A stretch of DNA of 64,000 nucleotides from Methanobacteriota archaeon (GTDB taxonomy: Archaea > JAADCQ01 > Methanopyri > Methanopyrales > Methanopyraceae): positions 64,001 through 128,000 of the forward strand of contig JAMOPO010000052.1 of assembly GCA_027064425.1 (NCBI GenBank), given 5' to 3'. Below are positions 1-64,000 of the stretch, in pieces. Position 1 is the first letter of the stretch. Each line of letters opens with the position of its first letter. The position numbers and the translations under genes were made by a program. The notes under the pieces are model-generated. The model ran no database searches and was not told the DNA's origin. It saw only the letters and a list, made by a program, of their open reading frames with translations.

Positions 1-80
1 AGCGTGAGTGGGATCAGAGTGTGGGTCATGATGACGAAGTCCAGCAGCGCCTCTCCGGTGTTGTGCGGTACCAGGTACAA
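1..80 (-). CDS. N-terminal part of a probable membrane protein; next gene of the cell-wall operon, truncated by the window edge
   Basis: TTG at 80, one base after the upstream stop; reads MYLVPHNTGEALLDFVIMTHTLIPLT and stays open to the edge. Confidence 0.5.
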   Translation of the reverse strand, partial: MYLVPHNTGEALLDFVIMTHTLIPLT

Positions 81-81
81 G

Positions 82-1344
82 TTACCACCCTCTGGTCCGC
101 CGGTGTAGCAGCTCTCTGACGCATCCGAGCACGATCAGGGTGACGCCCAGGGCCGATCCCAGCAGGCCGAGCGCGTGCAGCACCTCGGACGGAACGGGGG
201 TCTTCAGCGGGCGCTTCTTGTACCCGGGAGGCAGCGGCCGCATGTACACCGTGACCAGGTTAGCCTTCGGTTCCACCTTGATGTCGCTGGGCAGCACGTA
301 GTCGTAGCCCAGCAGGGTGTTGTTGTCGATCGCGTTGTCAATGGCCCGGGCGATGTGCGTTGGGTCCCGCTTCCCGCGCTGGATCAGCGACTGCACGATC
401 TCCACGATGGTCGCCTTGTCGTAGGCGCTCCTGACCCCGTACACGCGCACCACCGGCTGGTTCTTACGCACGGTGATCAGGTCGCGCGCCACCTGCCAGG
501 CGTACTCCGTCTTCAAGCTGGAACCGCACACCGGGCACCGGGTGTACCTGCCCGCCGCCGGGTACGGCGCGCTCCAGCCGCACTTGGGGCACACCTTCCG
601 GTAAGGAGCGTCCAGCGGAAACCCGCGCTCGTTGAGCCGAGCGGGCACGAACGTGTCGCCGGTGGAGAGTCCCGCGGTGATGTTCACGGCGCCGCCACCG
701 TACTTCTCGCCCGACTTCCTGGCCACGTAACCCATGACCCGGGTGAGCACCTCCGTCGCGGGCAGCCCGTCCCGGATCATTCGGCCCGCCATGATCGCCG
801 CCTCGACGCGAACCTTGGTCGCCGTACCGTACAGCGGGTTACCCGGCGTGTTACGCAGGTGGATGACCGCGCACTTGACGTTGGGCGGGATCTTGACGAT
901 GTTCGGGCCCGCGCTGCTGTGGTACTGCTTGATGATGATCTTGTTCCCCTTCACGATGACCACGGTGATGTCGTAGCTACCGCCCACCACGATGCCCCGA
1001 CGCGGGCCGCCCACCAGCAGTCGGTCCGTAGGCGACTTCTCGACACCGGCCCGGACGGCCTCCTCCAGCGGCATGCCCAGCTCCAGGCGACGGATGCACG
1101 CCAGGATCGCCTCCAGCCGCGCGGTACCCTTACCTAGACCACCCGCCAGCACGGCCACGTGCAGCTTTTTGGAGACCAGGAACGTGGACTGGAACATGTT
1201 GGGAGCGAACGACATCGAGCCGGCGGCTGCGCCGTTCGGGTCCTTGCCCGTGGGATCCGTGATGACGATCATGTTGAACGTGGCCGAGGAGGCCGAGGGG
1301 AGGAGCAGCAGGGCCAGCGCGAGTATCGCCGCCCACCGGATGAT
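82..1344 (-). CDS. Secreted, C-terminally anchored protein with an Ntn-hydrolase/DUF1028-like N-terminus and a Zn ribbon
   Basis: ORF 82..1272 extends upstream in frame into a signal peptide (IIRWAAILALALLLLPSASSA|TFNMIVITDP). GGGGG SD lies 9 nt before ATC at 1344. CPKCG..CPVCG ribbon; C-terminal TM helix with basic tail. Confidence 0.7.
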   Translation of the reverse strand: MIRWAAILALALLLLPSASSATFNMIVITDPTGKDPNGAAAGSMSFAPNMFQSTFLVSKKLHVAVLAGGLGKGTARLEAILACIRRLELGMPLEEAVRAGVEKSPTDRLLVGGPRRGIVVGGSYDITVVIVKGNKIIIKQYHSSAGPNIVKIPPNVKCAVIHLRNTPGNPLYGTATKVRVEAAIMAGRMIRDGLPATEVLTRVMGYVARKSGEKYGGGAVNITAGLSTGDTFVPARLNERGFPLDAPYRKVCPKCGWSAPYPAAGRYTRCPVCGSSLKTEYAWQVARDLITVRKNQPVVRVYGVRSAYDKATIVEIVQSLIQRGKRDPTHIARAIDNAIDNNTLLGYDYVLPSDIKVEPKANLVTVYMRPLPPGYKKRPLKTPVPSEVLHALGLLGSALGVTLIVLGCVRELLHRRTRGW

Positions 1345-1358
1345 CTTCCGACGCCCCC

Positions 1359-1775
1359 TTACCTCGGCAGCCCGTAGTCCTCCGTCACCCTCACGACCAC
1401 GACGCCTGACCGCTTGATCGTGATCTGGACCGACTTGACGGGCTTAATTTTGGTACCGGGGATAACGCTGCGCATGGCGTAGATGCGCGCCCTCCTGACC
1501 GCCTCCTGCAGCGGGATTCGCTTGCCGTCCGGGGTGATCAGCACCCCGTTCTTGATCGTGGCACCCGGCCTCAGTCCCGCCGCCATCACGTTGCTCCTGA
1601 CCACCTCCTCAGGCAGGAAGTCGCACCCTACCACGTCCACACCCACGATCTTGACCCCTCCCTGCTTGGGCAGCGGGCGGCTCGCCCAGGCCGTGTACTC
1701 GGCCAGCCTCCCCAGGGTGAGCAGCAGCGCTCCCAGCAGCATGATGGCGAGGTTACGCCTCGACACCCGGATCAT
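1359..1775 (-). CDS. Bitopic membrane protein with an FtsQ/DivIB-type POTRA-like domain
   Basis: ATG at 1775; N-terminal TM helix, then KIVGVDVVGCDFLPEEVVR...VKSVQITIKRSGVVVVRVTE. Confidence 0.6.
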   Translation of the reverse strand: MIRVSRRNLAIMLLGALLLTLGRLAEYTAWASRPLPKQGGVKIVGVDVVGCDFLPEEVVRSNVMAAGLRPGATIKNGVLITPDGKRIPLQEAVRRARIYAMRSVIPGTKIKPVKSVQITIKRSGVVVVRVTEDYGLPR

Positions 1776-3231
1776 CCTCGCCCACCACCCCCATCTCCCG
1801 GAGGATCTTCCGGGCCGGCTCCATGCCCTGCGCCCCGCCCAGCAGCACCACCGTGTCCTCATCACTGAGCTCCAGCGCGCGCTCCAGCGCGTCCTCAAGC
1901 CGGTTGAAGTGCTCCCACTCCACCCCACCGCGCCTCAGCTCCTCCAGGAAGACCTCCCGCTCCTCGTCCCGAACGACGTTCGCCTCGTCCACCAGACCCT
2001 CCGAGTCCGTGGCCAAAATCCGCACCTCCACGCCCTCCCGCTCCAGCTCTCGAGCCCCCTTCACCAACGCCCTCGCGATCTCCCGGTTGATCTCCGTCCC
2101 GCGCGACCCCCGGATGGCGAAGACGATCACGGCCCGATCCTTGCCCAGCCTCCGCAGGGCCCGCACCGTCGCGAGGACACCGTCCGGATTGTGGCAGAAG
2201 TCGTCCACGATCAGCGGATCCTCCGACAGCCGCTCGAACCGGCGCTTGAGCGGGCGGTACGTGCGCAGCCCCTCCGCGATGTCCTCAGCGTCCACGCCCA
2301 GGGCGTGAGCGGCCGCGGTCGCGGCGAGCGCGTTGTACAGGAAATGGTCCACCGGGAGCGGGAACTCGCGGACGGGGATCAACGGTTCCCCTTCCAGCAG
2401 AATCCACTCCTCCCCGTCCACCTCACCGATCCGGGCGACGCCCTCCTCCCACCCGTACCACACTACCTCCGGCGCGAGCGACTCCATCTCCGCCACGCGC
2501 TCGTCGTCCGCGTTCAGCACCGCGACCCCGTCCTCCAGCGCCCTGACAACCCCCGAAACCGCCTCCGCCATCTCGTCCAGCGAGGAGACCAGGTTCGTGT
2601 GATCCACTCCCACGTTCGTTACCACGGCAACCTCACAGTCCAGGGCACGAGCCATCCGGTACGCGTGGTCCTCCATAACCCGGCCGGTCGGCAGGCCCTG
2701 AACCTCCGAGACCTCTACGCACAGGAAATCCTCCGGCCGGGCCTCCCGGATCTCCATAGCCACGACGGGGTCAATCAGCGTGTTCTTCTCGGACCGGAAG
2801 TCAGTGTTGCAGTACACGTCCCGGCCCGCCGACCTCAGGATGTGAGCGAGCAGGTGGTTGGTGGTGGACTTGCCGTTGGTGCCCGTGACGCACGCGGTGA
2901 CGGCGTCGGGCGCGTACTCCCTTTTCGCCAGCTTCAGCGCGTACTCGTTGGCCCGGTCCACCTCCGTCAGGATGAGGGGGAGACCGCGGCGCTCGCACTC
3001 TTCCTCCAGCCTGCCCCGCGGCTCCTCCGTGATCAGGCACGCCACACCGCGCTCATCCGCCAGCTCGGCCCCACGCTCATCGAGCCACCACCTGACCACC
3101 ACGTCCCCCTCGCTCGCCCGCCCGAGCGTGGAGAACCAGCCCCGAACTCTTCCGTCGGGGTCCCCGACGACCAGCTCCCCGTCCACCCTTTCAGCCAGCT
3201 CGCCCACGGTGGTTCTCAGCAGCGCGATCAC
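1753..3231 (-). CDS. Mur ligase family protein (pseudomurein peptide ligase, MurE/F-like)
   Basis: VTGTNGKSTT P-loop, VTNVGVDH, LNADD, DDFCHNPDG; GTG at 3231 overlaps the mraY stop (CTG at 3222 is an alternative start). Confidence 0.9.
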   Translation of the reverse strand: MIALLRTTVGELAERVDGELVVGDPDGRVRGWFSTLGRASEGDVVVRWWLDERGAELADERGVACLITEEPRGRLEEECERRGLPLILTEVDRANEYALKLAKREYAPDAVTACVTGTNGKSTTNHLLAHILRSAGRDVYCNTDFRSEKNTLIDPVVAMEIREARPEDFLCVEVSEVQGLPTGRVMEDHAYRMARALDCEVAVVTNVGVDHTNLVSSLDEMAEAVSGVVRALEDGVAVLNADDERVAEMESLAPEVVWYGWEEGVARIGEVDGEEWILLEGEPLIPVREFPLPVDHFLYNALAATAAAHALGVDAEDIAEGLRTYRPLKRRFERLSEDPLIVDDFCHNPDGVLATVRALRRLGKDRAVIVFAIRGSRGTEINREIARALVKGARELEREGVEVRILATDSEGLVDEANVVRDEEREVFLEELRRGGVEWEHFNRLEDALERALELSDEDTVVLLGGAQGMEPARKILREMGVVGEDDPGVEA

Positions 3232-4304
3232 CCCGCGAGCCAGAGGGCGATGCCTGCGAGGAAGGCGCCGGCCATCCAGTGCAGGGCCACCACGATCGGC
3301 TCGGGCAAATCGTACTTGTACTGGAGGTGATGATGCAGGGGCTCGACCGCGAGCCGGATCACGCCGGCGCGGTGGAGCAGGCTGATGATCGTGGACCCCA
3401 CGGGCACGCCGAGGGCGATGACGGCGGGCACCTCGATCTTGTAGTACAGCGCGCCGGCGGCGTACGCGGCCCCCAGGAAGCAGCTCCCGGTGTCGCCCAT
3501 GAAGATCTTGGCCGGGTACCTGTTGTGGAACAGGAAGCCGAGCGAGGCTCCGGCGAGCGAGGCGAAGAACGCGGCGCCCGGGAGCTGATTGTGGGCCAGG
3601 CACACGCCCGAGCACGCCAGAGAGGCCAGAAACAGGAGGCCCGCGGCCAGCCCGTCCATGCCGTCGATAAGGTTCACCGCGTTGGTCGCGCCCACGACGC
3701 CGAAGAGAGCCAGCGGGTAGAACAGCCAGGAAAGGTCGATCGTCCCTAAGTGCGGGAACCACAGCCAGGTGGCGGGCACGATAGGGAGAACGAAGAGCGC
3801 GGCTCCGGCCTGAAGCAGCAGCTTCTCCCGCTCGCTCAGCTCCTTCTTGATCGGCACCTCGCCCACGATCTCGATCTTGTCCGGCTCCTCCCTGAGCAGG
3901 CGCTTCAGGTCCCGCTTGGCCTTCTTCGTCGCCACCCGGGCCTCCTCACCGGGCTGGAGCACGAGCCGGCCGATCCTGATCGGCTCGTTGGAGACGTTCT
4001 TAACCACCTTCTGGTACTCCTCCACCTGCAGCCCGAGCAGGTCGTCCACCACTCCCAGCACCATCATGGGGAGTGCTGAGGCCAGGGGTGGCAGGGCCTG
4101 GATCGACACGAGGAGCGGTCCGGCGGCCGTGCCCAGGACGATCCCGAAACCGCCCATGATCGGTGTACCGGCCTTGTGAGAGTGCTCCGTGACGATCGGC
4201 CTGTCCACCACCCGGGCCTCCTTCATGTACCGCCGGAGGAGCCTGACGACAGCCCACGACGTCATCGTTGAGACGGCGAACGTCTCAACGATCAACCCGG
4301 TCAT
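3228..4304 (-). CDS. mraY: MraY-like polyprenyl-phosphate glycosyl-1-phosphate transferase (GT4 family)
   Basis: HKAGTPIMGG, VVDD, NAVNLIDGMDGL, NRYPAKIFMGDTGS and PLHHH motifs; multiple TM helices. Confidence 0.9.
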   Translation of the reverse strand: MTGLIVETFAVSTMTSWAVVRLLRRYMKEARVVDRPIVTEHSHKAGTPIMGGFGIVLGTAAGPLLVSIQALPPLASALPMMVLGVVDDLLGLQVEEYQKVVKNVSNEPIRIGRLVLQPGEEARVATKKAKRDLKRLLREEPDKIEIVGEVPIKKELSEREKLLLQAGAALFVLPIVPATWLWFPHLGTIDLSWLFYPLALFGVVGATNAVNLIDGMDGLAAGLLFLASLACSGVCLAHNQLPGAAFFASLAGASLGFLFHNRYPAKIFMGDTGSCFLGAAYAAGALYYKIEVPAVIALGVPVGSTIISLLHRAGVIRLAVEPLHHHLQYKYDLPEPIVVALHWMAGAFLAGIALWLAG

Positions 4305-4310
4305 CCCCGC

Positions 4311-5450
4311 TCAGAGGAACCTGCTAGCCTCCCTGAGCCGCAGCTCGAACTCCTTCTCGGCCAGCTTCAGGTTGGCTCCTGCCGCCTTGAACGCCGACCG
4401 CAGCCTCTCGAACGCTTCTTTAAACGATTCCCCTCTCACCGCGATCCGGCCGGCCACGTCCACTCTACCGTAGTACTCGTAAAACACGTGGTACACTCCT
4501 CCGTCGAACATCTCCCGCAGGGGCTCCCGCCGGGAGGCGTTCCACACCGGGCACTCGATCGCGTGCCAGACCTTCCTGACCCGGGGCGGCCTCCAGCGAT
4601 CCACGACCATGTCTACGAGCTCCCGCAGCGGCCAGATCCCGGAGCACCCGGAGGTCATGTACCGCGTACCGCTGGGCCGCGGGTTGAACTCCAGGAACCA
4701 GAACTCGTCCTCCCGGACCACCACGTCGAAGTCGATCGTGCCCTCCAGCCCCAGCCGCTTGACGAGCTTGACCGCGCAGCGCTTGATGCCACGCTCCACC
4801 GACTCGTCCAGCGGGGCGGGGGCCATCCTCATTCGATCGATGGGGTGGTCGTCGTCCAGCGTCGACCCCTTGAACACGGGAACGAGCGGGACGACCTCCC
4901 CGTTCCAGGATAGGACCTCGATCGACACCTCCGCCCCCTCGATGAACTCCTCCACCAGCCGCCTACCGTGAACCCTGGGCGCCGACCGCTCGTAAACGTC
5001 CACGTTAATACCGGCCTGCGACCGCGGGTCCTTCACGACGAGGGGCGGGCGCATCCGGGGCCGGTCGTCCTCCACCACCTCCCACTCGGGCGTCGGGATG
5101 TTCAGCTCCTCGAACGCCCGCTTCGCCTCGATCTTGTTCACACCGGTCTGAACGCCTCTCGGCCCCGAGGCCGCGACGGGGATTCCCTCCTCCTCCAACA
5201 TCTCCTTCATCTCCGCCACCTCGGGGAGCGGATCGTCCACGCCGATGAGCGGGACCACCCCGTCCACGCCCCGCTCGAGCGCGATCCGCGCCGGGTGAGC
5301 CATCCCGCGGGGCACGAAGTGAACCTCGTCCGCCAGGTCCCAGTCCCTGCTCTCCGGGTTCGACTCGGTCAGGATCCGGTAGATCCCGGTGGAGGCCGCG
5401 TACTCCGCCACGTCCCGGAACAGCCGGGCGCCGACGAACAGGACCTTCAA
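4311..5450 (-). CDS. ATP-grasp ligase (carbamoyl-phosphate synthase/Ddl-like) of the pseudomurein cluster
   Basis: NKIEAK, PLVVK, LVEEFIEGAEVSIE, FLEFNPRPSG. Confidence 0.85.
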   Translation of the reverse strand: MKVLFVGARLFRDVAEYAASTGIYRILTESNPESRDWDLADEVHFVPRGMAHPARIALERGVDGVVPLIGVDDPLPEVAEMKEMLEEEGIPVAASGPRGVQTGVNKIEAKRAFEELNIPTPEWEVVEDDRPRMRPPLVVKDPRSQAGINVDVYERSAPRVHGRRLVEEFIEGAEVSIEVLSWNGEVVPLVPVFKGSTLDDDHPIDRMRMAPAPLDESVERGIKRCAVKLVKRLGLEGTIDFDVVVREDEFWFLEFNPRPSGTRYMTSGCSGIWPLRELVDMVVDRWRPPRVRKVWHAIECPVWNASRREPLREMFDGGVYHVFYEYYGRVDVAGRIAVRGESFKEAFERLRSAFKAAGANLKLAEKEFELRLREASRFL

Positions 5451-6979
5451 CCCTCCTCCCCCAGCGTCTCTTCCAGCTCCCTCAGAATGTCCTCCTTGAA
5501 CTTCAGCGCCGCCTCGCCGAACAGCACGATCACCTCACACTCCGACTCCAGCGCCGACCTGAGACCGTCCAGAACCTGCTCCCTGGAGGCCCCCAGCGTC
5601 CCCCGCTTCTCGAAGCGCTCCGAGGCGCTCTCGGCCGCCACCACGTTGTCCGCCTCAACGTCATCGAGCACGCGGTAGCACGCGTACGAGGCCGCGATGA
5701 CCCGGTCCGAGAGCTTCGCCGCCCGCTCGAGGATCTCCCGGTCGCCCTCCGGCCCCAGCTCCGAGGCCACGGCGATGACCGCGCAGACGCGCCGGTCCTT
5801 GAACAGCTGCCGCAGGCAGCGCAGGGTCGCCTCCACTCCCGCCGGGTTGTGGCCGTAGTCGATGATCACCACGCGCTCGCCGTCGTCCCACACGGTCTCC
5901 AGCCGCCCTTCCACCCCCTCGAACGAGGAGAGCGCGTGCGCCACCTCCCCCGGGTCCAGGTCCAGGAACTCGATGCAGACGGCCGCGGCCGCCACGGCGT
6001 TGTACACGTTGTGAAGGCCCATCACGGGCAGGCTGACCTCGAACTCGCCCCCCGGGCAGGCCAGCGTGAACCCGTCCAGGGAGACGTCGGTGGCCAGGTA
6101 GTCCGGCGTCGGCGTCCTCAACCCGCACTCGCACCGGAAGTCGCCCACCCACGGGAGGATCTCCTCCACCTCCGCCCGCTCGCCGCACCAGCACTCCTTC
6201 TCCACGGTACCCACGGGCTCCGCCTCCACCCCGAAGTAGACGATGTCGCCGTCGAACCCGACCACGTCCGGCGCGCCCACGACCAGCGGGTCCTGAGCGT
6301 TCAGGACGGCCAGCTCCACCGAGTCGGGCTCAAGCAGCTCGATCTCGCACCGCGCGTACGTCTTGAAGTCGCCCGCCTTGTTCAGGTGATCGGGCGTGAT
6401 GTTCGTCAGGCAGACGCACTCCACCTCGGACCACTCGGCCGCCTCGAGGATCTCCCCGCGCTCACCGAACGTCGCGATCTCCAGCACGCTCACGTCGCCC
6501 GGCAGCCGAGCCTGCAGCGGAGGCAGGTACCCGACGTTCCCCTGCATGCCCGGCAGTCCGGGGCCCCGGGCCTCCAGCCCCAGCTCCCGGCACACGTGCC
6601 GGATCATCGCCACGGTCGTCGTCTTCCCGTTCGTGCCGCCCACGCCCACCACCGGCCGCGTGGGTGGGATCTTCTTGAGCACGTCCTCCACCTCACAGAC
6701 CCGGCACCCGTGCCGCTCGGCCATCCGGTACGGGGGAGCGCCCTCGTCCAGGCTGGGCGGGAGGACCACCGCGTCGGCCCGCTGGAACAGCTCCGGCGGG
6801 TGCCCGCCCAGAACGATCTCGATGTTCGCGTAGTCCAGCAGGGGCTCCAGCAGCTCGCACTCCTCCTCGTCCTTCACGTCCGAGGCGATCACGTGGTAGT
6901 CCCGCTCCGCGAGCACCCGGGCGACCAGGTTGCACACGGGCCCGCACACGCCGATGACCAGCACGGTGAACCCCTTCAC
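5447..6979 (-). CDS. Mur ligase family protein (MurC/D-like, with Cys-rich Zn insert)
   Basis: N-terminal Rossmann fold, GTNGKTTT, TNITPDHL, CWC..CEC insert, GLHNVYNA, GRLE, DYGHNPAG. Confidence 0.9.
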   Translation of the reverse strand: MKGFTVLVIGVCGPVCNLVARVLAERDYHVIASDVKDEEECELLEPLLDYANIEIVLGGHPPELFQRADAVVLPPSLDEGAPPYRMAERHGCRVCEVEDVLKKIPPTRPVVGVGGTNGKTTTVAMIRHVCRELGLEARGPGLPGMQGNVGYLPPLQARLPGDVSVLEIATFGERGEILEAAEWSEVECVCLTNITPDHLNKAGDFKTYARCEIELLEPDSVELAVLNAQDPLVVGAPDVVGFDGDIVYFGVEAEPVGTVEKECWCGERAEVEEILPWVGDFRCECGLRTPTPDYLATDVSLDGFTLACPGGEFEVSLPVMGLHNVYNAVAAAAVCIEFLDLDPGEVAHALSSFEGVEGRLETVWDDGERVVIIDYGHNPAGVEATLRCLRQLFKDRRVCAVIAVASELGPEGDREILERAAKLSDRVIAASYACYRVLDDVEADNVVAAESASERFEKRGTLGASREQVLDGLRSALESECEVIVLFGEAALKFKEDILRELEETLGEEG

Positions 6980-6990
6980 GCGTATCCCCC

Positions 6991-8010
6991 TCAGACGCGC
7001 GTCCCCGGGATCTCCCGACCGTACTCGCGCAGCAGCTCGCGCATCAGCGAGCGCACGTCCTCCAGGAGCCTCCTGGCCGCCTCCTCATCCCTCTCGACGG
7101 CTAGGCGGGGTAGGACGTCGTACCCTAAATCGTCGACTCGGTCGTCGATCTCGGAGTACTCGGACAGGACCGCGTGCAACTGCGCGAGCCGTTCCGTCCG
7201 CTCAACCCGGTTCAGCGTCCCGTGGACGTACGATCTCAGCGCGCTCTCAAGGTACATGAGCAGCCGGTACGTGAGGTCGCGGACGACGTCGCCCTCGTCC
7301 CGCGGTCCCTCCGGCACCCCGCCCCGGAACACCCGGCTCAGCTCCAGCCCCAGCCTCTCCTCCACCTCCCCCGCGTCCCACCTCGGGGTCTCCGTCTCGA
7401 CCAGGTACTCCAGGCACTCCCGTGGAGACGCCACCCGCTCCACCATGAGCGAGCAGGCCCGGCCCGTGAGCGGGTTGTATCCCACCCGCTCGATGAACCG
7501 GTGCACTCCGTAGGGCCGGATGGGGCACGTGTAGTCCTCGTCGAACCATCCGCATTCCGAGACGATCCGCCGCACGTCCTCCCACGTCCACCGGCGCAGC
7601 GCCGGGTACCGGACCATCGTCACGCCGGGGGGGTATGGGTGGGTCACCCGCCGCCCGTACTTGCCTCGCAGCTCGTGGCCCGTGAGGACCGTGAGCAGCC
7701 CCAGCTGCTTGGCGCGTAGGCAGGCGGCGGTCAGGACCGTCCTCGCGCACTTGGTGCAGATGGGTAGACCGCGCCGGAGGGCTCGGCGGAACCACTCTCG
7801 AAGCCGAACGCGGACGACCTCGTGGCGGAGGCCCAGCCGCTCCGCGCACCTCCTGGCGTTCTCCAGGCACACCTCGTCCAGGAACTCGTGAACGACCGTG
7901 ACCGCCGCCTCCAGACGCCATCGTTCGGAGGCGTGGAGGGCGGTCGCCACGCTGTCCCGGCCGCCGGAGAGCGCCACGCAGGCGGGGTTGCTGGGGCTAG
8001 TCGTGCGCAT
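6991..8010 (-). CDS. PP-loop ATP pyrophosphatase family protein
   Basis: ALSGGRDS PP-loop, PICTKC, LTGHE, YTCP. Confidence 0.75.
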   Translation of the reverse strand: MRTTSPSNPACVALSGGRDSVATALHASERWRLEAAVTVVHEFLDEVCLENARRCAERLGLRHEVVRVRLREWFRRALRRGLPICTKCARTVLTAACLRAKQLGLLTVLTGHELRGKYGRRVTHPYPPGVTMVRYPALRRWTWEDVRRIVSECGWFDEDYTCPIRPYGVHRFIERVGYNPLTGRACSLMVERVASPRECLEYLVETETPRWDAGEVEERLGLELSRVFRGGVPEGPRDEGDVVRDLTYRLLMYLESALRSYVHGTLNRVERTERLAQLHAVLSEYSEIDDRVDDLGYDVLPRLAVERDEEAARRLLEDVRSLMRELLREYGREIPGTRV

Positions 8011-9715
8011 ACACGGCCCTCACACCGCTCGGCCCACACTCCTCGATCCGGGCGAAGTACAGCCGCTCGAACTGCACCGTGCGCCCCGGCTCCTCCCGCT
8101 CCACGTTGGCCTCGACGTAGCCCCTATCCACCGACCCGTCCGGCCGCAGCACCTCGCACGGGATCGCCTGATCCACCGGCACCCAGTGCACGATCCGCGC
8201 CCCCTCCCGTCGCGCGGTCCGGTAGTCCTCACTGTGGTACCGCCCCTGAACGACGCCGTCCCCCACCTCGACGATCTCCACGTTCACCGCGTTCATCAGC
8301 CGGATCAGGTCGCCCTCCTCCAGCTCCTCACCGTCCTCCCGGTCCAGCCAAACGCGACACTCACCGTCCTCCGGATGCAGCACGAGCGCGCGCTCGCCCC
8401 GATCCTTGTCCGGGTGCAACGGGACCGTGGCCGCGTGGGGCTCCTCTAGCCCCTCGATCCGGAGCTCCACCGGGTCCCGGACGAAGAAGTACCGGTTGGA
8501 CTTCGGGTCGATCAGGCGCCGGTTGCGCGAGTACAGCTGCTTCCAGCTGAAGGTCGCGTCCACGTCCGTCAGCCCGATCTCGAGGATCGTCTCACGGAGC
8601 GCCTCGGGCTCGATGCCCCGGCGCCGCAGCGCGCGCAACGTCGCCGTCCGCACGTCGTCCCAGCCCGTGAACTCACCCGACTTAATGCCCTCCTTGATCT
8701 TGGACGTGCTCAGGACGGAACCCTCAACCTTCAGGATCCCGTAGTGCACGTACTCCGGTGTCTCCCACCCCAGGTGCTCGAAGATGAACTCCTGCCGCCG
8801 CGTGTTCGACTCGTGGTCCTTGCCTCGCAGTACGTGAGTAACCTCCATGAAGTGGTCGTCCACGGCGACGGCGAAGTTCATCGTCGGCCAGACGAGGTAC
8901 CGGTCTCCCACCATCGGGTGCTCCTCCTCCACCACGCGGAACGCGACCCACTCGCGCACGGCCGGGTCGGGGTGGTCGACCTTCGTCTTGACCCGCACGA
9001 CCGCCTCGCCCTCCGAGAACGCCCCGTCCAGCATCTCCTCCCACAGCTCGAGGTTCTCCTCGGGCTCCCGAGACCGGCACGGACAGGCCTGTCCCCGGTC
9101 CCGGAGCCGGCGGAACTCGTCGGCGTCGCACGTGCAGACGTAGGCCCCGCCCCGCTCCAGCAGCTCCTCGGCCACCCGGTAGTAGAGCTCCATCCGGTTC
9201 GACTGCACGTACCGCTCGTCCACGCGCACGCCCAGCCACTCCAGGTCCTCCTCGATCATGTCGTACGCCTCCGGGTCCACCCGCCGCGGGTCCGTGTCCT
9301 CGAACCGCAGGATCAGCGTGCCGCCGTACCGCCGGGCGTACTCGTCGTTGAGCACCGCCGCCCGAGCGTGACCCAGGTGCAGCGGCCCGGACGGGTTGGG
9401 GGCGAACCGGAGCCGAACCTCGCCCTCCTTCGCCCCCGGGAGCGGCTTCAGCCCACCCTTCTCCCCCGCCTCCTCTTCCTCCTCCGCGCCGAGCTCCTCC
9501 AGCTCGCGCTTGATCTCCTCCAGGGACATCTTGTTGACTTCCTCGACCACCTCCCGGACGAGCTTGAGCACCTCCTTCGCCCGGTCCCGGTACTCCTCGT
9601 GCTCTCGCATGACCTTCTTCATGACCGCGTTGGGGTTGGCCTTGCCGTCGTACTTGGCCGCGTTCTCCAGCGCGTACCGCCGGATCACGTCCCGAAGCTC
9701 CTCCAGCTCGCTCAC
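7997..9715 (-). CDS. gltX: Glutamyl-tRNA synthetase (archaeal)
   Basis: RFAPNPSGPLHLGH (HIGH motif), LRFEDTDP, LSTSKIK; GTG at 9715 after a G-rich SD. Confidence 0.97.
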   Translation of the reverse strand: MSELEELRDVIRRYALENAAKYDGKANPNAVMKKVMREHEEYRDRAKEVLKLVREVVEEVNKMSLEEIKRELEELGAEEEEEAGEKGGLKPLPGAKEGEVRLRFAPNPSGPLHLGHARAAVLNDEYARRYGGTLILRFEDTDPRRVDPEAYDMIEEDLEWLGVRVDERYVQSNRMELYYRVAEELLERGGAYVCTCDADEFRRLRDRGQACPCRSREPEENLELWEEMLDGAFSEGEAVVRVKTKVDHPDPAVREWVAFRVVEEEHPMVGDRYLVWPTMNFAVAVDDHFMEVTHVLRGKDHESNTRRQEFIFEHLGWETPEYVHYGILKVEGSVLSTSKIKEGIKSGEFTGWDDVRTATLRALRRRGIEPEALRETILEIGLTDVDATFSWKQLYSRNRRLIDPKSNRYFFVRDPVELRIEGLEEPHAATVPLHPDKDRGERALVLHPEDGECRVWLDREDGEELEEGDLIRLMNAVNVEIVEVGDGVVQGRYHSEDYRTARREGARIVHWVPVDQAIPCEVLRPDGSVDRGYVEANVEREEPGRTVQFERLYFARIEECGPSGVRAVYAHD

Positions 9716-9779
9716 GGGCGCTCCCCCCGCCCGCCCCCTTTTCGGTTGACAATAAGCCGTGAGCGTGAGGGGACGGGGG

Positions 9780-9850
9780 TGTCCCCCGCCCTCCGGTCCC
9801 GAGATCATCGAGCGGCGACGGCCGCCTCACCCGGGAGACCCAGACGGGGG
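9780..9850 (-). ncRNA. Box H/ACA-type guide RNA, single hairpin with K-turn
   Basis: Lower stem CCCCCGUC/GGCGGGGG followed directly by ACA; pocket UGGGUC/CCGGAG; upper stem with K-turn (UGA / GAU-GAU); ACA lies 14 nt from the upper stem. Confidence 0.8.
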
Positions 9851-9893
9851 TCATCCTTTGAGGATCTGACCCCCGTGCGCCCGCCCCCGATTC

Positions 9894-9906
9894 GGTTTAA
9901 TTAGTT
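9894..9906 (-). promoter_or_regulatory. Candidate TATA box for the H/ACA RNA / gltX transcript
   Basis: CTAATTAAACC on the minus strand in GC-rich DNA; a similar CTAATTAACC precedes the gene at 21507. Confidence 0.45.
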
Positions 9907-9930
9907 CCCCGGCGCCCGCCCCACGCGCGG

Positions 9931-9946
9931 GGAAAGCTTTTTATAG
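9931..9946 (+). promoter_or_regulatory. BRE-TATA promoter of tRNA-Lys
   Basis: GGAAAGC-TTTTTATAG about 30 nt upstream of the tRNA 5' end. Confidence 0.8.
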
Positions 9947-9975
9947 GACGGGCCCGCTGGCCGGGCCTGGACGCC

Positions 9976-10053
9976 GGGCCGGCAGCTCAGTCTGGTCAGA
10001 GCGCGGGACTTTTAATCCCGTGGTCCCGGGTTCAAATCCCGGCCGGCCCACCA
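9976..10053 (+). tRNA. tRNA-Lys(UUU) with encoded CCA and C at position 8
   Basis: Acceptor GGGCCGG/CCGGCCC, D arm GCTC/GAGC, anticodon arm CGGGA-CTTTTAA-TCCCG, T arm CCGGG-TTCAAAT-CCCGG, 3' ACCA. Confidence 0.97.
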
Positions 10054-10119
10054 GCCCGGATCGTTACGAGTCCCAAAACGTTTCGTGTGTAATAACGACC
10101 GCCCGGGGCGTGGGGGCGT

Positions 10120-11904
10120 CTACATCCGCTCGAGCGCCGGGATGCCGAGCAGGTTCATGACGTTCTCCATGACGATGGTGAACGCCTCGACCAGCTTCAG
10201 CCGCGCCTTTCGGACCTCCTCGTCCTCCGCGTGCAGCACCGGCACCTCCTCGTAGAACGTGTGGAACGCCCGGGCGAGCTCGTAGGCGTACTCCGCCAGG
10301 ATGTCCGGGCGCCGCTTCCGCACGCACTGAGCCACCTGCCGCGGGAACATGGACATCTTGAACACCAGCTCGAACGAGTGATCGTCGTCCAGGTAGGCCG
10401 CGTCAAACCGCTGCACCTCCTCGTCAGCCTGCCGCAGGATCGACTTAGCGCGCGTGTAGGCGTACTGGATGAACGGGCCGCCCCGGCGGAAGTCCAGGGC
10501 CTCGTCCCAGTCGAACTCTATGGGCTTGTTCGGGCTGACGCGGGCGATGGCGAACCGGACGGCCCCGATGGCCACGTTCTCCGCGATCTCCTCCCGCTCC
10601 TCCTCGTCCAGGTCCTCGGCGACGCCCGCCTCCTTCATCTTCTCCAGCGCGCGCTTCTTGGCCTCGTCCAGGAACTCGTCCAGGGTCACGTACCGGCCCT
10701 TCCGGGTCGACATCGAGCCCTCGGGCAGGTGGATGAACTCGTAGAAGATCACGTCCACGCGGTCCGGGTCCGCGTCCAGGATGTCGAGCACCGCCTTCAG
10801 CTGCTGCACGGCGAGCTTGTGGTCGGCCCCGAGCACGTCGATGACGAACGCGGCCCGCTTGAGCTTCCACAGGTGGTACGCGATGTCTCGCGTCGTGTAG
10901 AGGGTCGTACCGTCGCTCCGGGTGAGCACGAGCTCCTTGTCGATCCCGTAGTCCTCCAGGTCGAGGATCACGGCCCCGTCGTCGCGCTTCTCCGCCGCGC
11001 CCATGTCCACGAGCTTCTCGACGATCTCGACCGCATCCTCCACGAACTCGCTCTCGTACACGAACCGATCGTGGGCCACGCGGAGCCGCTCCAGGGTCTC
11101 GATGTGACCCTTTAGGCACTCCTCGACCACGACCTGGAACGCCTCCGCGATGCGCTCGGCCCGGGACTCCTCGTCCAGCAGGTACCGCTCGTAGGAGCGC
11201 AGGAAGCGCTCCACGACCTCCTCCAGCTCGGGGTCCTCCTCGATCTCCTTCGCGGCCTCCGCGTACAGCTCGCCGAAGAACTCGTCCGGCTTCTTGTCCT
11301 CTGGAACCTCCGGCCGCCCCTCCTTGATGTACTTCCAGGCGAGCATCGCGATCTGCTTGCCCATGTCGTTCACGTAGTACTGCACCTCAACGTCGTAGTT
11401 CGTGAACACCATGCACCGGGCCAGGATGTCGCCGATGATCGCGTTCCTGCCGTGGCCGATGTGGAGCGGGCCGTTCGGGTTCGCGCTGGTGTGCTCCAGG
11501 ATCGCGGGCCGACCCATGCCCAGGTCCAGCGAGCCGTACTCCTCCTCGTAATAGAAGATCGATCGCAGGACGAGGGCGGCGTACTGGGGCCGGTTCAGCC
11601 TGATGTTGATGTAACCCGGCCCGTCCACCCGGGCCTCGTCGACGAGGACGACCTCGTCCAGGTCCGACTCCTCGAGGATCGTCTCCGCGATCTTCCTGGG
11701 CTCCTCGCCCACCTCCTTCGCCAGCGAGAGGGCGACGGGCGTGGCCACGTCCACGTCCTCGACCGGTGGCTCCGGATCCACCGGCACCTCCACGGGCTCG
11801 TCGACGTCGTACGCCGAGGAGATGGCGTCGCGGATCGAGGTCCGGATCGTGCGGACGAGAACCGAGTACGGGTCGTGGGGTGGAGCCTCCTCTTCCTCCG
11901 CCAA
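10120..11904 (-). CDS. argS: Arginyl-tRNA synthetase
   Basis: EHTSANPNGPLHIGHGRN, RSDGTTLY, MSTRKG, IQYAYTR. Confidence 0.97.
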   Translation of the reverse strand: MAEEEEAPPHDPYSVLVRTIRTSIRDAISSAYDVDEPVEVPVDPEPPVEDVDVATPVALSLAKEVGEEPRKIAETILEESDLDEVVLVDEARVDGPGYINIRLNRPQYAALVLRSIFYYEEEYGSLDLGMGRPAILEHTSANPNGPLHIGHGRNAIIGDILARCMVFTNYDVEVQYYVNDMGKQIAMLAWKYIKEGRPEVPEDKKPDEFFGELYAEAAKEIEEDPELEEVVERFLRSYERYLLDEESRAERIAEAFQVVVEECLKGHIETLERLRVAHDRFVYESEFVEDAVEIVEKLVDMGAAEKRDDGAVILDLEDYGIDKELVLTRSDGTTLYTTRDIAYHLWKLKRAAFVIDVLGADHKLAVQQLKAVLDILDADPDRVDVIFYEFIHLPEGSMSTRKGRYVTLDEFLDEAKKRALEKMKEAGVAEDLDEEEREEIAENVAIGAVRFAIARVSPNKPIEFDWDEALDFRRGGPFIQYAYTRAKSILRQADEEVQRFDAAYLDDDHSFELVFKMSMFPRQVAQCVRKRRPDILAEYAYELARAFHTFYEEVPVLHAEDEEVRKARLKLVEAFTIVMENVMNLLGIPALERM

Positions 11905-11918
11905 GCGGACCTACCCCT

Positions 11919-13154
11919 CTAACCCGGTCTGAACCTTAGCAACGCTCCGAGCCCGTTAAACGCCTGGTGGAACTGCGCGCCCTCCTCCGTCTCGGTTGAA
12001 ATTATCTCCACCCGAGCACCCATCTGCTCCGCCAGCTCGATGTAGTAATCCACGATCTCCTTAACGTCCTCCACCTCCAGCTCCGCCTCCCCGCACTCCG
12101 GGCACTCGCCGACGCGCTCCTCCACCTCCTCCTTCTCCCGGACCGTGATCACCTCCTCGTGCCCGCACTCCGGGCACCGGAGCACGGCCTTGTAACCCTC
12201 CAGCTCCTCCGAGATCAGCAGCGTCTCAACGGCGCCCATCCGGAGCATCCGCTCGACCTCGTCCTCACCGTACGCCGCCAGCTCCCCGTTGACCGCCTCC
12301 TCCATGAACTTCCGCACCAGCCGCTTCTCCCGGACCAGCTCCGCCTCCTTGAGCGCGTCCTCCGCCTTGTCCAGCGCCTCCCGAATGCCCGACTCGTCGG
12401 TGTTCCCGATGTCGACCACGGCGATGACCTTCTCCTTCAGGTCCTTGGGTAGGTAGTCCCCGTCCAGGAACTCCTCCTTCGTCGGGCCGGGCCCGCCCAC
12501 GATGATGCCCTTCAGGTTGTCCACCTCCTCGAAGACCTCCCGCGCGGCCTCCCCCACCTCCTGGTAGAACTCGTGCGCCGCGTGCTCGATCAGCCGGTCG
12601 AAGCGGCGCTGCGACTGACCTCCGGCCTTGTGCTTGCCCGGCACGTCGGACTTGAGCTGCTTCTTCACCTCGATCCGCTTGCCCTTAACCAGCCCGATGG
12701 TCGCCTCGCGGCGGTCCATGACCAGGACGCCGTAAACGTCCTTCTCCTCGAGACACTCCTTCAGCGGCTCCAGGTAGAACTTCGAGTCGCAGCGGTAGAT
12801 GAACCGGTCCACGGGCTCCGGCGGCTCGATGAGCTCGGCCACCATCTTCTCCTTCGTCCCGTCCTTGACCATACCAACCAGCACGACCAGCCCGTTCTCC
12901 GGCGTCTCACCCACGGTTTTAAGCCTCTGAATGACCACTTCGATGGCGGACTGAACGTTCTTTCGAGTCCTCTTGCTCTTGATATTGCTGGCCTGTGAGT
13001 ACTCCTCCCTCATCATCGCGATCACATCACTAAGTCGCTTCTCCGGCGGGATGTATATCGTGATTAGCTCCGTGCCCTCACCCTCGAGGCTCTCCAACCT
13101 TTCTAGCATTTTTTTGAACTTGTACCGCTCGACGGTCTCGGACGCCGTCCCCAA
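11919..13154 (-). CDS. prf1: Peptide chain release factor aRF1
   Basis: ASNIKS (NIKS) and GGQSQRRF motifs, YRCD, Zn ribbon; TTG at 13154 with GGGGGA SD. Confidence 0.96.
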   Translation of the reverse strand: MGTASETVERYKFKKMLERLESLEGEGTELITIYIPPEKRLSDVIAMMREEYSQASNIKSKRTRKNVQSAIEVVIQRLKTVGETPENGLVVLVGMVKDGTKEKMVAELIEPPEPVDRFIYRCDSKFYLEPLKECLEEKDVYGVLVMDRREATIGLVKGKRIEVKKQLKSDVPGKHKAGGQSQRRFDRLIEHAAHEFYQEVGEAAREVFEEVDNLKGIIVGGPGPTKEEFLDGDYLPKDLKEKVIAVVDIGNTDESGIREALDKAEDALKEAELVREKRLVRKFMEEAVNGELAAYGEDEVERMLRMGAVETLLISEELEGYKAVLRCPECGHEEVITVREKEEVEERVGECPECGEAELEVEDVKEIVDYYIELAEQMGARVEIISTETEEGAQFHQAFNGLGALLRFRPG

Positions 13155-13181
13155 CGCGGTTCCCCCGGGGGGTGGTCGAGG

Positions 13182-13853
13182 TTGTACGCGGTCGTGGCCC
13201 TCGGTGGGTCCGTGCTCAACGTGGAAAACCCGGACCGGGTCCGGAAGGCCGCTGATCTGATCTCTGAGGCGCTGGAATCCGGGCTGAAAATCTGCGCCGT
13301 CGTCGGTGGAGGGCCCGTCGCCCGTGAGTACATAAACGTAGCGCGAGAGCTCGGAGCGCCCGAGACGGCCCTCGACGAGCTGGGCATCGCCGTCACCCGG
13401 CTGAACGCCGCCCTGCTCAACCTGGCCCTCGGCCGGCCCGAGGCCGACGTCCCGGAAACCCCCGCGGAGGCCGCGGAAACGGTGCGCCGGGAGGGCGTGG
13501 CCGTCTGCGGCGGCACGCACCCGGGCCACACCACCGACGCCGTCGGGGCCATGATCGCCGAGCTCCTCGAGGCGCCGCTGATCATCGTCACCAACGTCGA
13601 TGGCGTCTACGACCGCGATCCGAGCGAGCCCGGGGCCCAAAAGCTCCGGGAGCTGGACGCTGACGAGCTCGAGCGGCTGGCCTTCGAGGCCGACCTGGAG
13701 GCGGGCGGCAGCTTCGTGGTCGACCCAGTCGCCGCCAAGATCATCCGGCGCGGCCGCGTGACCACCCACGTCCTGTCCTGGGATGACTTCAAAAGCGTCG
13801 GGATAGAGGGCGCCCTCAAAGGCAGGCACGGGGGCACGATCATCCGGGGGTAG
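13182..13853 (+). CDS. pyrH: Uridylate kinase
   Basis: LGGSV, VVGGG, GGTHPGHTTDAV, TNVDGVYDRDP. Confidence 0.95.
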   Translation: MYAVVALGGSVLNVENPDRVRKAADLISEALESGLKICAVVGGGPVAREYINVARELGAPETALDELGIAVTRLNAALLNLALGRPEADVPETPAEAAETVRREGVAVCGGTHPGHTTDAVGAMIAELLEAPLIIVTNVDGVYDRDPSEPGAQKLRELDADELERLAFEADLEAGGSFVVDPVAAKIIRRGRVTTHVLSWDDFKSVGIEGALKGRHGGTIIRG

Positions 13854-13858
13854 GCGCG

Positions 13859-14056
13859 GTGACGGAGCGCGACCGCGTCCCACCACACTCTCACTGCGTC
13901 GTGTGCGGCGCCGCGATCCCGGAGGGGGAGCGCTTCTGCAGCGAGAAGTGCCGACGGGAGTACGAACGCCGACGGCGCAGGGTCGTCCTTACCCAGTGGG
14001 CCCTTGCGGGCGGTCTGATCGCCCTGGGCGTCGTGCTCATGCTCCGCGGCGTTTAG
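13859..14056 (+). CDS. DUF2116-type Zn-ribbon membrane protein
   Basis: PHSHCVVCG..IP..ERFCSEKC followed by a C-terminal TM helix. Confidence 0.8.
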   Translation: MTERDRVPPHSHCVVCGAAIPEGERFCSEKCRREYERRRRRVVLTQWALAGGLIALGVVLMLRGV

Positions 14057-14064
14057 ACGCGCTC

Positions 14065-14793
14065 CTAGACGTGTTCCAGCGATGCCAACCCCTCGCCCCG
14101 CTCACCTCGAACGCCGCGTCCCGGCGTCCTCACCCGCAGCCCGGGGCAGAAGACCTCCGAACCGCCCGCCACGCGCCCCTCGTACTCGACCCACGTCAGG
14201 AACTCGTAGCCGGTCCCGGGCGTCTCGTACTCGAACGATTTCGGTATTTTCCGGTCGGTCCGGATCACCTCCAGGCACTCCGCCCCCCGGACCTCGGTGG
14301 GCGCGTACCGCGGCACGCGAGGAGGATCGCTCAGCGGCCTCCGGCCGATCCAGACCCTCGGAGGCAGCACCCGGGGCCTGTACTGCTCCAGGACGGCGTT
14401 AATGACGTCGACGAAGTCCTCTTCCAGCAACAGCGTGTCGATCATCTCGCAGACGACGACGTCAGCGTCGATCTCAACGCTCCGAGCGTCGGCTTTCACG
14501 ACCTCCCAGCTGACCTCCTTGGGCGCGTGCTTCCTGAGGTTCTTCTCCAGCAGCCGCGCCCGCTTAGGGTGCCTCTCCACCGCGACGACGCGCCGGGCGC
14601 CCGCGTTCGCGGCGACGACTGAGAGGGGACCCGTGCCGGCACCCAGGTCCGCGAAGTCGGCGCCGTCGGCCCAGTCGTACACCATCCGGGCGAAAACGCT
14701 CGTCCGGTCCTCGTCCCGGAGCAGGTCGTCCTGGTAGGCGTCCACGAGCAGGCGGAAGGTCCCGGCCGGCGTCTTGAGCGTTCGCACCTGCAT
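14065..14793 (-). CDS. Class I SAM-dependent methyltransferase
   Basis: ADLGAGTGPLS, VAVE, ADVVVCEMIDTLL. Confidence 0.85.
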   Translation of the reverse strand: MQVRTLKTPAGTFRLLVDAYQDDLLRDEDRTSVFARMVYDWADGADFADLGAGTGPLSVVAANAGARRVVAVERHPKRARLLEKNLRKHAPKEVSWEVVKADARSVEIDADVVVCEMIDTLLLEEDFVDVINAVLEQYRPRVLPPRVWIGRRPLSDPPRVPRYAPTEVRGAECLEVIRTDRKIPKSFEYETPGTGYEFLTWVEYEGRVAGGSEVFCPGLRVRTPGRGVRGERGEGLASLEHV

Positions 14794-14796
14794 GCC

Positions 14797-15339
14797 TCAG
14801 CTCTCCGCTGCCTCCCGCTTCTTCTCTCGGCCCTGCTCCTCGGCCTCCCGATCCTCCTCCCTCCCCGTTTTCAGCTTGATCACGTAGTCCGCGGCGTTCT
14901 GGAGCGCCGTGCTGAACCCGGGCTCGGCACCGATCACGATGGTGACCTTGCCCATCTCCTTCGCCTTCGCGATGATCGGGAGGAAGTCCGTGTCGCGCGT
15001 CATCAGGGCCAAGGCGTTCACGCTGTCACTGTACACGATTTCCATCGCCTCGACGGCCAGGTACACGTCCACGTCACCCGGGATGACCCGGGGAACGAAG
15101 CCCTGGTTAGCCACCGCCTCGATGAGCTTGTCGGAGGCGTACTGGTTGAGGAAGGCCAGCCCGATGCGAATCGTCCCGAGCTCCTCGACCAGCTCTCGCA
15201 CCTCCTTCAGGCTGATGTCGAACTCACGCCGGAGCATGTTTGGACCGTCGATCAGCATCGCGATGTCCAGATCGCCCTTCTTGGTCTTCCGCTTGATGAC
15301 GCCGCTCATGTAATCCTTCACGGTATCCAGCAAGCTCAC
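14797..15339 (-). CDS. NYN-domain protein (TIGR00288 family)
   Basis: IDGPNMLR, GDVDV, TRDTDFLP, GFSTALQNAAD. Confidence 0.88.
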   Translation of the reverse strand: MSLLDTVKDYMSGVIKRKTKKGDLDIAMLIDGPNMLRREFDISLKEVRELVEELGTIRIGLAFLNQYASDKLIEAVANQGFVPRVIPGDVDVYLAVEAMEIVYSDSVNALALMTRDTDFLPIIAKAKEMGKVTIVIGAEPGFSTALQNAADYVIKLKTGREEDREAEEQGREKKREAAES

Positions 15340-16109
15340 CCACCCTGATCGGCTGTGAATACGCGTAGTCGAGTCTCACCCGGACAGAAGTGGAATGGGA
15401 AGGATTCAACGATTGCAACGTCCACGACTCCGGCACGGGCGAGCAACGGTGTCAAGTTTGGGCAAGTTTGGGAGTATAGCATTATGGGACCGCGGTGACG
15501 GGCCACGATGCGCTTGAACGAGCCGTTCGCCAGCACCATTCCCGTGGCGACGATTGGGAACTCGCCCAGCTCCGCGCGCCGCGGGACGCTCACCCGGGGG
15601 TCCGCGTCCACCACCCCTCTCAGCAGCCCCCTCCGCTTGAGCTCCCGGTGGATCGCGCTCGAGTACCCAATCAGCAGCGCGCTCTCTCCGAAGCGGTCCT
15701 CCACCGTGTCCGCTATGACCCTGGCTCGCAGCTTTTCAGCCTTCCTATAACTTCGAGGGAGCCTCTCGGAGAACAGCGGCGAGACCTCACCGGACCGGGC
15801 GCTGGCCATAGCGTCCAGGGCTAGGGCGCTCAGGTGCGAGGGAGCCGAGGAGCGCCACACCGACTTAAGCCGCCGACCCAGCAGGCTCGGCCCGGACCCG
15901 AGCCCGCTGGGGTGCAGCACGGCGCCCTCGAGACCTCTTTCCGTTTTGATCATTATAACGATGTCGTCGTGCACGCGCTCCCCGTCCGGGGGCCTGCGAG
16001 CGCCGCTCAAGGTGAGCACCGAGGCGATGCGGTCGTCCGTTCTCCTATCCCTCACCAGCCTCCTTACCACCCTGGAATAGGTCCGCCAGCGCCCGGTCAT
16101 CGCACTCAC
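15336..16109 (-). CDS. Hypothetical protein, DUF364/Rossmann-like
   Basis: ALDA, LLIGY, ATGMVLANGSF, YSQT, ESFPF; basic protein with atypical codon usage. Confidence 0.55.
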   Translation of the reverse strand: MSAMTGRWRTYSRVVRRLVRDRRTDDRIASVLTLSGARRPPDGERVHDDIVIMIKTERGLEGAVLHPSGLGSGPSLLGRRLKSVWRSSAPSHLSALALDAMASARSGEVSPLFSERLPRSYRKAEKLRARVIADTVEDRFGESALLIGYSSAIHRELKRRGLLRGVVDADPRVSVPRRAELGEFPIVATGMVLANGSFKRIVARHRGPIMLYSQTCPNLTPLLARAGVVDVAIVESFPFHFCPGETRLRVFTADQGG

Positions 16110-16389
16110 CCGACGCGTCCCGCCTGCCGACCTGCACCTCCGGCTCGCCGTAGCGCTCCAGCACGGACCTCACGACCTCGCTCGGGTCTCCCTCCCCCTT
16201 CACGTCCACCAAAATAACGTACTCTCGCGCGGCGCGGTCTCCGGCCAGGACCAGCGCTCCCTCGTTCACCGCCACGCGCTCGACCTCGAACCCCTCCGCC
16301 CGGAGCGCCCTCCCCAGCCGCTCCTCCAGCTCGCGCGGTTTAAGAGATTTGGTGGAGAGGAGGTGGGCGTCGATCATCAGCCGGCTCAT
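16045..16389 (-). CDS. Hypothetical protein
   Basis: ATG at 16389 overlaps the phoH-like stop (ATGA); typical codon usage. Confidence 0.55.
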   Translation of the reverse strand: MSRLMIDAHLLSTKSLKPRELEERLGRALRAEGFEVERVAVNEGALVLAGDRAAREYVILVDVKGEGDPSEVVRSVLERYGEPEVQVGRRDASGECDDRALADLFQGGKEAGEG

Positions 16390-17516
16390 GCCTGCTCGAC
16401 CTCCAGACCCATGCCGAGGAGCTCCTGCAGCACCTCCTCGACGAACCTGGCGTACCGGCCTCGCTGGCCCATGAACGGGCCGAAGTCCTTCTGGTCGATC
16501 CACACCTTCAGGTTCGGTCCGGCGATGTCCACGTCGACGATGCGCTCGCCGATCCACGGCACCGGGTGGATGTCCGCGATGAAGTCGATGAAGTCCAGCG
16601 TCAGGTGCGTGACCACGATCCGCATGTTCGTCTCTGCCTCGATGTTGTCGATCCGCTCACCGCCGGTGCCGACCACCCGGCCCACGTGACCCTCCTTGGT
16701 CACGATCACGGCCTGCGGCACGTTCTCCGTGTCGATCTCCAGGTCCTCGGCGATGGGCTCAACGTACAGGACCGTGAGCACGTCAGCGTCCGGCGCCTCG
16801 ACCTTGACCACGTCCATGATCTCCTGCTCCACGTCGTTCAGCTCGCGGTTGCGGACGCGGATCTCCAGCTGCAGGTGCACGCCTCGCTCCGCGCCGGGCC
16901 GCACGATGTCCCGGGTGCCTAGGTCGATCACCGCGGCCTTGGGCTCCTCCGCCAGGATCTCTCGCATGACCGTGGCACCGCACCGCTCCACGTCGATGTC
17001 CTTCTGGAAGACCGGGTCACCGGTGATCAGCAGGCGGGAGTTGTGGCCCATCCGTGCCAGGACCTCGCCGGCGTTCTCCGGCAGCATGTTCTGGACCTCG
17101 TCCAGCAGGATCACGGCGTCGTCGAACGTGCGCCCCCGGACGAAGTGCGTGTCGACGATCATGATCTTCTCCTCTTCCATCAGCCGCTTGAGCTCCCGCC
17201 GACCGGTGAACTGCGAGAGCACGTCCATCACCGGCGTGACGACCATCTCCTCGAACTTCTCCGGCACGTCGGCGGAGCTCATCTCCTCCTTCGTCGCCAC
17301 GTCGACGAGCGGCCGCGTGACGATGAACTTCTCGTACTCGCCCTCCATCACCGCCTTCACGCCGTAGGCGGCGCAGAAGAGCGTCTTACCGGTCCCCGTC
17401 GGGCCGAACACGGCCACGATCTCGTTCTCCTCGTCCAGCAGGGCCTCGTACAGCTCCTTCTGACCGTCCGTCTGGGGCTCTACCCCGAGCAGGTCCTCCA
17501 CCATCTCGCCCTCCAC
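16386..17516 (-). CDS. PhoH-family ATPase with C-terminal KH domains
   Basis: GPTGTGKT, RGRTF, LLDEVQN, ITGDP; C-terminal GRVVGTGG and GPFMGQRG KH loops. Confidence 0.9.
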   Translation of the reverse strand: MEGEMVEDLLGVEPQTDGQKELYEALLDEENEIVAVFGPTGTGKTLFCAAYGVKAVMEGEYEKFIVTRPLVDVATKEEMSSADVPEKFEEMVVTPVMDVLSQFTGRRELKRLMEEEKIMIVDTHFVRGRTFDDAVILLDEVQNMLPENAGEVLARMGHNSRLLITGDPVFQKDIDVERCGATVMREILAEEPKAAVIDLGTRDIVRPGAERGVHLQLEIRVRNRELNDVEQEIMDVVKVEAPDADVLTVLYVEPIAEDLEIDTENVPQAVIVTKEGHVGRVVGTGGERIDNIEAETNMRIVVTHLTLDFIDFIADIHPVPWIGERIVDVDIAGPNLKVWIDQKDFGPFMGQRGRYARFVEEVLQELLGMGLEVEQA

Positions 17517-17525
17517 CCCCAGCCG

Positions 17526-18323
17526 TCATCTACCGAACCTTCTCTCCCGCTTCTGGAAGTCTCGGATCGCCCGGAGCAGGTCGATCTTGCGGAACTCAGG
17601 CCAGTACACGTCCACGAAGTACAGCTCGGAGTACGCGGAGTACCACAAGAGGAAGTTACTCAACCGCTCCTCACCGCTCGTCCGGATGATGAGCTCAGGA
17701 TCGGGCAGGTCACCCACGTAGATGTAGTCGCGGAACGTCTCCTCGTCTATGTCGTGCGGGTTCAACCGGCCCGATTTAACGTCTTGGGCTATCTCTCGCA
17801 CCGCATCGATGATTTCCTGTCTGCCCCCGTACGCCACCGCCACGTTCAGGAACCGCTCCGAGTAGTCCCGCGTGGCCTCCTCCGCCGCCTTGATCGCCTC
17901 CCGCACCCGACGAGGCAGGAGGTGCAGTCGACCCACCGCTCGGATGGCCACCTTCCGCCGGTGAATCCGCTCGCTCTTCGCCAGCGCCCGAAACCGCTCC
18001 TCCATCAGGTCGAAGAGGCGCCGCAGCTCCTCCTTAGGACGGTTCAGGTTCTCGGTGGAGAGGGCGTAAACCGTGACGATCCTAACGCCGAGATCGTAGC
18101 ACCACTCCAGCACCTCCTCGAGCTTGTTCGCCCCGTAACGGTGCCCCTCCCACGGCTTCAACCCAAGCTCTCGGGCGAACCTCCGATTACCATCCATTAT
18201 GATGCCGACGTGCTCGGGGATCTTCCCCCGCCGCACCTTCCGCTCCAGCACCCGCTCGTACATCTTATATACCGGCTTGAGGGACGCCCGGACGACCTGC
18301 CTCATTGCGCGGCGTGGGCTCAT
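17526..18323 (-). CDS. uppS: cis-prenyltransferase (undecaprenyl-diphosphate synthase)
   Basis: HVGIIMDGNRR, STENLNR, YGGRQEI, RTSGEERLSNFL; start codon uncertain. Confidence 0.95.
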   Translation of the reverse strand: MSPRRAMRQVVRASLKPVYKMYERVLERKVRRGKIPEHVGIIMDGNRRFARELGLKPWEGHRYGANKLEEVLEWCYDLGVRIVTVYALSTENLNRPKEELRRLFDLMEERFRALAKSERIHRRKVAIRAVGRLHLLPRRVREAIKAAEEATRDYSERFLNVAVAYGGRQEIIDAVREIAQDVKSGRLNPHDIDEETFRDYIYVGDLPDPELIIRTSGEERLSNFLLWYSAYSELYFVDVYWPEFRKIDLLRAIRDFQKRERRFGR

Positions 18324-18384
18324 GGACGCGATCCTGTCAAGGACCGGCGGTAACTTCCGCTCACCCCCTCGGGGGGTCGGCACG

Positions 18385-18879
18385 ATGATCGGGCTGATCT
18401 CGGACACGCACGACAACCTGAAGGCCGTGGACGAGCTGGCGGACCGACTTAATGACGTGGGCGTTGAGGTCGTCCTGCACGCCGGCGACTACATCGCGCC
18501 GTTCACGATCCCCGAGCTGGCGAAGGTCGAGTGCGAGGAGTTTATAGGCGTTTTCGGAAACAACGACGGCGAGCGCGACTTCCTCCGGGAGAAGGCCGAA
18601 GAGGTCGGCTTTAACCTCGCTGGAGAGGTCTTCACGGGGGAGGTCCTCGGGCTGAAAGTGGCCATGGTGCACGGCCACGAGGAGGCGGTCGTCGAAGCCC
18701 TCGCCCGCTCCGGCCAGTACGACGTGGTCGTCTACGGGCACACTCACGAGCCCGAGGAGCGTAAAGAGGGAGACACCCTCGTCGTGAACCCGGGCGAGGC
18801 CTGCGGGTACGTGACCGGGCGTCGCACCGTCGCCGTGCTGGACCCGGACGAGCTCACCGTTGAGATGATTGAGTTTTAG
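18385..18879 (+). CDS. Metallophosphoesterase (MJ0936/YfcE family)
   Basis: SDTHDN, HAGD, GNND, HG, GHTH, NPGE. Confidence 0.92.
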   Translation: MIGLISDTHDNLKAVDELADRLNDVGVEVVLHAGDYIAPFTIPELAKVECEEFIGVFGNNDGERDFLREKAEEVGFNLAGEVFTGEVLGLKVAMVHGHEEAVVEALARSGQYDVVVYGHTHEPEERKEGDTLVVNPGEACGYVTGRRTVAVLDPDELTVEMIEF

Positions 18880-18940
18880 GAACCGATGACGAGCACGGCC
18901 TTCGCCCGACGGGGTGATGACATCCACCCGAGCCGAGGAC
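18880..18940 (+). ncRNA. Box C/D guide sRNA (probable 23S domain I targets)
   Basis: C CCGATGA 18883, D' CCGA 18906, C' GTGATGA 18914, D CCGA 18933; guides CACGGCCTTCG and CATCCACC. Confidence 0.78.
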
Positions 18941-18978
18941 TCCCCCCGTTCGCCAGGCCCGACCTGGACGACCCCCGA

Positions 18979-20091
18979 GTGGTGAACTTCCTCCGCGCCC
19001 GCACTCGGGACTACTCCCGGCTACTCTCCACGCTCACCGCCCCCGTCCGCTGGTACACCCTTCGAGTTAACACGCTGAAAACAGACCGCGACAGCGTCCT
19101 CGAGCTCCTGTCCGAGGAGTTCCCGGATCGGCGCGTCCGCCCCTCCCCCTACTCCGATCACGCCGTGGAGATCGAGGTTAAGGGCCCGTACCGGATCCCG
19201 CGCGAGGAGCGGGTCGTGGTGGTCGACAAGTTCGCGGCGGAGAGCGTGTACGTGGGCGCCGACCTGTACGCTCCCGGCGTGCTCGAGGCCGAGGGTGTGA
19301 GGAAAGGGGACCGAGTGACGGTCGTCTCCGAGCGCGGTCATCCGGTGGCCGTCGGTGTCGCCGAGATGGATGGGGAGGAGATGGAGGAGCGGGACCGGGG
19401 GCTGGCCGTCCGCATCGAGCGCTCCGCGTACAGTGCTCCCAAGGTGCGAGCCACCCGCGCCTACGCCAAGGGATGGATTTACTCCCAGGGGCTCCCCTCC
19501 ATCCTCGCCGTCGAGGCCCTCGACCCTCAGCCGGGTGAGTCCGTCATCGACCTGTGCGCCGCACCGGGCGGCAAGTGCTCGTACGTCGCCCAGCTCACGG
19601 GCCCCGACTCCAAAATCGTCGCCATCGATCGGTCCAGACCTCGCCTGGAGAAGATGGAGCGGAGGCTGAAGCGGCTCGGCATCGACTGGGTCAGGGTGAT
19701 CCACGGGGACGCCCGAGAGGTGGTGCGGCAGCGGTTCCGGGAGCGGTTCGACGTGGCGATCGTGGACCCTCCCTGCACCGCCCTGGGCGTGCGGCCCAAG
19801 CTGTGGATCGAGGCGACCTACGAGGAGTGCGTGGGGCTACCCTCTTACCAGTTCTCCCTGCTCAAGGCCGGCTACGAGGCCCTGGTGGAGGGCGGGCGAC
19901 TGCTCTACGCCACCTGCACGCTGACTCGTGAGGAGAACGAGCTCGTCGTTCGGAGGGCCGTCGAGGAGCTGGGGATGGAGCCCATCACCAGGGTGCTCGA
20001 GCCCGCCAAACCCTGCGGGCACGGCGCGATCTTCCTACCGCACGAGGCGGACACGCCCGGCTTCTTCTACGCCGTGCTCAGGAAGGAGTAG
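18979..20091 (+). CDS. RsmB/NOP2 (NSUN6-like) RNA m5C methyltransferase with PUA domain
   Basis: LRVNTLK, PUA domain (GADLYAPGV), DLCAAPGGK, DPPC, YATCTL..EENE; start uncertain because the ORF is open from 18886 through the sRNA. Confidence 0.9.
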   Translation: MVNFLRARTRDYSRLLSTLTAPVRWYTLRVNTLKTDRDSVLELLSEEFPDRRVRPSPYSDHAVEIEVKGPYRIPREERVVVVDKFAAESVYVGADLYAPGVLEAEGVRKGDRVTVVSERGHPVAVGVAEMDGEEMEERDRGLAVRIERSAYSAPKVRATRAYAKGWIYSQGLPSILAVEALDPQPGESVIDLCAAPGGKCSYVAQLTGPDSKIVAIDRSRPRLEKMERRLKRLGIDWVRVIHGDAREVVRQRFRERFDVAIVDPPCTALGVRPKLWIEATYEECVGLPSYQFSLLKAGYEALVEGGRLLYATCTLTREENELVVRRAVEELGMEPITRVLEPAKPCGHGAIFLPHEADTPGFFYAVLRKE

Positions 20092-21135
20092 GTGGGAGTC
20101 CCCGTGATCGGCTGGACGCTCGACAGGAAGATGGTGGCGGCGATGGCCGCGGGCGTGGCCATTCTCGCCCTCATGATCTGGTCCTTTAACCCCCGCGAGA
20201 TCGTCTCCGCCCTGTACCGCGTGAACCCCACCTTCCTCGCGCTGGCCGTCATCGTGCAGCTGGTCGACCTAGCCCTGTGGTCCCTCCGCTGGCACACCGT
20301 CCTCGAGCGGGCCGGCGTGAGGGCGCCGTTCGTCCTAACCTTCCTCATCAACAACGTTTCCATGCTGGTCAACAACGTGACCCCGAGCGCCCGGAGCGGC
20401 GGGGAGCCCCTCCGGGTGTACCTCCTGTCCCGGCTCACGGGCCACCGGGTCCGCGACGTGGCCTCCTCGGTGGCGATCGACCGGATCCTCGACTACTTCC
20501 CCCTGATCGTTCTCCTCTTGGTCAGCATGGTGGCGATGCTTCGGACCGGGGGGAAGATAGTCCACCTGCTCGCGGCCGGGGCGCTATTCCTCACGGCCGC
20601 GCTCGTGTTTTCCGTTTGGACCATGGCTAACGAGCGGATAATACTCCGTTTCGGGGCGGGCGTATCCCGACTCCTCTCCCGCCTGCGGCCGGACAAAAAG
20701 ATCGACGCAGAGCGCGTCGAGCGCTGGGCCCGACGCTTCGTCCGCAGCTTCCGGAGCCTGCTCGCCGATCCCGGCACGCTCGTCCGAGGGGTCACCGTGT
20801 CCGTCGCCGTGTGGGCGTGCGAGATCCTGCGCACGTACCTCGTCTTCCTGTCCCTCGGGTGCCCCGTCTCCCTGCCCGTAGTCGTGGTGGGGTTCACGGT
20901 CTCCATGCTGGTAGGAGTGCTGCCGTTGCTCCCCGGCGGGCTGGGGGCGGTGGAGGTCTCCACGGCCTCGACGTACGCGGTGCTGGGGATCGATCGGGGC
21001 ACCAGCGCCGCCGCGGTGATCCTCGACAGGGCAATCTCTTATTGGATGGTCAACGCGATTGGGCTAGTGAGTTTGCTGCACGTTTCTCGCAGGAAAGGCA
21101 GGGGAGAGTCGGAAGATGCCGTACGAGCTGGGTAA
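20092..21135 (+). CDS. UPF0104 / lysylphosphatidylglycerol-synthase-TM family (flippase-like) membrane protein
   Basis: RW, NNVTPSARSGGEPLR, DRILD, PGGLGAVE, DRAISYW. Confidence 0.88.
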   Translation: MGVPVIGWTLDRKMVAAMAAGVAILALMIWSFNPREIVSALYRVNPTFLALAVIVQLVDLALWSLRWHTVLERAGVRAPFVLTFLINNVSMLVNNVTPSARSGGEPLRVYLLSRLTGHRVRDVASSVAIDRILDYFPLIVLLLVSMVAMLRTGGKIVHLLAAGALFLTAALVFSVWTMANERIILRFGAGVSRLLSRLRPDKKIDAERVERWARRFVRSFRSLLADPGTLVRGVTVSVAVWACEILRTYLVFLSLGCPVSLPVVVVGFTVSMLVGVLPLLPGGLGAVEVSTASTYAVLGIDRGTSAAAVILDRAISYWMVNAIGLVSLLHVSRRKGRGESEDAVRAG

Positions 21136-21472
21136 AGTTGAGACGGTCATACGACCCACGGACGACGGGGTCGTGTCCGCCGACCAACGGGTCCTCGCCA
21201 CGGTCAGCCTTCACCGCGGCCCCACTATCATCGCGGAGGTCGATCCGCGGCTGGCCGGCGAGCTCGAGGAGGACGATTACGTGATCGTGGACCTACCGCT
21301 GGTCCCGTCCCCCAACGAGGCCCGCCCACAACCAAAGATAGTTAAAATTATTAAGGATGAGAAGCTCGTGAACAGGATGAAGGCCGAGATTGAGAAGGAG
21401 CCGGAGACCGTCATGCCCACGGTTGTGCCCGGGCAGCCCCCGACACCCCCGCCCGAGGACATGTTCGGCTGA
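21116..21472 (+). CDS. Hypothetical protein (small beta-rich domain, Pro-rich tail)
   Basis: 118-aa ORF overlapping the upstream stop, with a GGGAG SD. Confidence 0.65.
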   Translation: MPYELGKVETVIRPTDDGVVSADQRVLATVSLHRGPTIIAEVDPRLAGELEEDDYVIVDLPLVPSPNEARPQPKIVKIIKDEKLVNRMKAEIEKEPETVMPTVVPGQPPTPPPEDMFG

Positions 21473-21506
21473 CCTCGCTAATTAACCGGTGAGGGGCTAC
21501 TCCGGA

Positions 21507-23351
21507 ATGATCTTCCGCCGCAGAAAGTCCGAGGAGGAGGGAGAGGAAGAGGAGGCTCCCCGCCTCAAGCTGCCGGCGAGCAAGGGCGAGGAGGAAGAGC
21601 GGGAGGAGGGAGAGAAGGAAGCCCCCAAGCTGAAGCTTCCCAAGCCTGATCGGGAGGAGGAGTCCGAGGAGGAGGAAGAGGAGACGGGCACCGTCAAGCT
21701 CAAGCTTAAACCTCCCAAGCCGGAGGAGGTGGAGGAGGCTGAAGAGGAGGCCGAGGCTGAGGCCGCCGAGGAGGAAGAGGAGGAGAAGGCCGAGGCCGCA
21801 CCGGGCGCGGAGGAGGAGCTGGAGCGGCTCAAGGAGGAGAACGAGCGGCTCCGGCGGGAGCTTGAGGAGTGGAAGAACAAGGCGGAGAGCGTGCTCAGCG
21901 AGCGGGACCGGCTGCGTGAGGAGGTCAAGCGGCTGAAGGAGGAGCTGAAGGAGCGAGAGGAGGAGCTGGACCGGTACGTCAAGGCGACCAAGCGGCTGAA
22001 GGAGAAGGTTGAGGAGCTCAAGTCGAAGTACGATGATATCAAGTCCGAGGCGGAGGAGTACCGCAGCAAGTACGAGGAGGCGGTCCAGAAGCAGAAGGAG
22101 CTCAAGTCGAAGCTGGAGGACCTCTCGGAGCAGAACAAGAAGCTGGTGAAGAGCGTCAAGCGGCTCAAGAGCAAGTACGAGGAGGTCAAGAAGGAGCGGG
22201 AGGAGCTCGAGCGGAAACTGGAGGAGCTGTCCGAGGCGGAGAAGAAGATCGAGGAGCTCAAGAGCAAGCTGAAGGAGCTGGAGGAGGAGCGGAACAAGCT
22301 CAAGAAGCGCGTGGAGGAGCTCGGCTCGGAGAACAAGAAGCTACGCTCGGACCTGAAGGAGGCGGAGAAGCGGGTAGAGGAGCTGTCCTCCAAGCTTAAG
22401 GAGCGGGAGAAGAAGCTCCGGCGGTCCCGGAAGCAGATCGAGAAGCTGCGCCGAGAAGTCAAGCAGAGGGACGAGAAGATTCAGGAGCTCAAGGAGAGGA
22501 TCAGCGAGCTCACCGCGCAGATCAAGCGGTACGAGGAGGGCGAGCAGCTGCTCATCCCGGCCGGTACCGAGATGGCGGTAGCCCGAGTCAGCGGCAGCCT
22601 GGTCGTAGGCAAGGACTCCGCGATCAAGTCGCTGCACGACGAGGAGCCCATCCTCGTCAAGGACAGCGTCACCATCCGCGACAACTCGCGCGTGCACGGT
22701 ACCATCGTGGCCAACGAGGTTGAGATCGGCAAGAACGTCAAGGTAGTGGGCGACGTGATCTCCAAGAACGGCGTCAAGATCCGCGAGAACGCGGAGATCG
22801 AGGGCAACGTGGTCTCCATGGACTCGGTCGAGGTGGGGTCCGGTGCCCGGATCGGCGGATCGATCGTGGCCGGCTCCGACACGGCGCTGGCCAGCAACGT
22901 GAAGGTCTCGGGCGTCATCATCGCCCCGGGCAAGATCAAGGCCTCGGAGGGGCTGAACGCCTCGGCGCTGATCTGCAAGGAGCTGGAGACGACCGGCTCC
23001 GTCGAGTGCGACTACATCCTCTCCGACGAGCGCGTCAAGCTCGGCGACGGCAGCTCCGTGAAGACGGTCATCGTGAAGGAGGGTCCGGTCGAGCAGGGCG
23101 CGAGCTCGTGCATCTACAGCGGCTCGCTGTCCGTCAAGGATGCCGACAGCTTCACCGTGTACGTTGACGGTGACGCGTTCGACACGCCCGAGGCCAACGA
23201 CGTGCTGAAGAAGATCCTATCCAGGACCGAGTTCCTGGGCCCGCTGAGGCTCGTGGACGACCGCAACAACGCCCGCTTCGTCCTGGACAGCTTCACCGAC
23301 ATCGGCGTCGCGGAGCTCGTCCGGGAGATCAGGGAGGAGCTGGGGGTCTAG
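21507..23351 (+). CDS. Long coiled-coil protein with C-terminal beta-helix (polymer-forming cytoskeletal/bactofilin-like repeats)
   Basis: Acidic N-terminus with KLKLP repeats; long E/K heptad region; repeats such as VHGTIVA, VVGDVIS, IEGNVVS, IGGSIVA. Confidence 0.8.
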   Translation: MIFRRRKSEEEGEEEEAPRLKLPASKGEEEEREEGEKEAPKLKLPKPDREEESEEEEEETGTVKLKLKPPKPEEVEEAEEEAEAEAAEEEEEEKAEAAPGAEEELERLKEENERLRRELEEWKNKAESVLSERDRLREEVKRLKEELKEREEELDRYVKATKRLKEKVEELKSKYDDIKSEAEEYRSKYEEAVQKQKELKSKLEDLSEQNKKLVKSVKRLKSKYEEVKKEREELERKLEELSEAEKKIEELKSKLKELEEERNKLKKRVEELGSENKKLRSDLKEAEKRVEELSSKLKEREKKLRRSRKQIEKLRREVKQRDEKIQELKERISELTAQIKRYEEGEQLLIPAGTEMAVARVSGSLVVGKDSAIKSLHDEEPILVKDSVTIRDNSRVHGTIVANEVEIGKNVKVVGDVISKNGVKIRENAEIEGNVVSMDSVEVGSGARIGGSIVAGSDTALASNVKVSGVIIAPGKIKASEGLNASALICKELETTGSVECDYILSDERVKLGDGSSVKTVIVKEGPVEQGASSCIYSGSLSVKDADSFTVYVDGDAFDTPEANDVLKKILSRTEFLGPLRLVDDRNNARFVLDSFTDIGVAELVREIREELGV

Positions 23352-24367
23352 GTGAGCAGCCCCCACTCCTCACCAACGTACCAGTGAACCGACGTACCCT
23401 CCCGCTCGTAGCCACGCCCCTTAATCCTCCACCCGTTTCCATCTCGCCTTACCACGCACAGTACCCTGCCCACCTCCCTGCGCGACAGGACCAGCTCGTT
23501 CTCCTCCGGCAGGTAGCAGACGCGGAGCTCGCCCCCCTCCGAAACCCTGGCCCGCTCCCTCAGCCTTCCGTTGACCTCCAGCCTCGCGCTCCCTCCCTCC
23601 TTAAGAACCAGCTCGTAGAAGTCCAGCCTGTCGACCACCCTTTCTCCGATCACCAGCGAGCGCTCCGGCACGTCTCCCTCAACCCGTGAGCCGGCCCCCA
23701 CCACCGACCACCGCCCAACCCGCGCGTCTCGCACCGAGGCGCCCATGCCCACGAAGCACCGTTCGCCGATCTCCGACCCTTCGATCCGCGCCCCGTCCCC
23801 GACGAAGGTCAGCGGACCCAGCTCCGAGTCCTGAACTGCACAGTGCGAGGACACACTCACGCGCTTGTGCAGCGTCGAGCGGACGACCCGGCTGAAGTTG
23901 GAGATCATGACGCCCCCGTGGATCGTGGAGTCCACGACCTCCGTGAAGGCCGCCACCCTCGCGTTGCCGCGGATGCGGACGCCCCGCGCCCGCACGTGCT
24001 GCGGGTGCTTGAAGGCCGGGCACTCGAAGACGTCCTCCCCGCACTCCACCCTGAACCACCGGTTCACTGGGGCGCGCTCCGGGTCCACGACCACGGTCAG
24101 ATCCAGGAAGACCCGGCGTCTCCACCGTCTCTCTAGCAGCTTCCTGGCCTCGATTCCAATCCGCTTGATCGTCCGGCCGCCGCGCCCGATCACGGTTCCC
24201 TTCAGCGAGTCCTTGTGGACGACGAGCTCCGCCCGGACGTATAGGACGTCGCGCCGCCGCAGCCCGGGTCGGACCTCCCGGACGTCCACCCCAACCTCTC
24301 GGGGGAGGGAGCCGTGAAGGACGCGCCGGAGGGCCTCCCGAATGGCCCGGCGCGCGTCACTCCTCAA
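23348..24367 (-). CDS. Era-type KH domain fused to a hexapeptide left-handed beta-helix
   Basis: AIREALRRVL..LP..V.V and KGTVIGRGGRTIKRIGIEARKLLE..VFLDL.V, then IGERCFVGMGASV..VGRWSVVGAGS; TTG at 24367. Confidence 0.7.
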   Translation of the reverse strand: MRSDARRAIREALRRVLHGSLPREVGVDVREVRPGLRRRDVLYVRAELVVHKDSLKGTVIGRGGRTIKRIGIEARKLLERRWRRRVFLDLTVVVDPERAPVNRWFRVECGEDVFECPAFKHPQHVRARGVRIRGNARVAAFTEVVDSTIHGGVMISNFSRVVRSTLHKRVSVSSHCAVQDSELGPLTFVGDGARIEGSEIGERCFVGMGASVRDARVGRWSVVGAGSRVEGDVPERSLVIGERVVDRLDFYELVLKEGGSARLEVNGRLRERARVSEGGELRVCYLPEENELVLSRREVGRVLCVVRRDGNGWRIKGRGYEREGTSVHWYVGEEWGLLT

Positions 24368-24869
24368 CCGGGACGATGTAGTACTCGTAGTTCGGCCGGC
24401 GCTGCGCCCGGACCGCCTCCTGCTCACACACGTACACCACCAGGCAGGGGTGGGGGGCCTCCACGTACCGGACGTCTCCCCGCCTCGTCGTGACCGCGGC
24501 CAGTGGGTCTCCCTTCTTCAACCGGTCCCCCACGTCGGCGACCGGGGTCACCACGTACCCTTCCACTGGGAGCTGGTAGACCCGCTCTCCGGGCTTCAGG
24601 AAGACCAGCGAGTGCCGGTCGGGCGGCTCGATGATCACGTGCCGGGTGACGCGAGCCTCGATGGCGTCGAACGCGGCCTTCGCCTCCTCGTAGACCACCT
24701 TGCGGCAGACGATCGGGTTGTCCAGTTCCTCGATCAGCCGGCGGGCCAGCCCGCGGGAGCGCACGACGACGTTGAACTCCTCGTCCGTCAGGATGAAGTC
24801 GTCGTCGGGGAGCTCCCCGTCCTCGAGCTCCTCCTCGTCGACCTCGAGGAAGAACCGGGCGAGCGGCAT
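24357..24869 (-). CDS. DUF2118 family (biotinyl/lipoyl-like fold) protein
   Basis: VEGYVVTPVADVGDRLKKGD.LA.VTTRRGDVRYVEAP. Confidence 0.75.
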   Translation of the reverse strand: MPLARFFLEVDEEELEDGELPDDDFILTDEEFNVVVRSRGLARRLIEELDNPIVCRKVVYEEAKAAFDAIEARVTRHVIIEPPDRHSLVFLKPGERVYQLPVEGYVVTPVADVGDRLKKGDPLAAVTTRRGDVRYVEAPHPCLVVYVCEQEAVRAQRRPNYEYYIVPVEE

Positions 24870-24870
24870 G

Positions 24871-25845
24871 TTAGAACTCCCTCTCCACCACGAAGTCCGC
24901 GAGCGTCATGAGGAAGTCCCGGTGCTCGTTCTCGGGCAGCCGGTCCAGCGCCTCCTTCGCGGCCTCGGCGTACTCCTGGGCCCGCTCGCGGGCGTAGTCG
25001 ATGGCCCCGAGCTCGTCGAGGATGTCGATGACCTCGCGGACCTCCTCCTCCGAGGCATCCTCGTTGCCGAGCGTGCTTAGGATCCGCTCCCGCTGCTCCT
25101 CGTCCGCGCGCTCCAGCCCCTTGATCACGATCAGTGTCTTCTTGCCCTCGACGATGTCGCTGCCGACCGGTTTACCCAGCTTGGACTCGTCCCCCACCAG
25201 GTCCAGCACGTCGTCCTGGATCTGGAAGGCGATGCCGAGGTTCTCCCCGTACTCCGCGAGCGCGGAGAGCTGGTCCTCCTCGGCCCCGGCCTTAAGACCG
25301 CCGATCACGCAGGAGGCGCGGATGAGGGCGGCCGTCTTCTTGCGGACCATCTCCAGGAACTCCTCCTCCGTGACGTCTTCCCGCCTCTCGAACTCCAGGT
25401 CCATGGCCTGGCCCTCGCAGATCTCCGTGCAGGCGCGGGCCAGCTCCTCCATCGCCCGGACGTCCCCGCCCTCGGCGGCCACTTCGAACGCCTTGGAGAA
25501 GAGCGTGTCGCCCGCGAGGATGGCGACGGGCACGTTCCACTTGACGTGGACGGCGGGAACGCCCCGGCGCTCCTCATCCTCGTCCATAATGTCGTCGTGG
25601 ATCAGCGTGAACGTGTGGATGAGCTCCACGGCGGCCGCCTCCGGGAGCACGTCATCAGGCGACCCTCCCAGGACCTGGCACGACTTGATCGCCAGCAGGG
25701 GGCGGAACCGCTTGCCGCCGGCCTCGATCAGGTGCCAGCAGGCGTCGTAAAGGCCCTCGGCTCCCCCGCGGGGGAGCACCTCCTTGATCTTCTCATCCAC
25801 GAGCTTTCCGGCCCACTTCAGCTCCTCCAACACGTCCTCAGCCAT
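24871..25845 (-). CDS. idsA: Geranylgeranyl-diphosphate synthase
   Basis: GGKRFRP, DDIMD..RRG, GQAMD, KKTA, FQIQDDVLD. Confidence 0.95.
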   Translation of the reverse strand: MAEDVLEELKWAGKLVDEKIKEVLPRGGAEGLYDACWHLIEAGGKRFRPLLAIKSCQVLGGSPDDVLPEAAAVELIHTFTLIHDDIMDEDEERRGVPAVHVKWNVPVAILAGDTLFSKAFEVAAEGGDVRAMEELARACTEICEGQAMDLEFERREDVTEEEFLEMVRKKTAALIRASCVIGGLKAGAEEDQLSALAEYGENLGIAFQIQDDVLDLVGDESKLGKPVGSDIVEGKKTLIVIKGLERADEEQRERILSTLGNEDASEEEVREVIDILDELGAIDYARERAQEYAEAAKEALDRLPENEHRDFLMTLADFVVEREF

Positions 25846-25858
25846 CCTCCAGGCCCCT

Positions 25859-27211
25859 TCAAAGCGGTAGCTCGATTCGCGTCCCCTCCAGGGTCAGGAA
25901 CAGATCCCTATTGATTTCGTACCCCTCCTGAGCGGCCAGCTCGGCGTAGGCGGCGAGCATGTCCGGGTCACCGTGAGCCGGCACGATGTACTCGGGCTGC
26001 AGCATGCGAAGGAGCAGGCGATGATCCTCCCGACCGGCGTGCCCCGAGACGTGCACGTCCTTGAACATCTTCACACCCTTCAGCCTGAGCTTCGTCTCGA
26101 GCATGTACCTGTTGGCACGGTTGATGGGGGACGGGATGACGGAGGACGAGAAGATCACCCCGTCCCGGTCGGTCAGCTTGTACGGGAGCTCGTCGTCGGC
26201 CATCCGCGTAAGCACGGCGCCGGGCTCGCCCTGGTGGCCCGTCACGATGAGCACGTACTCCTCCTTCTCCTGACTCGCCCGCTCGAGCCCGCGCCGGATC
26301 GTGTCCGGCTTGTCGTAGATCCGGGCCCCCGCGGGCAGGTTAAGGAGACCCAGCTCCTCGGCCACGCGGCCGTACTTGCCCAGGGAGCGGCCCGCGAGGA
26401 TCACGCGCCTACCCAGCCGGTCCGCGGCGTCCACGATCGCCTGAATGCGCTCTATGTGCGACGAGAACGTGGTCACGATGATCCCTTCGCTTTCCTCGTC
26501 CGCGAAGCGCAGGACCTCGCTCACCATCTCCCTCGCCACGGCCTCGGACGGCGTTTTTATCTCTTCCGCAACTCGAAGCGTCTCTGGTATGAGCAGTAGT
26601 ACACCCTCCTTGCCCAGCTTCCTCAGTCGTTGGTAGTCCGGCTGGTAACCTATCATTTGGTGATCATCGAACTTGAAGTCGCACGCGTAGACGATCGCTC
26701 CGTACGGGGTGTGCAGCACCGGCAGCACGCTGCCCGGAATGCTGTGGCTGATCGGCACGAACTCCAGCCGCAGCTTCGAGGAGATCTGGACCTCGTCCCC
26801 CGGCTCCACCGTGTACAGGTTCACCATCACCTCCTCGGCCTCGTCACCGTAGCGCACCTCGTTCTCCAGGTCGCGCTTCACCAGCTCGATCGTGAACTTG
26901 GTACCGAAGACGGGGCACTTGTACCGGAACAGCATCTTGGGCACGGCGCCGATGTGGTCCAAATGCGCGTGCGAGAGGGCTACGGCCACCGTCTTGGACC
27001 GGTAGCGTCGCAGTATCGAGTCGTCCGGGATGGCCTTAACCTCGCGCAGCTCCCGGGTCGAGGCCTTCGGGAAGTCCTTTTGGAACACGAGGGACTTGTC
27101 CAGGGACATTCCGCAGTCGAACACGACGACCTCGTCGTCCACCCGGACGGCCGTCATGTTCCGACCGCCGGCCTCTCCGTAGCCTCCGATCGCGAAGATC
27201 TCGACGCCCAA
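25859..27211 (-). CDS. rnj: Archaeal ribonuclease J (beta-CASP)
   Basis: HAHLDHIG, HSIP, DFK, GHQGEPGA, HVSGH, PAHG. Confidence 0.93.
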   Translation of the reverse strand: MGVEIFAIGGYGEAGGRNMTAVRVDDEVVVFDCGMSLDKSLVFQKDFPKASTRELREVKAIPDDSILRRYRSKTVAVALSHAHLDHIGAVPKMLFRYKCPVFGTKFTIELVKRDLENEVRYGDEAEEVMVNLYTVEPGDEVQISSKLRLEFVPISHSIPGSVLPVLHTPYGAIVYACDFKFDDHQMIGYQPDYQRLRKLGKEGVLLLIPETLRVAEEIKTPSEAVAREMVSEVLRFADEESEGIIVTTFSSHIERIQAIVDAADRLGRRVILAGRSLGKYGRVAEELGLLNLPAGARIYDKPDTIRRGLERASQEKEEYVLIVTGHQGEPGAVLTRMADDELPYKLTDRDGVIFSSSVIPSPINRANRYMLETKLRLKGVKMFKDVHVSGHAGREDHRLLLRMLQPEYIVPAHGDPDMLAAYAELAAQEGYEINRDLFLTLEGTRIELPL

Positions 27212-28333
27212 CTACTCCCACCCCTGCCGGCGATCGCCCGAGCAGACTCTTCTCGGCTCGATCCCCCGGCACTCCAGCCAGTCCTTGAGCCGTCCGTGGA
27301 TGACGATCGGCACCCTACTCATCTCCTCGACGGACCTGCACCCCGCCATCATCATCGCGATCTTCACCTCCCGCGCCACGGTCTTCAGGAAGCGCACGCA
27401 CCCTGACACGCCCTCCGACAGCAGCTTCCTAAGCACCGGAAGGGCCATGCCCGCGCAGTCGCCGCCCAGCGCCAGCACCTTCGCCACGTCAAGTCCGCCC
27501 CGCACACCCCCCGTCCCGATCACCGGCATGTCAGGACCCACGACCCGCCTCACCTCGAGGATGGACGCGGCGGTCGGGACGCCCCACTCCGAGAACGAGT
27601 GCCCCACAGGCACCTCACCGTGAGCCTTGGAGCGGATGGCCTCCACCACCGCCCAGTTGGTCCCTCCGGCCCCACCCACGTCGATCCCGTCCACGAGGTC
27701 CTTGACGAGCTCCGCGTCCTCGGACGACACGCCCGCCCCCGTCTCCTTCAGCACCACCGGGACGTCGACCGCCTCCCGCACCTCCTCCAGCGTCTCCACG
27801 AACCCCGACGCGTCGGGCTCGCCCTCCAGCTGCACCGCCTCCTGCAGCACGTTCACGTGCACGGCCAGCGCGTCTGCATCCACCATGTCCACGACCTCGA
27901 TCGCCAGGTCCGGCCCGTTCTCCCGCAGCTGCTGCAGCCCTATGTTCGCCAGGATCAAGCCGTCCGGGTACTCCTCACGCACCACCTCGAACGTCCAGCG
28001 GACCTCCGGGTCCTCCACGCCGGCCCGCTGGCTCCCCACCCCGATCCCGATACCCAGCCTGCGCGCGACCACGCCCAGCTTCCGGTTTATCTCGCCCGTC
28101 TTGGGGTGACCGCCGGTCATGCCCGCGATGATGAGGGGGAAGGACAGCTCCTTACCGAACAGCCGCACGCTGGTGTCAACGTCGTCCATGTCCAGCTCCG
28201 GAAGCGCCCGGTGCACGAGCTGAACGCACTCGAAGAGCGGGCTCGTGTCGGCCTCCACGTCCTCCCAGACGCAGGCCAGCACGTGCTCCCACTTCCGCTC
28301 CCTAGTCCCGTTCCCGGACGACTCGCGTTCCAA
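27212..28333 (-). CDS. fni: Type 2 isopentenyl-diphosphate isomerase
   Basis: RKWEH, HRALPE, MTGG, GSQRA, KETGAG, GAGGTNW. Confidence 0.95.
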   Translation of the reverse strand: MERESSGNGTRERKWEHVLACVWEDVEADTSPLFECVQLVHRALPELDMDDVDTSVRLFGKELSFPLIIAGMTGGHPKTGEINRKLGVVARRLGIGIGVGSQRAGVEDPEVRWTFEVVREEYPDGLILANIGLQQLRENGPDLAIEVVDMVDADALAVHVNVLQEAVQLEGEPDASGFVETLEEVREAVDVPVVLKETGAGVSSEDAELVKDLVDGIDVGGAGGTNWAVVEAIRSKAHGEVPVGHSFSEWGVPTAASILEVRRVVGPDMPVIGTGGVRGGLDVAKVLALGGDCAGMALPVLRKLLSEGVSGCVRFLKTVAREVKIAMMMAGCRSVEEMSRVPIVIHGRLKDWLECRGIEPRRVCSGDRRQGWE

Positions 28334-29021
28334 CCCGCTTCCCCCGGAGGAACCTCTCGACGTTGTCCGGGTCGCTCGCGTCGAAGAGGAACACCTCCGC
28401 GCCCCGCTCCGCGATCCGAGCCGCCCGGAGCAGCTTCTCCGAGATCCCGCCGGTCACGTCCACCCCGGCCGCGCCATCCAGCTCCCGGGCCAGCTCCCGC
28501 GCCTCCTCCGGGGTCAGCTCCTTAAACGGCTCACCGACCCCGGGACGCTCCGGGTAAACACCGTCCACGTCCATCCCGAACCCTACCCGCTCCACCCGCA
28601 GGGTCGAAACGCGCTCCAGTATCTCATCCCCAGACATGATCCTGAACCCATCCTCCGCCGGCACCACGTCCCCGTAGAGCAGAGGGATGCAGTCGCGCTC
28701 GAGCACATCGATCACGACGTTCAGCGAGTGCAGCAGCACCGCGGGAGGTAGCGGGTAGACCCGGACCCCCGCCTCCACCGCCGCCTCCTCGAACACCCGG
28801 ACCAGCTCGTGCATCGCCCATCTAACCTTTGTAACACCCTCCTCCAACGACTCCACCTCGCTGGCCGCGTGGTGGCCGAAGGATCCCCCGCCGTGCACGA
28901 GGATCAGCCGACCCTCCCACCCCGCCAGCCTCTCTACCAGCTCCCTTATCAGCTCCTCCCGCGCGGTCATCGGCCGATTCTTGTCCGTGATCACGCTCCC
29001 ACCGAGCTTCAGGGCCAGCAG
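28302..29021 (-). CDS. ipk: Isopentenyl phosphate kinase (probable CTG start)
   Basis: LKLGGSVITDK, HGGGSFGH, SGD, DVTGGI; SD GGGGGGTG 7 nt before CTG at 29021. Confidence 0.9.
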   Translation of the reverse strand: MLALKLGGSVITDKNRPMTAREELIRELVERLAGWEGRLILVHGGGSFGHHAASEVESLEEGVTKVRWAMHELVRVFEEAAVEAGVRVYPLPPAVLLHSLNVVIDVLERDCIPLLYGDVVPAEDGFRIMSGDEILERVSTLRVERVGFGMDVDGVYPERPGVGEPFKELTPEEARELARELDGAAGVDVTGGISEKLLRAARIAERGAEVFLFDASDPDNVERFLRGKRVGTRVVRERD

Positions 29022-29035
29022 CCCGGAACACCCCC

Positions 29036-29098
29036 CGGGCGATGAGGATACCCGAGGCCTCGGGGACCGATGACCGAAGCGGTGGGCGACCGAGCCCG
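29036..29098 (+). ncRNA. Candidate box C/D guide sRNA
   Basis: Terminal stem CGGGC/GCCCG, C GCGATGA 29039, degenerate D', C' CCGATGA 29067, D CCGA 29090. Confidence 0.55.
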
Positions 29099-29111
29099 CG
29101 GGGGTGGCCCG

Positions 29112-30170
29112 TTGAAACCCGTCACCCTGGTCCGCCCCTCCGGCGAGACCACGGCCAAGAGCCCCGTCGTCCGCAAGACGCTGCTCGGCGAACTCGCCTC
29201 CCGGCTCGAGCGCCGGACGGGCGAGGTCGTGCGCGTGAAGGGACCCCGGCTGATCGTCCGCGGTCACCACGAGGAGGAGGCCGCGCGGGAGTTCGGGGTT
29301 GCCGGCGCCCTCCCGGGCTACGAGGTCAGGCCCAAGCCCTCGGTCATCTTAAAGGCATTTAGGCGGGTGCTCAAGGACAGCCCGAAGCGCGTGCGGCTCG
29401 ACGTACGGGTTCACCACGAGGGCATCTCCGGGAAGTCCCTCTACAGCTCCGCCAAGGAGGTGGCGGAGGCCTCCGGACACACCGTCACCAAGGGCGGCTC
29501 CCGCGTGCTCATCGAGGTCTACGACGACGTCGCCTACGTGTGCGGCCCGGAGGAGCCCGGTCCCGAGGGGCTCCCCGTCGGCACCCAGGGCAGCGCTCTG
29601 GTGCTCCTGTCCGGCGGCTTCGACAGCCCCGTGGCCGCCTGGATGGCCATGAGGAGGGGGCTCCAGTGCCGCGGCCTTCACTTCTTCGTGACCGAGTCCG
29701 AGCTCGAGGCGGCGGAGGAGAACGAGAAGATCCTCCGGAGATGGGACCCCGGGTTCGAGCTGCACGTCGACGAGTCGCACCGCGAGTTCCTGGAAACGGC
29801 CGAGGAGCGGCTCTCCGGCCGGCTCGAGCGCTACCTGTGCGTCGTCTGCAAGATGCGCATGATCGAGCGCGCCTGCGAGTGGGCCGAGAAGCTGGAGTGC
29901 GAGTGCTTGGTGACCGGCGACTCGTTGGGCCAGGTGGCGAGTCAGACGGTGTGGAACCTCCGGCTCGAGGAGCGAGTGGCGAACCTGCCGGTCTTCCGAC
30001 CACTTATAGGCATGAACAAGCCCGAGATAGTCCGGTACGGGCGCGACATCGGGGTGCCCCAGCGGGACGCGGGTCGATGCCCGTTCGTTCCCGACAAGCC
30101 GGTCGTCAAGCCCCGGGAGCGGGAGGCACTCCGCGCCTACCGCCGGGTGGTCCAGGGGGAAGGTCGGTAG
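29112..30170 (+). CDS. thiI: tRNA 4-thiouridine synthase ThiI-like (THUMP + PP-loop)
   Basis: GLPVGTQG, LLSGGFDSPVA, CVVCK, TGDSLGQVASQT, RPLIG.NK; TTG at 29112. Confidence 0.88.
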   Translation: MKPVTLVRPSGETTAKSPVVRKTLLGELASRLERRTGEVVRVKGPRLIVRGHHEEEAAREFGVAGALPGYEVRPKPSVILKAFRRVLKDSPKRVRLDVRVHHEGISGKSLYSSAKEVAEASGHTVTKGGSRVLIEVYDDVAYVCGPEEPGPEGLPVGTQGSALVLLSGGFDSPVAAWMAMRRGLQCRGLHFFVTESELEAAEENEKILRRWDPGFELHVDESHREFLETAEERLSGRLERYLCVVCKMRMIERACEWAEKLECECLVTGDSLGQVASQTVWNLRLEERVANLPVFRPLIGMNKPEIVRYGRDIGVPQRDAGRCPFVPDKPVVKPREREALRAYRRVVQGEGR

Positions 30171-30228
30171 GGTTACTAATCCTTCCGGCCCCGGTGGTCT
30201 CGCCCGACCCGAGGGGCCTCGCCTGCCC

Positions 30229-31134
30229 ATGGGCGAGGAGTCTCGAGAGCCCGAGGAGCCCAGGCTCGGTGTCCTGACCCGGCACAAGGTGTCCGATTTC
30301 GTTCGGCACGGAGCCATCTCCGTCAGTCCCGACGAGCCGCTGTGGAACGCCCTCAAGGCGATGGTTACGCACGACATCTGCGGCGTCGCGGTGATGGATG
30401 GGTCGGAGATCGTTGGCGTGTTCGAGGAAGACGACTTGCTCCGCGCGCTTCGAGCGCTCGAGGGCGAGGCGCTTGCGGCCGAGGTAAGGCGGTTCATGAA
30501 GCCCGGCGTGGTGGTCCGGTCGGACGACACGCTGCGAGACGCGATGGTGGAGATGCTGAAGGGTGGGGCCACCCGGGCGTTCGTGCGCTCCTCGGGCCTC
30601 ATCCGCGGTGGTGTGTACGGGGTCATCTCGGCCTCGGATATCGTGCGCGTGCTGACGGGCGACTACCGCGGAACCCGCGTCCCGAAGACCGACCGGCCCG
30701 TGGCGCTGCCCCCGCGCATCAACGCTCTCAGGGCCGCCGGGGACGTGCTGGTTGAGGACATCGTGAAGGCGTCGCCGCTGACGCTCGACGCCTCGAGCTC
30801 CGTGGCTGACGTCGCCCGGCGCATCAGCGAGTCCGGCAGGCGCTACGCGGTCCTGCTCGAGCGCGAGTCTCCGATCGGGCGCATCGGCGACCGGGACGTG
30901 ATGGGTGCAACCTTAGACGCGATTTTAGACCGGCGGAACCTGGACGATCTCGCGGCGAGGGACTACCTGCAAGAGATAGTGACCGCGGCTCCCGACACGC
31001 TACTTTCCGAGGCCTTGTGGGAGGTCGTCGACAGGATGTCGGATCGAATATACGTGATCGAAGGTAAGGCTCTAGTCGGGGTAATACCGCTGATAGATGC
31101 CGTTTACACACTGGCCAAGCTGGCGAGTGAGTGA
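30229..31134 (+). CDS. CBS-domain protein (two CBS pairs)
   Basis: Repeated CBS motifs (VSPDEPL..A, IVGVF, YGVISASDI, LVGVI). Confidence 0.8.
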   Translation: MGEESREPEEPRLGVLTRHKVSDFVRHGAISVSPDEPLWNALKAMVTHDICGVAVMDGSEIVGVFEEDDLLRALRALEGEALAAEVRRFMKPGVVVRSDDTLRDAMVEMLKGGATRAFVRSSGLIRGGVYGVISASDIVRVLTGDYRGTRVPKTDRPVALPPRINALRAAGDVLVEDIVKASPLTLDASSSVADVARRISESGRRYAVLLERESPIGRIGDRDVMGATLDAILDRRNLDDLAARDYLQEIVTAAPDTLLSEALWEVVDRMSDRIYVIEGKALVGVIPLIDAVYTLAKLASE

Positions 31135-31189
31135 ACGCTTCGAAGGAGTCGGCCGGGCGGGAGTGAGGCTGGTTGAGGGGGAGTGAGCA

Positions 31190-32392
31190 ATGGCTAACCT
31201 GGACTGCTGCGTGGTGAGCGGTGACGACCCCAGAGGCGTCGCGGAAGAAACCGTCAGCAGGCTCGGTGATAGGGCCGACTTCGGGGTCGTCTTCTTTCAC
31301 GACGTGGATCCCGAGGACGTCGTCTCCGAGCTAAGTCACGGGGTCGAGCGGTTCATCGGCTGCGTGGCCGCGGAGGGGCACTGGCCGGGGTCGGTTAGGG
31401 GACACAGGATCAGCCTACTCGCGCTGAAAACGGGGTGGATGGCGAAGTTCGGCACGGGAGGCTCCACGCACCGTGACCTCGGGAGGGCCTCGCGCAGCGC
31501 GATGGAGGAGGCTCTCCGTGACCTAGAATTCGACCCCTACGACGTCTCCTACTCGGCGCTGAACCTCAGAGACCCCAAGAAGATAGCCACGTATCGGCCC
31601 GTCATCGGGATGGCCCTCGTCGACGGGGTCGCGTTCCATAACTCGGGTGGGACGGGGCTGGAGGTCCTCTCCGGTTTCCAGATCGGGAGCGGGCCGGGCG
31701 CCGAGAACGTCCGCACGTTCGGCGCGCTGTCGAGCGACCCGGAGTTCGAGAGCGCTCCGGTGGTATGCGACAAGGGGGTCTTCGAGCGCGGGATCGTTTA
31801 CGCGGCCATCTCTACGTTCCTGAAGGTAGATTGGTCCTCCGCCTCCTCCCTGAAGCCGGTGGCGGAGCTGGGCACGGTGACCGAGAGCGAGCGGAACGTG
31901 ATCGTGGAGATCGACGGTAGGCCGGCCGGTGAGGTTTACCTGGAGAAGCTGGAGGAGATCATCGGGGATGGAGAGGACGTCCCGTGCGGCGGCGAGCACG
32001 TTTACAAGGACTTTCCGCCCGTCGGGGTGGCCAGGGTCCTGCCCCCGATCGGTCGGCGGATCACCCCCAGAACGCCGCTGGAGGTCACCGAGGATTACAT
32101 ACGAACGGCCGGTTACGTGGTGGAGGGAGAGCGGCTCCTCCTGCTCGAGTTCGAGCGGCGCCCGAACGCGCCGATGGAGGCGTACCGGGAGTCCCTCAGC
32201 TCCGGCGGCGAGCCGCTCGCCTCCGTGCTGGCGACGTGCGCCGGTCGTAAGCCGCTGCGGGAGAAGCTGCCGGATAGGCACTGCGTGGGCATGTACTCGT
32301 TCGGGGAGATCGCTCCGACCGCCGGCTGCAACGAGTTCTACAATCACGCCTCCGTGTGCCTGACGATCTTCCGAGAGCCCGTGTTCGAGTGA
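31190..32392 (+). CDS. FIST-domain protein
   Basis: LVDG, IVEIDGRPA, TCAGR, GMYSFGEI, FYNH. Confidence 0.82.
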   Translation: MANLDCCVVSGDDPRGVAEETVSRLGDRADFGVVFFHDVDPEDVVSELSHGVERFIGCVAAEGHWPGSVRGHRISLLALKTGWMAKFGTGGSTHRDLGRASRSAMEEALRDLEFDPYDVSYSALNLRDPKKIATYRPVIGMALVDGVAFHNSGGTGLEVLSGFQIGSGPGAENVRTFGALSSDPEFESAPVVCDKGVFERGIVYAAISTFLKVDWSSASSLKPVAELGTVTESERNVIVEIDGRPAGEVYLEKLEEIIGDGEDVPCGGEHVYKDFPPVGVARVLPPIGRRITPRTPLEVTEDYIRTAGYVVEGERLLLLEFERRPNAPMEAYRESLSSGGEPLASVLATCAGRKPLREKLPDRHCVGMYSFGEIAPTAGCNEFYNHASVCLTIFREPVFE

Positions 32393-32441
32393 CCGGCAAA
32401 GTGATAATCCCCGCGGTCCGGGCGGCCCGGGGTCGCGGGCG

Positions 32442-32954
32442 TTGAGGGAGGTGATCCGGGGCCGAGTCTGGGTCTTCGGTGACAACATCGACACGGATCA
32501 GATCATCCCGGGCCGGTACCTGACCACGCAGGACCCGGAGGAGCTGGCGAAGCACGTGATGGAGGGCGCGGACCCGGAGTTCCCGGAGAAGGTCCGGGAG
32601 GGTGACATCATCGTCGCGGGCCGGAACTTCGGGTGCGGCTCCTCCCGGGAGCACGCGCCGATCGCGCTCAAGGCGGCGGGGATCGCGTGCGTGGTCGCCG
32701 AGTCCTTCGCCCGAATCTTCTACCGGAACGCCGTGAACCTGGGGCTACCCCTGATTACCTGCCCGGGCGTCGCCGACGCGTTCGAGACGGGGCACGAGGC
32801 GGAGGTCCGACTGACCGAGGGCGTGATTCGGAACCTCACGACCGGAGAGGAGCTGGAGGCGAAGCCGCTCCCGGAGTTCATGATGAGGATCCTCGAGGCG
32901 GGCGGGCTGGTTGAGCTGATCCGTGAGCATGGGCCGGAGGCGCTGGAGGGGTGA
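32442..32954 (+). CDS. leuD: 3-isopropylmalate dehydratase/homoaconitase small subunit
   Basis: GDNIDTDQIIPGRYL, NFGCGSSREHA, SFARIFYRNA; could be the hacB/dmdB paralogue. Confidence 0.9.
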   Translation: MREVIRGRVWVFGDNIDTDQIIPGRYLTTQDPEELAKHVMEGADPEFPEKVREGDIIVAGRNFGCGSSREHAPIALKAAGIACVVAESFARIFYRNAVNLGLPLITCPGVADAFETGHEAEVRLTEGVIRNLTTGEELEAKPLPEFMMRILEAGGLVELIREHGPEALEG

Positions 32955-32958
32955 TCCC

Positions 32959-33966
32959 GTGTACGAGATCGCGGTGGTGCCCGGGGACGGGATCGGCCCC
33001 GAGGTCATCGAGGCCGCTCTTCACGTGATCGACCCCCTGATCGACGCCGAGTTCGTGGAGTGCGAGGCGGGTGACGAGTGCGCGGAGAAGCGCGGCGATC
33101 CGCTGCCCGAGGAGACGCTGGAGACCTGCCGCGAGGCCGACGCGGTGCTGTTCGGGGCCGCCGGTGAGACCGCGGCCGACGTCATCGTCCGCCTGCGGCA
33201 GGAGCTGGACCTGTACGCGAACGTTCGGCCCGTCCGCGGCTTTGAGGGCCTGCGGGAGCTCACGGGCGAGCCGTACGTGCGCGACGACGTCGACCTCGTG
33301 ATCGTGCGCGAGAACACGGAGGGCCTGTACTCCGGCGTGGAGGGGCGCTTCCGGGACGCTGCCTACACGCTGAGGATCATCACGGAGGAGGGCGCCAGGC
33401 GGATCGCGGAGATCGCGTGCGACATCGCCGAGGACCGCGGCGCCGACACGGTGACCTGCGTGCACAAGGCGAACGTGATGCGGGAAACGTGCGGCCTATT
33501 CCGGGACGTCTGCAAGGAGGTCGTCGAGGAGCGGGGCCTGAAGTTCGAGGAATACTACGTGGACGCCGCCGCCATGTTCCTGATCACCGAGCCCGAGCGC
33601 TTCGACGTGATGGTCACGCCGAACATGTTCGGCGACATCCTCTCGGACGAGGCCGCGGCACTCGTCGGCGGACTGGGGCTGGCGCCGAGCGCGAACCTGG
33701 GTGAGGAGCACGCGCTGTTCGAGCCGGTGCACGGGTCCGCGCCCGACATCGCCGGCAAGGGCATCGCCAACCCCATCGCCGCCATCCTCTCCGCCGCCAT
33801 GATGCTCGAGTGGCTCGGGGAGAAGGAGGCGGCGGAGGCCGTCTGGGAGGCCGTCGGCGACGCCATCCGGGAGAGGTGCGTGACCCCTGACCTGGGCGGA
33901 GACAAGCGGACGATGGAGGTTGCCGAGTTCATCCGTGAGCGGGCGCTCAGCCGGGTCGAGAGCTAG
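32959..33966 (+). CDS. Isopropylmalate/homoisocitrate dehydrogenase family protein
   Basis: PGDGIGPEV, RENTEGLY, HKANV, NMFGDILSD, EPVHGSAPDIAG; leuB versus aksF not resolved. Confidence 0.93.
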   Translation: MYEIAVVPGDGIGPEVIEAALHVIDPLIDAEFVECEAGDECAEKRGDPLPEETLETCREADAVLFGAAGETAADVIVRLRQELDLYANVRPVRGFEGLRELTGEPYVRDDVDLVIVRENTEGLYSGVEGRFRDAAYTLRIITEEGARRIAEIACDIAEDRGADTVTCVHKANVMRETCGLFRDVCKEVVEERGLKFEEYYVDAAAMFLITEPERFDVMVTPNMFGDILSDEAAALVGGLGLAPSANLGEEHALFEPVHGSAPDIAGKGIANPIAAILSAAMMLEWLGEKEAAEAVWEAVGDAIRERCVTPDLGGDKRTMEVAEFIRERALSRVES

Positions 33967-34252
33967 CCCCGCCGGCTCCCCCGGCCCTCCCTTTCCCACC
34001 CCCGGTCACGCCCTGTGAGGACTCACCGCTTCCCGTCACACCGACGTCCTTCACGTTCGTCCTGCCCGCTATCTGCGAGGGTGAGAGCGGGTGGGGCTTC
34101 CTGTGCTCCAGCTCCGGGGGCAGCTTCACGACCTCCCGCGACCGCTTCTCCTCGATCTCTTTCTTGACGGGTGAAACGCTGATGAACCCGGCCGCGGCAC
34201 CCACCAGGAACCCGAAGGCGGCGACCAGCTTCAGGAGCGTGTGCGTGCTCAT
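33947..34252 (-). CDS. Small membrane-anchored hypothetical protein
   Basis: ATG at 34252 with GGGAGG SD; N-terminal TM helix; Gly/Ser-rich tail. Confidence 0.5.
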   Translation of the reverse strand: MSTHTLLKLVAAFGFLVGAAAGFISVSPVKKEIEEKRSREVVKLPPELEHRKPHPLSPSQIAGRTNVKDVGVTGSGESSQGVTGGGKGRAGGAGGASSRPG

Positions 34253-34278
34253 CCTCCCGATCACCCGGGGTCCCGCTC

Positions 34279-34989
34279 ATGCCGTCCGTCAAAATGACCA
34301 TCGGGGCCCGCGGGGCCGCGGAGGCCGCGCTCAACGATGACGTCGTGATCATCGTGGACGTCGTCAACACCTCCTCCGCCGCCGAGGTCGCCCTCCGGGG
34401 CGGCGCCGTGGCCGTGATCGGGGCGGCCCCCGACCGCGCCTACGAGGTGCTGGTGAAGAAGCGGGCCACGAAGTACCCGTTCGCGGACACCCCGAAGGGC
34501 GTCGACCCGGTGGAGCGCGGCCGCGAGGCCGGAAAGATCGCGCTGGAAAACGACACCGAGGTCGTCCTGGTCGTGGACGGTGGCGAGGAGAACGCCAGCA
34601 TGGCCGCGCAGGGCGTGGAGGAGGTGGGGGCCGAAATCGCCGAGATCGTCCCCAACGCGGGACCGCGCATCAAGGACGTGGTCGACCTGTCCGACCGAGT
34701 CTTCCTCTTCGCCACCGCGACGGGCGGCACGCTGTACGACGTGGCCCGCACGCACGGGGCGCCCGCCGTCACCTTCGGGACGGTCGTGCGGCGCTCCCTT
34801 ATCCGGGCGTGCGCGGAGCGGGCCATCCGGCTCGCTGAGCGCCACAACGCCGGGATCTCCGTCGTCGTCTCCTCCATCTTCGCCCCCGAGGACCTCGACG
34901 CGGGCGCCAGGATTTTCGAAGAGGTGTGCAAGATCATCACTGAGGGCGTCTGCGAGGAGCGGTTCGAGGAGGTCGTCAGCTCGCTTTAG
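34279..34989 (+). CDS. ComB-like (2-phosphosulfolactate phosphatase family) protein
   Basis: [24 protein letters not shown]. Confidence 0.65.
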
Positions 34990-35000
34990 GGGGACTCGGG

Positions 35001-36209
35001 TTGGGTTACATCGACAAGTACCCGGACGAGAACGGCTACTTCGGCGAGTACGGCGGCCGGTTCGTGCCCGAGACGCTCATGCCCGCGCTCGAGGAGCTGG
35101 AGGACGCGTTCAGGGAGGCGCGTGAGGATCCCGGCTTCTGGGAGGAGCTCGAGGAGTTGTGGAGGAAGTACGCGGGCCGGCCGACCCCTCTTTACTACGC
35201 CAGGAACCTGTCCCGCCGGCTCGGGGTGAAGGTGTACCTCAAGCGGGAGGACCTCGTGCACGGGGGCGCGCATAAGCTCAACAACACGCTGGGCCAGGCC
35301 CTGCTGGCCGATCGAATGGGCAAGGATCGGCTCATCGCCGAGACGGGTGCGGGTCAGCACGGTCTCGCCACGGCGATGGCGGGCGCGGCCCTGGGCAAGA
35401 AGGTCGAGATCTACATGGGCGCGGTGGACGTGAAGAGGCAGAGGCACAACGTGTTCAGGATGGAGCTGATGGGGGCCAAGGTTCACCCCGTCAAGTCCGG
35501 AACGCAGACGCTGAAGGATGCCATCAACGAGGCCCTCCGGGACTGGATCACGAACTTGGAGACCACGCACTACCTCCTCGGCTCCGTCGTGGGCCCGCAC
35601 CCGTACCCCTGGATGGTCCGCGAGTTCCAGCGCGTAATCGGCCGGGAGACCAAGCAGCAGATCCAGGAGCTGGAGGGGGGCCTGCCGGACGCGATCGTGG
35701 CCTGCACGGGCGGCGGCAGCAACTCGATCGGGATCTTCTACGACTTCCTGGACGACGAGGAGGTCGCCCTGTACGCCGTCGAGGCCGCGGGTAAAGGGCT
35801 GGACACCGGGGAGCACGCGGCCTCCCTGTGCGCGGGCAAGACCGGCGTCCTGCACGGGTGCCGGACCAAGGTTCTGCAGGACGAGAACGGGCAGATCAAG
35901 ACCACGCACAGCATCGCGCCGGGTCTCGACTACCCCGGGGTCGGCCCCGAGCTGGCGTTCCTGGTCGACGAGGGCCGCGTCATCGCGGACGCGGTCACCG
36001 ATGAGGAGGCGCTCAAAGGCTTCGTGATGCTCAACGAAACCGAGGGCATCCTGCCGGCGCTTGAGTCCGCGCACGCGATTTATTACGTCAAGAAGCTGGT
36101 GGACCGGGGCGAGCTGGACCACGGCGACGTCGTGGTCGTCAACCTGTCTGGCCGCGGGGATAAGGACGTGAAGATCGCGGCGAGGGAGCTGGGCGTGTCC
36201 ATCGACTAG
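35001..36209 (+). CDS. trpB: Tryptophan synthase beta chain
   Basis: [40 protein letters not shown]. Confidence 0.97.
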
Positions 36210-36212
36210 ACT

Positions 36213-36599
36213 TCACTTGGGCCTGATCCGGAACTCGCAGTGGTCGTCCCCCGCCAGCCGGCAGCGCTCCTCGCTGACCTCCATCTCGGTCTCGTAGTAC
36301 AGCTCCGCGAGCCTGCGGAAGAGCGCCGCCTCAAACCGACACGCCGGGGAACCCTCCACGTCGATGTCCGGGTTCTCCTCGTAGAAGTCCGCCGTGACCG
36401 TGGTCTCCACCCGGACCACGATCTCCTCCACGCTGCCGCCGCTCTTCTTCACCTCGATGTCCACGCCGTCCATTCCGAGGCCCTCGAGCGTTTCAATCAG
36501 CTCGTCAATGGAGTCCCAGCCTTTCCGGAAGATAATCTCGGCGAACTCCTCACCCTTCTCCTCCGACTCCTCCTCCAGCTCGTCAAACGACAGCTTCAA
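36213..36599 (-). CDS. V4R-domain protein
   Basis: PACRFEA..EERCRLAGDDHCEF; TTG at 36599 with GGGGTG SD. Confidence 0.75.
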   Translation of the reverse strand: MKLSFDELEEESEEKGEEFAEIIFRKGWDSIDELIETLEGLGMDGVDIEVKKSGGSVEEIVVRVETTVTADFYEENPDIDVEGSPACRFEAALFRRLAELYYETEMEVSEERCRLAGDDHCEFRIRPK

Positions 36600-36612
36600 G
36601 GGGGCGCACCCC

Positions 36613-36978
36613 GTGCGGTACTTCGAGAATATTACGGACCGGGAGCGCGCCATCTTCGAGGCCGGCATCACCCTCGGCGCGATCTATCATCAATTCTCCG
36701 GTACGCCGGTATCGCCGGAGACGGCGGACGAGGTGGCGCGGTGCATCGAGCGCGCCGCGGAGCTGCAGCCCTGCGTCGAGCGGGCCGAGGTGGACATCGA
36801 GGTGGAGGAGAACGACACCGACAACTACGGCGGGTACACCGAGGTCTCGGGCCGCAACCTCCGCGTTCGCCTGGTCACCAGGTGCGGGGACTGGGAGGCC
36901 GTGGCCCGGCTGGAGTTCGTCGAGGAGCTCAACTACCCGCTGATGTGGATCGAGGAGGTCAGGAGGGTGCGCGATTGA
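36613..36978 (+). CDS. mptD: Archaeal dihydroneopterin aldolase
   Basis: YF..ITDRERAIFEAGITLGAIYHQFSGTPV, GYTE, LNYPLM. Confidence 0.9.
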   Translation: MRYFENITDRERAIFEAGITLGAIYHQFSGTPVSPETADEVARCIERAAELQPCVERAEVDIEVEENDTDNYGGYTEVSGRNLRVRLVTRCGDWEAVARLEFVEELNYPLMWIEEVRRVRD

Positions 36979-38267
36979 CCGTCGTCGGCATCGCGGCGGA
37001 CTTCGATCCGCCCCACCGCGGGCACGCCTACCTCCTGGAGCGCGCCTCCGAGCTCGGGGACGAGGTGATCGTCTTCCTCAACGCGGACTACACCGCCCAC
37101 CACACCCCGCCGCTGCTGCCCTACGAGCTCCGCGCCGAGATCGCCCTCGAGCTGGGCGCCGACGACGTGCAGCCCGTGCGCGGGTACCACCAGCGCTTCC
37201 CCCTGGCCTACACGGTCCCGGTCCGCGTCGCCACCATGGCCGAGCACGGCGTGGACGTCATCCTGGACGCCGGCCCCAAGCGGAACCTGGAGGAGGTTCG
37301 ACACCACGCCGAGCGGGTCCTGAAGCGGGGTGACCTCTTCTCCATCCCCAAGCACGTGCCCGCACGGAACCTCGTCAGGTGGCTGGCCGCCGTCGAGATG
37401 GTCAACGAGCTGCTGGGCACGGAGGTGAGCCTGCGGATCGTCCCGGAGCTCCCCGGCCACTCCGGCCGGAAGATCCGCGCCACGCTCCGCCGCGCCGGGT
37501 ACTCACCGGACGCCCTGGACGACGTCAGGCGCCAGCTCCCGGACGAAACGTTCAGGAGACTGAAACGTTACCTGGCCGAGGAGCGGCCCCCGATCGCCCG
37601 CAGGGATCGGCTCCTCCGCGGCGTCAACGAGGCCCGCCCGGACCACATTTGTAGCATCGCCCACGTGAACACGCTGGCCGCCCGCGAGCTGCTGCGCGGT
37701 CGCCCCTTCCGCAGCGAGCGACAGCTCTGGGGAGCCCTGAGACGGGCGGGGTACGGGTCAGTCCTCACCCGACTCGCCCTCGCCAACCTGGAGTGCCGGG
37801 TGACCTCCGCGGAGCTCGCCCGAATCTCGCTGGAGTGGGTCGAGCAGGGCCTCGTCCCACCCGGTCAGAGCCCCGACCGCATGTACGAACGGGATTGGTT
37901 CGTCGCGCGCCTCTCCACCGCCGGCGTGCGGGCCCGGAAGGCCGACGAGCTGTTCCGGAGCACCGGCTCCTACGAGGAGGCCGCGGCCAAGGCCCGCGAG
38001 CGGTACGGCGTCGACCCGGGCCGCCCCAGAACCCTCGTCCGCATCGGCGCAGCCGACGCCCCGGACGGGACGTACCGCCCGGCCGTGGACGCCCGGGGCA
38101 CCTTCGGAGTGCTCCCGGACGACCGGTTCGTTCGGCTGGAGCTCACCGCCTTCGGGGCCACCCTGCTGCGCTACGTCATCGACGACCCGTTCGTCGAGGC
38201 CTGGGTCCGCGTGGAGGACACGGAGGCCTGGCTCGAGGTCTTCCCCGGGGGTCGCCTCAAAGGTTGA
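36975..38267 (+). CDS. HIGH-family nucleotidyltransferase
   Basis: GIAADFDPPHRGH, YTAHHTPP, SGRKIR; TTG overlaps the mptD stop. Confidence 0.8.
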   Translation: MTVVGIAADFDPPHRGHAYLLERASELGDEVIVFLNADYTAHHTPPLLPYELRAEIALELGADDVQPVRGYHQRFPLAYTVPVRVATMAEHGVDVILDAGPKRNLEEVRHHAERVLKRGDLFSIPKHVPARNLVRWLAAVEMVNELLGTEVSLRIVPELPGHSGRKIRATLRRAGYSPDALDDVRRQLPDETFRRLKRYLAEERPPIARRDRLLRGVNEARPDHICSIAHVNTLAARELLRGRPFRSERQLWGALRRAGYGSVLTRLALANLECRVTSAELARISLEWVEQGLVPPGQSPDRMYERDWFVARLSTAGVRARKADELFRSTGSYEEAAAKARERYGVDPGRPRTLVRIGAADAPDGTYRPAVDARGTFGVLPDDRFVRLELTAFGATLLRYVIDDPFVEAWVRVEDTEAWLEVFPGGRLKG

Positions 38268-39472
38268 GGACCGTGTGGTTCCACCTCCACTCCAAGAATC
38301 GGTACAGCCTCGCTCACGTGCTCGGGGCCATCGAGGCCGAGGCCCCCGAGCTGCTCCCGAACGTCCGGGTGTCCAAGCGCCCCGAGCCGGAGGAGGGCGA
38401 CGTGGTCGTCTTCTCCTTCAACACCTTCATGGCCCCGGAAGTGTTCGAGCAGGTGGAGAAGCTGCCGGAGGGCGTGATCAAAGTCGCCGGCGGTCCCCAC
38501 CCCTCCGCGCGGCCCGATCAGTGCCTCGAGCACGGGTTCGACGTCGTCCTGATCGGGGAGGGGGAGGAGGTCGTCCCGGAGGTGCTCCGGGAGCTCGTCC
38601 GGGGCGAGCTGCCCGAAGAGCGGCCGGGAGTGTACCTCGGGGAGGGGAAGCCCGAGCCCGCCCCGCCCGTCGAGCGGCTGGAGCGGTACCCGCCCTACTC
38701 CGAGGAGTTCCGCGTCTTCTGCCCCATCGAGATCACCCGGGGCTGCCCCTGGGGCTGCGCCTACTGTCAGGTTAGCCGGCTCTTCGGCCGTAAGCCGAGG
38801 CATCGGCCCGTGGAGGACATCGTCCGGTGGGTCCGCCGCGGGGTGGAGCGCGGGCACACGTTCGCCCGCTTCGTCGCCCCGGACGCCCTGGCCTACGGCT
38901 CACCCGACGGTCGCCGGCTGAGGCCGGAGAAGGTGGAGCGGCTGCTCCGCGAGCTCCGGTCCGTGGACGGGCTAGAGAAGGTCTACTTCGGCAGCTTCCC
39001 GGCCGAGGTGCGCCCGGACTCGCTGGTCCGCTCCGGGGGCGCCGAGCTCATCGCTCACTACGCCGACAACGAGCGGGTGAACATGGGGGCGCAGTCCGGC
39101 AGCGAGCGCGTGCTCCGTAGGATCGCCCGGGGACACACGGTGGAGGACGTGCGGCGGGCCGTAGAGGAGTGCCTGGAGCAGGGGCTTAAGCCGGTCGTCG
39201 ACTTCATCTTCGGGCTGCCGGGGGAGACGAAGGAGGACCAGTGGAGGTCCGTCGAGCTGGCGGAGTGGATCATCCGGCGGGGCGGGGAGGTACGTCTCCA
39301 CTACTTCATGCCGCTGCCGGGAACGCCCCTGGAGGACGAGGAGCCCGCACCGCTGGACCCGGAGATCCGCAGGGTGCTGGGCCGGTGGACGCAGAGGGGG
39401 AAGGCGGAGGGAGCCTGGGGTCACCAGATGAGACTGTCCGAGACAGCGAGGAAGGTGTTGGCGGAGTCTTGA
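38264..39472 (+). CDS. B12-binding/radical SAM protein (TIGR04013-like)
   Basis: AGGPHPSA, EITRGCPWGCAYCQ, GSFPAEVRP, GAQSGS, FMPLPGTP. Confidence 0.88.
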   Translation: MRTVWFHLHSKNRYSLAHVLGAIEAEAPELLPNVRVSKRPEPEEGDVVVFSFNTFMAPEVFEQVEKLPEGVIKVAGGPHPSARPDQCLEHGFDVVLIGEGEEVVPEVLRELVRGELPEERPGVYLGEGKPEPAPPVERLERYPPYSEEFRVFCPIEITRGCPWGCAYCQVSRLFGRKPRHRPVEDIVRWVRRGVERGHTFARFVAPDALAYGSPDGRRLRPEKVERLLRELRSVDGLEKVYFGSFPAEVRPDSLVRSGGAELIAHYADNERVNMGAQSGSERVLRRIARGHTVEDVRRAVEECLEQGLKPVVDFIFGLPGETKEDQWRSVELAEWIIRRGGEVRLHYFMPLPGTPLEDEEPAPLDPEIRRVLGRWTQRGKAEGAWGHQMRLSETARKVLAES

Positions 39473-40245
39473 CGGAGCGCGACGTGCACGTGACGATCCT
39501 GTTCCCGGAACCCCTCGAGCGTCGCGTGCTCTCCGCCCTACGCGACCTAACCGCGTTCCTGCGAAACACCGTCGGTGTCAGGGAGGTGGGGGTCGGGACC
39601 GTCGAGAACCCTCCCGAGTACGTCAAGTGGCTGGAGGAGCGGGTCGGGGGTCACGTCGCCGAGGAGGCCTTCCAGGCCCTCACCGGGCGTTCGGGCGCCC
39701 TGGCCGTTCGAATCAGCGAGAGCGAGTACCACGTGATCGTGGGGCCCGCGTACGAGTCCCGGAGGTTCCTGCGCGCCGGCCTAGCGCACGAGTTCGCCCA
39801 CATCCTGCAGCACCGGTTGGGGCTGTTCCCGCGCGGGATCAGGGCCCCGGCCGGCGCCGCCCGGTCGGTCCTGCTGCCGCTCGAGGTTGGGGCCGAGGAG
39901 CTGGTGCTTCGGGATCTGCCGGACGTCGGCGAGGCGAGGATCGAGCTGGCCCGGCGCGAGGGGCGGGAGTGGCACCGGACGGGGGATCCGCTCCTGGATC
40001 TCGAGAACTCGCTCGTCGCCGCGCCGGTGAACCTGGCCCTGAAGCGGTTGGGTGAGGAGGTCCGGGTCCCGGAGCCGGAGGTGGACGACGAGGAGATCTC
40101 GAAGGTTCGGGACCGGCTGGTGCGGGCCGCCGCCGAGACCGACCCCTGGGACCGGGACCAGGTGCGCGAGTACGTGGAGTGGGCCACCGGGGTCCTCCTC
40201 CGCTGGCTCGCGGATCAGCGCCGGCACCAGTCCACCATCGACTGA
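39469..40245 (+). CDS. Putative zinc metallopeptidase-like protein
   Basis: LAHEFAH motif with a downstream Glu; TTG overlaps the upstream stop. Confidence 0.6.
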   Translation: MTERDVHVTILFPEPLERRVLSALRDLTAFLRNTVGVREVGVGTVENPPEYVKWLEERVGGHVAEEAFQALTGRSGALAVRISESEYHVIVGPAYESRRFLRAGLAHEFAHILQHRLGLFPRGIRAPAGAARSVLLPLEVGAEELVLRDLPDVGEARIELARREGREWHRTGDPLLDLENSLVAAPVNLALKRLGEEVRVPEPEVDDEEISKVRDRLVRAAAETDPWDRDQVREYVEWATGVLLRWLADQRRHQSTID

Positions 40246-40895
40246 AACAGCCGCAGCCCGTCGTCAGAGCCCTGAAGCCGGTGCGCGGCCCGCTCCGGGT
40301 GCGGCATCATCCCCAGCACGTTGCCCTCCTCGTTGACCACCCCGGTGATGCCTCGGACCGAGCCGTTCGGGTTGTACCGGTCGTCAACCTCGCCGTTCGG
40401 GCCGCAGAAGCGGAACACGACCCGGTCCTCCACCTCGTCCGGCTCGTCCACGTAGTACCGACCCTCCGCGTGCGCGATCGGTATCCTGAGCACCTCACCC
40501 TCCTCGTACCGGGTCGTGAACGGCGTGTCCGCCCGCTCCACCCGCAGGTGGACCCAGTCGCAGATGAACCGATTGCAGTCGTTGACGGTCAGCGTCCCCG
40601 GGATCAGCCCGGCCTCGGCCAGGATCTGCATCCCGTTGCACACGCCCAGCACCGGCCGCCCCTCCTCCGCGAACTCCCTCACCTCGTCCATGACCGGAGA
40701 CAGGGCGGCGATGGCACCGGCCCGGACGTAGTCACCGTAGGTGAACCCGCCCGGGATGATGACCGCGTCGTAGTCGGCCAGCTCCCCGTCCTCGTGCCAC
40801 ACGAACTCCGCATCCGCGCCCGCGCGCTCCACGGCCCAGGCCATCTCGAGGTCGCAGTTGGTGCCGGGGAACTGAAGAACCGCGACGCGAACCAA
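40215..40895 (-). CDS. purQ: FGAM synthase glutaminase subunit
   Basis: FPGTNCD, PGGFTYGDY, GVCNGMQIL, MMPHPER; TTG at 40895. Confidence 0.96.
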   Translation of the reverse strand: MVRVAVLQFPGTNCDLEMAWAVERAGADAEFVWHEDGELADYDAVIIPGGFTYGDYVRAGAIAALSPVMDEVREFAEEGRPVLGVCNGMQILAEAGLIPGTLTVNDCNRFICDWVHLRVERADTPFTTRYEEGEVLRIPIAHAEGRYYVDEPDEVEDRVVFRFCGPNGEVDDRYNPNGSVRGITGVVNEEGNVLGMMPHPERAAHRLQGSDDGLRLFQSMVDWCRR

Positions 40896-40902
40896 CCGGA
40901 GG

Positions 40903-40966
40903 GCCCCCCGATGACGACGACCCACGGGGCCGAGCGGGATGACGACTCCCAAGTACGCCGAGGGGC
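40903..40966 (+). ncRNA. Box C/D guide sRNA antisense to the purS-purQ spacer
   Basis: Stem GCCCC/GGGGC, C CCGATGA 40908, D' CCGA 40930, C' GGGATGA 40936, D CCGA 40958; both guides 15 nt. Confidence 0.75.
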
Positions 40967-40967
40967 G

Positions 40968-41213
40968 TCACTCCACCACCTCGATCTCGTAATCCTCGAC
41001 CACGGGGTTGGCCAGCAACCGTCGGCACATCTCCTCCACCAGCTCCACGGCCTCGTCCTCGTCGTCCACGTCCAGCTCGATCCGATAGACCTTCGCCGTC
41101 CGCACGTCGCTAACCTCCTCGTACCCCAACCGGTGCAGGGCCCGCTTCACCGTCTCCCCCTCCGGGTCCAGCGCCTTGGGCTTCAGGCTCACCCGAACTT
41201 CGACCGTGACCAC
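40968..41213 (-). CDS. purS: FGAM synthase subunit PurS
   Basis: LKPKALDPEG, LLANPVVEDY; start at 41213 or 41222. Confidence 0.95.
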   Translation of the reverse strand: MVTVEVRVSLKPKALDPEGETVKRALHRLGYEEVSDVRTAKVYRIELDVDDEDEAVELVEEMCRRLLANPVVEDYEIEVVE

Positions 41214-41218
41214 GCGCC

Positions 41219-41968
41219 TCACCCCGGCAGCATCGAGAGCTTCTCCTCATCGTCCTCCAGGATACGCCTCGCCGCCTCCAGGTAGCCCGCCAGGACGTCC
41301 CCCTTGTCCTCTCGGAAGATGTCCTTGTCCAGGCTCTCCCTCGTCTCCGCGTCCCAGAACCGGCACGTGTCCGGGCTGATCTCGTCACCCACGACGACCT
41401 CGCCGTCCGGATTCACGCCGAACTCCAGCTTGAAATCGACCAGAATGATCCCCCTATCCTCCAGGAACTCCGAGAGCACTTCGTTCACCTTCAGCGTCAG
41501 CTCCCGCATCCGCTCGACCTCGTCCTCGGAGGCCAGCCCGAGCGCCCGGATGTGATCCATGTTCACCATCGGGTCACCGTACTCATCGCTCTTGTAATCG
41601 AACTCCACGATCGGCGGATCCAGCTCCTCCCCCTCCTCGAACGGCAGCCGCTCCACGAGACTCCCCGTCGCGATGTTCCGGCAGATGACCTCCAGCTTGA
41701 ACATGTCCAGCCGCTCCACGATCATGCGGCGCTCGTCGGCCAGCTCCACGTAGTGCGTCGGGATACCAGCATCCTCCAGCACCTCAAACAGCCGGGCCGA
41801 AATGAGGCAGTTGCAGACCCCCTTACCCTCCACCTTGTCCACCTTCTCCATGTTGAAAGCCGTGATATCGTCCCGGAACTCCATCACCAGCAGATCATCC
41901 TCCTCCGGGTGCTCGTAGAGGCTCTTTGCCTTACCCTCGTACACCAGCTGGCCCACCTCCAAGCCCAC
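41219..41968 (-). CDS. purC: SAICAR synthetase
   Basis: YEGKAK, RNIATGS, LVDFKLEFG, DEISPDTCRFWD. Confidence 0.97.
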   Translation of the reverse strand: MGLEVGQLVYEGKAKSLYEHPEEDDLLVMEFRDDITAFNMEKVDKVEGKGVCNCLISARLFEVLEDAGIPTHYVELADERRMIVERLDMFKLEVICRNIATGSLVERLPFEEGEELDPPIVEFDYKSDEYGDPMVNMDHIRALGLASEDEVERMRELTLKVNEVLSEFLEDRGIILVDFKLEFGVNPDGEVVVGDEISPDTCRFWDAETRESLDKDIFREDKGDVLAGYLEAARRILEDDEEKLSMLPG

Positions 41969-41994
41969 CGACCCCCGGCGGGGGGCGAGGCCCG

Positions 41995-42004
41995 TGTATA
42001 AACG
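41995..42004 (-). promoter_or_regulatory. TATA box, probably for purC-purS-purQ
   Basis: GTTTATAC on the minus strand about 30 nt upstream of the purC start. Confidence 0.55.
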
Positions 42005-42088
42005 CTAAACGCGCCCCCATCGGCAGCGCCGCTATAGCTCTCCGTGGGTTAACTCCCACCGGCACGGCCGGCGGGGGGTGAGCTCCCG

Positions 42089-43337
42089 GTGTCCACCGGG
42101 ACCATCGAGGTGGGCGTCAGCCACGGGAGGGACCCGCACACCGCGGTCGAGGACGCCCTCGACCAGCTCTCGGAGGACCCGAACCTGGCGCTCGTGTTCT
42201 TCTCACCGCGCCACGCGGACGAGATCGAAGCGGCGCTCGAGCAGCTCCCCGACGAGTGCCACAGCCTGGGCTGCTCCACGGCCGGGGAGCTCACCCCGGA
42301 CGGCTACACCCAGGGCGAGGTCGTGGTTGCGCTCGTCCGCAGCCCGTACCTCGCCCTAGAAACCCACCGGATCACGTTCGAAAGCAACGATCCGAGGAGC
42401 GCCCGGGAGGCCGGCCGCGACTTCGTCCTCGGCGCGATCGAGAAGCTGCGAGACCCGGGCCCCTGCCTGGATATCACCTTCAATGCGATGCTCCGCAGCC
42501 TCCGGGCCGGTCGCCCGACCAGGGTCTTACCCTACTTCATGATCGAGCTCGTGGACGGGCTCTTCCCCGCGATCGATTACTACGTGGACGGAATCAACGA
42601 GGTCATCCACCGCTTCAACTTCCTGGAGGTGTACGGCGGGGCCGCCGGAGATGACCTGCGGCTCGAGCGCACCTACACGCTCGAGAACGGCGAGCTGTGC
42701 CCGGAGCACTCGGCGGTCGTGGTCTTCGGGGGTCACCGCACTGAAGATCGGCGGCTGCTTGGACTGCGGGTTCGACCCCGTGCCCGAGGACCGGTTCCCC
42801 ATCACCGAGGCCGAGCCGAGTGAGCGTCGCGTGCTCGAGTTCGCGGGGGAGCCCGCGGCCGACTACTACGCCGAGGTGGTGGGGGTCTCGGCCGAGAAGC
42901 TGGACGACGAGGTGTTCATGTGGAACCCGCTCGGGTGGGAGATCTTCGGGGGCCAGATCATCGTCCGCGAACCCGCACGGGCCGAGGATGACGGCTCCCT
43001 GAGGTTCCACTCCCGACCCCCCGCCTCCGGCACGCTGATCCGGCTCCAGCCGACCCGCGAGGGAATGGCCGAGACGGCGCGGCAGGTCACCGAGCGGGCG
43101 ATGGCCCGCGCGGGCATCAGCGACCCGGAGGAGGTCGCGCTGGTCCTCGTGTTCGACTGCGCGCACCGAGACTGCGACGAGCAGTACGACGCGATCCGGG
43201 AGGTGGTCGGGGACGAGGTTCCGATCGTAGGGTTCAAGACCTACGGCGAGCACGGCCAGCTTGAGACGGGACCGGTCGGACACTTCAACCAGACCATCGA
43301 GGTCGTGGTCGTCGGGCGCGAGCTCGTCTCGCAGTGA
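42089..43337 (+). pseudogene. FIST-domain gene split by one extra G in a G5 run (pseudogene, phase variant or sequencing error)
   Basis: FIST-N in ORF 42089..42823 and FIST-C (FDCAHR, GFKTYGE, HFNQT) in ORF 42651..43337; deleting one G at 42728-42732 joins VVVFG to VTALKIG. Confidence 0.8.
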
Positions 43338-43406
43338 ACGCCGCGGTGCCCCTCCCCGGCACCAATCGTTTCGAAATGCATAACGAAGGGGGAGGGCGGG
43401 ATCAGG

Positions 43407-44540
43407 GTGGGCCTCGTCCTCCACGGTCCCACGATCATCGACACCGGCTGGGCCGAGCGCCTGCTGGACGCTCTCGAGCGGCTCGGCGAGGTCCGGGCCA
43501 AGCTCGGAGGCACCACCGGGTACATCGCCCTGCTGGACGCCGGACTCCAGGATCGGGTCGAGTTCGACCGCAAGCTCCCGAGCGAGTGCCTGGAGGAGCT
43601 CCGGGAGTGGGCGGACGCGCTCGTCCTCGCCAACCACGGGAAGAGCCGGGAGAGCGGGCTGGCCTTCGCCGAGGGGGTGCTGGCGCGCGCCGAGGGCGTG
43701 GACTCGCTGGTTCAGGTGGAGCGTCCCGGGGAGCCTGACGGTGGCATCGTGCTCTGGAGCCCGGGCGAGTCCGAGCGCCGGGTGGCACGGCACCTGAGTG
43801 ACGAGCTGGGGCTGGAGGTGATCGAGGTCCGGGAGGCGCCGGAGGGCGCCGAGTCTTCCCGCCGCCGACGGATCTCCTGCGTGAAGCCCGGGGACCGGAT
43901 CCTCGTCAACGGGGTCACGGTCGGCGTGGCCGAGTCGGACGACGTGGTGCTGGTCTTTGATGAGGAGGGGAGGCTGGTAAACATCGAAGGGGGTCGGCTA
44001 AAGCGGGAGGGCGTCGAGCGGCTGGGTCGCGTGGACCCCGCGCGTGCGGTCGTGAAGACGGATCGACGCCTCCGGCGCCGCGAGCCGGACAGCAGGAGGG
44101 TGACGCCGCCCCCGGACCGGGTCTCCCGGGCCGTGCTCGTGGATCATGACGCCGAGCGTCGGGTGGAGGACATCCGGTGGGCCGACGCGGTCGTGGCCGT
44201 GGGCGACGACACGACGGCCGTGTGCGCGGAGCTGGGTGACCGGCTGGGAAGCTGGGTGGTCGGGATCGTGGACCTGGATCCCGACGGGTGGGTGGTCGAC
44301 GACACCCGGGAGGCGCTGGAGAGATCCGAGAACCTAATTTGCCTGCTCGTGTGCCGCCGGGACGATGACGCGGGCGAGGTGATCCGGGGGCGCCTCTTCA
44401 GCGACGGTCACCGGCTCGAGCTGGACGAACCGGAGCGTCCGGAGGAGTGGGTCGAGCGCCTGGTCAGCCTGCTCGAGGAGGCCGGAGTGCTGGAGCGTGT
44501 CCTGCGGGCGCCTCGGCGTGAGCTGGGCTCTTCACGCTGA
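43407..44540 (+). CDS. DUF2117 family protein (methanogen-associated)
   Basis: GLVLHGPTIIDTG, LGGTTG, NHGK, QVERPGE, VGDDTT, GIVD.D.DG. Confidence 0.8.
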   Translation: MGLVLHGPTIIDTGWAERLLDALERLGEVRAKLGGTTGYIALLDAGLQDRVEFDRKLPSECLEELREWADALVLANHGKSRESGLAFAEGVLARAEGVDSLVQVERPGEPDGGIVLWSPGESERRVARHLSDELGLEVIEVREAPEGAESSRRRRISCVKPGDRILVNGVTVGVAESDDVVLVFDEEGRLVNIEGGRLKREGVERLGRVDPARAVVKTDRRLRRREPDSRRVTPPPDRVSRAVLVDHDAERRVEDIRWADAVVAVGDDTTAVCAELGDRLGSWVVGIVDLDPDGWVVDDTREALERSENLICLLVCRRDDDAGEVIRGRLFSDGHRLELDEPERPEEWVERLVSLLEEAGVLERVLRAPRRELGSSR

Positions 44541-44572
44541 CGCATCCGACCCGCGACTTCTCCTCATCGGCG
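44509..44572 (-). ncRNA. Box C/D guide sRNA targeting the 23S peptidyl-transferase region
   Basis: C CCGATGA, D' CGGA, C' GTGAAGA, D CCGA, stem CGCC/GGCG; D guide CCCAGCTCACG is complementary to the conserved 23S sequence CGUGAGCUGGG. Confidence 0.85.
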
Positions 44573-44581
44573 GGTGATACC

Positions 44582-45559
44582 GTGGAGCTGGAGGAGCTGG
44601 CCCGGGAGCTTCGGTCCTTCGAGGGAGTGACCCGGAAGCGGCCCGTCCGGACCGTGCTAAAGGAGTTGCTCTCGGACTGCGGGGTCCCGCTCGAGGGCGA
44701 GGTCATCGCCGACGCGGGAGAGGACGCGGCCGCCGTCGACGTCGGCGATCGGATCATGCTCGTGGCCGCCGACGGGATCTGGGGTAAGCTGATCGAGCGG
44801 GATCCGTGGTGGGCGGGCTACTGCGCCGTCCTCGTGAACGTGAACGACGTGCTGGCCATGGGCGGTCGGCCCGTCGGCCTAGTGAACGTCCTCTCCACGT
44901 CCGACCAGGAGGAGTGCCGGGAGATCCTGCGCGGGATGCGCGAGGCCGCCCGAAAGTTCTCGACCCCGGTGCTCGGCGGCCACACGCACCCGGACACGCC
45001 CTACACCGCGCTCGACGCCGCCATCGTTGGGGTCACGGACGAGGAGCACCTCGTGCTGAGCTCCACCGCGGAGCCGGGGGACCTGGTCGTGTTCGTGATC
45101 GACCTCGACGGCGAGCCCTACCCCAAGTTCCCGCTCAACTGGGACACCACCACGGGTAAGAGTGGGGACGAGATCCGGGAGCAGATGGAGTCCGTGTACC
45201 GGGCCTCCCGGCACGTGAAGGCCGGGAAGGACGTCAGCAACCCCGGCCTGGTGGGCACGCTCGCGATGATGCTCGAGGCGAGCGGCAACCTGGGGGCGGA
45301 GATCCGCCTGCCGGACGTGCCCAAGCCCGAGGACGTCGACCTGGAGACGTGGCTGAAAATGTACCCGGGAATGGGGTTCGTCTACGCGGTGGACGGCGAG
45401 CGGGAGGCCCGGAGGATCGAGCGGGAGGTCTCCGAGGCGGGACTGACCGCGAGCGTGATCGGGGAGGTCACCGGAGACGGCGTCGTGCGCATCACGGACG
45501 GGGAGCGCGAGGCGCGCGTGTTCGATCTGAGCAAGGAGTGGATCGTCGGGGTGCGGTAG
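44582..45559 (+). CDS. Methanogenesis marker protein 2 (AIR synthase/PurM-like)
   Basis: FEGVTRK, GEDAA, AADGIWG, VLVNVND, GGHTHPD, KDVSNPG. Confidence 0.9.
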   Translation: MELEELARELRSFEGVTRKRPVRTVLKELLSDCGVPLEGEVIADAGEDAAAVDVGDRIMLVAADGIWGKLIERDPWWAGYCAVLVNVNDVLAMGGRPVGLVNVLSTSDQEECREILRGMREAARKFSTPVLGGHTHPDTPYTALDAAIVGVTDEEHLVLSSTAEPGDLVVFVIDLDGEPYPKFPLNWDTTTGKSGDEIREQMESVYRASRHVKAGKDVSNPGLVGTLAMMLEASGNLGAEIRLPDVPKPEDVDLETWLKMYPGMGFVYAVDGEREARRIEREVSEAGLTASVIGEVTGDGVVRITDGEREARVFDLSKEWIVGVR

Positions 45560-45560
45560 C

Positions 45561-47087
45561 TTGCGCGTGTACGTGGACGGTGAGCCGGTCGAGGTGCCGG
45601 ACGGGGCCACCGTGCGGGACGCCCTCGAGGCGGCCGGCGTGGAGGCCCCCGACGACGTCATCATCGCCCTGTTCAAGGGCGAGGAGGAGACCGAGCGCGA
45701 GACGGATCGCGTCCGCGTCAAGCTCCGGGACGTCGGTACCGTCACGCTCTCCGTGGAGGACGATCGGTTCCGCAGCGTGTGCGACCAGCTGCCCGAGGCC
45801 CGGGTGACGTGGACGACCCGGGACGAGGTCGCCCTGGGCCCCATCGACGTGTCCGACCTGGAGTACCGGACCAGGCGCGGCCCCGAGCTGCCGCCCCACA
45901 CGGCCGTCGTCGTGATGCCCACGAACGACCCCGCCGAGGCCTACCTGCTTATCACCAAGCGCCGGATGGCCGTGGAGTACGTGTGCACCGACATCCGCGG
46001 CCGGGTGACCGCCGGCCGGGAGCTGATCAACCGGCTCGAGGGCGGCGAGGAGGTTGAAGAAGTCGAGCCGGTCGTTGAGCGCGTGACCCGCCGGGTTCTC
46101 TCCAAGGCCACCCCCGACACGGAGCTGGGGGAGGGCGACCACCTGTTCACCCGGGTGGTCGTCGAGCTCTCCAAGGACTCACCGCGCAGCGCCGAGCTGC
46201 TTCTGGCGACGCTGGAGGCCAACGACGGGCGGCTCAAGATCAAGCTCAAGACGGACACGTTCGCGGCCGCGGAGACCCGGCCGTTCTACGAGCTCTCGCG
46301 TGAGGAGGTTGGGTCCCGGGACCGGGGCGTGGTCACCGTCCGTAACGAGGGGAAGGAGGAGGGGACCGTCTACTTCTACCGCCGCGATCGGGTGCCCGTG
46401 GAGAGCCACAACGTCGTGGGCAAGGTCAAGCGCGGCCTCGAGCTGATCGACGTCGCCTCGGAGGGAGACAAGATCCTGGTCGAGACCATCCCGAGGCGCG
46501 TGAACCTGGTCGGACTGACCCTCGACGAGGCGCGAGAGCTGGCGGAGGAGTACGGGTTCGAGCTCGAGGTGGAGGGTGAGGGGGAGATCGTGGTCGAGCA
46601 GGAGCCTCAGGAGACCCTGCGCGTGCTGGACGAGGGCCGAGCCCGGGTCAAGGTCGTCCCGCGCGAGCGGGTCATCGATGTCGAGCTTTACGAGGACGAG
46701 GCGCCGAAGTCCGTCGAGTACTTCCGGCGCATCACCGGCATGCTGGACCGCCCGGTAGGCAAGCTCAAGGTCCACTTCGCCTACGCCGACCTGGGGATGG
46801 TCGTCTTCGAGGGCGACGAGAAGGAGGGGAAGGGGCTCCCGCCCGAGAACACTCCGGACGAGGTCGTGCGGCCCGGAGACCTGGGCGTGACCAACCAGGT
46901 GAAGCCGCACGCCGGCCTCATCGGCGTCCGGCTGGAGGAGAGCCGCGAGTACGGACCCACGGGTGAGACCTTCGAGGGCACCAACATCATCGGTCGGGTT
47001 GTGGAGGGCCTCGAGCGGCTGGCGGACCTGGACCAGTCGGACATGGGCAAGGTCGTGTACGTCCGGGAGGTGGAGGCCGATCAATGA
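45561..47087 (+). CDS. Methanogenesis marker protein 3 (cyclophilin-like, MCR-associated)
   Basis: VTVRNEG..G.VYFY, SHNVVG, APKSVEYFR, PEN.P, GVTNQ, YGPTGE.FEGTNI. Confidence 0.9.
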   Translation: MRVYVDGEPVEVPDGATVRDALEAAGVEAPDDVIIALFKGEEETERETDRVRVKLRDVGTVTLSVEDDRFRSVCDQLPEARVTWTTRDEVALGPIDVSDLEYRTRRGPELPPHTAVVVMPTNDPAEAYLLITKRRMAVEYVCTDIRGRVTAGRELINRLEGGEEVEEVEPVVERVTRRVLSKATPDTELGEGDHLFTRVVVELSKDSPRSAELLLATLEANDGRLKIKLKTDTFAAAETRPFYELSREEVGSRDRGVVTVRNEGKEEGTVYFYRRDRVPVESHNVVGKVKRGLELIDVASEGDKILVETIPRRVNLVGLTLDEARELAEEYGFELEVEGEGEIVVEQEPQETLRVLDEGRARVKVVPRERVIDVELYEDEAPKSVEYFRRITGMLDRPVGKLKVHFAYADLGMVVFEGDEKEGKGLPPENTPDEVVRPGDLGVTNQVKPHAGLIGVRLEESREYGPTGETFEGTNIIGRVVEGLERLADLDQSDMGKVVYVREVEADQ

Positions 47088-48409
47088 CCCTCCGGATCCT
47101 CGTGGTCTCCCCCGATTACTACACGTACGGGGCGATGGTCGTCGGCGGAGTCTGCGAGCGGTGGGGTGCCCGGGTCCGGCTCCGCCGCGAGCCCGATCCC
47201 GAATCCCTCCGGTCCGCGGACGTCGCCATCTTCTCCCTGCATTCCACGCAGCACCTGCTCCGGAAGGACGTGATCCGGGCGGTACGGAGGGCCGTTGAGG
47301 CGTGCCGATGGGTGATCGTCGGCGGCCCCGTCAGCCAGGTTCCCGAGCTCGTCCTGGAGCGCTTCCCCGAGGTGATCGTGGCCAAGGGCGAGGCGGAGAC
47401 CGTGCTCCCGCCCCTGTTGGACGCGCTCGCGGAGGGTGAGGACCTGGAGGAGGTCGAGGGAGTCTGCCTGCGGTCCGACGGGGACGTCGTTGACACCGGC
47501 TGGCCGCCGCCCGCCGACCTTGAGAGCCCGCGCCCGCTCAAGGTCCCTCGCGGACTGGGTGAGCAGGACATTCGAGGCGCGAACGTGTACATCGAGACGC
47601 ACCGGGGGTGCGCCGGCACCTGCACGTTCTGCCAGGTCCCGTGCTTCTTCGGCCGGGAGATCCGGTGGAAGCCCGTCGACGCGATCCTGGAGGAGGTCCG
47701 CGAGCTGATGCGCGCGGGCGCCCGCCGGTTCGCGATCTCCGGCGGCACGGTCACCATGTACGGTGACGACGAGGAGGACTTCGTCCGGCTGCTCGCCGAG
47801 CTGAGCGATCTCGTGGGCCGCGAGAACCTCTCGGCTCCCGACGTCCGAGCGGACGTGCTGAACGAGCGCGTGCTGGAGGCGATCCGCGACCACACGATCG
47901 GCTGGATCTTCCTCGGGGTGGAGAGCGGCAGCGACCGCATCCTCAAGCGGATGAAGAAGGGTATCACGGTGGACGACGTGCGAGAGGCGGTGGAGCTGGC
48001 CCGAAGCGTGGGCGTGAGGGTCGCCGCCTCGCTCATCGTCGGGTACCCGGGCGAGCGGGACGAGGACGTGGAGGCCACGGAGGAGCTGCTCTCCGAGCTC
48101 ATGTTCGATGACGTGTTCATCAACGTGGCCGAGCCCATCCCCGGAACGGAGCTCGGCAGGCTCGTGGTCGAGCTCCCGGAGGACGAGATCCCGATCCTGC
48201 AGCCGGGAGAGAGGATGGAGACGCTGGCCGGCGATCGGGCGCTGCAGCTCCAGCTAACGGCGTTCACGACGCTCAGCCGACCCGTCCCGCTATCGGACGA
48301 CGTGTACGAGGAGGCCGTTAAGGGCGTGCGCGAGGAGGAGCGCAAGGTCGCCCGAGTGACCCGATTCCTTCGCGAGCACGCGGCCGTGCTGCGGGGCTCC
48401 GCCCGTTGA
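47084..48409 (+). CDS. mgmA: B12-dependent radical SAM methylase, probable MCR glutamine C-methyltransferase
   Basis: SPDYYTYGAMVVGG N-terminus, IRGANVYIETHRGCAGTCTFCQVP, AISGGT; adjacent to markers 2 and 3. Confidence 0.78.
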   Translation: MTLRILVVSPDYYTYGAMVVGGVCERWGARVRLRREPDPESLRSADVAIFSLHSTQHLLRKDVIRAVRRAVEACRWVIVGGPVSQVPELVLERFPEVIVAKGEAETVLPPLLDALAEGEDLEEVEGVCLRSDGDVVDTGWPPPADLESPRPLKVPRGLGEQDIRGANVYIETHRGCAGTCTFCQVPCFFGREIRWKPVDAILEEVRELMRAGARRFAISGGTVTMYGDDEEDFVRLLAELSDLVGRENLSAPDVRADVLNERVLEAIRDHTIGWIFLGVESGSDRILKRMKKGITVDDVREAVELARSVGVRVAASLIVGYPGERDEDVEATEELLSELMFDDVFINVAEPIPGTELGRLVVELPEDEIPILQPGERMETLAGDRALQLQLTAFTTLSRPVPLSDDVYEEAVKGVREEERKVARVTRFLREHAAVLRGSAR

Positions 48410-49665
48410 GGGTGGCCATCCTCGGCGGCACGGGAGCCATGGGGCGCTTCCTGGCCCGGGAGCTGTCCGAGGATGGCCACGAGATTACGATCACCGGCTC
48501 CTCCTACGAGCGAGCCCGGAGGGTGGCTCGCGAGCTGGGCGTGGAGGCCGCACCCGACAACGTGGCCGCGGTTCGCGACGCGGACGTCGTGATCGTCTCA
48601 GTCCCCATCTCCGTGACGGAGCGCGTCATCGAGGAGGTGGGGCCGCACGTCCCGGACGGCGCCCTCCTCACCGACGTAACCTCCGTCAAGGTCCGACCCG
48701 TGCGCGCCATGCTGGAGCACACGTCCGAGGGAGTGTACGTCCTCGGTACTCACCCGCTGTTCGGCCCCACCGTACCCAGCCTGAAGAGCCAGACGGTCAT
48801 CCTGACGCCCACCGAGCGCAGCGGCCCCTGGACGCGTCGCGTGCGCCGCTACCTCGAGCGTAAGGGAGCGAACGTCATCGTCTGCACCCCGGAGGAGCAC
48901 GACCGGGCGATGGCCCTCGTTCAGTGCCTCACCCACTTCGTCCTGCTAGGCGCCGGGATCGCCATCGGGGACCTGCTACCCGAGCTGGAGCTGGACCCCA
49001 CCGAGCTCGCCAGCCCGGTGTACCGGCTGTTCATCGACGTCATCGGCCGCGTGCTGGGCCAGAACCCGCGGCTTTACGCCGAGATACAGGCCTTCAACCC
49101 GTACGCCGAGTGGGCCCGCGAGCGGGTCCTCCGAGCGCTCGAGCGGATCCACGAGCTGGCGGACGACCACGCCCAGCTGACCGAGTTTCTCCGAGAGGGG
49201 CGGGAGCGCCTCTCGCGGCACCTCGACCTCGAGGGCTGCCAGAGCAGGACCGACAAGCTGCTCTCCTACCTGCTGGACGAGCTCGAGGTCGCGGAGAAGT
49301 GCGGCGAGGCCATCGTGATCGACGTTAGGTCCCGCAGGGCCCGGGAAGGGCGGATTCGCGTCACCCGCGGCACGGTGAGCGTGGACGGGGAGGAGCTCCC
49401 CCGAGACCGCGTCAAGATCTTACCCAGGCGCCCCAAGCGGCTGGCGAGGTTCGAGGGCACCGAGCTGGAGCTGCGGGTGAAGACCGAGCTGGATCCGGAG
49501 GAGGTGGCGTGCGTCGTGGAAAGTCTGGGCAGGAACCTCCGGGTCCTGCGGGCCGACGACGCCGGCGATGAGGTCCGGCTCAAGCTGGAGGGGAGCGAGG
49601 AGGCGGCGGATGAGCTGGTCAAGAAGCTGCGCTCCCTGGGCGTCCGAGCCGAGCTTCACCGCTGA
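48406..49665 (+). CDS. tyrA: Prephenate dehydrogenase with C-terminal extension
   Basis: GGTGAMG, DVTSVK, HPLFGP, EEHDRAMA.VQ.LTH. Confidence 0.9.
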   Translation: MRVAILGGTGAMGRFLARELSEDGHEITITGSSYERARRVARELGVEAAPDNVAAVRDADVVIVSVPISVTERVIEEVGPHVPDGALLTDVTSVKVRPVRAMLEHTSEGVYVLGTHPLFGPTVPSLKSQTVILTPTERSGPWTRRVRRYLERKGANVIVCTPEEHDRAMALVQCLTHFVLLGAGIAIGDLLPELELDPTELASPVYRLFIDVIGRVLGQNPRLYAEIQAFNPYAEWARERVLRALERIHELADDHAQLTEFLREGRERLSRHLDLEGCQSRTDKLLSYLLDELEVAEKCGEAIVIDVRSRRAREGRIRVTRGTVSVDGEELPRDRVKILPRRPKRLARFEGTELELRVKTELDPEEVACVVESLGRNLRVLRADDAGDEVRLKLEGSEEAADELVKKLRSLGVRAELHR

Positions 49666-51626
49666 TCCTTCCGAACCTCCCGGATGACCTCCAGGAACGG
49701 CTCGACGCCGCGCCGCCTGATCGTGTCCGCCAGCCGCTCCTTCTGCGGCTCCTCCGCGAGCTCCCGGTACCGGCGCACGATCTCCCTCGCCACCTTAGGG
49801 ACGTCCTCCGGGTCCAGGAACGCCCTCACCCTGACCCCCTCGACCGGCTCCCGGCCACCCTTCCCGCCGATCCACACGATCACACCCTCCTCCTCGGCGT
49901 ACCGAGCCTCCTCCGGGCACGCGTCGATGCACCTGCCGCAGTACACGCACCGCTTGTAATCGGTCTCCGAGGCCCCCACCTCGCTGCCGTCCACGGTCAC
50001 TATGCGGATGGCGTCCACCTTGCACACGTCCGCGCACTGCCCGCAGCCCGTGCACTTCTCCGGGTCCACCGCGGGCTTCACCGCCCCCGCGAAGCCCAGA
50101 TCGTTGTGCTGAGGCCGCACGCAGCCATTGGTGCAGCCCGAGAGCGCGATCTTGAACTTGTACGGGGTCGGCTCCTCCGCCAGCTCCTCCTCCAACTTCC
50201 CGGCCAGCTCCTCCGTGTTCAGCCTCCCGGACGGGCAGTTCCCCTCGCCCAGACAGGCGAGGATCGTGCGCACCAGCGGGCCCTCGGAACCCGTCGAGAG
50301 CCCCGCCTCCCGCAGCCGCTCCACCACCCGCGGTACCTCCACCGCCGGGATCCCGTGAACCTCCAGCTGCTGTCGGTCGGTGAACTTGACCCGATACCCC
50401 TCCTCGATCAGCCCCGCAATGACCCGGAACACCTCGGCATCGTCCACCCAGCCCCCCGGCCCAACCTTCACCCGCAGCGCGAACGTCCCGTCCGCCCGGG
50501 CCACGACGCCGCCGTAGTCACCGACCCAGAAGGCCGGGACCCTCTCACCCTCCTCCAGCCGCTCCCGAGCCTCCCGCAGCGCCCGGTCGCGCTTCAGCCT
50601 CGCCAACCGGCGCACCTCATCCTCGTCCACCGAGCCCCGGAGCCGCAGATAGCCCGCCTCCACGGCCCCCTCCACCAGCTCCTCGCCGCGCTCGCTCCTG
50701 ATCAGCAGCGTCGTGACGCCGTCCGGCGTACCGACGGAGCCGGCCGACACGTCCGCCAGGCGCGCCACGAAGTCGTGGCACACCCGGCACCCAGCCGGCA
50801 CGGCGTCTCGAAGCTCCTTCACGTCGAACCGCCGCTCCCCGTCGGGCAGCTTAACGACCAGCTCACCCGCCTCCACGTCGAACCGCTCCACCTCCTCGAT
50901 GTCGATGTCTCGCTCCCGCAGGAACGAGCGCAGCGCCTCGTACTCGAAGTTCTCCGTGCAGAACAGGCCTACGACGGCCGCGATCTCCGGCAGCTCCTCC
51001 GCCGGCGCCTCCTCCATCTCCCGCAGCGCGCGGGCGCCCTTGCTCACGATCTCGAAGTGGCGCAGCTTGGCCAGCCCGTTCACCTGGCACGGCAGCCCGA
51101 CGACCAGCGCCCGCTCCAAGCCCCGCTCGGCGGCCTCCGCCAGCGCCTCGACCAGGCTGACCCGTGAGAACTTGGAGCCGGCGAGCTCGCGGACGCGGCC
51201 CGGCTCCTCCACGATCGTCACCGAGGGCTTCCACGCCGAGCCCGCCGTGACCCCGACCACGGCGTCGACCACGCCCTCCTCCAGCGCGTAGCGGGCCAGG
51301 GCCACCACGGCCCCACCGTCCTGGCCCAGCTCGCGCAGCTCCTCGTCGGCCGCCACCGCCCCCACGGCCCGCCGGTAGCCGCCCAGCAGCGGCTCGTACC
51401 TCGACCCAGCCGTCCGCAGGCCCAGGTGGTAGGCCCCGGTGCTCGTCCTGGGGCAGGCGGCGAAGCAGTTGCCCTCGCCCTTCCGAGCGCACTCCTCCCG
51501 GAGCTTGGGGCCGTCCTCGGTCACCTCGATCTTGCCCTGTGGGCACGCGGCGGCGCAGGTCCCGCACTGAGCGCAGGCGCCGGGGTCCACGACCTCCTTC
51601 TGGAGCCTCCACTCGTACTCGGGCAA
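49656..51626 (-). CDS. fsr: Coenzyme F420-dependent sulfite reductase (FrhB-like N-half, sirohaem C-half)
   Basis: YEW.L..VVD.G.CAQCGTC, GQDGG, GLPCQ, GLFCTENF; ACLGEGNC and SGCTNGCVRP sirohaem ligands; ferredoxin insert; TTG at 51626. Confidence 0.92.
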   Translation of the reverse strand: MPEYEWRLQKEVVDPGACAQCGTCAAACPQGKIEVTEDGPKLREECARKGEGNCFAACPRTSTGAYHLGLRTAGSRYEPLLGGYRRAVGAVAADEELRELGQDGGAVVALARYALEEGVVDAVVGVTAGSAWKPSVTIVEEPGRVRELAGSKFSRVSLVEALAEAAERGLERALVVGLPCQVNGLAKLRHFEIVSKGARALREMEEAPAEELPEIAAVVGLFCTENFEYEALRSFLRERDIDIEEVERFDVEAGELVVKLPDGERRFDVKELRDAVPAGCRVCHDFVARLADVSAGSVGTPDGVTTLLIRSERGEELVEGAVEAGYLRLRGSVDEDEVRRLARLKRDRALREARERLEEGERVPAFWVGDYGGVVARADGTFALRVKVGPGGWVDDAEVFRVIAGLIEEGYRVKFTDRQQLEVHGIPAVEVPRVVERLREAGLSTGSEGPLVRTILACLGEGNCPSGRLNTEELAGKLEEELAEEPTPYKFKIALSGCTNGCVRPQHNDLGFAGAVKPAVDPEKCTGCGQCADVCKVDAIRIVTVDGSEVGASETDYKRCVYCGRCIDACPEEARYAEEEGVIVWIGGKGGREPVEGVRVRAFLDPEDVPKVAREIVRRYRELAEEPQKERLADTIRRRGVEPFLEVIREVRKDQR

Positions 51627-51692
51627 CGCAGTTCCCCCGGAAGGCCAGGCGTGCCCTCGTGTGCCGATCGTCGTCACACCGGAGGGAGCACT

Positions 51693-51702
51693 CCATATAA
51701 TG
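51693..51702. promoter_or_regulatory. Probable TATA box between fsr and the divergent regulator
   Basis: CCATATAATG is the only AT-rich patch in the spacer and reads TATA-like on both strands. Confidence 0.55.
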
Positions 51703-51731
51703 CCGTTGCGGCTTCGGGTGGGGGGTCGGGG

Positions 51732-52112
51732 TTGCTGGACACCCCTTTCGTCACGGTTCGGCGGTTCAACGTGACCGTCAGGGACGTGCTGAAGTGCGTC
51801 CTCGGCCTCAGGGACGCTGAGGTGGACGTGTACTTTCGGCTCCTGGAGCTGGGCGAGGCTACCGTGTACGACCTGGCCGAGGACCTGAACCGGGACAGGA
51901 CCACGATCCAGAAGGCGCTCAAGAGCCTCGTGCACGCGGGGCTTGTTAACAGGCGGAAGGAGACGAGGCCGCGTGGCGGATACGTCTACGTTTACGAGCC
52001 AATCCCGTTCGAGGAGGCGAAGGAGATCATCCTCAGGGCGTTGGACGAATGGTACGAGGCCGTGAAGGCTGCGCTGGAGGAGGTGGATGTGGAGAACATA
52101 GGAAAGGAGTGA
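51732..52112 (+). CDS. TrmB-like winged HTH transcription regulator
   Basis: VLKCVLGL..EVDVY, LAEDLNRDRTTIQKALKSL, GGYVYVY. Confidence 0.85.
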   Translation: MLDTPFVTVRRFNVTVRDVLKCVLGLRDAEVDVYFRLLELGEATVYDLAEDLNRDRTTIQKALKSLVHAGLVNRRKETRPRGGYVYVYEPIPFEEAKEIILRALDEWYEAVKAALEEVDVENIGKE

Positions 52113-52723
52113 TGCGCGCGCCGGACGGCACCTACGTCGTCCGGCTCACCCTGCCGCCCGGGTTCGTCCCGGCGGAAGCGCTGCGGGTCGTGGCGGATCT
52201 GGCGGAGAAGTACGGGGACGGCCGAGTTCACCTGACCGTGCGGCAAACGATCGAGATCCCGGGCGTTCATCCCGACCGGCTGGAGGACCTGCTCGAGGAG
52301 CTGCGGGAGCGGGGGCTGGAGCCCGGGTCGACCGGTCCCAGGGTCCGGCAGGTGACCTGCTGCCCCGGCGCCGACACCTGCCCCAACGCGCTCGCGAGGA
52401 CCGTGCCGCTGGCGCGTCGCCTGCACGAGGAGTTCGTGGACGTGTGGGTGCCGGCTAAGGTCAAGATCGCGGTCTCCGGATGTCCGCGCGGCTGCACGAG
52501 GCCCGAGGACAACGACGTAGGCGTGATCGGGCTGGGCGAGGGCCGCTGGAGGGTGCTCGCGGGCGGGGTTGACCTGGGGGATTACGAGGGAGAGGACGAG
52601 GTGGTCGAGGTCATCGAGGACGTGCTGGCCTGGTACTCAAGCAACGCGCCCCTGGGAACGCGACTCAAGCGCTTCGCCGCCGAGAGGGCCGAGAGGCTGC
52701 AGGAGGCGGTCGGGGTCGACTAG
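52112..52723 (+). CDS. Small sulfite/nitrite-reductase-like sirohaem protein (Dsr-LP type, no ferredoxin insert)
   Basis: [33 protein letters not shown]. Confidence 0.85.
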
Positions 52724-52725
52724 CG

Positions 52726-53262
52726 GTGAGCCTGCGACCCCGGGTGGTCGTGCTCCGGCTGGGTCACCGGCGGGGTCGGGATCTCCGGGTGACGACCCAT
52801 GTGTGCCTGACCGCGCGCGCCTTCGGAGCGGAGGGTGTCCTCATCCACGGGGACCGGGAGGACTCGGTCCTGGAGTCCGTGGAGGACGTGGTGGACCGGT
52901 GGGGCGGGCCCTTCTGGGTGCGGTGGGTGGAGAGCTGGAGGAAGGCGGTGAGGGAGTGGAAGGAGGGTGGCGGGGCGGTCGTGCACCTCACCATGTACGG
53001 GCTCCACGTGGACGACGTCATCGAGGACATCCGTGAGGAGGATGAGCTGCTCGTCATCGTCGGGGCGGGCAAGGTTCCGGCCGACGCGTTCGAGCTCGCG
53101 GACTACAACGTGGCGATCGGTCACCAGCCGCACTCCGAGGTCGCGGCCCTGGCCGTGTTCCTGGACCGCCTGTACGAGGGCGAGGAGCTGCACCGCGAGT
53201 TTAAGGACGCGAAGCTCCGGGTGATCCCGCAGGAGAGAGGGAAGAAGGTGGAGAGACTATGA
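52726..53262 (+). CDS. trm56: tRNA (cytidine56-2'-O)-methyltransferase aTrm56
   Basis: [51 protein letters not shown]. Confidence 0.95.
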
Positions 53263-53957
53263 CCGTGGAGATCGCGGTCATCTCGGACGTGCACTCGAAC
53301 CTGGAGGCCCTGAAGCGCGTCCTCCGCGAGATCAAGTCCGCCGACATGGTCCTGTGCTGCGGCGACGTCGTGGGTTACGGTCCCTGGCCCGAGGAGTGCC
53401 TGGAGCGGATCCGCGAGCTGTGCGACCGGTGCGTGAAGGGGAACCACGACTACGGTGTGGTGACCGGAAACGTCGAGCGGTTCAACCTGGCGGCGCGGAT
53501 CGCCGTGGAGTGGACGCGCCGCCGGCTGAGCGATGAGTGGAAGGAGTTCCTCGAGGAGCTGCCCAAAGTGGAGCGGTTCGAGGTGGAGGACGTAAGGATC
53601 TGCCTCGTACACGGCAGCCCGCGGGACCCGATCTGGGAGTACGTGTTCCCCGACACCCCGAGGCAGGTCCTGCGGGAGCTGGCCAAGCTCGCGGACGCCG
53701 ACGTGCTCCTGATGGGACACACCCACGTTCCCATGCACGAGGAGGTGGACGGCGTCCACGTGGCCAACCCGGGCAGCGTGGGCCAGCCGCGCGACGGCGA
53801 CCCCCGGGCGGCCTACGGCATCCTCGAGGTGTCCAACGGGCGGGTGGTGTCATGGGAGGTGAACCGGGTCGCTTACAACGTTGATAGGACCGCGAGGGAG
53901 ATCGTCAGCAAGGGGCTGCCGGAGGAGCTGGGAGCGCGACTCTACCGCGGCATCTAG
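53259..53957 (+). CDS. Metallophosphoesterase
   Basis: [37 protein letters not shown]. Confidence 0.92.
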
Positions 53958-54745
53958 ACGTCCTCCAGCAGCTCCAGCCCGTACTCGATGGCCTTCAGGT
54001 TGTCCTCCGCCACGGACCGTCGCGGCCAGCTCTCCGGTCGCTCGCACCACGAGCGCTGCGTCCTGTACACCCACTCGACGGCGTCCGGGGACGCCAGCCC
54101 CCGCCGGCACAGGGTGTAGAGCACCTCCACGGCCGACTCGGTGAAGACGATCCCGTACCCCCGCGAGGTGAGCTCGACCAGCACGCGCTCCACCTGGTCC
54201 GGCGGGACCTCCAGGTACGGTCGGCAGGTCTTCTCGCCGTCGTCCAGGTACTCAGGCTCCCGATCGACCAGCTCCCCCACGATGTGGGACCCCAGCCCGC
54301 GCGTGACCAGGGTGGGGACCTCGCCCCTACCCAACCCCATCACCGGGCCGAAGAATCGGACGCTCAGCCACTCCGAGCCGAGCACCCGGTGCAGCTCCGG
54401 GTGCACCTTCCGGTACACGACGTCGTCCACTGCCGGCTTGTCCACCTCGATGTTGCACAGGTTCTCCAGCGGTTTGAGGTTCGAGTCAGCCAACACGTCG
54501 TACCCGGCGCGCTCGTACTTCACAGCCAGCGCCGTCTCGATCACGTCCACGCTCTCGTCCCGGAACGCGACCATCTCCACGATCACTCCGTCCTCGCGGC
54601 GGGCAGCGAAGGCCGTTACGACCGGGTACCTCAGGTAGGGGCCGACGGAGTCCACCACCAGCTTACCCTCAGGTTCCGCCAGCCTGGCCCCGTGAGCTCC
54701 CCCCTCCTTGAGCGCGCGCCTCAGGGCCTCGTGCGGATCGTCCAA
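53954..54745 (-). CDS. Hypothetical protein
   Basis: 263-aa ORF with typical codon usage and a GGGGAG SD; no family recognised. Confidence 0.65.
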   Translation of the reverse strand: MDDPHEALRRALKEGGAHGARLAEPEGKLVVDSVGPYLRYPVVTAFAARREDGVIVEMVAFRDESVDVIETALAVKYERAGYDVLADSNLKPLENLCNIEVDKPAVDDVVYRKVHPELHRVLGSEWLSVRFFGPVMGLGRGEVPTLVTRGLGSHIVGELVDREPEYLDDGEKTCRPYLEVPPDQVERVLVELTSRGYGIVFTESAVEVLYTLCRRGLASPDAVEWVYRTQRSWCERPESWPRRSVAEDNLKAIEYGLELLEDV

Positions 54746-54756
54746 GGTCGAGCTCC

Positions 54757-54815
54757 CCGGTCGGACCGTGGCCCTCTCCTCACCGATCAGTGCCGTGGTA
54801 GCTCCTCATCCCGGT
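54757..54815 (-). ncRNA. Box C/D guide sRNA with its own TATA box
   Basis: C GGGATGA, D' CTGA, C' GTGAGGA, D CCGA; TTTTTATTT at 54829-54838 on the minus strand. Confidence 0.8.
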
Positions 54816-54847
54816 CCGACGTGTTCCGAAATAAAAAGGTAGGGAGC

Positions 54848-54976
54848 TGTGCCCGGCCCGTCGGACGGGCCGCACATCCACGGCGATACCGCCGGTTCAC
54901 GGCCGCCGGGCGACCCTGTGCCGGGCCGCAGCACGCCCGCCCTCATCGAGGTCAGGCGGGCCCGCGCCGCAGGGTC
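54848..54976 (-). ncRNA. Candidate structured RNA with a K-loop hairpin and two ACA motifs
   Basis: GCCCGCC-UGA-CCUC-GAU-GAG-GGCGGGC K-loop; further GC stems; GGC-ACA at 54917-54919 and 54848-54850. Confidence 0.45.
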
Positions 54977-56023
54977 CTAGGAGAACCCCAGCAACCCGAG
55001 TAATAGGGATAACGGGAGGCCACCCACCACCAGGAACGCCGCCCCCACGACGGACCCGAGCTCACCCACGAAGCTGCCGATGGACGGGTAAGCCGGGTCC
55101 AGGTCCGAGAGCGCGTCCATCGCCAGGACCAGCCCCAGGAGCCCGCGCCACGGTTGCGGCACGAACGGCAGCACGGCCAGCCAGAAGGCCACGGTCGCCG
55201 GCCCGATCGCCCCCCTGCGCCACGGGGGCCCTACCACGGACAGGTTGATCCCCGCCCCGATCCCGGGGAACACGTAGGGCCACCTCACTCGCACCTCCAG
55301 CCCGAGGACGTGCGCGATGAGCAGCTTAGAAACGTCCACCAGGAGCCGAAACGGCGCGAGCAGCAGCGTGGACCCGACCTCCGTGAGCAGCCTCCTTAGG
55401 GCACCGCGCGGGTTCTCCAGCGCCGCGATCCCGGCCGCGAACAGGGCCAGCCCCACCTCGACCGCGTACCGCTCCGCCGGGTACCTGCCCTGCAGCACCG
55501 CGAAGAACCCCTTCCAACCGTCCAGCAGGGTTCCCATGACCTCCTCCGGCAGCAGGTTCTCCAGGTTGCTCAGCGCCGCACCGAAGGCCGCGTCCGGGTC
55601 CAGCGGTGCCAGCAGCGCGGCCGCCAGCGCGCCCACCACCGGGCCGGCCATCGCCTCGTCCGCCTCCCGGTAGTCCAGCCCGGAGAGCACCTCACTCGGG
55701 TTCACGGCGTACCCCCACTCCGCCGCTCGAACCAGCTCCCGCAGCTCCTCCTCCGCCAGACCGGGAGGGTAAGGGCCCACCGTCACGAACCCGGTCGGGG
55801 GCTCGGCCCGCACCTCCAGCCAGCTCCCGTCCCCGAGCTCCATGACGAGCCGTGGGGTCGGGCCCGCCTCCACCCACCAGGAGCGGATCCCGCCGTGATA
55901 GCTCGCCGTCACCAGGGCGTGGCCCAGCTCGTGCGCCAGGACGGAGGCCGAGGTGACCAGCAGCCCCGTCCCCGGGTTCTTCGCCGCCAGCACAGCCAAT
56001 AAGACCGGCCCGACCGCGTCCAC
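54977..56023 (-). CDS. Site-2 protease (M50-like) membrane metallopeptidase
   Basis: AHELGH, AGP, NLLP..LLDG, several TM helices; GTG at 56023. Confidence 0.75.
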   Translation of the reverse strand: MDAVGPVLLAVLAAKNPGTGLLVTSASVLAHELGHALVTASYHGGIRSWWVEAGPTPRLVMELGDGSWLEVRAEPPTGFVTVGPYPPGLAEEELRELVRAAEWGYAVNPSEVLSGLDYREADEAMAGPVVGALAAALLAPLDPDAAFGAALSNLENLLPEEVMGTLLDGWKGFFAVLQGRYPAERYAVEVGLALFAAGIAALENPRGALRRLLTEVGSTLLLAPFRLLVDVSKLLIAHVLGLEVRVRWPYVFPGIGAGINLSVVGPPWRRGAIGPATVAFWLAVLPFVPQPWRGLLGLVLAMDALSDLDPAYPSIGSFVGELGSVVGAAFLVVGGLPLSLLLGLLGFS

Positions 56024-56036
56024 GCGGGGATCCCCC

Positions 56037-56831
56037 GTGAGGATCATCACCCTGACGACGGATTTCGGCTGGTCCTCGCCCTACCCCGCCCAAATGAAGG
56101 CCGTGATCTTCCGCCTCTCCCCGCCGGGAGTCGAGGTCGTCGATGTCACGCACGGGGTCCCGCCCCAGGACATCGTCTCGGGCTCTTACGTGATGGCTGT
56201 CGCCTGCCCCTGGTTCCCGGAGGGCACCGTGCACGTGGGCGTGGTGGATCCGGGCGTGGGAACCGAGCGGCGTCCCCTCCTGCTCGAGACCGCCCGCGGG
56301 GACGTGCTCATCGGCCCCGACAACGGGTTGCTCCTGCCCCCGGCCGAGGAGCTGGGCGGGATCGAGCGGGCGTACCGGATCTTGGAGGACGAGGTGAGCG
56401 AGTGGGAGGTATCCGCCACCTTCCATGGCCGAGACGTGTTCGCGCCCGCGGCCGTTCGCGCGGCCGTGGGTGAGGACCCGGAGGAGTTCTGCGAGCCCCT
56501 TGAGCCGGAAGAGCTGGAGGAGCCCCCCATCCCGGAGCCGGAGGTGGAAAAGGACCGTATCAGGGCGCACGTCTGGTACGTGGACGACTTCGGAAACCTC
56601 ATCACGAACCTGGAGTGGGAGCGCGTAGACCTGCCCGACGAGGTCACGGTGAGGACGCCGTCCGGCGAGCGCCGGGCCCGGCGCGTCAGGACCTACGGGG
56701 AGGCCGAGCCCGGCGACCTCGTCGTCCTCAGCTCCTCCTCCGGTCACCTGGAGATCGCGGTGGTCGAGGGGAACGCGTCCGAGGAGCTCGGGCTGAAACC
56801 CGGTGACCCCATCGAACTACTGCCGGAGTAG
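56037..56831 (+). CDS. SAM hydroxide adenosyltransferase (DUF62, chlorinase/fluorinase family)
   Basis: ITLTTDFG, VVDPGVGTER, GPDNG, TFHGRDVFAP, DDFGNLITN. Confidence 0.92.
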   Translation: MRIITLTTDFGWSSPYPAQMKAVIFRLSPPGVEVVDVTHGVPPQDIVSGSYVMAVACPWFPEGTVHVGVVDPGVGTERRPLLLETARGDVLIGPDNGLLLPPAEELGGIERAYRILEDEVSEWEVSATFHGRDVFAPAAVRAAVGEDPEEFCEPLEPEELEEPPIPEPEVEKDRIRAHVWYVDDFGNLITNLEWERVDLPDEVTVRTPSGERRARRVRTYGEAEPGDLVVLSSSSGHLEIAVVEGNASEELGLKPGDPIELLPE

Positions 56832-58316
56832 CCTCACGCCGCTCGGCTCCACCGACCACGGGTCCCGGAACACGTCCGGCACCCGTTCCACCACGTCCAT
56901 CGCCGTCAGGCACTGGGACCGCTCCTCCTCCGCCAGCTGGCCGGCCGCACCCACCACGAAGGCGCCCACCCGGGCCGCTTCAAACGCGTCCTCGCACACC
57001 GCGGCCAGCGCCCCCACGACGCCCGCCAGCACGTCCCCGGTGCCCCCCACCGTCATCCCCGGCGTCCCCGTCACGTTGAGCCTCACCTCGCCCTCCGGCG
57101 ACCCGATCACGTCCACGGGCCCCTTCAACAGCACCGTGCAGCCCCAATCCTCCGCCACCCGACCGACGGTCTCCTCCCGCTCCTCAACGCCGTCACCCGG
57201 AGACTCCCCGAACACCCGGCGGAACTCGCCGGCGTGCGGCGTCAGCACGAACCGCTCGTCGACCAGGTCCCTCCTCACCCCACGTAGCCCGTCCGCGTCG
57301 ACGACGACGGTCCCGTCGAACTCGTCCGACAACCTCTCGATGAGGCCCTCCGCGTCCGCCTCCGGGCCCAAGCCCGGGCCCACCACCACCGCGTCAACGT
57401 CCTCCAGCGGCGCCTCCTCCAGGTCCTCCGGCCCCGGCACCCGCTCGGAACCCAGGTAGATGAGGTTCGGATCGTCCCGGGGCACCTCGCTCGGCGTGAG
57501 GAGGAAGACCAGGTCGGCCCCCGCCCTCAGCGCTCCCTGGGCCGTCAGCCTCGGCGCCCCGACGTACCGGTCGGAGCCCGCGACGATCAGGATCCTGCCG
57601 TGCTTGCCCTTATACGCCCAGGGGTCCCGCTCTCGAGCGCCGGAGGTGATCAGATCCCCCGGGCCGCAGATCCGCTCCGCCAGCTCCGGGATCCCGGCGT
57701 TCACCCGGCGGAGGAACGCGTCCCGAGCCCTCCTGACCCCGCGCTTGTGCCGGTGGATCGACACGATCACGTCGGCCTCCACGGCCACGTCCGGAACCTC
57801 GCCCGTGTCGGGGTCCATCCCGGTGGGCACGTCCACCGAGACGACGCGGCTGCCCGCCCGGGAGGCCTCGTTGATCCTTACCACCGCCGTCCGCACGGGT
57901 TCCCGGAGCCGGCCCCGGATCCCGAACCCGAGGATCGCGTCCACGATCACCTCGCGCTCGAAGTCCAGATCCTCCAGCTCGCTGGAGTCCCGGACCTCCC
58001 TCACGCCGATCCCGGCCGACTCCAGCCGCTCCAGGTTCCGCTCCGCCGCCGGGTTCCGAATCGCCTCCCTCCGGCCCAGCAGCAGGACGTCCACGTCAAC
58101 GCCCTCCGCGTTCAGGTGCCGGGCGGCCACGAACCCGTCTCCGCCGTTCCCCCCCGTGCCGCAGACGACGAGGACCTCGCCCGGTGAGTACTCCTCCAGG
58201 ACGACCCGGGCCACGCCCGCCCCGGCGTTCTCCATCATGTACTCCTCCTCGAAGCCCAGCCAGCGCGAGTTCAGCTCGATCCTGCGCATCTCACGCGACG
58301 TGATCCACTCCGGCAA
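56817..58316 (-). CDS. nnr: Bifunctional NAD(P)HX epimerase/dehydratase
   Basis: MENAG, GGNGGDG, VDVPTG, GPGLG, VDADG, LTPHAGEF, GGTGDVLAG. Confidence 0.95.
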   Translation of the reverse strand: MPEWITSREMRRIELNSRWLGFEEEYMMENAGAGVARVVLEEYSPGEVLVVCGTGGNGGDGFVAARHLNAEGVDVDVLLLGRREAIRNPAAERNLERLESAGIGVREVRDSSELEDLDFEREVIVDAILGFGIRGRLREPVRTAVVRINEASRAGSRVVSVDVPTGMDPDTGEVPDVAVEADVIVSIHRHKRGVRRARDAFLRRVNAGIPELAERICGPGDLITSGARERDPWAYKGKHGRILIVAGSDRYVGAPRLTAQGALRAGADLVFLLTPSEVPRDDPNLIYLGSERVPGPEDLEEAPLEDVDAVVVGPGLGPEADAEGLIERLSDEFDGTVVVDADGLRGVRRDLVDERFVLTPHAGEFRRVFGESPGDGVEEREETVGRVAEDWGCTVLLKGPVDVIGSPEGEVRLNVTGTPGMTVGGTGDVLAGVVGALAAVCEDAFEAARVGAFVVGAAGQLAEEERSQCLTAMDVVERVPDVFRDPWSVEPSGVRLLRQ

Positions 58317-58487
58317 CGTGGGTCCCCGGCGGCACTCGGCCCGGCATCGGCGATAAGCCTTCCCACCGTGCCGGGCTGTGATTCGTGTGAGCGCTCACGC
58401 TGGCCGTGCGTGACTGTGACAGCGCTCGTGTCAACTTTCGGGCAACGCTTGTTAGGGGCGGGCGTCGGGGCCGCGGAGGGCGCTCCC

Positions 58488-59267
58488 ATGGAGGTCGAGG
58501 AGCTGACGATCCTCGGTGGAACGGACAAGGACGGCCGGCCCGAGCCCGTGGAGGAGCTCACGCTGCGGCCCGGCGACGTCGTCGCGATCGTCGGTCCGAC
58601 GGGCTCGGGCAAGTCGGCCCTGCTACGGGACGTGGAGCTCCTGGCTCAGGGCGACACGGTCACGGGTCGCCGGGTCCTGCTCAACGGTGAGCGCCCGCCC
58701 GAGGAGCTTCGGTTCGACCCGGAGCGGCGGCTGGTGGCCCACGTGACGCAGACGATGGGCTTCCTGGCGGACTGCTCGGTCCGCGAGTTCGTCGAGCTGC
58801 ACGCGGAGAGCCGGGGCGTGGACGTGGACCCCGAGGAGGTGATCGAGCTGGCCAACCGGTTCACGGGCGAGCCCATCCACCCGGACATGCACATGACGGA
58901 GCTGAGCGGCGGCCAGTCCCGCTCGCTGATGATCGCCGACGTGCTCCTGATCAGTGACTCGCCCGTGGTGCTGATCGACGAGATCGAGAACGCGGGGATC
59001 AAGAAGCGGGAGGCGCTGGAGGAGCTGACCCGGCACGACCGCATCGTGCTCCTGGTCACGCACGACCCCGCCGTGGCGCTCCGCTCGGACCTGCGCGTGG
59101 TAATGGAGAACGGAGCGATGGTGGAGCTGGTAGAGACGTCGAAGCGGGAGCGCGAGGTGGCGGAGCTGCTGGAGCGGCTCGACGCCTGGTGGCTGGAGCT
59201 GCGGGACCGGGTCCGCCGGGGCGAGCGGCTGGACGACGTGGAGCCACCGGTGGGGGCCCAGGCTTGA
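58488..59267 (+). CDS. Soluble ABC-type ATPase
   Basis: GPTGSGKS, LAQGDT, LSGGQSRSLMIAD, LIDEIENAGI, VTHDP; no adjacent permease. Confidence 0.88.
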   Translation: MEVEELTILGGTDKDGRPEPVEELTLRPGDVVAIVGPTGSGKSALLRDVELLAQGDTVTGRRVLLNGERPPEELRFDPERRLVAHVTQTMGFLADCSVREFVELHAESRGVDVDPEEVIELANRFTGEPIHPDMHMTELSGGQSRSLMIADVLLISDSPVVLIDEIENAGIKKREALEELTRHDRIVLLVTHDPAVALRSDLRVVMENGAMVELVETSKREREVAELLERLDAWWLELRDRVRRGERLDDVEPPVGAQA

Positions 59268-59974
59268 GGCTCGTGATCGTGTCCGGCACGCCGGGTGCCG
59301 GCAAGACCGCGGTCATCCTCCACGCGCTGAAGCACCTGAGGGACAGCTTCCAACCGGCGGTCGTCAAGGTGGACTGCCTGGACACGGACGATCATCGCGT
59401 GTACGAGGAGCGGCTCGGGATTCCGGCGGTTCGGGCGCTGGCCAAGGACATGTGCCCGGACCACTTCGCGGCCTACAACCTTGAGCACATGTTGCGGTGG
59501 GCGGAGGGCGAGGGCGCTGACCTCCTCGTCGTGGAGACGGCTGGCCTGTGCCTGCGGTGCGCCCCCTACGTGGACGCGTGCCTGGGCGTCTGCGTGGCGG
59601 ACGTGACCCTGGGACCCAACTCGCCCGCGAAGGTGGGTCCGTTCCTCCAGACCGCGGACGTCGTGTGCGTGAACAAGGGTGACCTCGTCTCGCAGGCGGA
59701 GCGGGAGGTGTTCATGCGCCGGGTGGCCGAGGTCAACCCGGACGCGCGCGTGATCGAGACGAACGGGCTCACCGGCGCGGGCTGCGAGCTGCTGGCACAG
59801 CTCATCGAGGAGGAGGCTCCCGAGGTCCCGGACGACCTCAATGAGGTCCGGCTACGCGAGAAGGCACCGCTCGCCGTCTGCACGCTGTGCGCGGGCGAGA
59901 CGCGCGTGGCGGCCGAGCGACACCGGGGCGTCCTCCGGCGGATCGACGGGTCCATGGAGTACCGGGGTGAGTGA
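59264..59974 (+). CDS. HypB/UreG-like (G3E) GTPase
   Basis: [26 protein letters not shown]-terminal CTLC. Confidence 0.85.
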
Positions 59975-59975
59975 C

Positions 59976-60635
59976 GTGGCGGCCGAGCGCATCGCCGACC
60001 TCCTACCCGGCTTCCACTGCGGCGCCTGCGGATACGACCGTTGCGACGACTTCGCCCGCGCACTGGTTCGCGGCGAGGCCGACATCAGCGACTGCCCGTA
60101 CCTACGGACCGAGCGGTTCGAGGAACAGCGCCGTCGGATCCTGGAGCTGCTCGGTGAGCTCGAGGAAGAGGAGGAGAAGGAGGAGATCCGAGGCGTTCTC
60201 GACGACTACGAGGCCGACCTGGTCCTGGCCCCACTCCCCGACGAGCCGGCCTGCCGGGAGACCCTTCACCCGTTCGACCCGGACGCGGACGTCGAGGAGG
60301 GAGAGGTGATCCGGTACCGGCCCTGGGGCTGCCCGATCACCCACTTCGCCCGGGTGCTGCGCGCGGAGAAGGGGTTACTCACGGTGCACGTGGTGGGGCC
60401 CAGGCACCGGCTCGGTGAGGAGGACTTCGAGTTCCGGGACGTCGGCCTGTGCCTGGTGGTCGGGTTCGAGGGCGTGGTCAAGGAGGGCCGGGTGCCGGAC
60501 GTTGGGGAGACCGTGCGGTTCCTCCCCGAGCACTGCATGATGCAGAAGGTGCACTCGGGCGTGGTCGTGGAGGCCGTCGGCGATCGGGTCGTCATCGAGT
60601 GCATCGACCTGAAGGTGTGGGCGCCGCCCCGGTAA
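59976..60635 (+). CDS. (Fe-S)-binding protein
   Basis: [17 protein letters not shown] FeS domain; [16 protein letters not shown]. Confidence 0.85.
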
Positions 60636-60671
60636 CCGCAAGCGAGTTGAACCCGGGTGTGGCGAGACGCC

Positions 60672-60738
60672 CGGGTGATGGGGAGCGAGGAACCCTGCCG
60701 AGCCGCCGGCGGTGAGGAAGGGTCGACTTGCCGACTAC
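60672..60738 (+). ncRNA. Box C/D guide sRNA
   Basis: C GTGATGG 60675, D' CCGA 60698, C' GTGAGGA 60712, D CCGA 60731; guides GAGGAACCCTG and GGGTCGACTTG. Confidence 0.65.
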
Positions 60739-61643
60739 TCCAGCTCCTCCCACCTGCGCACGTTCTCCTCGCCCGGCTTCCACTCGGCGGCGACGTTGTC
60801 TCCCACGCTCACGCCCAGCTCCCTCGCCACCGGCTCGCACTTCGCTCGGAGCAGAAAGTACACGGGAACGTCCGGGAAGGGCTCCTCCGGGATCGACTCG
60901 AAGTTCCCCTGCCCCTTGGACAGTACCAGGTCGGCGCTCTCCAGCGCCTCGCGCAGCTCGGACCCCGCCTCGGTCACCAGCAAACCCAGCATCTCAGCCC
61001 CGGTGTCGATGACCTCGCACACATCCGTCAGCCCGACCTCCCGGGCATCCTCCAGCGTCGCGTCGTTGACGATCGGGGCGCCCCGAACCACCGCGATGAC
61101 CTCCGCCTCCAGGTCCTCCGTGAGCACCTCGATCAGGAGCCGGTCGAAGGCGATCTCGCCGGCGTTGTCGCACAGGTACACGATCCTCTTCCCGCGCAGC
61201 TCGTCCGGGTCCAGGTCGTACACGGCGAACTCGGGCTTCCGCACCTCCTCGCGCAGCTCCTCAACGTCGAACTCGTGCCCGGCCACCGCGAAATCGATCG
61301 TGTTGCCCACGATCGCCGCTGCGGCCGCTCGCCTCAGCCGCTCCTCGGGGTCCAGCCCCTCCAGCACCCGCTCAAGCTTTTCCACGAGCTCCAAGGCGAC
61401 CCGGTTGGCCCGCCTCTTCTCCTCCTCGTAGGGGTCCTCGTCCTCGGCGTACTTCATCACGGCCCGCTGGGCCTCCGTGCCCAGGCGCGGGGGCTGCGGT
61501 GTGGGCTCGCGCTCGTAGAGCTCCAGCACCCGTCGGGTGGCCTCCGCGATCGCCCGCCCCCTGTCCTCCCTCGGAACGGCCCTGTTGATCGTGTTGACCG
61601 CGATCTCCAGCACGCAGGGGATGCACTCCGGGACCGCCCGCAG
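60735..61643 (-). CDS. DUF89/ARMT1-like damage-control phosphatase (probable CTG start)
   Basis: PECIPC, DPY...K, GNTIDF, DNAGEI.FD, PIVNDAT, SKGQGNFE, KC. Confidence 0.9.
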   Translation of the reverse strand: MRAVPECIPCVLEIAVNTINRAVPREDRGRAIAEATRRVLELYEREPTPQPPRLGTEAQRAVMKYAEDEDPYEEEKRRANRVALELVEKLERVLEGLDPEERLRRAAAAAIVGNTIDFAVAGHEFDVEELREEVRKPEFAVYDLDPDELRGKRIVYLCDNAGEIAFDRLLIEVLTEDLEAEVIAVVRGAPIVNDATLEDAREVGLTDVCEVIDTGAEMLGLLVTEAGSELREALESADLVLSKGQGNFESIPEEPFPDVPVYFLLRAKCEPVARELGVSVGDNVAAEWKPGEENVRRWEELE

Positions 61644-61657
61644 ACCGGCTCCCCCCG

Positions 61658-62905
61658 CTACCTGAGGAACACCCAGGCGTAGGCCTTCGGCACGTTCACG
61701 AGCTTGTCCGTGGGCCACAGCCCGATCGGTGCCGGGGAGGCTAGGCACGCCAGGATGAGGAGCAGCAGGAGCAGCGGACCCCAGTCCTTTCGCTCGTCAT
61801 CATCCAAGAACGAGCGGTCCGAGGGGATTGAGGAGGTGTACCTGAACAGCACGAACGCGGCGATGAACGCGACGTGGTACCATCGCAGGCACGCCTGCGC
61901 CAGGACCGACGCCGCTGAGAACCACTTGACGAGCCGCGTGTTGAGGTAGTAACGCATGACGTAGCCTCCTTCCAGCGGGTAGATCGGCAGGGCGGCCAGC
62001 CAGGTGACGGCCAGCCCCGCCCACCCGGCCAGCGTGAGCGGGTTCGCCTTCAGCCCCAGTTTGCCGGCCAGGAAGAGCGTCCACAGGTTGTGAACGACCT
62101 GGACCTTCACCGGAACGTGGCGCTGCAGGCTCCCCAGCACGAAAACCGCGGTGGACAGCACGAACCCCGTGGCGAGCCCGGCCACACCGATCCTGCACAG
62201 CGACTCCGACAGCATCGGCTTCACGTCGGCCCGCACGATGGACGTGTACACGCCCGGGAAGTAAAAAACCGGGAGCACCAGCGGCAGCCGCGGTCTGAGC
62301 CCCTCCCGGGCCGCCACCCGGAGCTTCGCGAGCTCCTTGCCGAAGTATATCACCGAGAACGCCAGCGCGAACTCCAGACCGTACCACGGGCTCCGGAACG
62401 CGTACCAGCCGGCCGCCCAGGCGAAGCACGGGACGGACAGCAGTAGGAGCGGCAGGTGTGCCGGCTCCTCCTCCGGCACGGCGTGCCGGACGACCCTGAT
62501 CGCGCCCGCCTCGCCCTTCGGCTCCGCCGTAAACCCCAGCTCGGCCAACCGGCGGGCCAGCTCCCGTGGATCCCCGCGCCGGTCGTACTCGAACTCGATT
62601 GACCCATCCTCGCAGATGCGATGGTCGCTAACCTCGTATCCGGCCTCCTCCAGCGCTTCCTTCAGCTCCCGCAGCTCCCCGTGGTCTGGAAACGCGCTGG
62701 GGTCCGCCTCGGTTCGGAACACGCCCTCCACGATCAGGTCGGAACCGCACTCCGGGCACCGGCCCCGACGCTCGTACACCACCTCACCCTCGTGCGGCTT
62801 GAACCGGAAGTAGTCGCACTCGGTGCACGCCAGCAGGGCGACGACGTTGTACTCCTCCTCCACCTCCTCGGTGGCGACCGGCTCAAAGGGGAGCTGCCGC
62901 CTCAA
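61658..62905 (-). CDS. Zn-ribbon + M50 site-2-protease-like membrane protein, catalytically degenerate
   Basis: CTEC..CPECG; KELAK in place of HExxH; AGWAGL.VT.L..LP..PLEGG. Confidence 0.7.
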   Translation of the reverse strand: MRRQLPFEPVATEEVEEEYNVVALLACTECDYFRFKPHEGEVVYERRGRCPECGSDLIVEGVFRTEADPSAFPDHGELRELKEALEEAGYEVSDHRICEDGSIEFEYDRRGDPRELARRLAELGFTAEPKGEAGAIRVVRHAVPEEEPAHLPLLLLSVPCFAWAAGWYAFRSPWYGLEFALAFSVIYFGKELAKLRVAAREGLRPRLPLVLPVFYFPGVYTSIVRADVKPMLSESLCRIGVAGLATGFVLSTAVFVLGSLQRHVPVKVQVVHNLWTLFLAGKLGLKANPLTLAGWAGLAVTWLAALPIYPLEGGYVMRYYLNTRLVKWFSAASVLAQACLRWYHVAFIAAFVLFRYTSSIPSDRSFLDDDERKDWGPLLLLLLILACLASPAPIGLWPTDKLVNVPKAYAWVFLR

Positions 62906-62907
62906 CG

Positions 62908-63321
62908 CTACTCGTCCCCTACCACCGTGACCAGGACCCGTCTCGTTCGTGGTCCATCGAGCTCCACGAACAGCACCGACTGCCAGGTCCCCAGCACCGG
63001 AGCACCGTCCGAGACGGGAAGGGTGACGGAGGATCCCAGCAGGATCGCCCGGAGGTGAGCGTCCGCGTTGTTGTCAACCTTGTCGTGCTCGTACCCCGCA
63101 CCCTCCGGGACCAGGTCCTCGAGCTTGTTGACCACGTCCTTGAGCAGGCCGGACTCCGGCTCGTTCACGATCACACCTGCCGTCGTGTGCCGGGAGTACA
63201 CGTGCACGATGCCCTCGCGGATGCCGCTCCCCTCCACCGCCTCCCTCACATCGTCCGTGATGTCCACGAGTTGAACGCGCCGCTCGGTCTTTACCGTCAG
63301 CTCCGTGCGGTACACCGCCAA
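62908..63321 (-). CDS. yjbQ: YjbQ/UPF0047 family protein
   Basis: HTTAG, NADAH, LGTWQ, ELDGPR. Confidence 0.92.
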   Translation of the reverse strand: MAVYRTELTVKTERRVQLVDITDDVREAVEGSGIREGIVHVYSRHTTAGVIVNEPESGLLKDVVNKLEDLVPEGAGYEHDKVDNNADAHLRAILLGSSVTLPVSDGAPVLGTWQSVLFVELDGPRTRRVLVTVVGDE

Positions 63322-63350
63322 ACCGCACACCCCGGGGGGATGACGCTGTC

Positions 63351-64000
63351 GTGCCGCTACCCACCCCGCACGTGGAGCAGCCCCTGAAGCTCATCGGCTC
63401 GGTCGTTATAGCGTTGATCCTGGTCAAACTCGCCGCCCGAGCGGCCGGGACCATCCGGGACCGGCTGGAACGGGAGGACCTCCCCGACCTAGCCTGGTGG
63501 GCCGAGAAGTCCATCCTGTACGGCACCTACCTGATCGCGCTGACGACCGTCCTGGAGTCGCTCGGAATCAGCATCTGGGCCCTAATCACCGGCCTCGGGC
63601 TGGCCGGGGCCGGAGTCGCCGTAGCCGCCAGGAAGCTCCTCGCCAACATCATCTCGGGCCTCTACCTCGCCGTAGAGCGCCCCTTCGAGGTGGGCGACCG
63701 CATCCGAGTGGGCGACTATCAAGGCGAGGTGGTGGACATCCGCGTCCGATGCACCGTGCTCCGTCACCGCGGTCGAGACCTCATCGTCCCGAACTCCATC
63801 CTCGTCGAGGAGACGGTCGAGCGGCTCGACGCGAGGGAGGAGGTCGACCTGCGCGTCCGCGTCCCGGGCCCCGCGACCGAGGTCAGGCGCCTGATCGACC
63901 GGCTGGAGGAGGAACTTAAAAAGGCCGGGGCGGAGCACCTGAGCCTGGAGGTCGAGCACCTGGAGCCCGGGGAGGCCCGGCTGCGGATCCGCTCCCTCGG
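63351..64000 (+). CDS. Small-conductance mechanosensitive channel (MscS family), truncated by the window edge
   Basis: Not in the ORF track; GTG at 63351, TM helices, GLGLAGAGVAVA, NIISG..L..ERPFEVGDRI, VPNS. Confidence 0.88.
   Translation, partial: MPLPTPHVEQPLKLIGSVVIALILVKLAARAAGTIRDRLEREDLPDLAWWAEKSILYGTYLIALTTVLESLGISIWALITGLGLAGAGVAVAARKLLANIISGLYLAVERPFEVGDRIRVGDYQGEVVDIRVRCTVLRHRGRDLIVPNSILVEETVERLDAREEVDLRVRVPGPATEVRRLIDRLEEELKKAGAEHLSLEVEHLEPGEARLRIRSL

Follow-up and report, generated by a model that had tools for sequence, protein, structure and literature searches.

Which RNA, if any, is encoded by a minus-strand hairpin lying between a lysine tRNA gene and the gene for glutamyl-tRNA synthetase in an archaeon of the Methanopyri, and on which rRNA nucleotide would it act? 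We addressed this question in a window of 64,000 nucleotides (contig JAMOPO010000052.1, positions 64,001 to 128,000; coordinates below are those of the window), which belongs to an assembly of 57 contigs, 1.54 Mb and 68% G+C. The locus is a real, conserved box H/ACA guide gene that is expressed in a congener and that Rfam does not detect. Judged from its complementarity to rRNA, its most likely job would be pseudouridylation of U8 at the extreme 5' end of 16S rRNA.

Architecture and genomic setting of the hairpin

The small RNA (sRNA) gene is of the single-hairpin box H/ACA type and spans window positions 9873 to about 9750 on the minus strand, flanked by a divergent tRNA-Lys(UUU) gene on one side and the glutamyl-tRNA synthetase gene on the other. 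Its H/ACA hairpin comprises 71 nt (9850-9780, minus strand; limits recovered again on a second look) and reads CCCCCGUC-UGGGUC-UCCCGGG-UGA-GGCGGC-CGUC-GCCGCU-CGAUGA-U-CUCGGGA-CCGGAG-GGCGGGGG-ACA. The features of the locus are as follows.

10123-11904, minus strand: arginyl-tRNA synthetase gene, further upstream of the hairpin
9976-10053, plus strand: tRNA-Lys(UUU) gene, divergent from the sRNA and the sole Rfam match over threshold in the window
9896-9903, minus strand: putative archaeal TATA element, the A/T-rich box UAAUUAAA, a box found in 6/6 aligned genomes
9851-9873, minus strand: 5' leader GGGGUCAGAUCCUCAAAGGAUGA, with invariant AGA (9867-9865) and GAUGA (9855-9851); start at 9873-9871 placed by homology only
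9843-9850, minus strand: lower stem, 5' strand CCCCCGUC, pairing with 9783-9790 over 8 bp
9837-9842, minus strand: pocket, 5' guide strand UGGGUC, invariant in 6/6 genomes
9827-9836, minus strand: upper (GA) stem, 5' strand UCCCGGG (9836-9830, pairing with CUCGGGA at 9803-9797), and K-turn UGA
9811-9826, minus strand: apical C-stem and loop, GGCGGC CGUC GCCGCU, a 6-bp stem with a tetraloop; loop GGCCGUCGCC invariant
9797-9810, minus strand: K-turn bulge and GA (CGAUGA), U layer and upper stem 3' strand CUCGGGA, read directly; UGA invariant
9791-9796, minus strand: pocket, 3' guide strand CCGGAG, invariant in 6/6 genomes
9783-9790, minus strand: lower stem, 3' strand GGCGGGGG, pairing with 9843-9850
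9780-9782, minus strand: ACA box, invariant, 14 nt after the pocket-closing pair
9750-9779, minus strand: 3' tail, with a conserved C-run and a U-rich CUUAUU (9756-9751) near its end, which is placed from poor alignment only
8000-9715, minus strand: glutamyl-tRNA synthetase gene (gltX), GUG start at 9715

A preliminary description of this DNA had proposed an 8-bp lower stem followed by ACA on the minus strand, pocket strands UGGGUC and CCGGAG, a K-turn upper stem and the canonical 14-nt spacing from pocket to ACA. Each of these elements is present, the pocket strands at 9842-9837 and 9796-9791 and the K-turn at the level of sequence. The lower stem of 8 bp could be lengthened to 9 bp by a U.G pair (9842/9791). 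The predicted K-turn would consist of a U.U layer and tandem sheared G.A/A.G pairs, in which UGA (9829-9827) faces GA of CGAUGA (9806-9805), next to a 3-nt bulge, GAU; the upper stem would thus stack 7 pairs, the U.U layer and 2 sheared G.A pairs, or 10 layers in all. According to PMC4652768, productive archaeal H/ACA guides have 10 stacked layers and 14-15 nt to the ACA, and the hairpin has both the 10-layer GA stem and the 14-nt distance. As read from the predicted fold, it is of type '10/5/9' (or 10/6/8) as Toffano-Nioche et al. (PMC4652768) denote such folds, and '10/5/9' is described there among the fold types of crystallised guides and of the majority of productive Pyrococcus guides. The atypical H/ACA class of Sulfolobus and Pyrobaculum lacks the lower stem and ACA box; here both are present and conserved, which places the sRNA outside that class.

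The proteins with which such a guide would assemble are encoded in the same genome, with matches over the curated cut-offs for Cbf5 (480.8 bits), Nop10 (84.2 bits), Gar1 (31.9 bits) and L7Ae (102.4 bits). The Pyrococcus versions of such proteins are reported to work with guides of foreign origin (PMC11077068). The sRNA also lies in a translation-related cluster (7997-11904) composed of the arginyl-tRNA synthetase, tRNA-Lys(UUU), H/ACA sRNA and glutamyl-tRNA synthetase genes.

The sequences on either side of the hairpin allow alternative folds. In the leader, the invariant AGA and GAUGA are flanked by GGGGG/CCCCC, and it could form a K-loop hairpin, a possible second L7Ae site, in competition with the lower stem; two pairs of this putative hairpin are broken in one congener (G005). 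In the RNAalifold prediction it is instead the tail CCCCC to which the leader GGGGG pairs, and these pairs show no covariation. The 3' tail opens with an exact copy of the lower-stem 5' strand CCCCCGUC (9779-9772), and an alternative hairpin GGCGGGGG-ACA-CCCCCGUC, in which the tail repeats that strand, is therefore possible on paper. The C-run of the tail is conserved in 6/6 genomes, with a register shift in G004. The leader as found in this window further includes the letters of the 3' half of the predicted 16S target discussed below, as GAUCCU (9866-9861). A box C/D reading of the GAUGA ... CUGA motifs around the hairpin was rejected, CUGA being found only in congener G002. For one Methanopyrus kandleri H/ACA RNA, PMC3695527 mentions a C/D guide directed against the leader; the one 12-nt antisense match to the leader found here (C56:~4735) was dropped, as it lacks a C box and appears to be coding sequence.

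Conservation and covariation of the sRNA, and expression of its orthologue

A strict architecture descriptor returned three matches in the 1.54-Mb genome, the sRNA hairpin among them. Applied to 10 first-order Markov genomes of equal size and dinucleotide content, the same descriptor gave 1, 0, 0, 2, 1, 1, 0, 0, 1 and 1 matches; because this averages 0.7 matches per simulated genome, the motif alone is only mildly unusual and by itself weak evidence. Minimum free energy folding was no better than for shuffled sequence (z = -0.11) and is uninformative in 68% G+C DNA. The preliminary description had suggested a search of Rfam for a known family. In a scan of the window at gathering and permissive thresholds no H/ACA family rose over threshold, the best H/ACA match being HgcG (RF00064) at 7.6 bits (E = 6.3, versus a threshold of 77), and RF00060 (HgcE) finds nothing in the complete congeners G001 and G002 (0/2). 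Class membership stands nonetheless: the sRNA belongs to the box H/ACA class but to no curated Rfam family.

What lifts the hairpin above chance is its conservation in 5/5 congeners, covariation of its pairs and RNA cover in a congener. The hairpin DNA was found in 5/5 same-genus (Methanopyri) genomes and in 0/25 other archaeal genomes, and it is the best-conserved part of the spacer, with diverging sequence on either side of it. In the resulting alignment of six genomes the pocket strands, the GA dinucleotides of the K-turn and the ACA are all invariant, and AGA and GAUGAC of the leader are unchanged in 6/6 sequences. Covariation was computed on the 5 distinct sequences, for which 95.2% of 105 cells (21 pairs x 5 sequences) hold standard pairs, compared with 36.5-66.7% in a slid control with partners moved by 1-3 columns. 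Changes on both sides occur in 3/21 pairs (UA/UG/CG; CG/UA; AU/CG/GC) and in 0-1 pairs of the slid controls. All 8 lower-stem pairs are standard in 5/5 distinct sequences, one of them as UA/UG/CG, and one pair of the apical C-stem (AU/CG/GC) has changed on both sides; the closing pair of the upper stem varies between U-A, C-G and C.A, with a C.A mismatch at this pocket-closing pair in 3/6 genomes. The covariation score was reached by 2/500 shuffles. Since the sequences are so few, and since at least as many doubly changed pairs arise in 212/500 shuffles, we regard the covariation as supportive, not decisive.

Expression was read from the orthologue in the complete congeneric genome G002, in a 341-nt stretch (locus L018), part of which is represented in five RNA runs from two studies; the preliminary description had asked for small-RNA data, and the deep cover found is that of the congener's orthologue rather than of this organism. 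Contigs from two size-fractionated small-RNA libraries (X1 and X2), which as used here cannot define RNA ends, strand or level, cover L018:1483-1600 at a summed depth of about 10^3 to 5.5x10^4, with 0-7 over the rest of the 341 nt. The corresponding RNA has 116 nt, of which 22 make up the leader, 71 the hairpin and 23 the tail past the ACA, and is homologous to about 9873-9750 of the window; leader and tail both lie inside the RNA-covered stretch and inside a permuted contig. In this contig, which comes from X2 and has a depth of 1757, position 1598 is followed by 1483, giving a permuted junction and a 116-nt molecule, and a contig from a hydrothermal-vent metatranscriptome of the second study (X5) is permuted as well, from 1600 to 1499, with 7 other letters between. 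The G002 H/ACA RNA thus seems to exist as a circle. The 5' end placed by homology lies about 27 nt downstream of the conserved A/T-rich box, as expected for an archaeal promoter. Circular forms of an 'H/ACA box sR109' are on record for Sulfolobus solfataricus (PMC3326292), so a circular H/ACA guide is not new.

The deepest X1 and X2 contigs stop at L018:1508-1518, just before the ACA, with runs of about 20 T attached. Such T runs may reflect tailed minus-strand RNAs shortened at the 3' end and without ACA, or a library artefact, and the dominant RNA species in G002 might lack the ACA.

Two readings would deny the hairpin a role as a trans-acting guide. The rate at which the descriptor fires on random genomes, together with a folding energy no better than that of shuffled sequence, would allow for a fortuitous H/ACA-like hairpin in very G+C-rich DNA, but such a hairpin would hardly be kept in 5/5 congeners while its flanks diverge, show covariation and very deep small-RNA cover (in G002), and match a target at about p = 0.01-0.035; we consider this extremely improbable. 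The hairpin might alternatively be a structured 5' leader element of the gltX mRNA, for example a regulatory K-turn bound by L7Ae, as it lies directly upstream on the same strand, with the gltX start codon about 65 nt downstream, in a synteny that is kept upstream of gltX in the closest relatives. In G002, however, RNA cover is confined to about 116 nt and falls from about 10^3-10^4 to 0-7 toward gltX, the permuted junction shows a discrete excised molecule, and a leader of this kind would leave the complementarity to rRNA, the invariant pocket and the ACA box without a role; a gltX leader is highly unlikely. That the window element is an H/ACA guide RNA is, in our judgement, very likely.

The predicted 16S target and its competitors

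The assembly of this genome holds no 16S or 23S gene, and we therefore read the target from the congeners. In 4/4 congeneric genes the 5' end of 16S rRNA is ACUCCGGUUGAUCC, with a start (again 4/4) of the form ...UAA-CUCCGG-UU-GAUCC-UGCCGGAGG. The target CUCCGG-U-N-GA(U/C)CC, which the preliminary description had derived from the pocket, is thus carried at the 16S 5' end by all four; the alignment of the pocket with 16S that it called for succeeds on the congeners' genes, this genome's own being absent from the assembly. The 3' guide strand CCGGAG forms 6 Watson-Crick pairs with CUCCGG (nt 2-7), and GGGUC of the 5' guide strand forms 5 pairs, one of them G.U, with GAUCC (nt 10-14), leaving U8-U9 unpaired. 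The U8 site therefore offers 6+5 = 11 contiguous pairs, 10 of them Watson-Crick, and is the top guide site in 16S and 23S of G001 and G002 and in 16S of G003, the three genomes covered by the guide-site scan; 16S of G004 carries the same 5' end. We take this U8 to correspond to E. coli U13, by hand alignment, and presume it to be the same nucleotide as U8 of Sulfolobus.

The strength of the match was gauged with random pockets under three null models. At least 11 contiguous pairs anywhere in G001 16S and 23S were found for 5/400, 11/400 and 14/400 pockets, and at least 11 contiguous pairs with at least 10 Watson-Crick for 1/400, 2/400 and 3/400; the guide duplex, of only 10-11 bp with one G.U, is hence equalled by 1-3.5% of random pockets. 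The 35 tRNAs searched offer no site of more than 7 pairs, and no tRNA competes for the guide. The preliminary description had also held that archaeal 16S rRNA starts with C or U ahead of a common motif. Position 2 is C in the four congeners, and in three other archaeal 16S with the same core motif it is U (L001 and L002, AUUCCGG) or A (L004, AAUCCGG); this comparison covered 16S loci that contain an exact 9-mer probe, with five further 16S loci being without it.

Protein binding and modification are the steps that we infer here. L7Ae would bind the K-turn, and Cbf5-Nop10-Gar1 would bind the ACA and the lower stem. Precursor 16S rRNA would dock into the pocket, its nt (2)3-7 paired to CCGGA(G) of the 3' strand and its nt 10-14 to GGGUC of the 5' strand. 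U8-U9 would be left unpaired at the top of the pocket, where Cbf5 would isomerise U8, the first U of CCGG-UU-GAUCC, to pseudouridine. With the guide in place, neither the helix 1 5' strand nor the loop that forms the pseudoknot could pair within 16S. The guide strand CCGGAG has the same sequence as nt 17-22 of 16S, the helix 1 3' strand, so that guide binding and formation of helix 1 should exclude each other, and modification would therefore have to precede folding of the 5' domain. The suggestion of a pseudouridine guide for about U13 is thus supported by the best-site match and by the Sulfolobus U8 precedent, the modification itself being predicted; no pseudouridine map for the genus was found in the literature consulted. 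Because H/ACA-guided pseudouridine at U8 is established in Sulfolobus islandicus (PMC11077068), the U8 reading is plausible but much less novel than the preliminary description implied.

A second rRNA site competes with U8. In the context CCUCUGG-UG-GACCGG, about 210 nt from the 23S 3' end, U2887 of G001 (U2889 of G002) could be the main or an additional substrate of the guide: its 10 contiguous pairs (6+4) include 9 of Watson-Crick type, no further site apart from U8 combines 8 or more contiguous pairs with a 3' arm of 4 or more, and archaeal H/ACA pockets are described as often serving two to eight sites (PMC2377435; PMC11077068). This duplex is one pair shorter than that at 16S U8, however, its G.U falls in the more important 3' arm, and in 23S of G004 a U for G beside the unpaired dinucleotide breaks the first pair of the 5' arm while the G004 guide is unchanged; we consider the 23S site an unlikely substrate. 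Other readings concern what the RNP does at the 16S 5' end. It might act mainly as an assembly chaperone that holds the helix 1 5' strand and the central-pseudoknot loop open in the manner of U3 or snR30, with modification absent or secondary. That the 3' guide equals the helix 1 3' strand while the 5' guide covers the loop GAUCC, so that binding excludes helix 1, would accord with such a role, as would the slowed growth reported on deletion of the Sulfolobus U8 guide (PMC11077068). Yet the overlap with helix 1 is not specific for a chaperone because any U8 guide must pair in that way; the geometry sets a U where productive guides place it (14 nt to the ACA, 10-layer GA stem; PMC4652768), and the Sulfolobus counterpart does modify U8 (PMC11077068), all of which makes a primary chaperone function very unlikely. 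A more elaborate version, in which the sRNA is an archaeal counterpart of U3 whose helix 1 mimicry and pseudoknot-loop cover time the folding of the 16S 5' domain, and whose leader, repeat and circle form a switch between inactive and active guide, appears to us quite unlikely, and any chaperone or timing role beyond the exclusion of helix 1 is possible as speculation. We thus retain 16S U8 as the probable main target of the guide.

Eukaryotic U3 (box C/D) and snR30/U17 (box H/ACA) RNPs contact the precursor of small-subunit rRNA by base pairing, in the case of U3 around its 5' end and the pseudoknot region; both act without modifying, through conserved boxes of their own, and have essential processing roles. 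Pairing of the U3 and snR30 type with this precursor is also described in PMC7601244. The likeness between U3 and the sRNA is one of position only.

Related guides within and beyond the genus

Three systems bear on the U8 assignment. In S. islandicus, 16S-U8 is a mapped pseudouridine guided by sR109, an H/ACA RNA of atypical form, on the evidence of gene deletion and in vitro work, and the homologous 16S site is predicted for Pyrobaculum (both as stated in PMC11077068). As described there, that system resembles the present one in its target, the UU after CCGG at the extreme 16S 5' end, and in having a K-turn, a bipartite guide and dependence on Cbf5, and the circular form of S. solfataricus sR109 (PMC3326292) is matched by the permuted contig of the G002 orthologue; we assume the two Sulfolobus RNAs to be orthologous from their shared name. 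In structure, however, sR109 is atypical and belongs to the Sulfolobus lineage, whereas the Methanopyri sRNA is canonical, with lower stem and ACA. The idea of H/ACA guidance at 16S U8 is accordingly not new, having its precedent in Sulfolobus (PMC11077068).

The second system is motif 2 of Pyrococcus abyssi Pab105 and P. furiosus Pf3 (RF00060, HgcE), for which a pseudouridine was detected at 16S-27 in P. abyssi numbering, or 15 in P. furiosus numbering (PMC2377435). Like the sRNA, Pab105 is a canonical hairpin of a euryarchaeal hyperthermophile that pairs with the helix 1 / central-pseudoknot segment, but it has two hairpins and several targets where the Methanopyri sRNA has a single hairpin. 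An HgcE copy in a Thermococcales genome has the pocket UCUCCGGA / GGGAUGG, read by eye as pairing with AUCC-UG-CCGGAGG; by this reading of our own, Pab105 would target the U in GAUCCUGCC, which lies 7 nt further downstream than the U8 predicted here. The third comparison is with Methanopyrus kandleri, for which small-RNA sequencing gave six H/ACA box sRNAs (PMC3695527). These share with the sRNA both its genus-level lineage and its RNA class, one of them is described with a 5' leader region as found here, and an orthologue of the sRNA may already be among the six (PMC3695527).

Counterparts outside the genus were sought with a covariance model (R1) built on the hairpin and searched over 150 genomes. 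Besides the six copies of the genus it picked up a single hairpin from Thermococcales (G098, 40.9 bits); the latter was rejected as a relative, its 3' pocket CGUUAC not fitting the 16S start, and represents a different guide in a multi-hairpin RNA. R1 thus found no relative outside the genus in these 150 genomes. We also searched with a strict pattern for canonical U8 guides (arm, 8 nt, GA, gap, GA, 8 nt, CCGGA, 8-10 nt, ACA). With a GGGUC arm it matched 11/401 genomes, 5 in the genus and 6 others, against 7 genomes for a reversed-pattern control, G001 being missed because of a 1-nt insertion. The 6 matches outside the genus were discarded: 3 are antisense of tRNA genes and 3, read by eye, are without a complementary stem. 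With a GGAUC arm the pattern matched 2/151 genomes, the control also 2, and by eye neither match is hairpin-like. No canonical U8 guide was thus found outside the genus in 401 (GGGUC) and 151 (GGAUC) genomes, a statement confined to the canonical form since the pattern misses bulged, ANA-box and atypical guides. A metagenome scan with a loose pattern returned at least 80 loci, and among the matches listed none fits R1 at E <= 0.01.

Several other H/ACA-like hairpins came to light. The stretch L030:1361-1571 of G098 (Thermococcales family f7) holds three consecutive H/ACA-like hairpins scoring 22.4, 17.2 and 40.9 bits with R1, and is probably a known multi-hairpin Thermococcales H/ACA sRNA. A further H/ACA-type hairpin of the genus (L031:1501-1569 in G003, L032:1501-1569 in G005) scores 26-27 bits with R1 and has its best rRNA match, of 5+4 pairs, at 23S 1972/1974 (GCAGUGAC-UA-GGGG). 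The second match of the architecture descriptor in this genome, G000:C3:25966-26049 (plus strand), looks like another H/ACA hairpin, with 8 nt of pairing between its 5' guide and 23S ...UG-CUACCUCGA, near position 2692 of the congener 23S, which we take to be in the peptidyl-transferase region. The third, G000:C15:165212-165283 (plus strand), has H/ACA architecture with the pocket GCGGCA / CAACG, which makes at most 6 contiguous pairs with rRNA and has no convincing target.

For annotation, these results add an RNA gene that had gone unannotated and lies below Rfam detection. In the sRNA, a methanogen from a deep branch of the Euryarchaeota would possess a guide of canonical form, ACA included, for 16S U8; the guides on record for that site so far are atypical and crenarchaeal. 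Counting Pyrococcus Pab105, the helix 1 / central-pseudoknot segment would then be a target of H/ACA RNPs in three lineages. Pseudouridine at the extreme 5' end of 16S rRNA may thus be widespread in hyperthermophilic archaea, achieved with unrelated or strongly diverged guides, and a role of the modification, or of guide binding, in assembly of the 30S subunit in the heat becomes directly testable.

Follow-up and report, generated by a model that had tools for sequence, protein, structure and literature searches.

Divergent genes normally need at least 100 nt between them to accommodate two promoters, and Beck and Warren are said to have classified divergent promoters. In bacteria, divergent promoters that overlap or stand face-to-face are known, as are overlapping 5' UTRs of the excludon type (PMC3551857; PMC3386247). 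In the archaeon Pyrococcus furiosus, the two transcription starts served by a shared TATA box are 49 bp apart, half of which is ~25 nt, and the median leader measures 13 nt (PMC6640164). In a survey of 530 prokaryote genomes, divergent spacers have their mode at 135 bp and average 273 bp, and the accessible part mentions no short peaks (PMC2784483). Methanopyrus is a heat-loving methanogen. M. kandleri appears in PMC5217627 only with a motif located downstream of tRNA genes, and the transcription starts given in PMC3695527 are those of CRISPR loci only.

The junction described here belongs to this genus. It lies in a 64,000-nt window (the whole stretch of DNA analysed) taken from an assembly of 57 contigs (1.54 Mb, GC 67.8%; hereafter G000), and separates a V4R-domain gene on the minus strand from mptD on the plus strand (Table 1). 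An earlier note on this DNA had described start codons 13 nt apart, in the form CAA-GGGGGCGCACCCC-GTG, with GGGGG 8 nt before the GTG of mptD and GGGGTG 7 nt before the TTG of the V4R gene. The window sequence agrees exactly on the spacing and on the position of both runs, and it bears out the further claim that each run abuts the opposite start codon: the GGGGG of mptD adjoins that of the V4R gene, and the GGGGTG of the V4R gene adjoins that of mptD. The geometry was also said to recur, and indeed two further interlocked junctions are found in the window. Together with two junctions of a second, back-to-back type, this makes three interlocked and two back-to-back junctions in all.

Table 1. 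Features of the V4R/mptD junction and of the other short divergent junctions in the window.
Feature	Positions	Strand	Remarks
V4R-domain protein gene, 128 aa, TTG start at 36599-36597	36213..36599	-	Pfam PF02830, E 1.9e-12; orthologues align from residue 1
mptD, predicted archaeal dihydroneopterin aldolase, 121 aa, GTG start	36613..36978	+	Pfam PF04038, E 1.3e-37
Non-coding spacer GGGGGCGCACCCC between both start codons	36600..36612		13 nt, between CAA (from 36597) and GTG (36613-36615); 13-17 nt across the genus, both runs retained
GGGGG, likely Shine-Dalgarno site of mptD	36600..36604	+	8 nt to GTG; pairs with 16S CCUCC
GGGGTG, likely Shine-Dalgarno site of the V4R gene	36607..36612	-	7 nt to TTG; C-run here in 6/6 genomes
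TATA-like matches, core TAATATT at 36634-36628, candidate V4R promoter	36621..36639	-	In mptD codons 3-9; PWM scores 4.8 and 4.5
Interlocked junction CAC, CCGGGGTCCCGCTC (14 nt), ATG	34262..34281		Between 33947-34264 (-) and 34279-34989 (+); orthologous junction in G001: 26-nt back-to-back spacer
Interlocked junction CAC, GCGGGGATCCCCC (13 nt), GTG	56021..56039		Between 54977-56023 (-) and 56037-56831 (+; SAM hydroxide adenosyltransferase family); orthologous junction in G001: 12-nt spacer
Back-to-back junction CAA, 27-nt spacer (C-run then G-run), TTG	13152..13184
Back-to-back junction CAA, 29-nt spacer (C-run then G-run), GTG	63319..63353

Like the bacterial excludon-type pairs, the V4R gene and mptD stand head-to-head, with promoters that would lie beyond the partner's start, and with possibly complementary 5' ends and competing initiation complexes. 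Unlike these pairs, as far as the accessible parts of the sources describe them, junctions of the V4R/mptD type would overlap only over a 12-17-nt leader made of two ribosome-binding sites, and they come in discrete sizes that account for about a fifth of the archaeon's divergent pairs. The BRE-TATA-BRE promoters of P. furiosus offer a second parallel: both cases concern an archaeal hyperthermophile, short leaders (13 nt median there, an estimated ~12-13 nt here) and a divergence that TATA elements would govern. However, the available portion of that report describes a single central TATA that initiates in both directions, whereas the region between the V4R gene and mptD contains none, and the elements would stand outside the spacer (PMC6640164). 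A third parallel is spacer adaptation, where the ribosome-binding site shapes the very short spacer lengths that are permitted; the accessible part of the survey describes this effect for co-directional genes, whereas in G000 it would concern divergent ones, whose gaps have a mode of 26-28 nt (PMC2784483). In the openly accessible literature, no description was found, for Methanopyrus or for other archaea, of discrete 12-17-nt and 20-31-nt divergent spacers composed of two ribosome-binding sites. Overlapping divergent promoters in bacteria, bidirectional TATA boxes with 13-nt leaders in Thermococcales and Shine-Dalgarno-shaped co-directional spacers are thus known, and the discrete divergent classes are apparently new.

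A Shine-Dalgarno site is expected to precede its start codon by about 5-10 nt. By their complementarity to 16S rRNA and by the genome-wide position of such runs, GGGGG and GGGGTG at the V4R/mptD junction are likely to be such sites. The 16S 3' end reads GGATCACCTCC(A) in two complete same-genus genomes, from which it was taken (the 16S gene was not found in the G000 assembly), and both runs pair with its CCUCC, with one G.U apiece. Genes were predicted with a purpose-written caller, using codon log-odds from 702 long ORFs with GC3 > GC1 > GC2 and greedy overlap resolution, which returned 1628 genes in G000 at a coding density of 90.6%; in a second round, a position matrix of the upstream 20 nt was added for start choice. 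When starts are chosen on coding score only, G already represents 50-63% of the bases at -13 to -8. GGGGG, the commonest among the strongly enriched 5-mers upstream of these starts, is present in 29.2% of 1593 upstream windows versus 1.4% of 25165 internal start-like codons. With matrix-informed starts, G reaches 73-79% at -12 to -10. GGGG is found at -16 to -6 in 54-88% of called starts, depending on gene class, as compared to 1-8% in a control interval shifted upstream by another 50 nt. A Shine-Dalgarno-like motif occupies -16 to -6 in 82% of the 581 operon-internal genes, and the motif therefore qualifies as a translation signal rather than a promoter element. Conversely, CCCC is found beside the G-run only where a close divergent partner exists, so that the resulting palindrome represents two sites and not one structure. 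The possibility that it forms a single protein- or RNA-level element was rejected on the same ground, and also because the two classes of junctions show the opposite order of runs. The earlier note's reading of both G-runs as Shine-Dalgarno sites is thus supported: they stand at the position that such sites occupy in this genome and are conserved across the genus.

The arrangement would dissolve if the true starts were elsewhere, but the gene caller, the conservation of the start codons and the alignment of the V4R N-terminus all back 36599 (-) and 36613 (+), which are the starts picked by the caller with its upstream matrix. Longer in-frame alternatives are present (36671, 36668 and 36653 for the V4R gene, 36394-36508 for mptD); they are disfavoured by the aligned start codons in six genomes and by spacer lengths that are off by non-multiples of 3. 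The divergent pair is kept in all six genomes of the genus, and in each of them both genes have a start codon at the corresponding alignment position. The spacer measures 13, 15, 16, 15, 16 and 17 nt in these genomes; such differences, not being multiples of 3, imply that it is non-coding in either direction. Although the genomes differ in spacer length, in the loop bases and in the choice of start codon, all six retain both the G-run and the C-run. The V4R gene starts with TTG in five genomes and ATG in one, and mptD with GTG or TTG, the latter in four of the six. The alignment of the six V4R proteins begins at residue 1, M1 being invariant, and the mptD orthologues are all 121 residues long. 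The PF04038 (DHNA/MptD) domain begins at residue 8, counting from the GTG of mptD.

The earlier note had proposed a genome-wide histogram of divergent start-to-start distances, in which a peak near 13 bp would speak for its reading. G000 contains 261 divergent pairs with an overall median gap of 62 nt, the longer gaps being broadly distributed. The predicted peak is there: 12 pairs have a gap of 12-17 nt (the interlocked class), with none at 3-11 nt and none at 18-19 nt. The same histogram also reveals a larger class at 20-29 nt (49 pairs, back-to-back), divided into seven pairs at 20-24 nt and 42 at 25-29 nt, followed by only six at 30-39 nt; altogether, 61/261 pairs have a gap of 29 nt or less. 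The mode within the interlocked class is 13-14 nt. Interlocked spacers mostly comprise, from one start to the other, a G-run, 2-5 nt and a C-run, whereas back-to-back spacers (about 20-31 nt) comprise ~7 nt, a C-run, 0-4 nt, a G-run and again ~7 nt. The runs remain centred as the spacers lengthen.

A complete genome of the same genus (G001; 1,421,621 nt, GC 58%), processed with the identical pipeline, displays similar classes: among its 242 divergent pairs, nine have gaps of 12-18 nt and 46 of 24-32 nt, with none at 0-11 or 19-22 nt. A control made of 400 kb from another archaeal family (GC 37%, with a Shine-Dalgarno signal of its own) contains 77 divergent pairs, none closer than 36 nt, with a median of 144 nt; the short classes are therefore not an artefact of the caller. 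The separation of 12-17 from 18-23 nt hinges on the Shine-Dalgarno-informed choice of starts: with coding-only starts in G000, the peak at 24-29 nt persists (23 pairs), and the range of 12-23 nt becomes a broad shoulder of 6, 7, 6 and 4 pairs per 3-nt bin.

Individual junctions can be followed between G000 and G001, which have 1313 reciprocal best hits and share 171 divergent neighbour pairs. Among the 11 pairs at 12-18 nt in G000, five are interlocked in G001, two have become back-to-back (14 to 26 nt and 15 to 28 nt) and the remaining four are affected by start calls. Of 36 pairs at 24-32 nt, 24 stay in the same class. The conserved pairs include in G001 a single gap of 19-23 nt and none of 0-11 nt. 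In the 17 pairs in which the alignment of each protein begins no later than residue 3 in G000 and in G001, the change in spacer length is a non-multiple of 3 in 11, a multiple in four and nil in two.

On balance, these observations are best accounted for by two Shine-Dalgarno-led modules interlocked by compaction under a rule of no shared bases, with promoters inside the partner gene, an explanation that is held to be somewhat better than evenly matched against its alternatives. Each module would be an ordinary Shine-Dalgarno site with its start codon, one per strand, and the two would have been pushed together until they interlocked. The V4R/mptD site would then belong to a set of minimal divergent junctions that extends across the genus and allows two forms, interlocked or back-to-back. 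The proposed rule has three terms: a 5-nt G-run precedes its start by ~7-12 nt, no base can be shared between a G-run and the C-run of its partner, and spacers are otherwise minimal. The discrete sizes would follow from the Shine-Dalgarno distance, the exclusion of shared bases and the squeezing of spacers to the minimum. Back-to-back placement would need at least about 20 nt, and an interlocked spacer would amount to 5 nt plus the spacing, that is, 12-17 nt. Gaps of 18-19 nt would fit neither form, and below 12 nt a run would be pushed into the first codons of the partner. Stated in this way, the rule reproduces the observed gap classes, the 13-14-nt mode and the centring of the runs.

If both runs are used on the mRNA, each transcription start would be located at or beyond the start codon of the partner. 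Interlocked leaders of ~13 nt would then be complementary and share one leader length, and back-to-back junctions would be two minimal leaders placed end to end. Such complementary leaders are read here as a by-product of compaction and not as a selected regulatory device. Of the two interpretations offered in the earlier note, "extreme genome compaction" is thus retained, the packing of two sites explaining both gap classes. The antisense or mutual-exclusion device is not, in view of the switching between classes, the generic layout and the ordinary hairpins.

The promoters of both genes, judging from the sequence, must lie in the coding sequence of the partner, since the 13-nt, TATA-free spacer leaves no room for them. 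It consists of 12 G or C and one A and is thus without a TATA; a shared bidirectional TATA of the P. furiosus type was looked for between the V4R gene and mptD, and none is present in these 13 nt. Promoter signals were derived from a reference set of 458 genes with at least 40 nt upstream (at least 120 nt for co-directional pairs). In the reference genes of G000 with upstream room, AT-rich hexamers peak sharply at -38. The motif AA-N3-TTWTWWA (BRE plus TATA), obtained by EM, peaks there as well, and G001 gives an identical peak. A TATA at -38 together with ~25 nt from TATA to transcription start would yield leaders of ~12-13 nt that begin at the G-run.

Motif matches scoring above 4 are found at -44 to -33 in 29.8% of the 312 G000 genes and 21% of the 324 G001 genes with gaps of at least 40 nt. 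In the same interval, back-to-back genes have matches in 10.2% of 88 (G000) and 5.4% of 92 (G001), as compared to ~2.5% in the virtual-partner control, and interlocked genes in 1/24 and 1/18 (control ~2-3%). At -32 to -21, interlocked genes have matches in 3/24 (G000) and 3/18 (G001), with 2.4-2.9% in the control. The pooled binomial p is ~2e-4 for back-to-back pairs and ~7e-4 for interlocked genes at -32 to -21, the latter resting on small numbers (6/42 genes). Inside the coding sequence of the partner, the canonical -38 TATA is not enriched in interlocked pairs (Mann-Whitney p 0.75) and is weak in back-to-back pairs (p 0.09; 9.1% versus 2.5% above score 4).

The closest competitor, which is nevertheless rather unlikely, relies on these more proximal matches. 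A TATA-like element in codons 3-6 of the partner, ~27-32 nt before the start, would direct short-leader or leaderless transcripts that begin 0-8 nt before the start codon. The mRNAs would then diverge without overlap and without their own G-run, leaving the conserved runs with another function or with none. Leaderless mRNAs are expected to have their TATA box ~25-27 nt before the start codon. On the V4R side, matches are centred 27-32 nt before the TTG in G000, and those above 4 are centred at -27 to -29 in 4/6 genomes. On the mptD side they occur at -31/-32 in 3/6 genomes (scores 4.9-7.5), G000 having none there. The V4R-side match arises from Asn-Ile codons in G000 and from Phe-Lys codons in the relatives, which suggests that the element has turned over without changing its position, and the 6/42 interlocked genes with a match at -32 to -21 compare with ~2.6% expected. 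Acting as promoters, elements at -27 to -32 would place the transcription starts 1-8 nt before the start codons. The matches hint at very short, non-overlapping leaders, and in this respect would be compatible with leaderless or near-leaderless archaeal mRNAs as described in the accessible part of PMC7531240.

However, the matches are few and weak (scores 4-7) and are confounded by coding constraints. Short leaders would not explain why the gaps of two genomes stop sharply at 12 nt, nor would they account for the 13-14-nt mode or for runs at Shine-Dalgarno distance on both strands that are conserved in 6/6 genomes. Start codons also argue against transcripts that begin at the start codon: in the accessible portion of that source, fully leaderless genes of Sulfolobus are reported to avoid UUG, whereas the V4R gene and mptD keep a Shine-Dalgarno-like run at the canonical distance and most of their orthologues start with TTG (PMC7531240). 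Leaderless genes are expected to lack a Shine-Dalgarno site, to avoid TTG and to open with a purine that can be the first base transcribed; this is not the pattern seen at this junction, nor in the interlocked pairs at large, where TTG opens 8/24 genes in G000 and 9/16 in G001.

A second and less probable alternative places the transcription starts far inside the partner or beyond it. The G-runs would be used on long leaders or read-through transcripts, with an antisense overlap of tens to hundreds of nt, for instance by read-through from upstream plus-strand genes across the lone V4R gene or from a promoter ~77 nt upstream. The gene order lends itself to this: a plus-strand array (30229-40245) is interrupted by single minus-strand genes, namely the V4R gene and one of 105 aa at 33947-34264, and the convergent gaps measure 3 nt and -20 nt. 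More generally, a single-gene directon is involved in 10/12 interlocked pairs (83%) versus 65-67% in the other gap classes, a small difference given n=12, and lone wedged genes were on that account rejected as the cause of interlocking. The best mptD-side match in G000, GAAGATAATCTCGG, is indeed at -77, but it scores 4.3, lies within a conserved protein segment and scores just 2.4 in a related genome (G003). In back-to-back pairs, matches at -80 to -57 occur in 8-9% of genes per 12-nt bin versus ~1.5% in the control. Read-through alone does not explain the size classes.

It is about as doubtful that some fifth of the Methanopyrus divergent pairs are driven by "crossed" promoters, situated in each other's first codons and giving a built-in either/or switch. 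Transcription of the 20-31-nt class would then start back-to-back at the boundary between C-run and G-run. In the 12-17-nt class the starts would be face-to-face, and the mRNAs would share a complementary ~13-nt leader containing both ribosome-binding sites. The initiation complexes could not coexist on the DNA, and the leaders could either pair mutually or fold on themselves.

Least probable of all, and very unlikely, is a device selected for mutual exclusion or antisense coupling, for which the geometry would provide, as long as the mRNAs carry both runs, 13 nt of complementarity between the leaders (12 of these bases being G or C) and two initiation complexes in need of the same DNA, but against which stand a layout that is not specific to this pair (12 interlocked and about 49 back-to-back pairs of unrelated functions), the switching of pairs between classes from one species to another, the absence of a V4R neighbour from all nine mptD loci of other families, and leader hairpins that are no stabler than shuffles. 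The related idea of a hairpin or thermometer was discarded: at 37 °C the two leaders fold with -9.0 and -7.1 kcal/mol (z 0.09 and -0.13 versus shuffles). At the junction at 34262-34281, z is 0.97 and 0.25.

With two Shine-Dalgarno modules packed into the spacer as the preferred explanation, the spacer of the 61 pairs at 29 nt or less would consist wholly of translation signals, and the promoters of ~120 genes must therefore be written into the first codons of the neighbour. How TBP, TFB and RNA polymerase recognise a promoter embedded in GC-rich coding sequence at temperatures near 100 °C then becomes a question, as does possible competition between two initiation complexes for one stretch of DNA. 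Spacers of such discrete sizes may also provide gene callers with a simple rule for fixing start codons in this lineage.

As for the two gene products, a functional link between them was considered and dropped: V4R adjoins mptD within this genus only, as no V4R gene was found near mptD in the nine mptD loci examined from other families. The minus-strand protein carries its V4R domain (PF02830) at the C-terminus. Its assignment to MsvR (NF053755) was rejected, with 28.2 bits for a cut-off of 220 and a match confined to the C-terminal V4R part; this sub-threshold match is the sole NCBIfam match at the locus. The plus-strand gene product is a predicted MptD, the archaeal dihydroneopterin aldolase: it matches PF04038 with 129 bits (cut-off 25) over profile positions 1-108 of 108, that is, over the full length of the family. 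Of the 31 genomes searched overall, 15 have mptD itself, and all five other representatives of the genus possess it.

Relative to the start codon, a BRE/TATA-like motif, AA-N3-TTWTWWA, forms a sharp peak at -38 among genes with at least 40 nt of intergenic DNA upstream, both in the window's own Methanopyraceae assembly and in the complete genome of the same genus. This position implies that leaders are uniformly short, about 12-13 nt, with their 5' ends at the G-run, the Shine-Dalgarno signal of this lineage. The histogram of divergent gaps in the window's assembly also displays a broad third hump at about 57-83 nt, which roughly corresponds to the gap expected from one shared TATA flanked by two 13-nt leaders, with starts about 50 bp apart.

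In back-to-back junctions, where divergent starts are separated by about 20-31 nt, a strand-symmetric CG step is located at or near the point where the C-run (the G-run of the opposite-strand partner) meets the G-run. Judging from the sequence, it is tempting to speculate that this step might provide a pyrimidine/purine initiator for both divergent transcripts.

Genome-wide, TTG represents 34% of starts in the window's assembly and 37% in the same-genus genome, on par with ATG and GTG, shares that may be inflated by the start model of our SD-informed gene caller. The mptD stop codon overlaps the TTG start of the following gene by 4 nt (36975-36978), the usual layout of translational coupling.

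The long plus-strand gene array of the window is interrupted by two lone small minus-strand genes, the longer one encoding the V4R-domain protein. A Pfam search with the 105-residue product of the other returned no match; an orthologue of this protein is present in the same-genus genome.

Features of the window discussed in the text
Feature	Window position	Strand	Remark
Back-to-back spacer	13155-13181	both	CG step in sequence
Back-to-back spacer	63322-63350	both	CG step in sequence
105-aa gene	33947-34264	-	Convergent neighbour 32959-33966 (+), ends overlapping by 20 nt
128-aa gene	from 36213	-	Convergent (+) neighbour ending at 36209, 3 nt away
Cytidylyltransferase-like protein gene	36975-38267		TTG start; next gene after mptD
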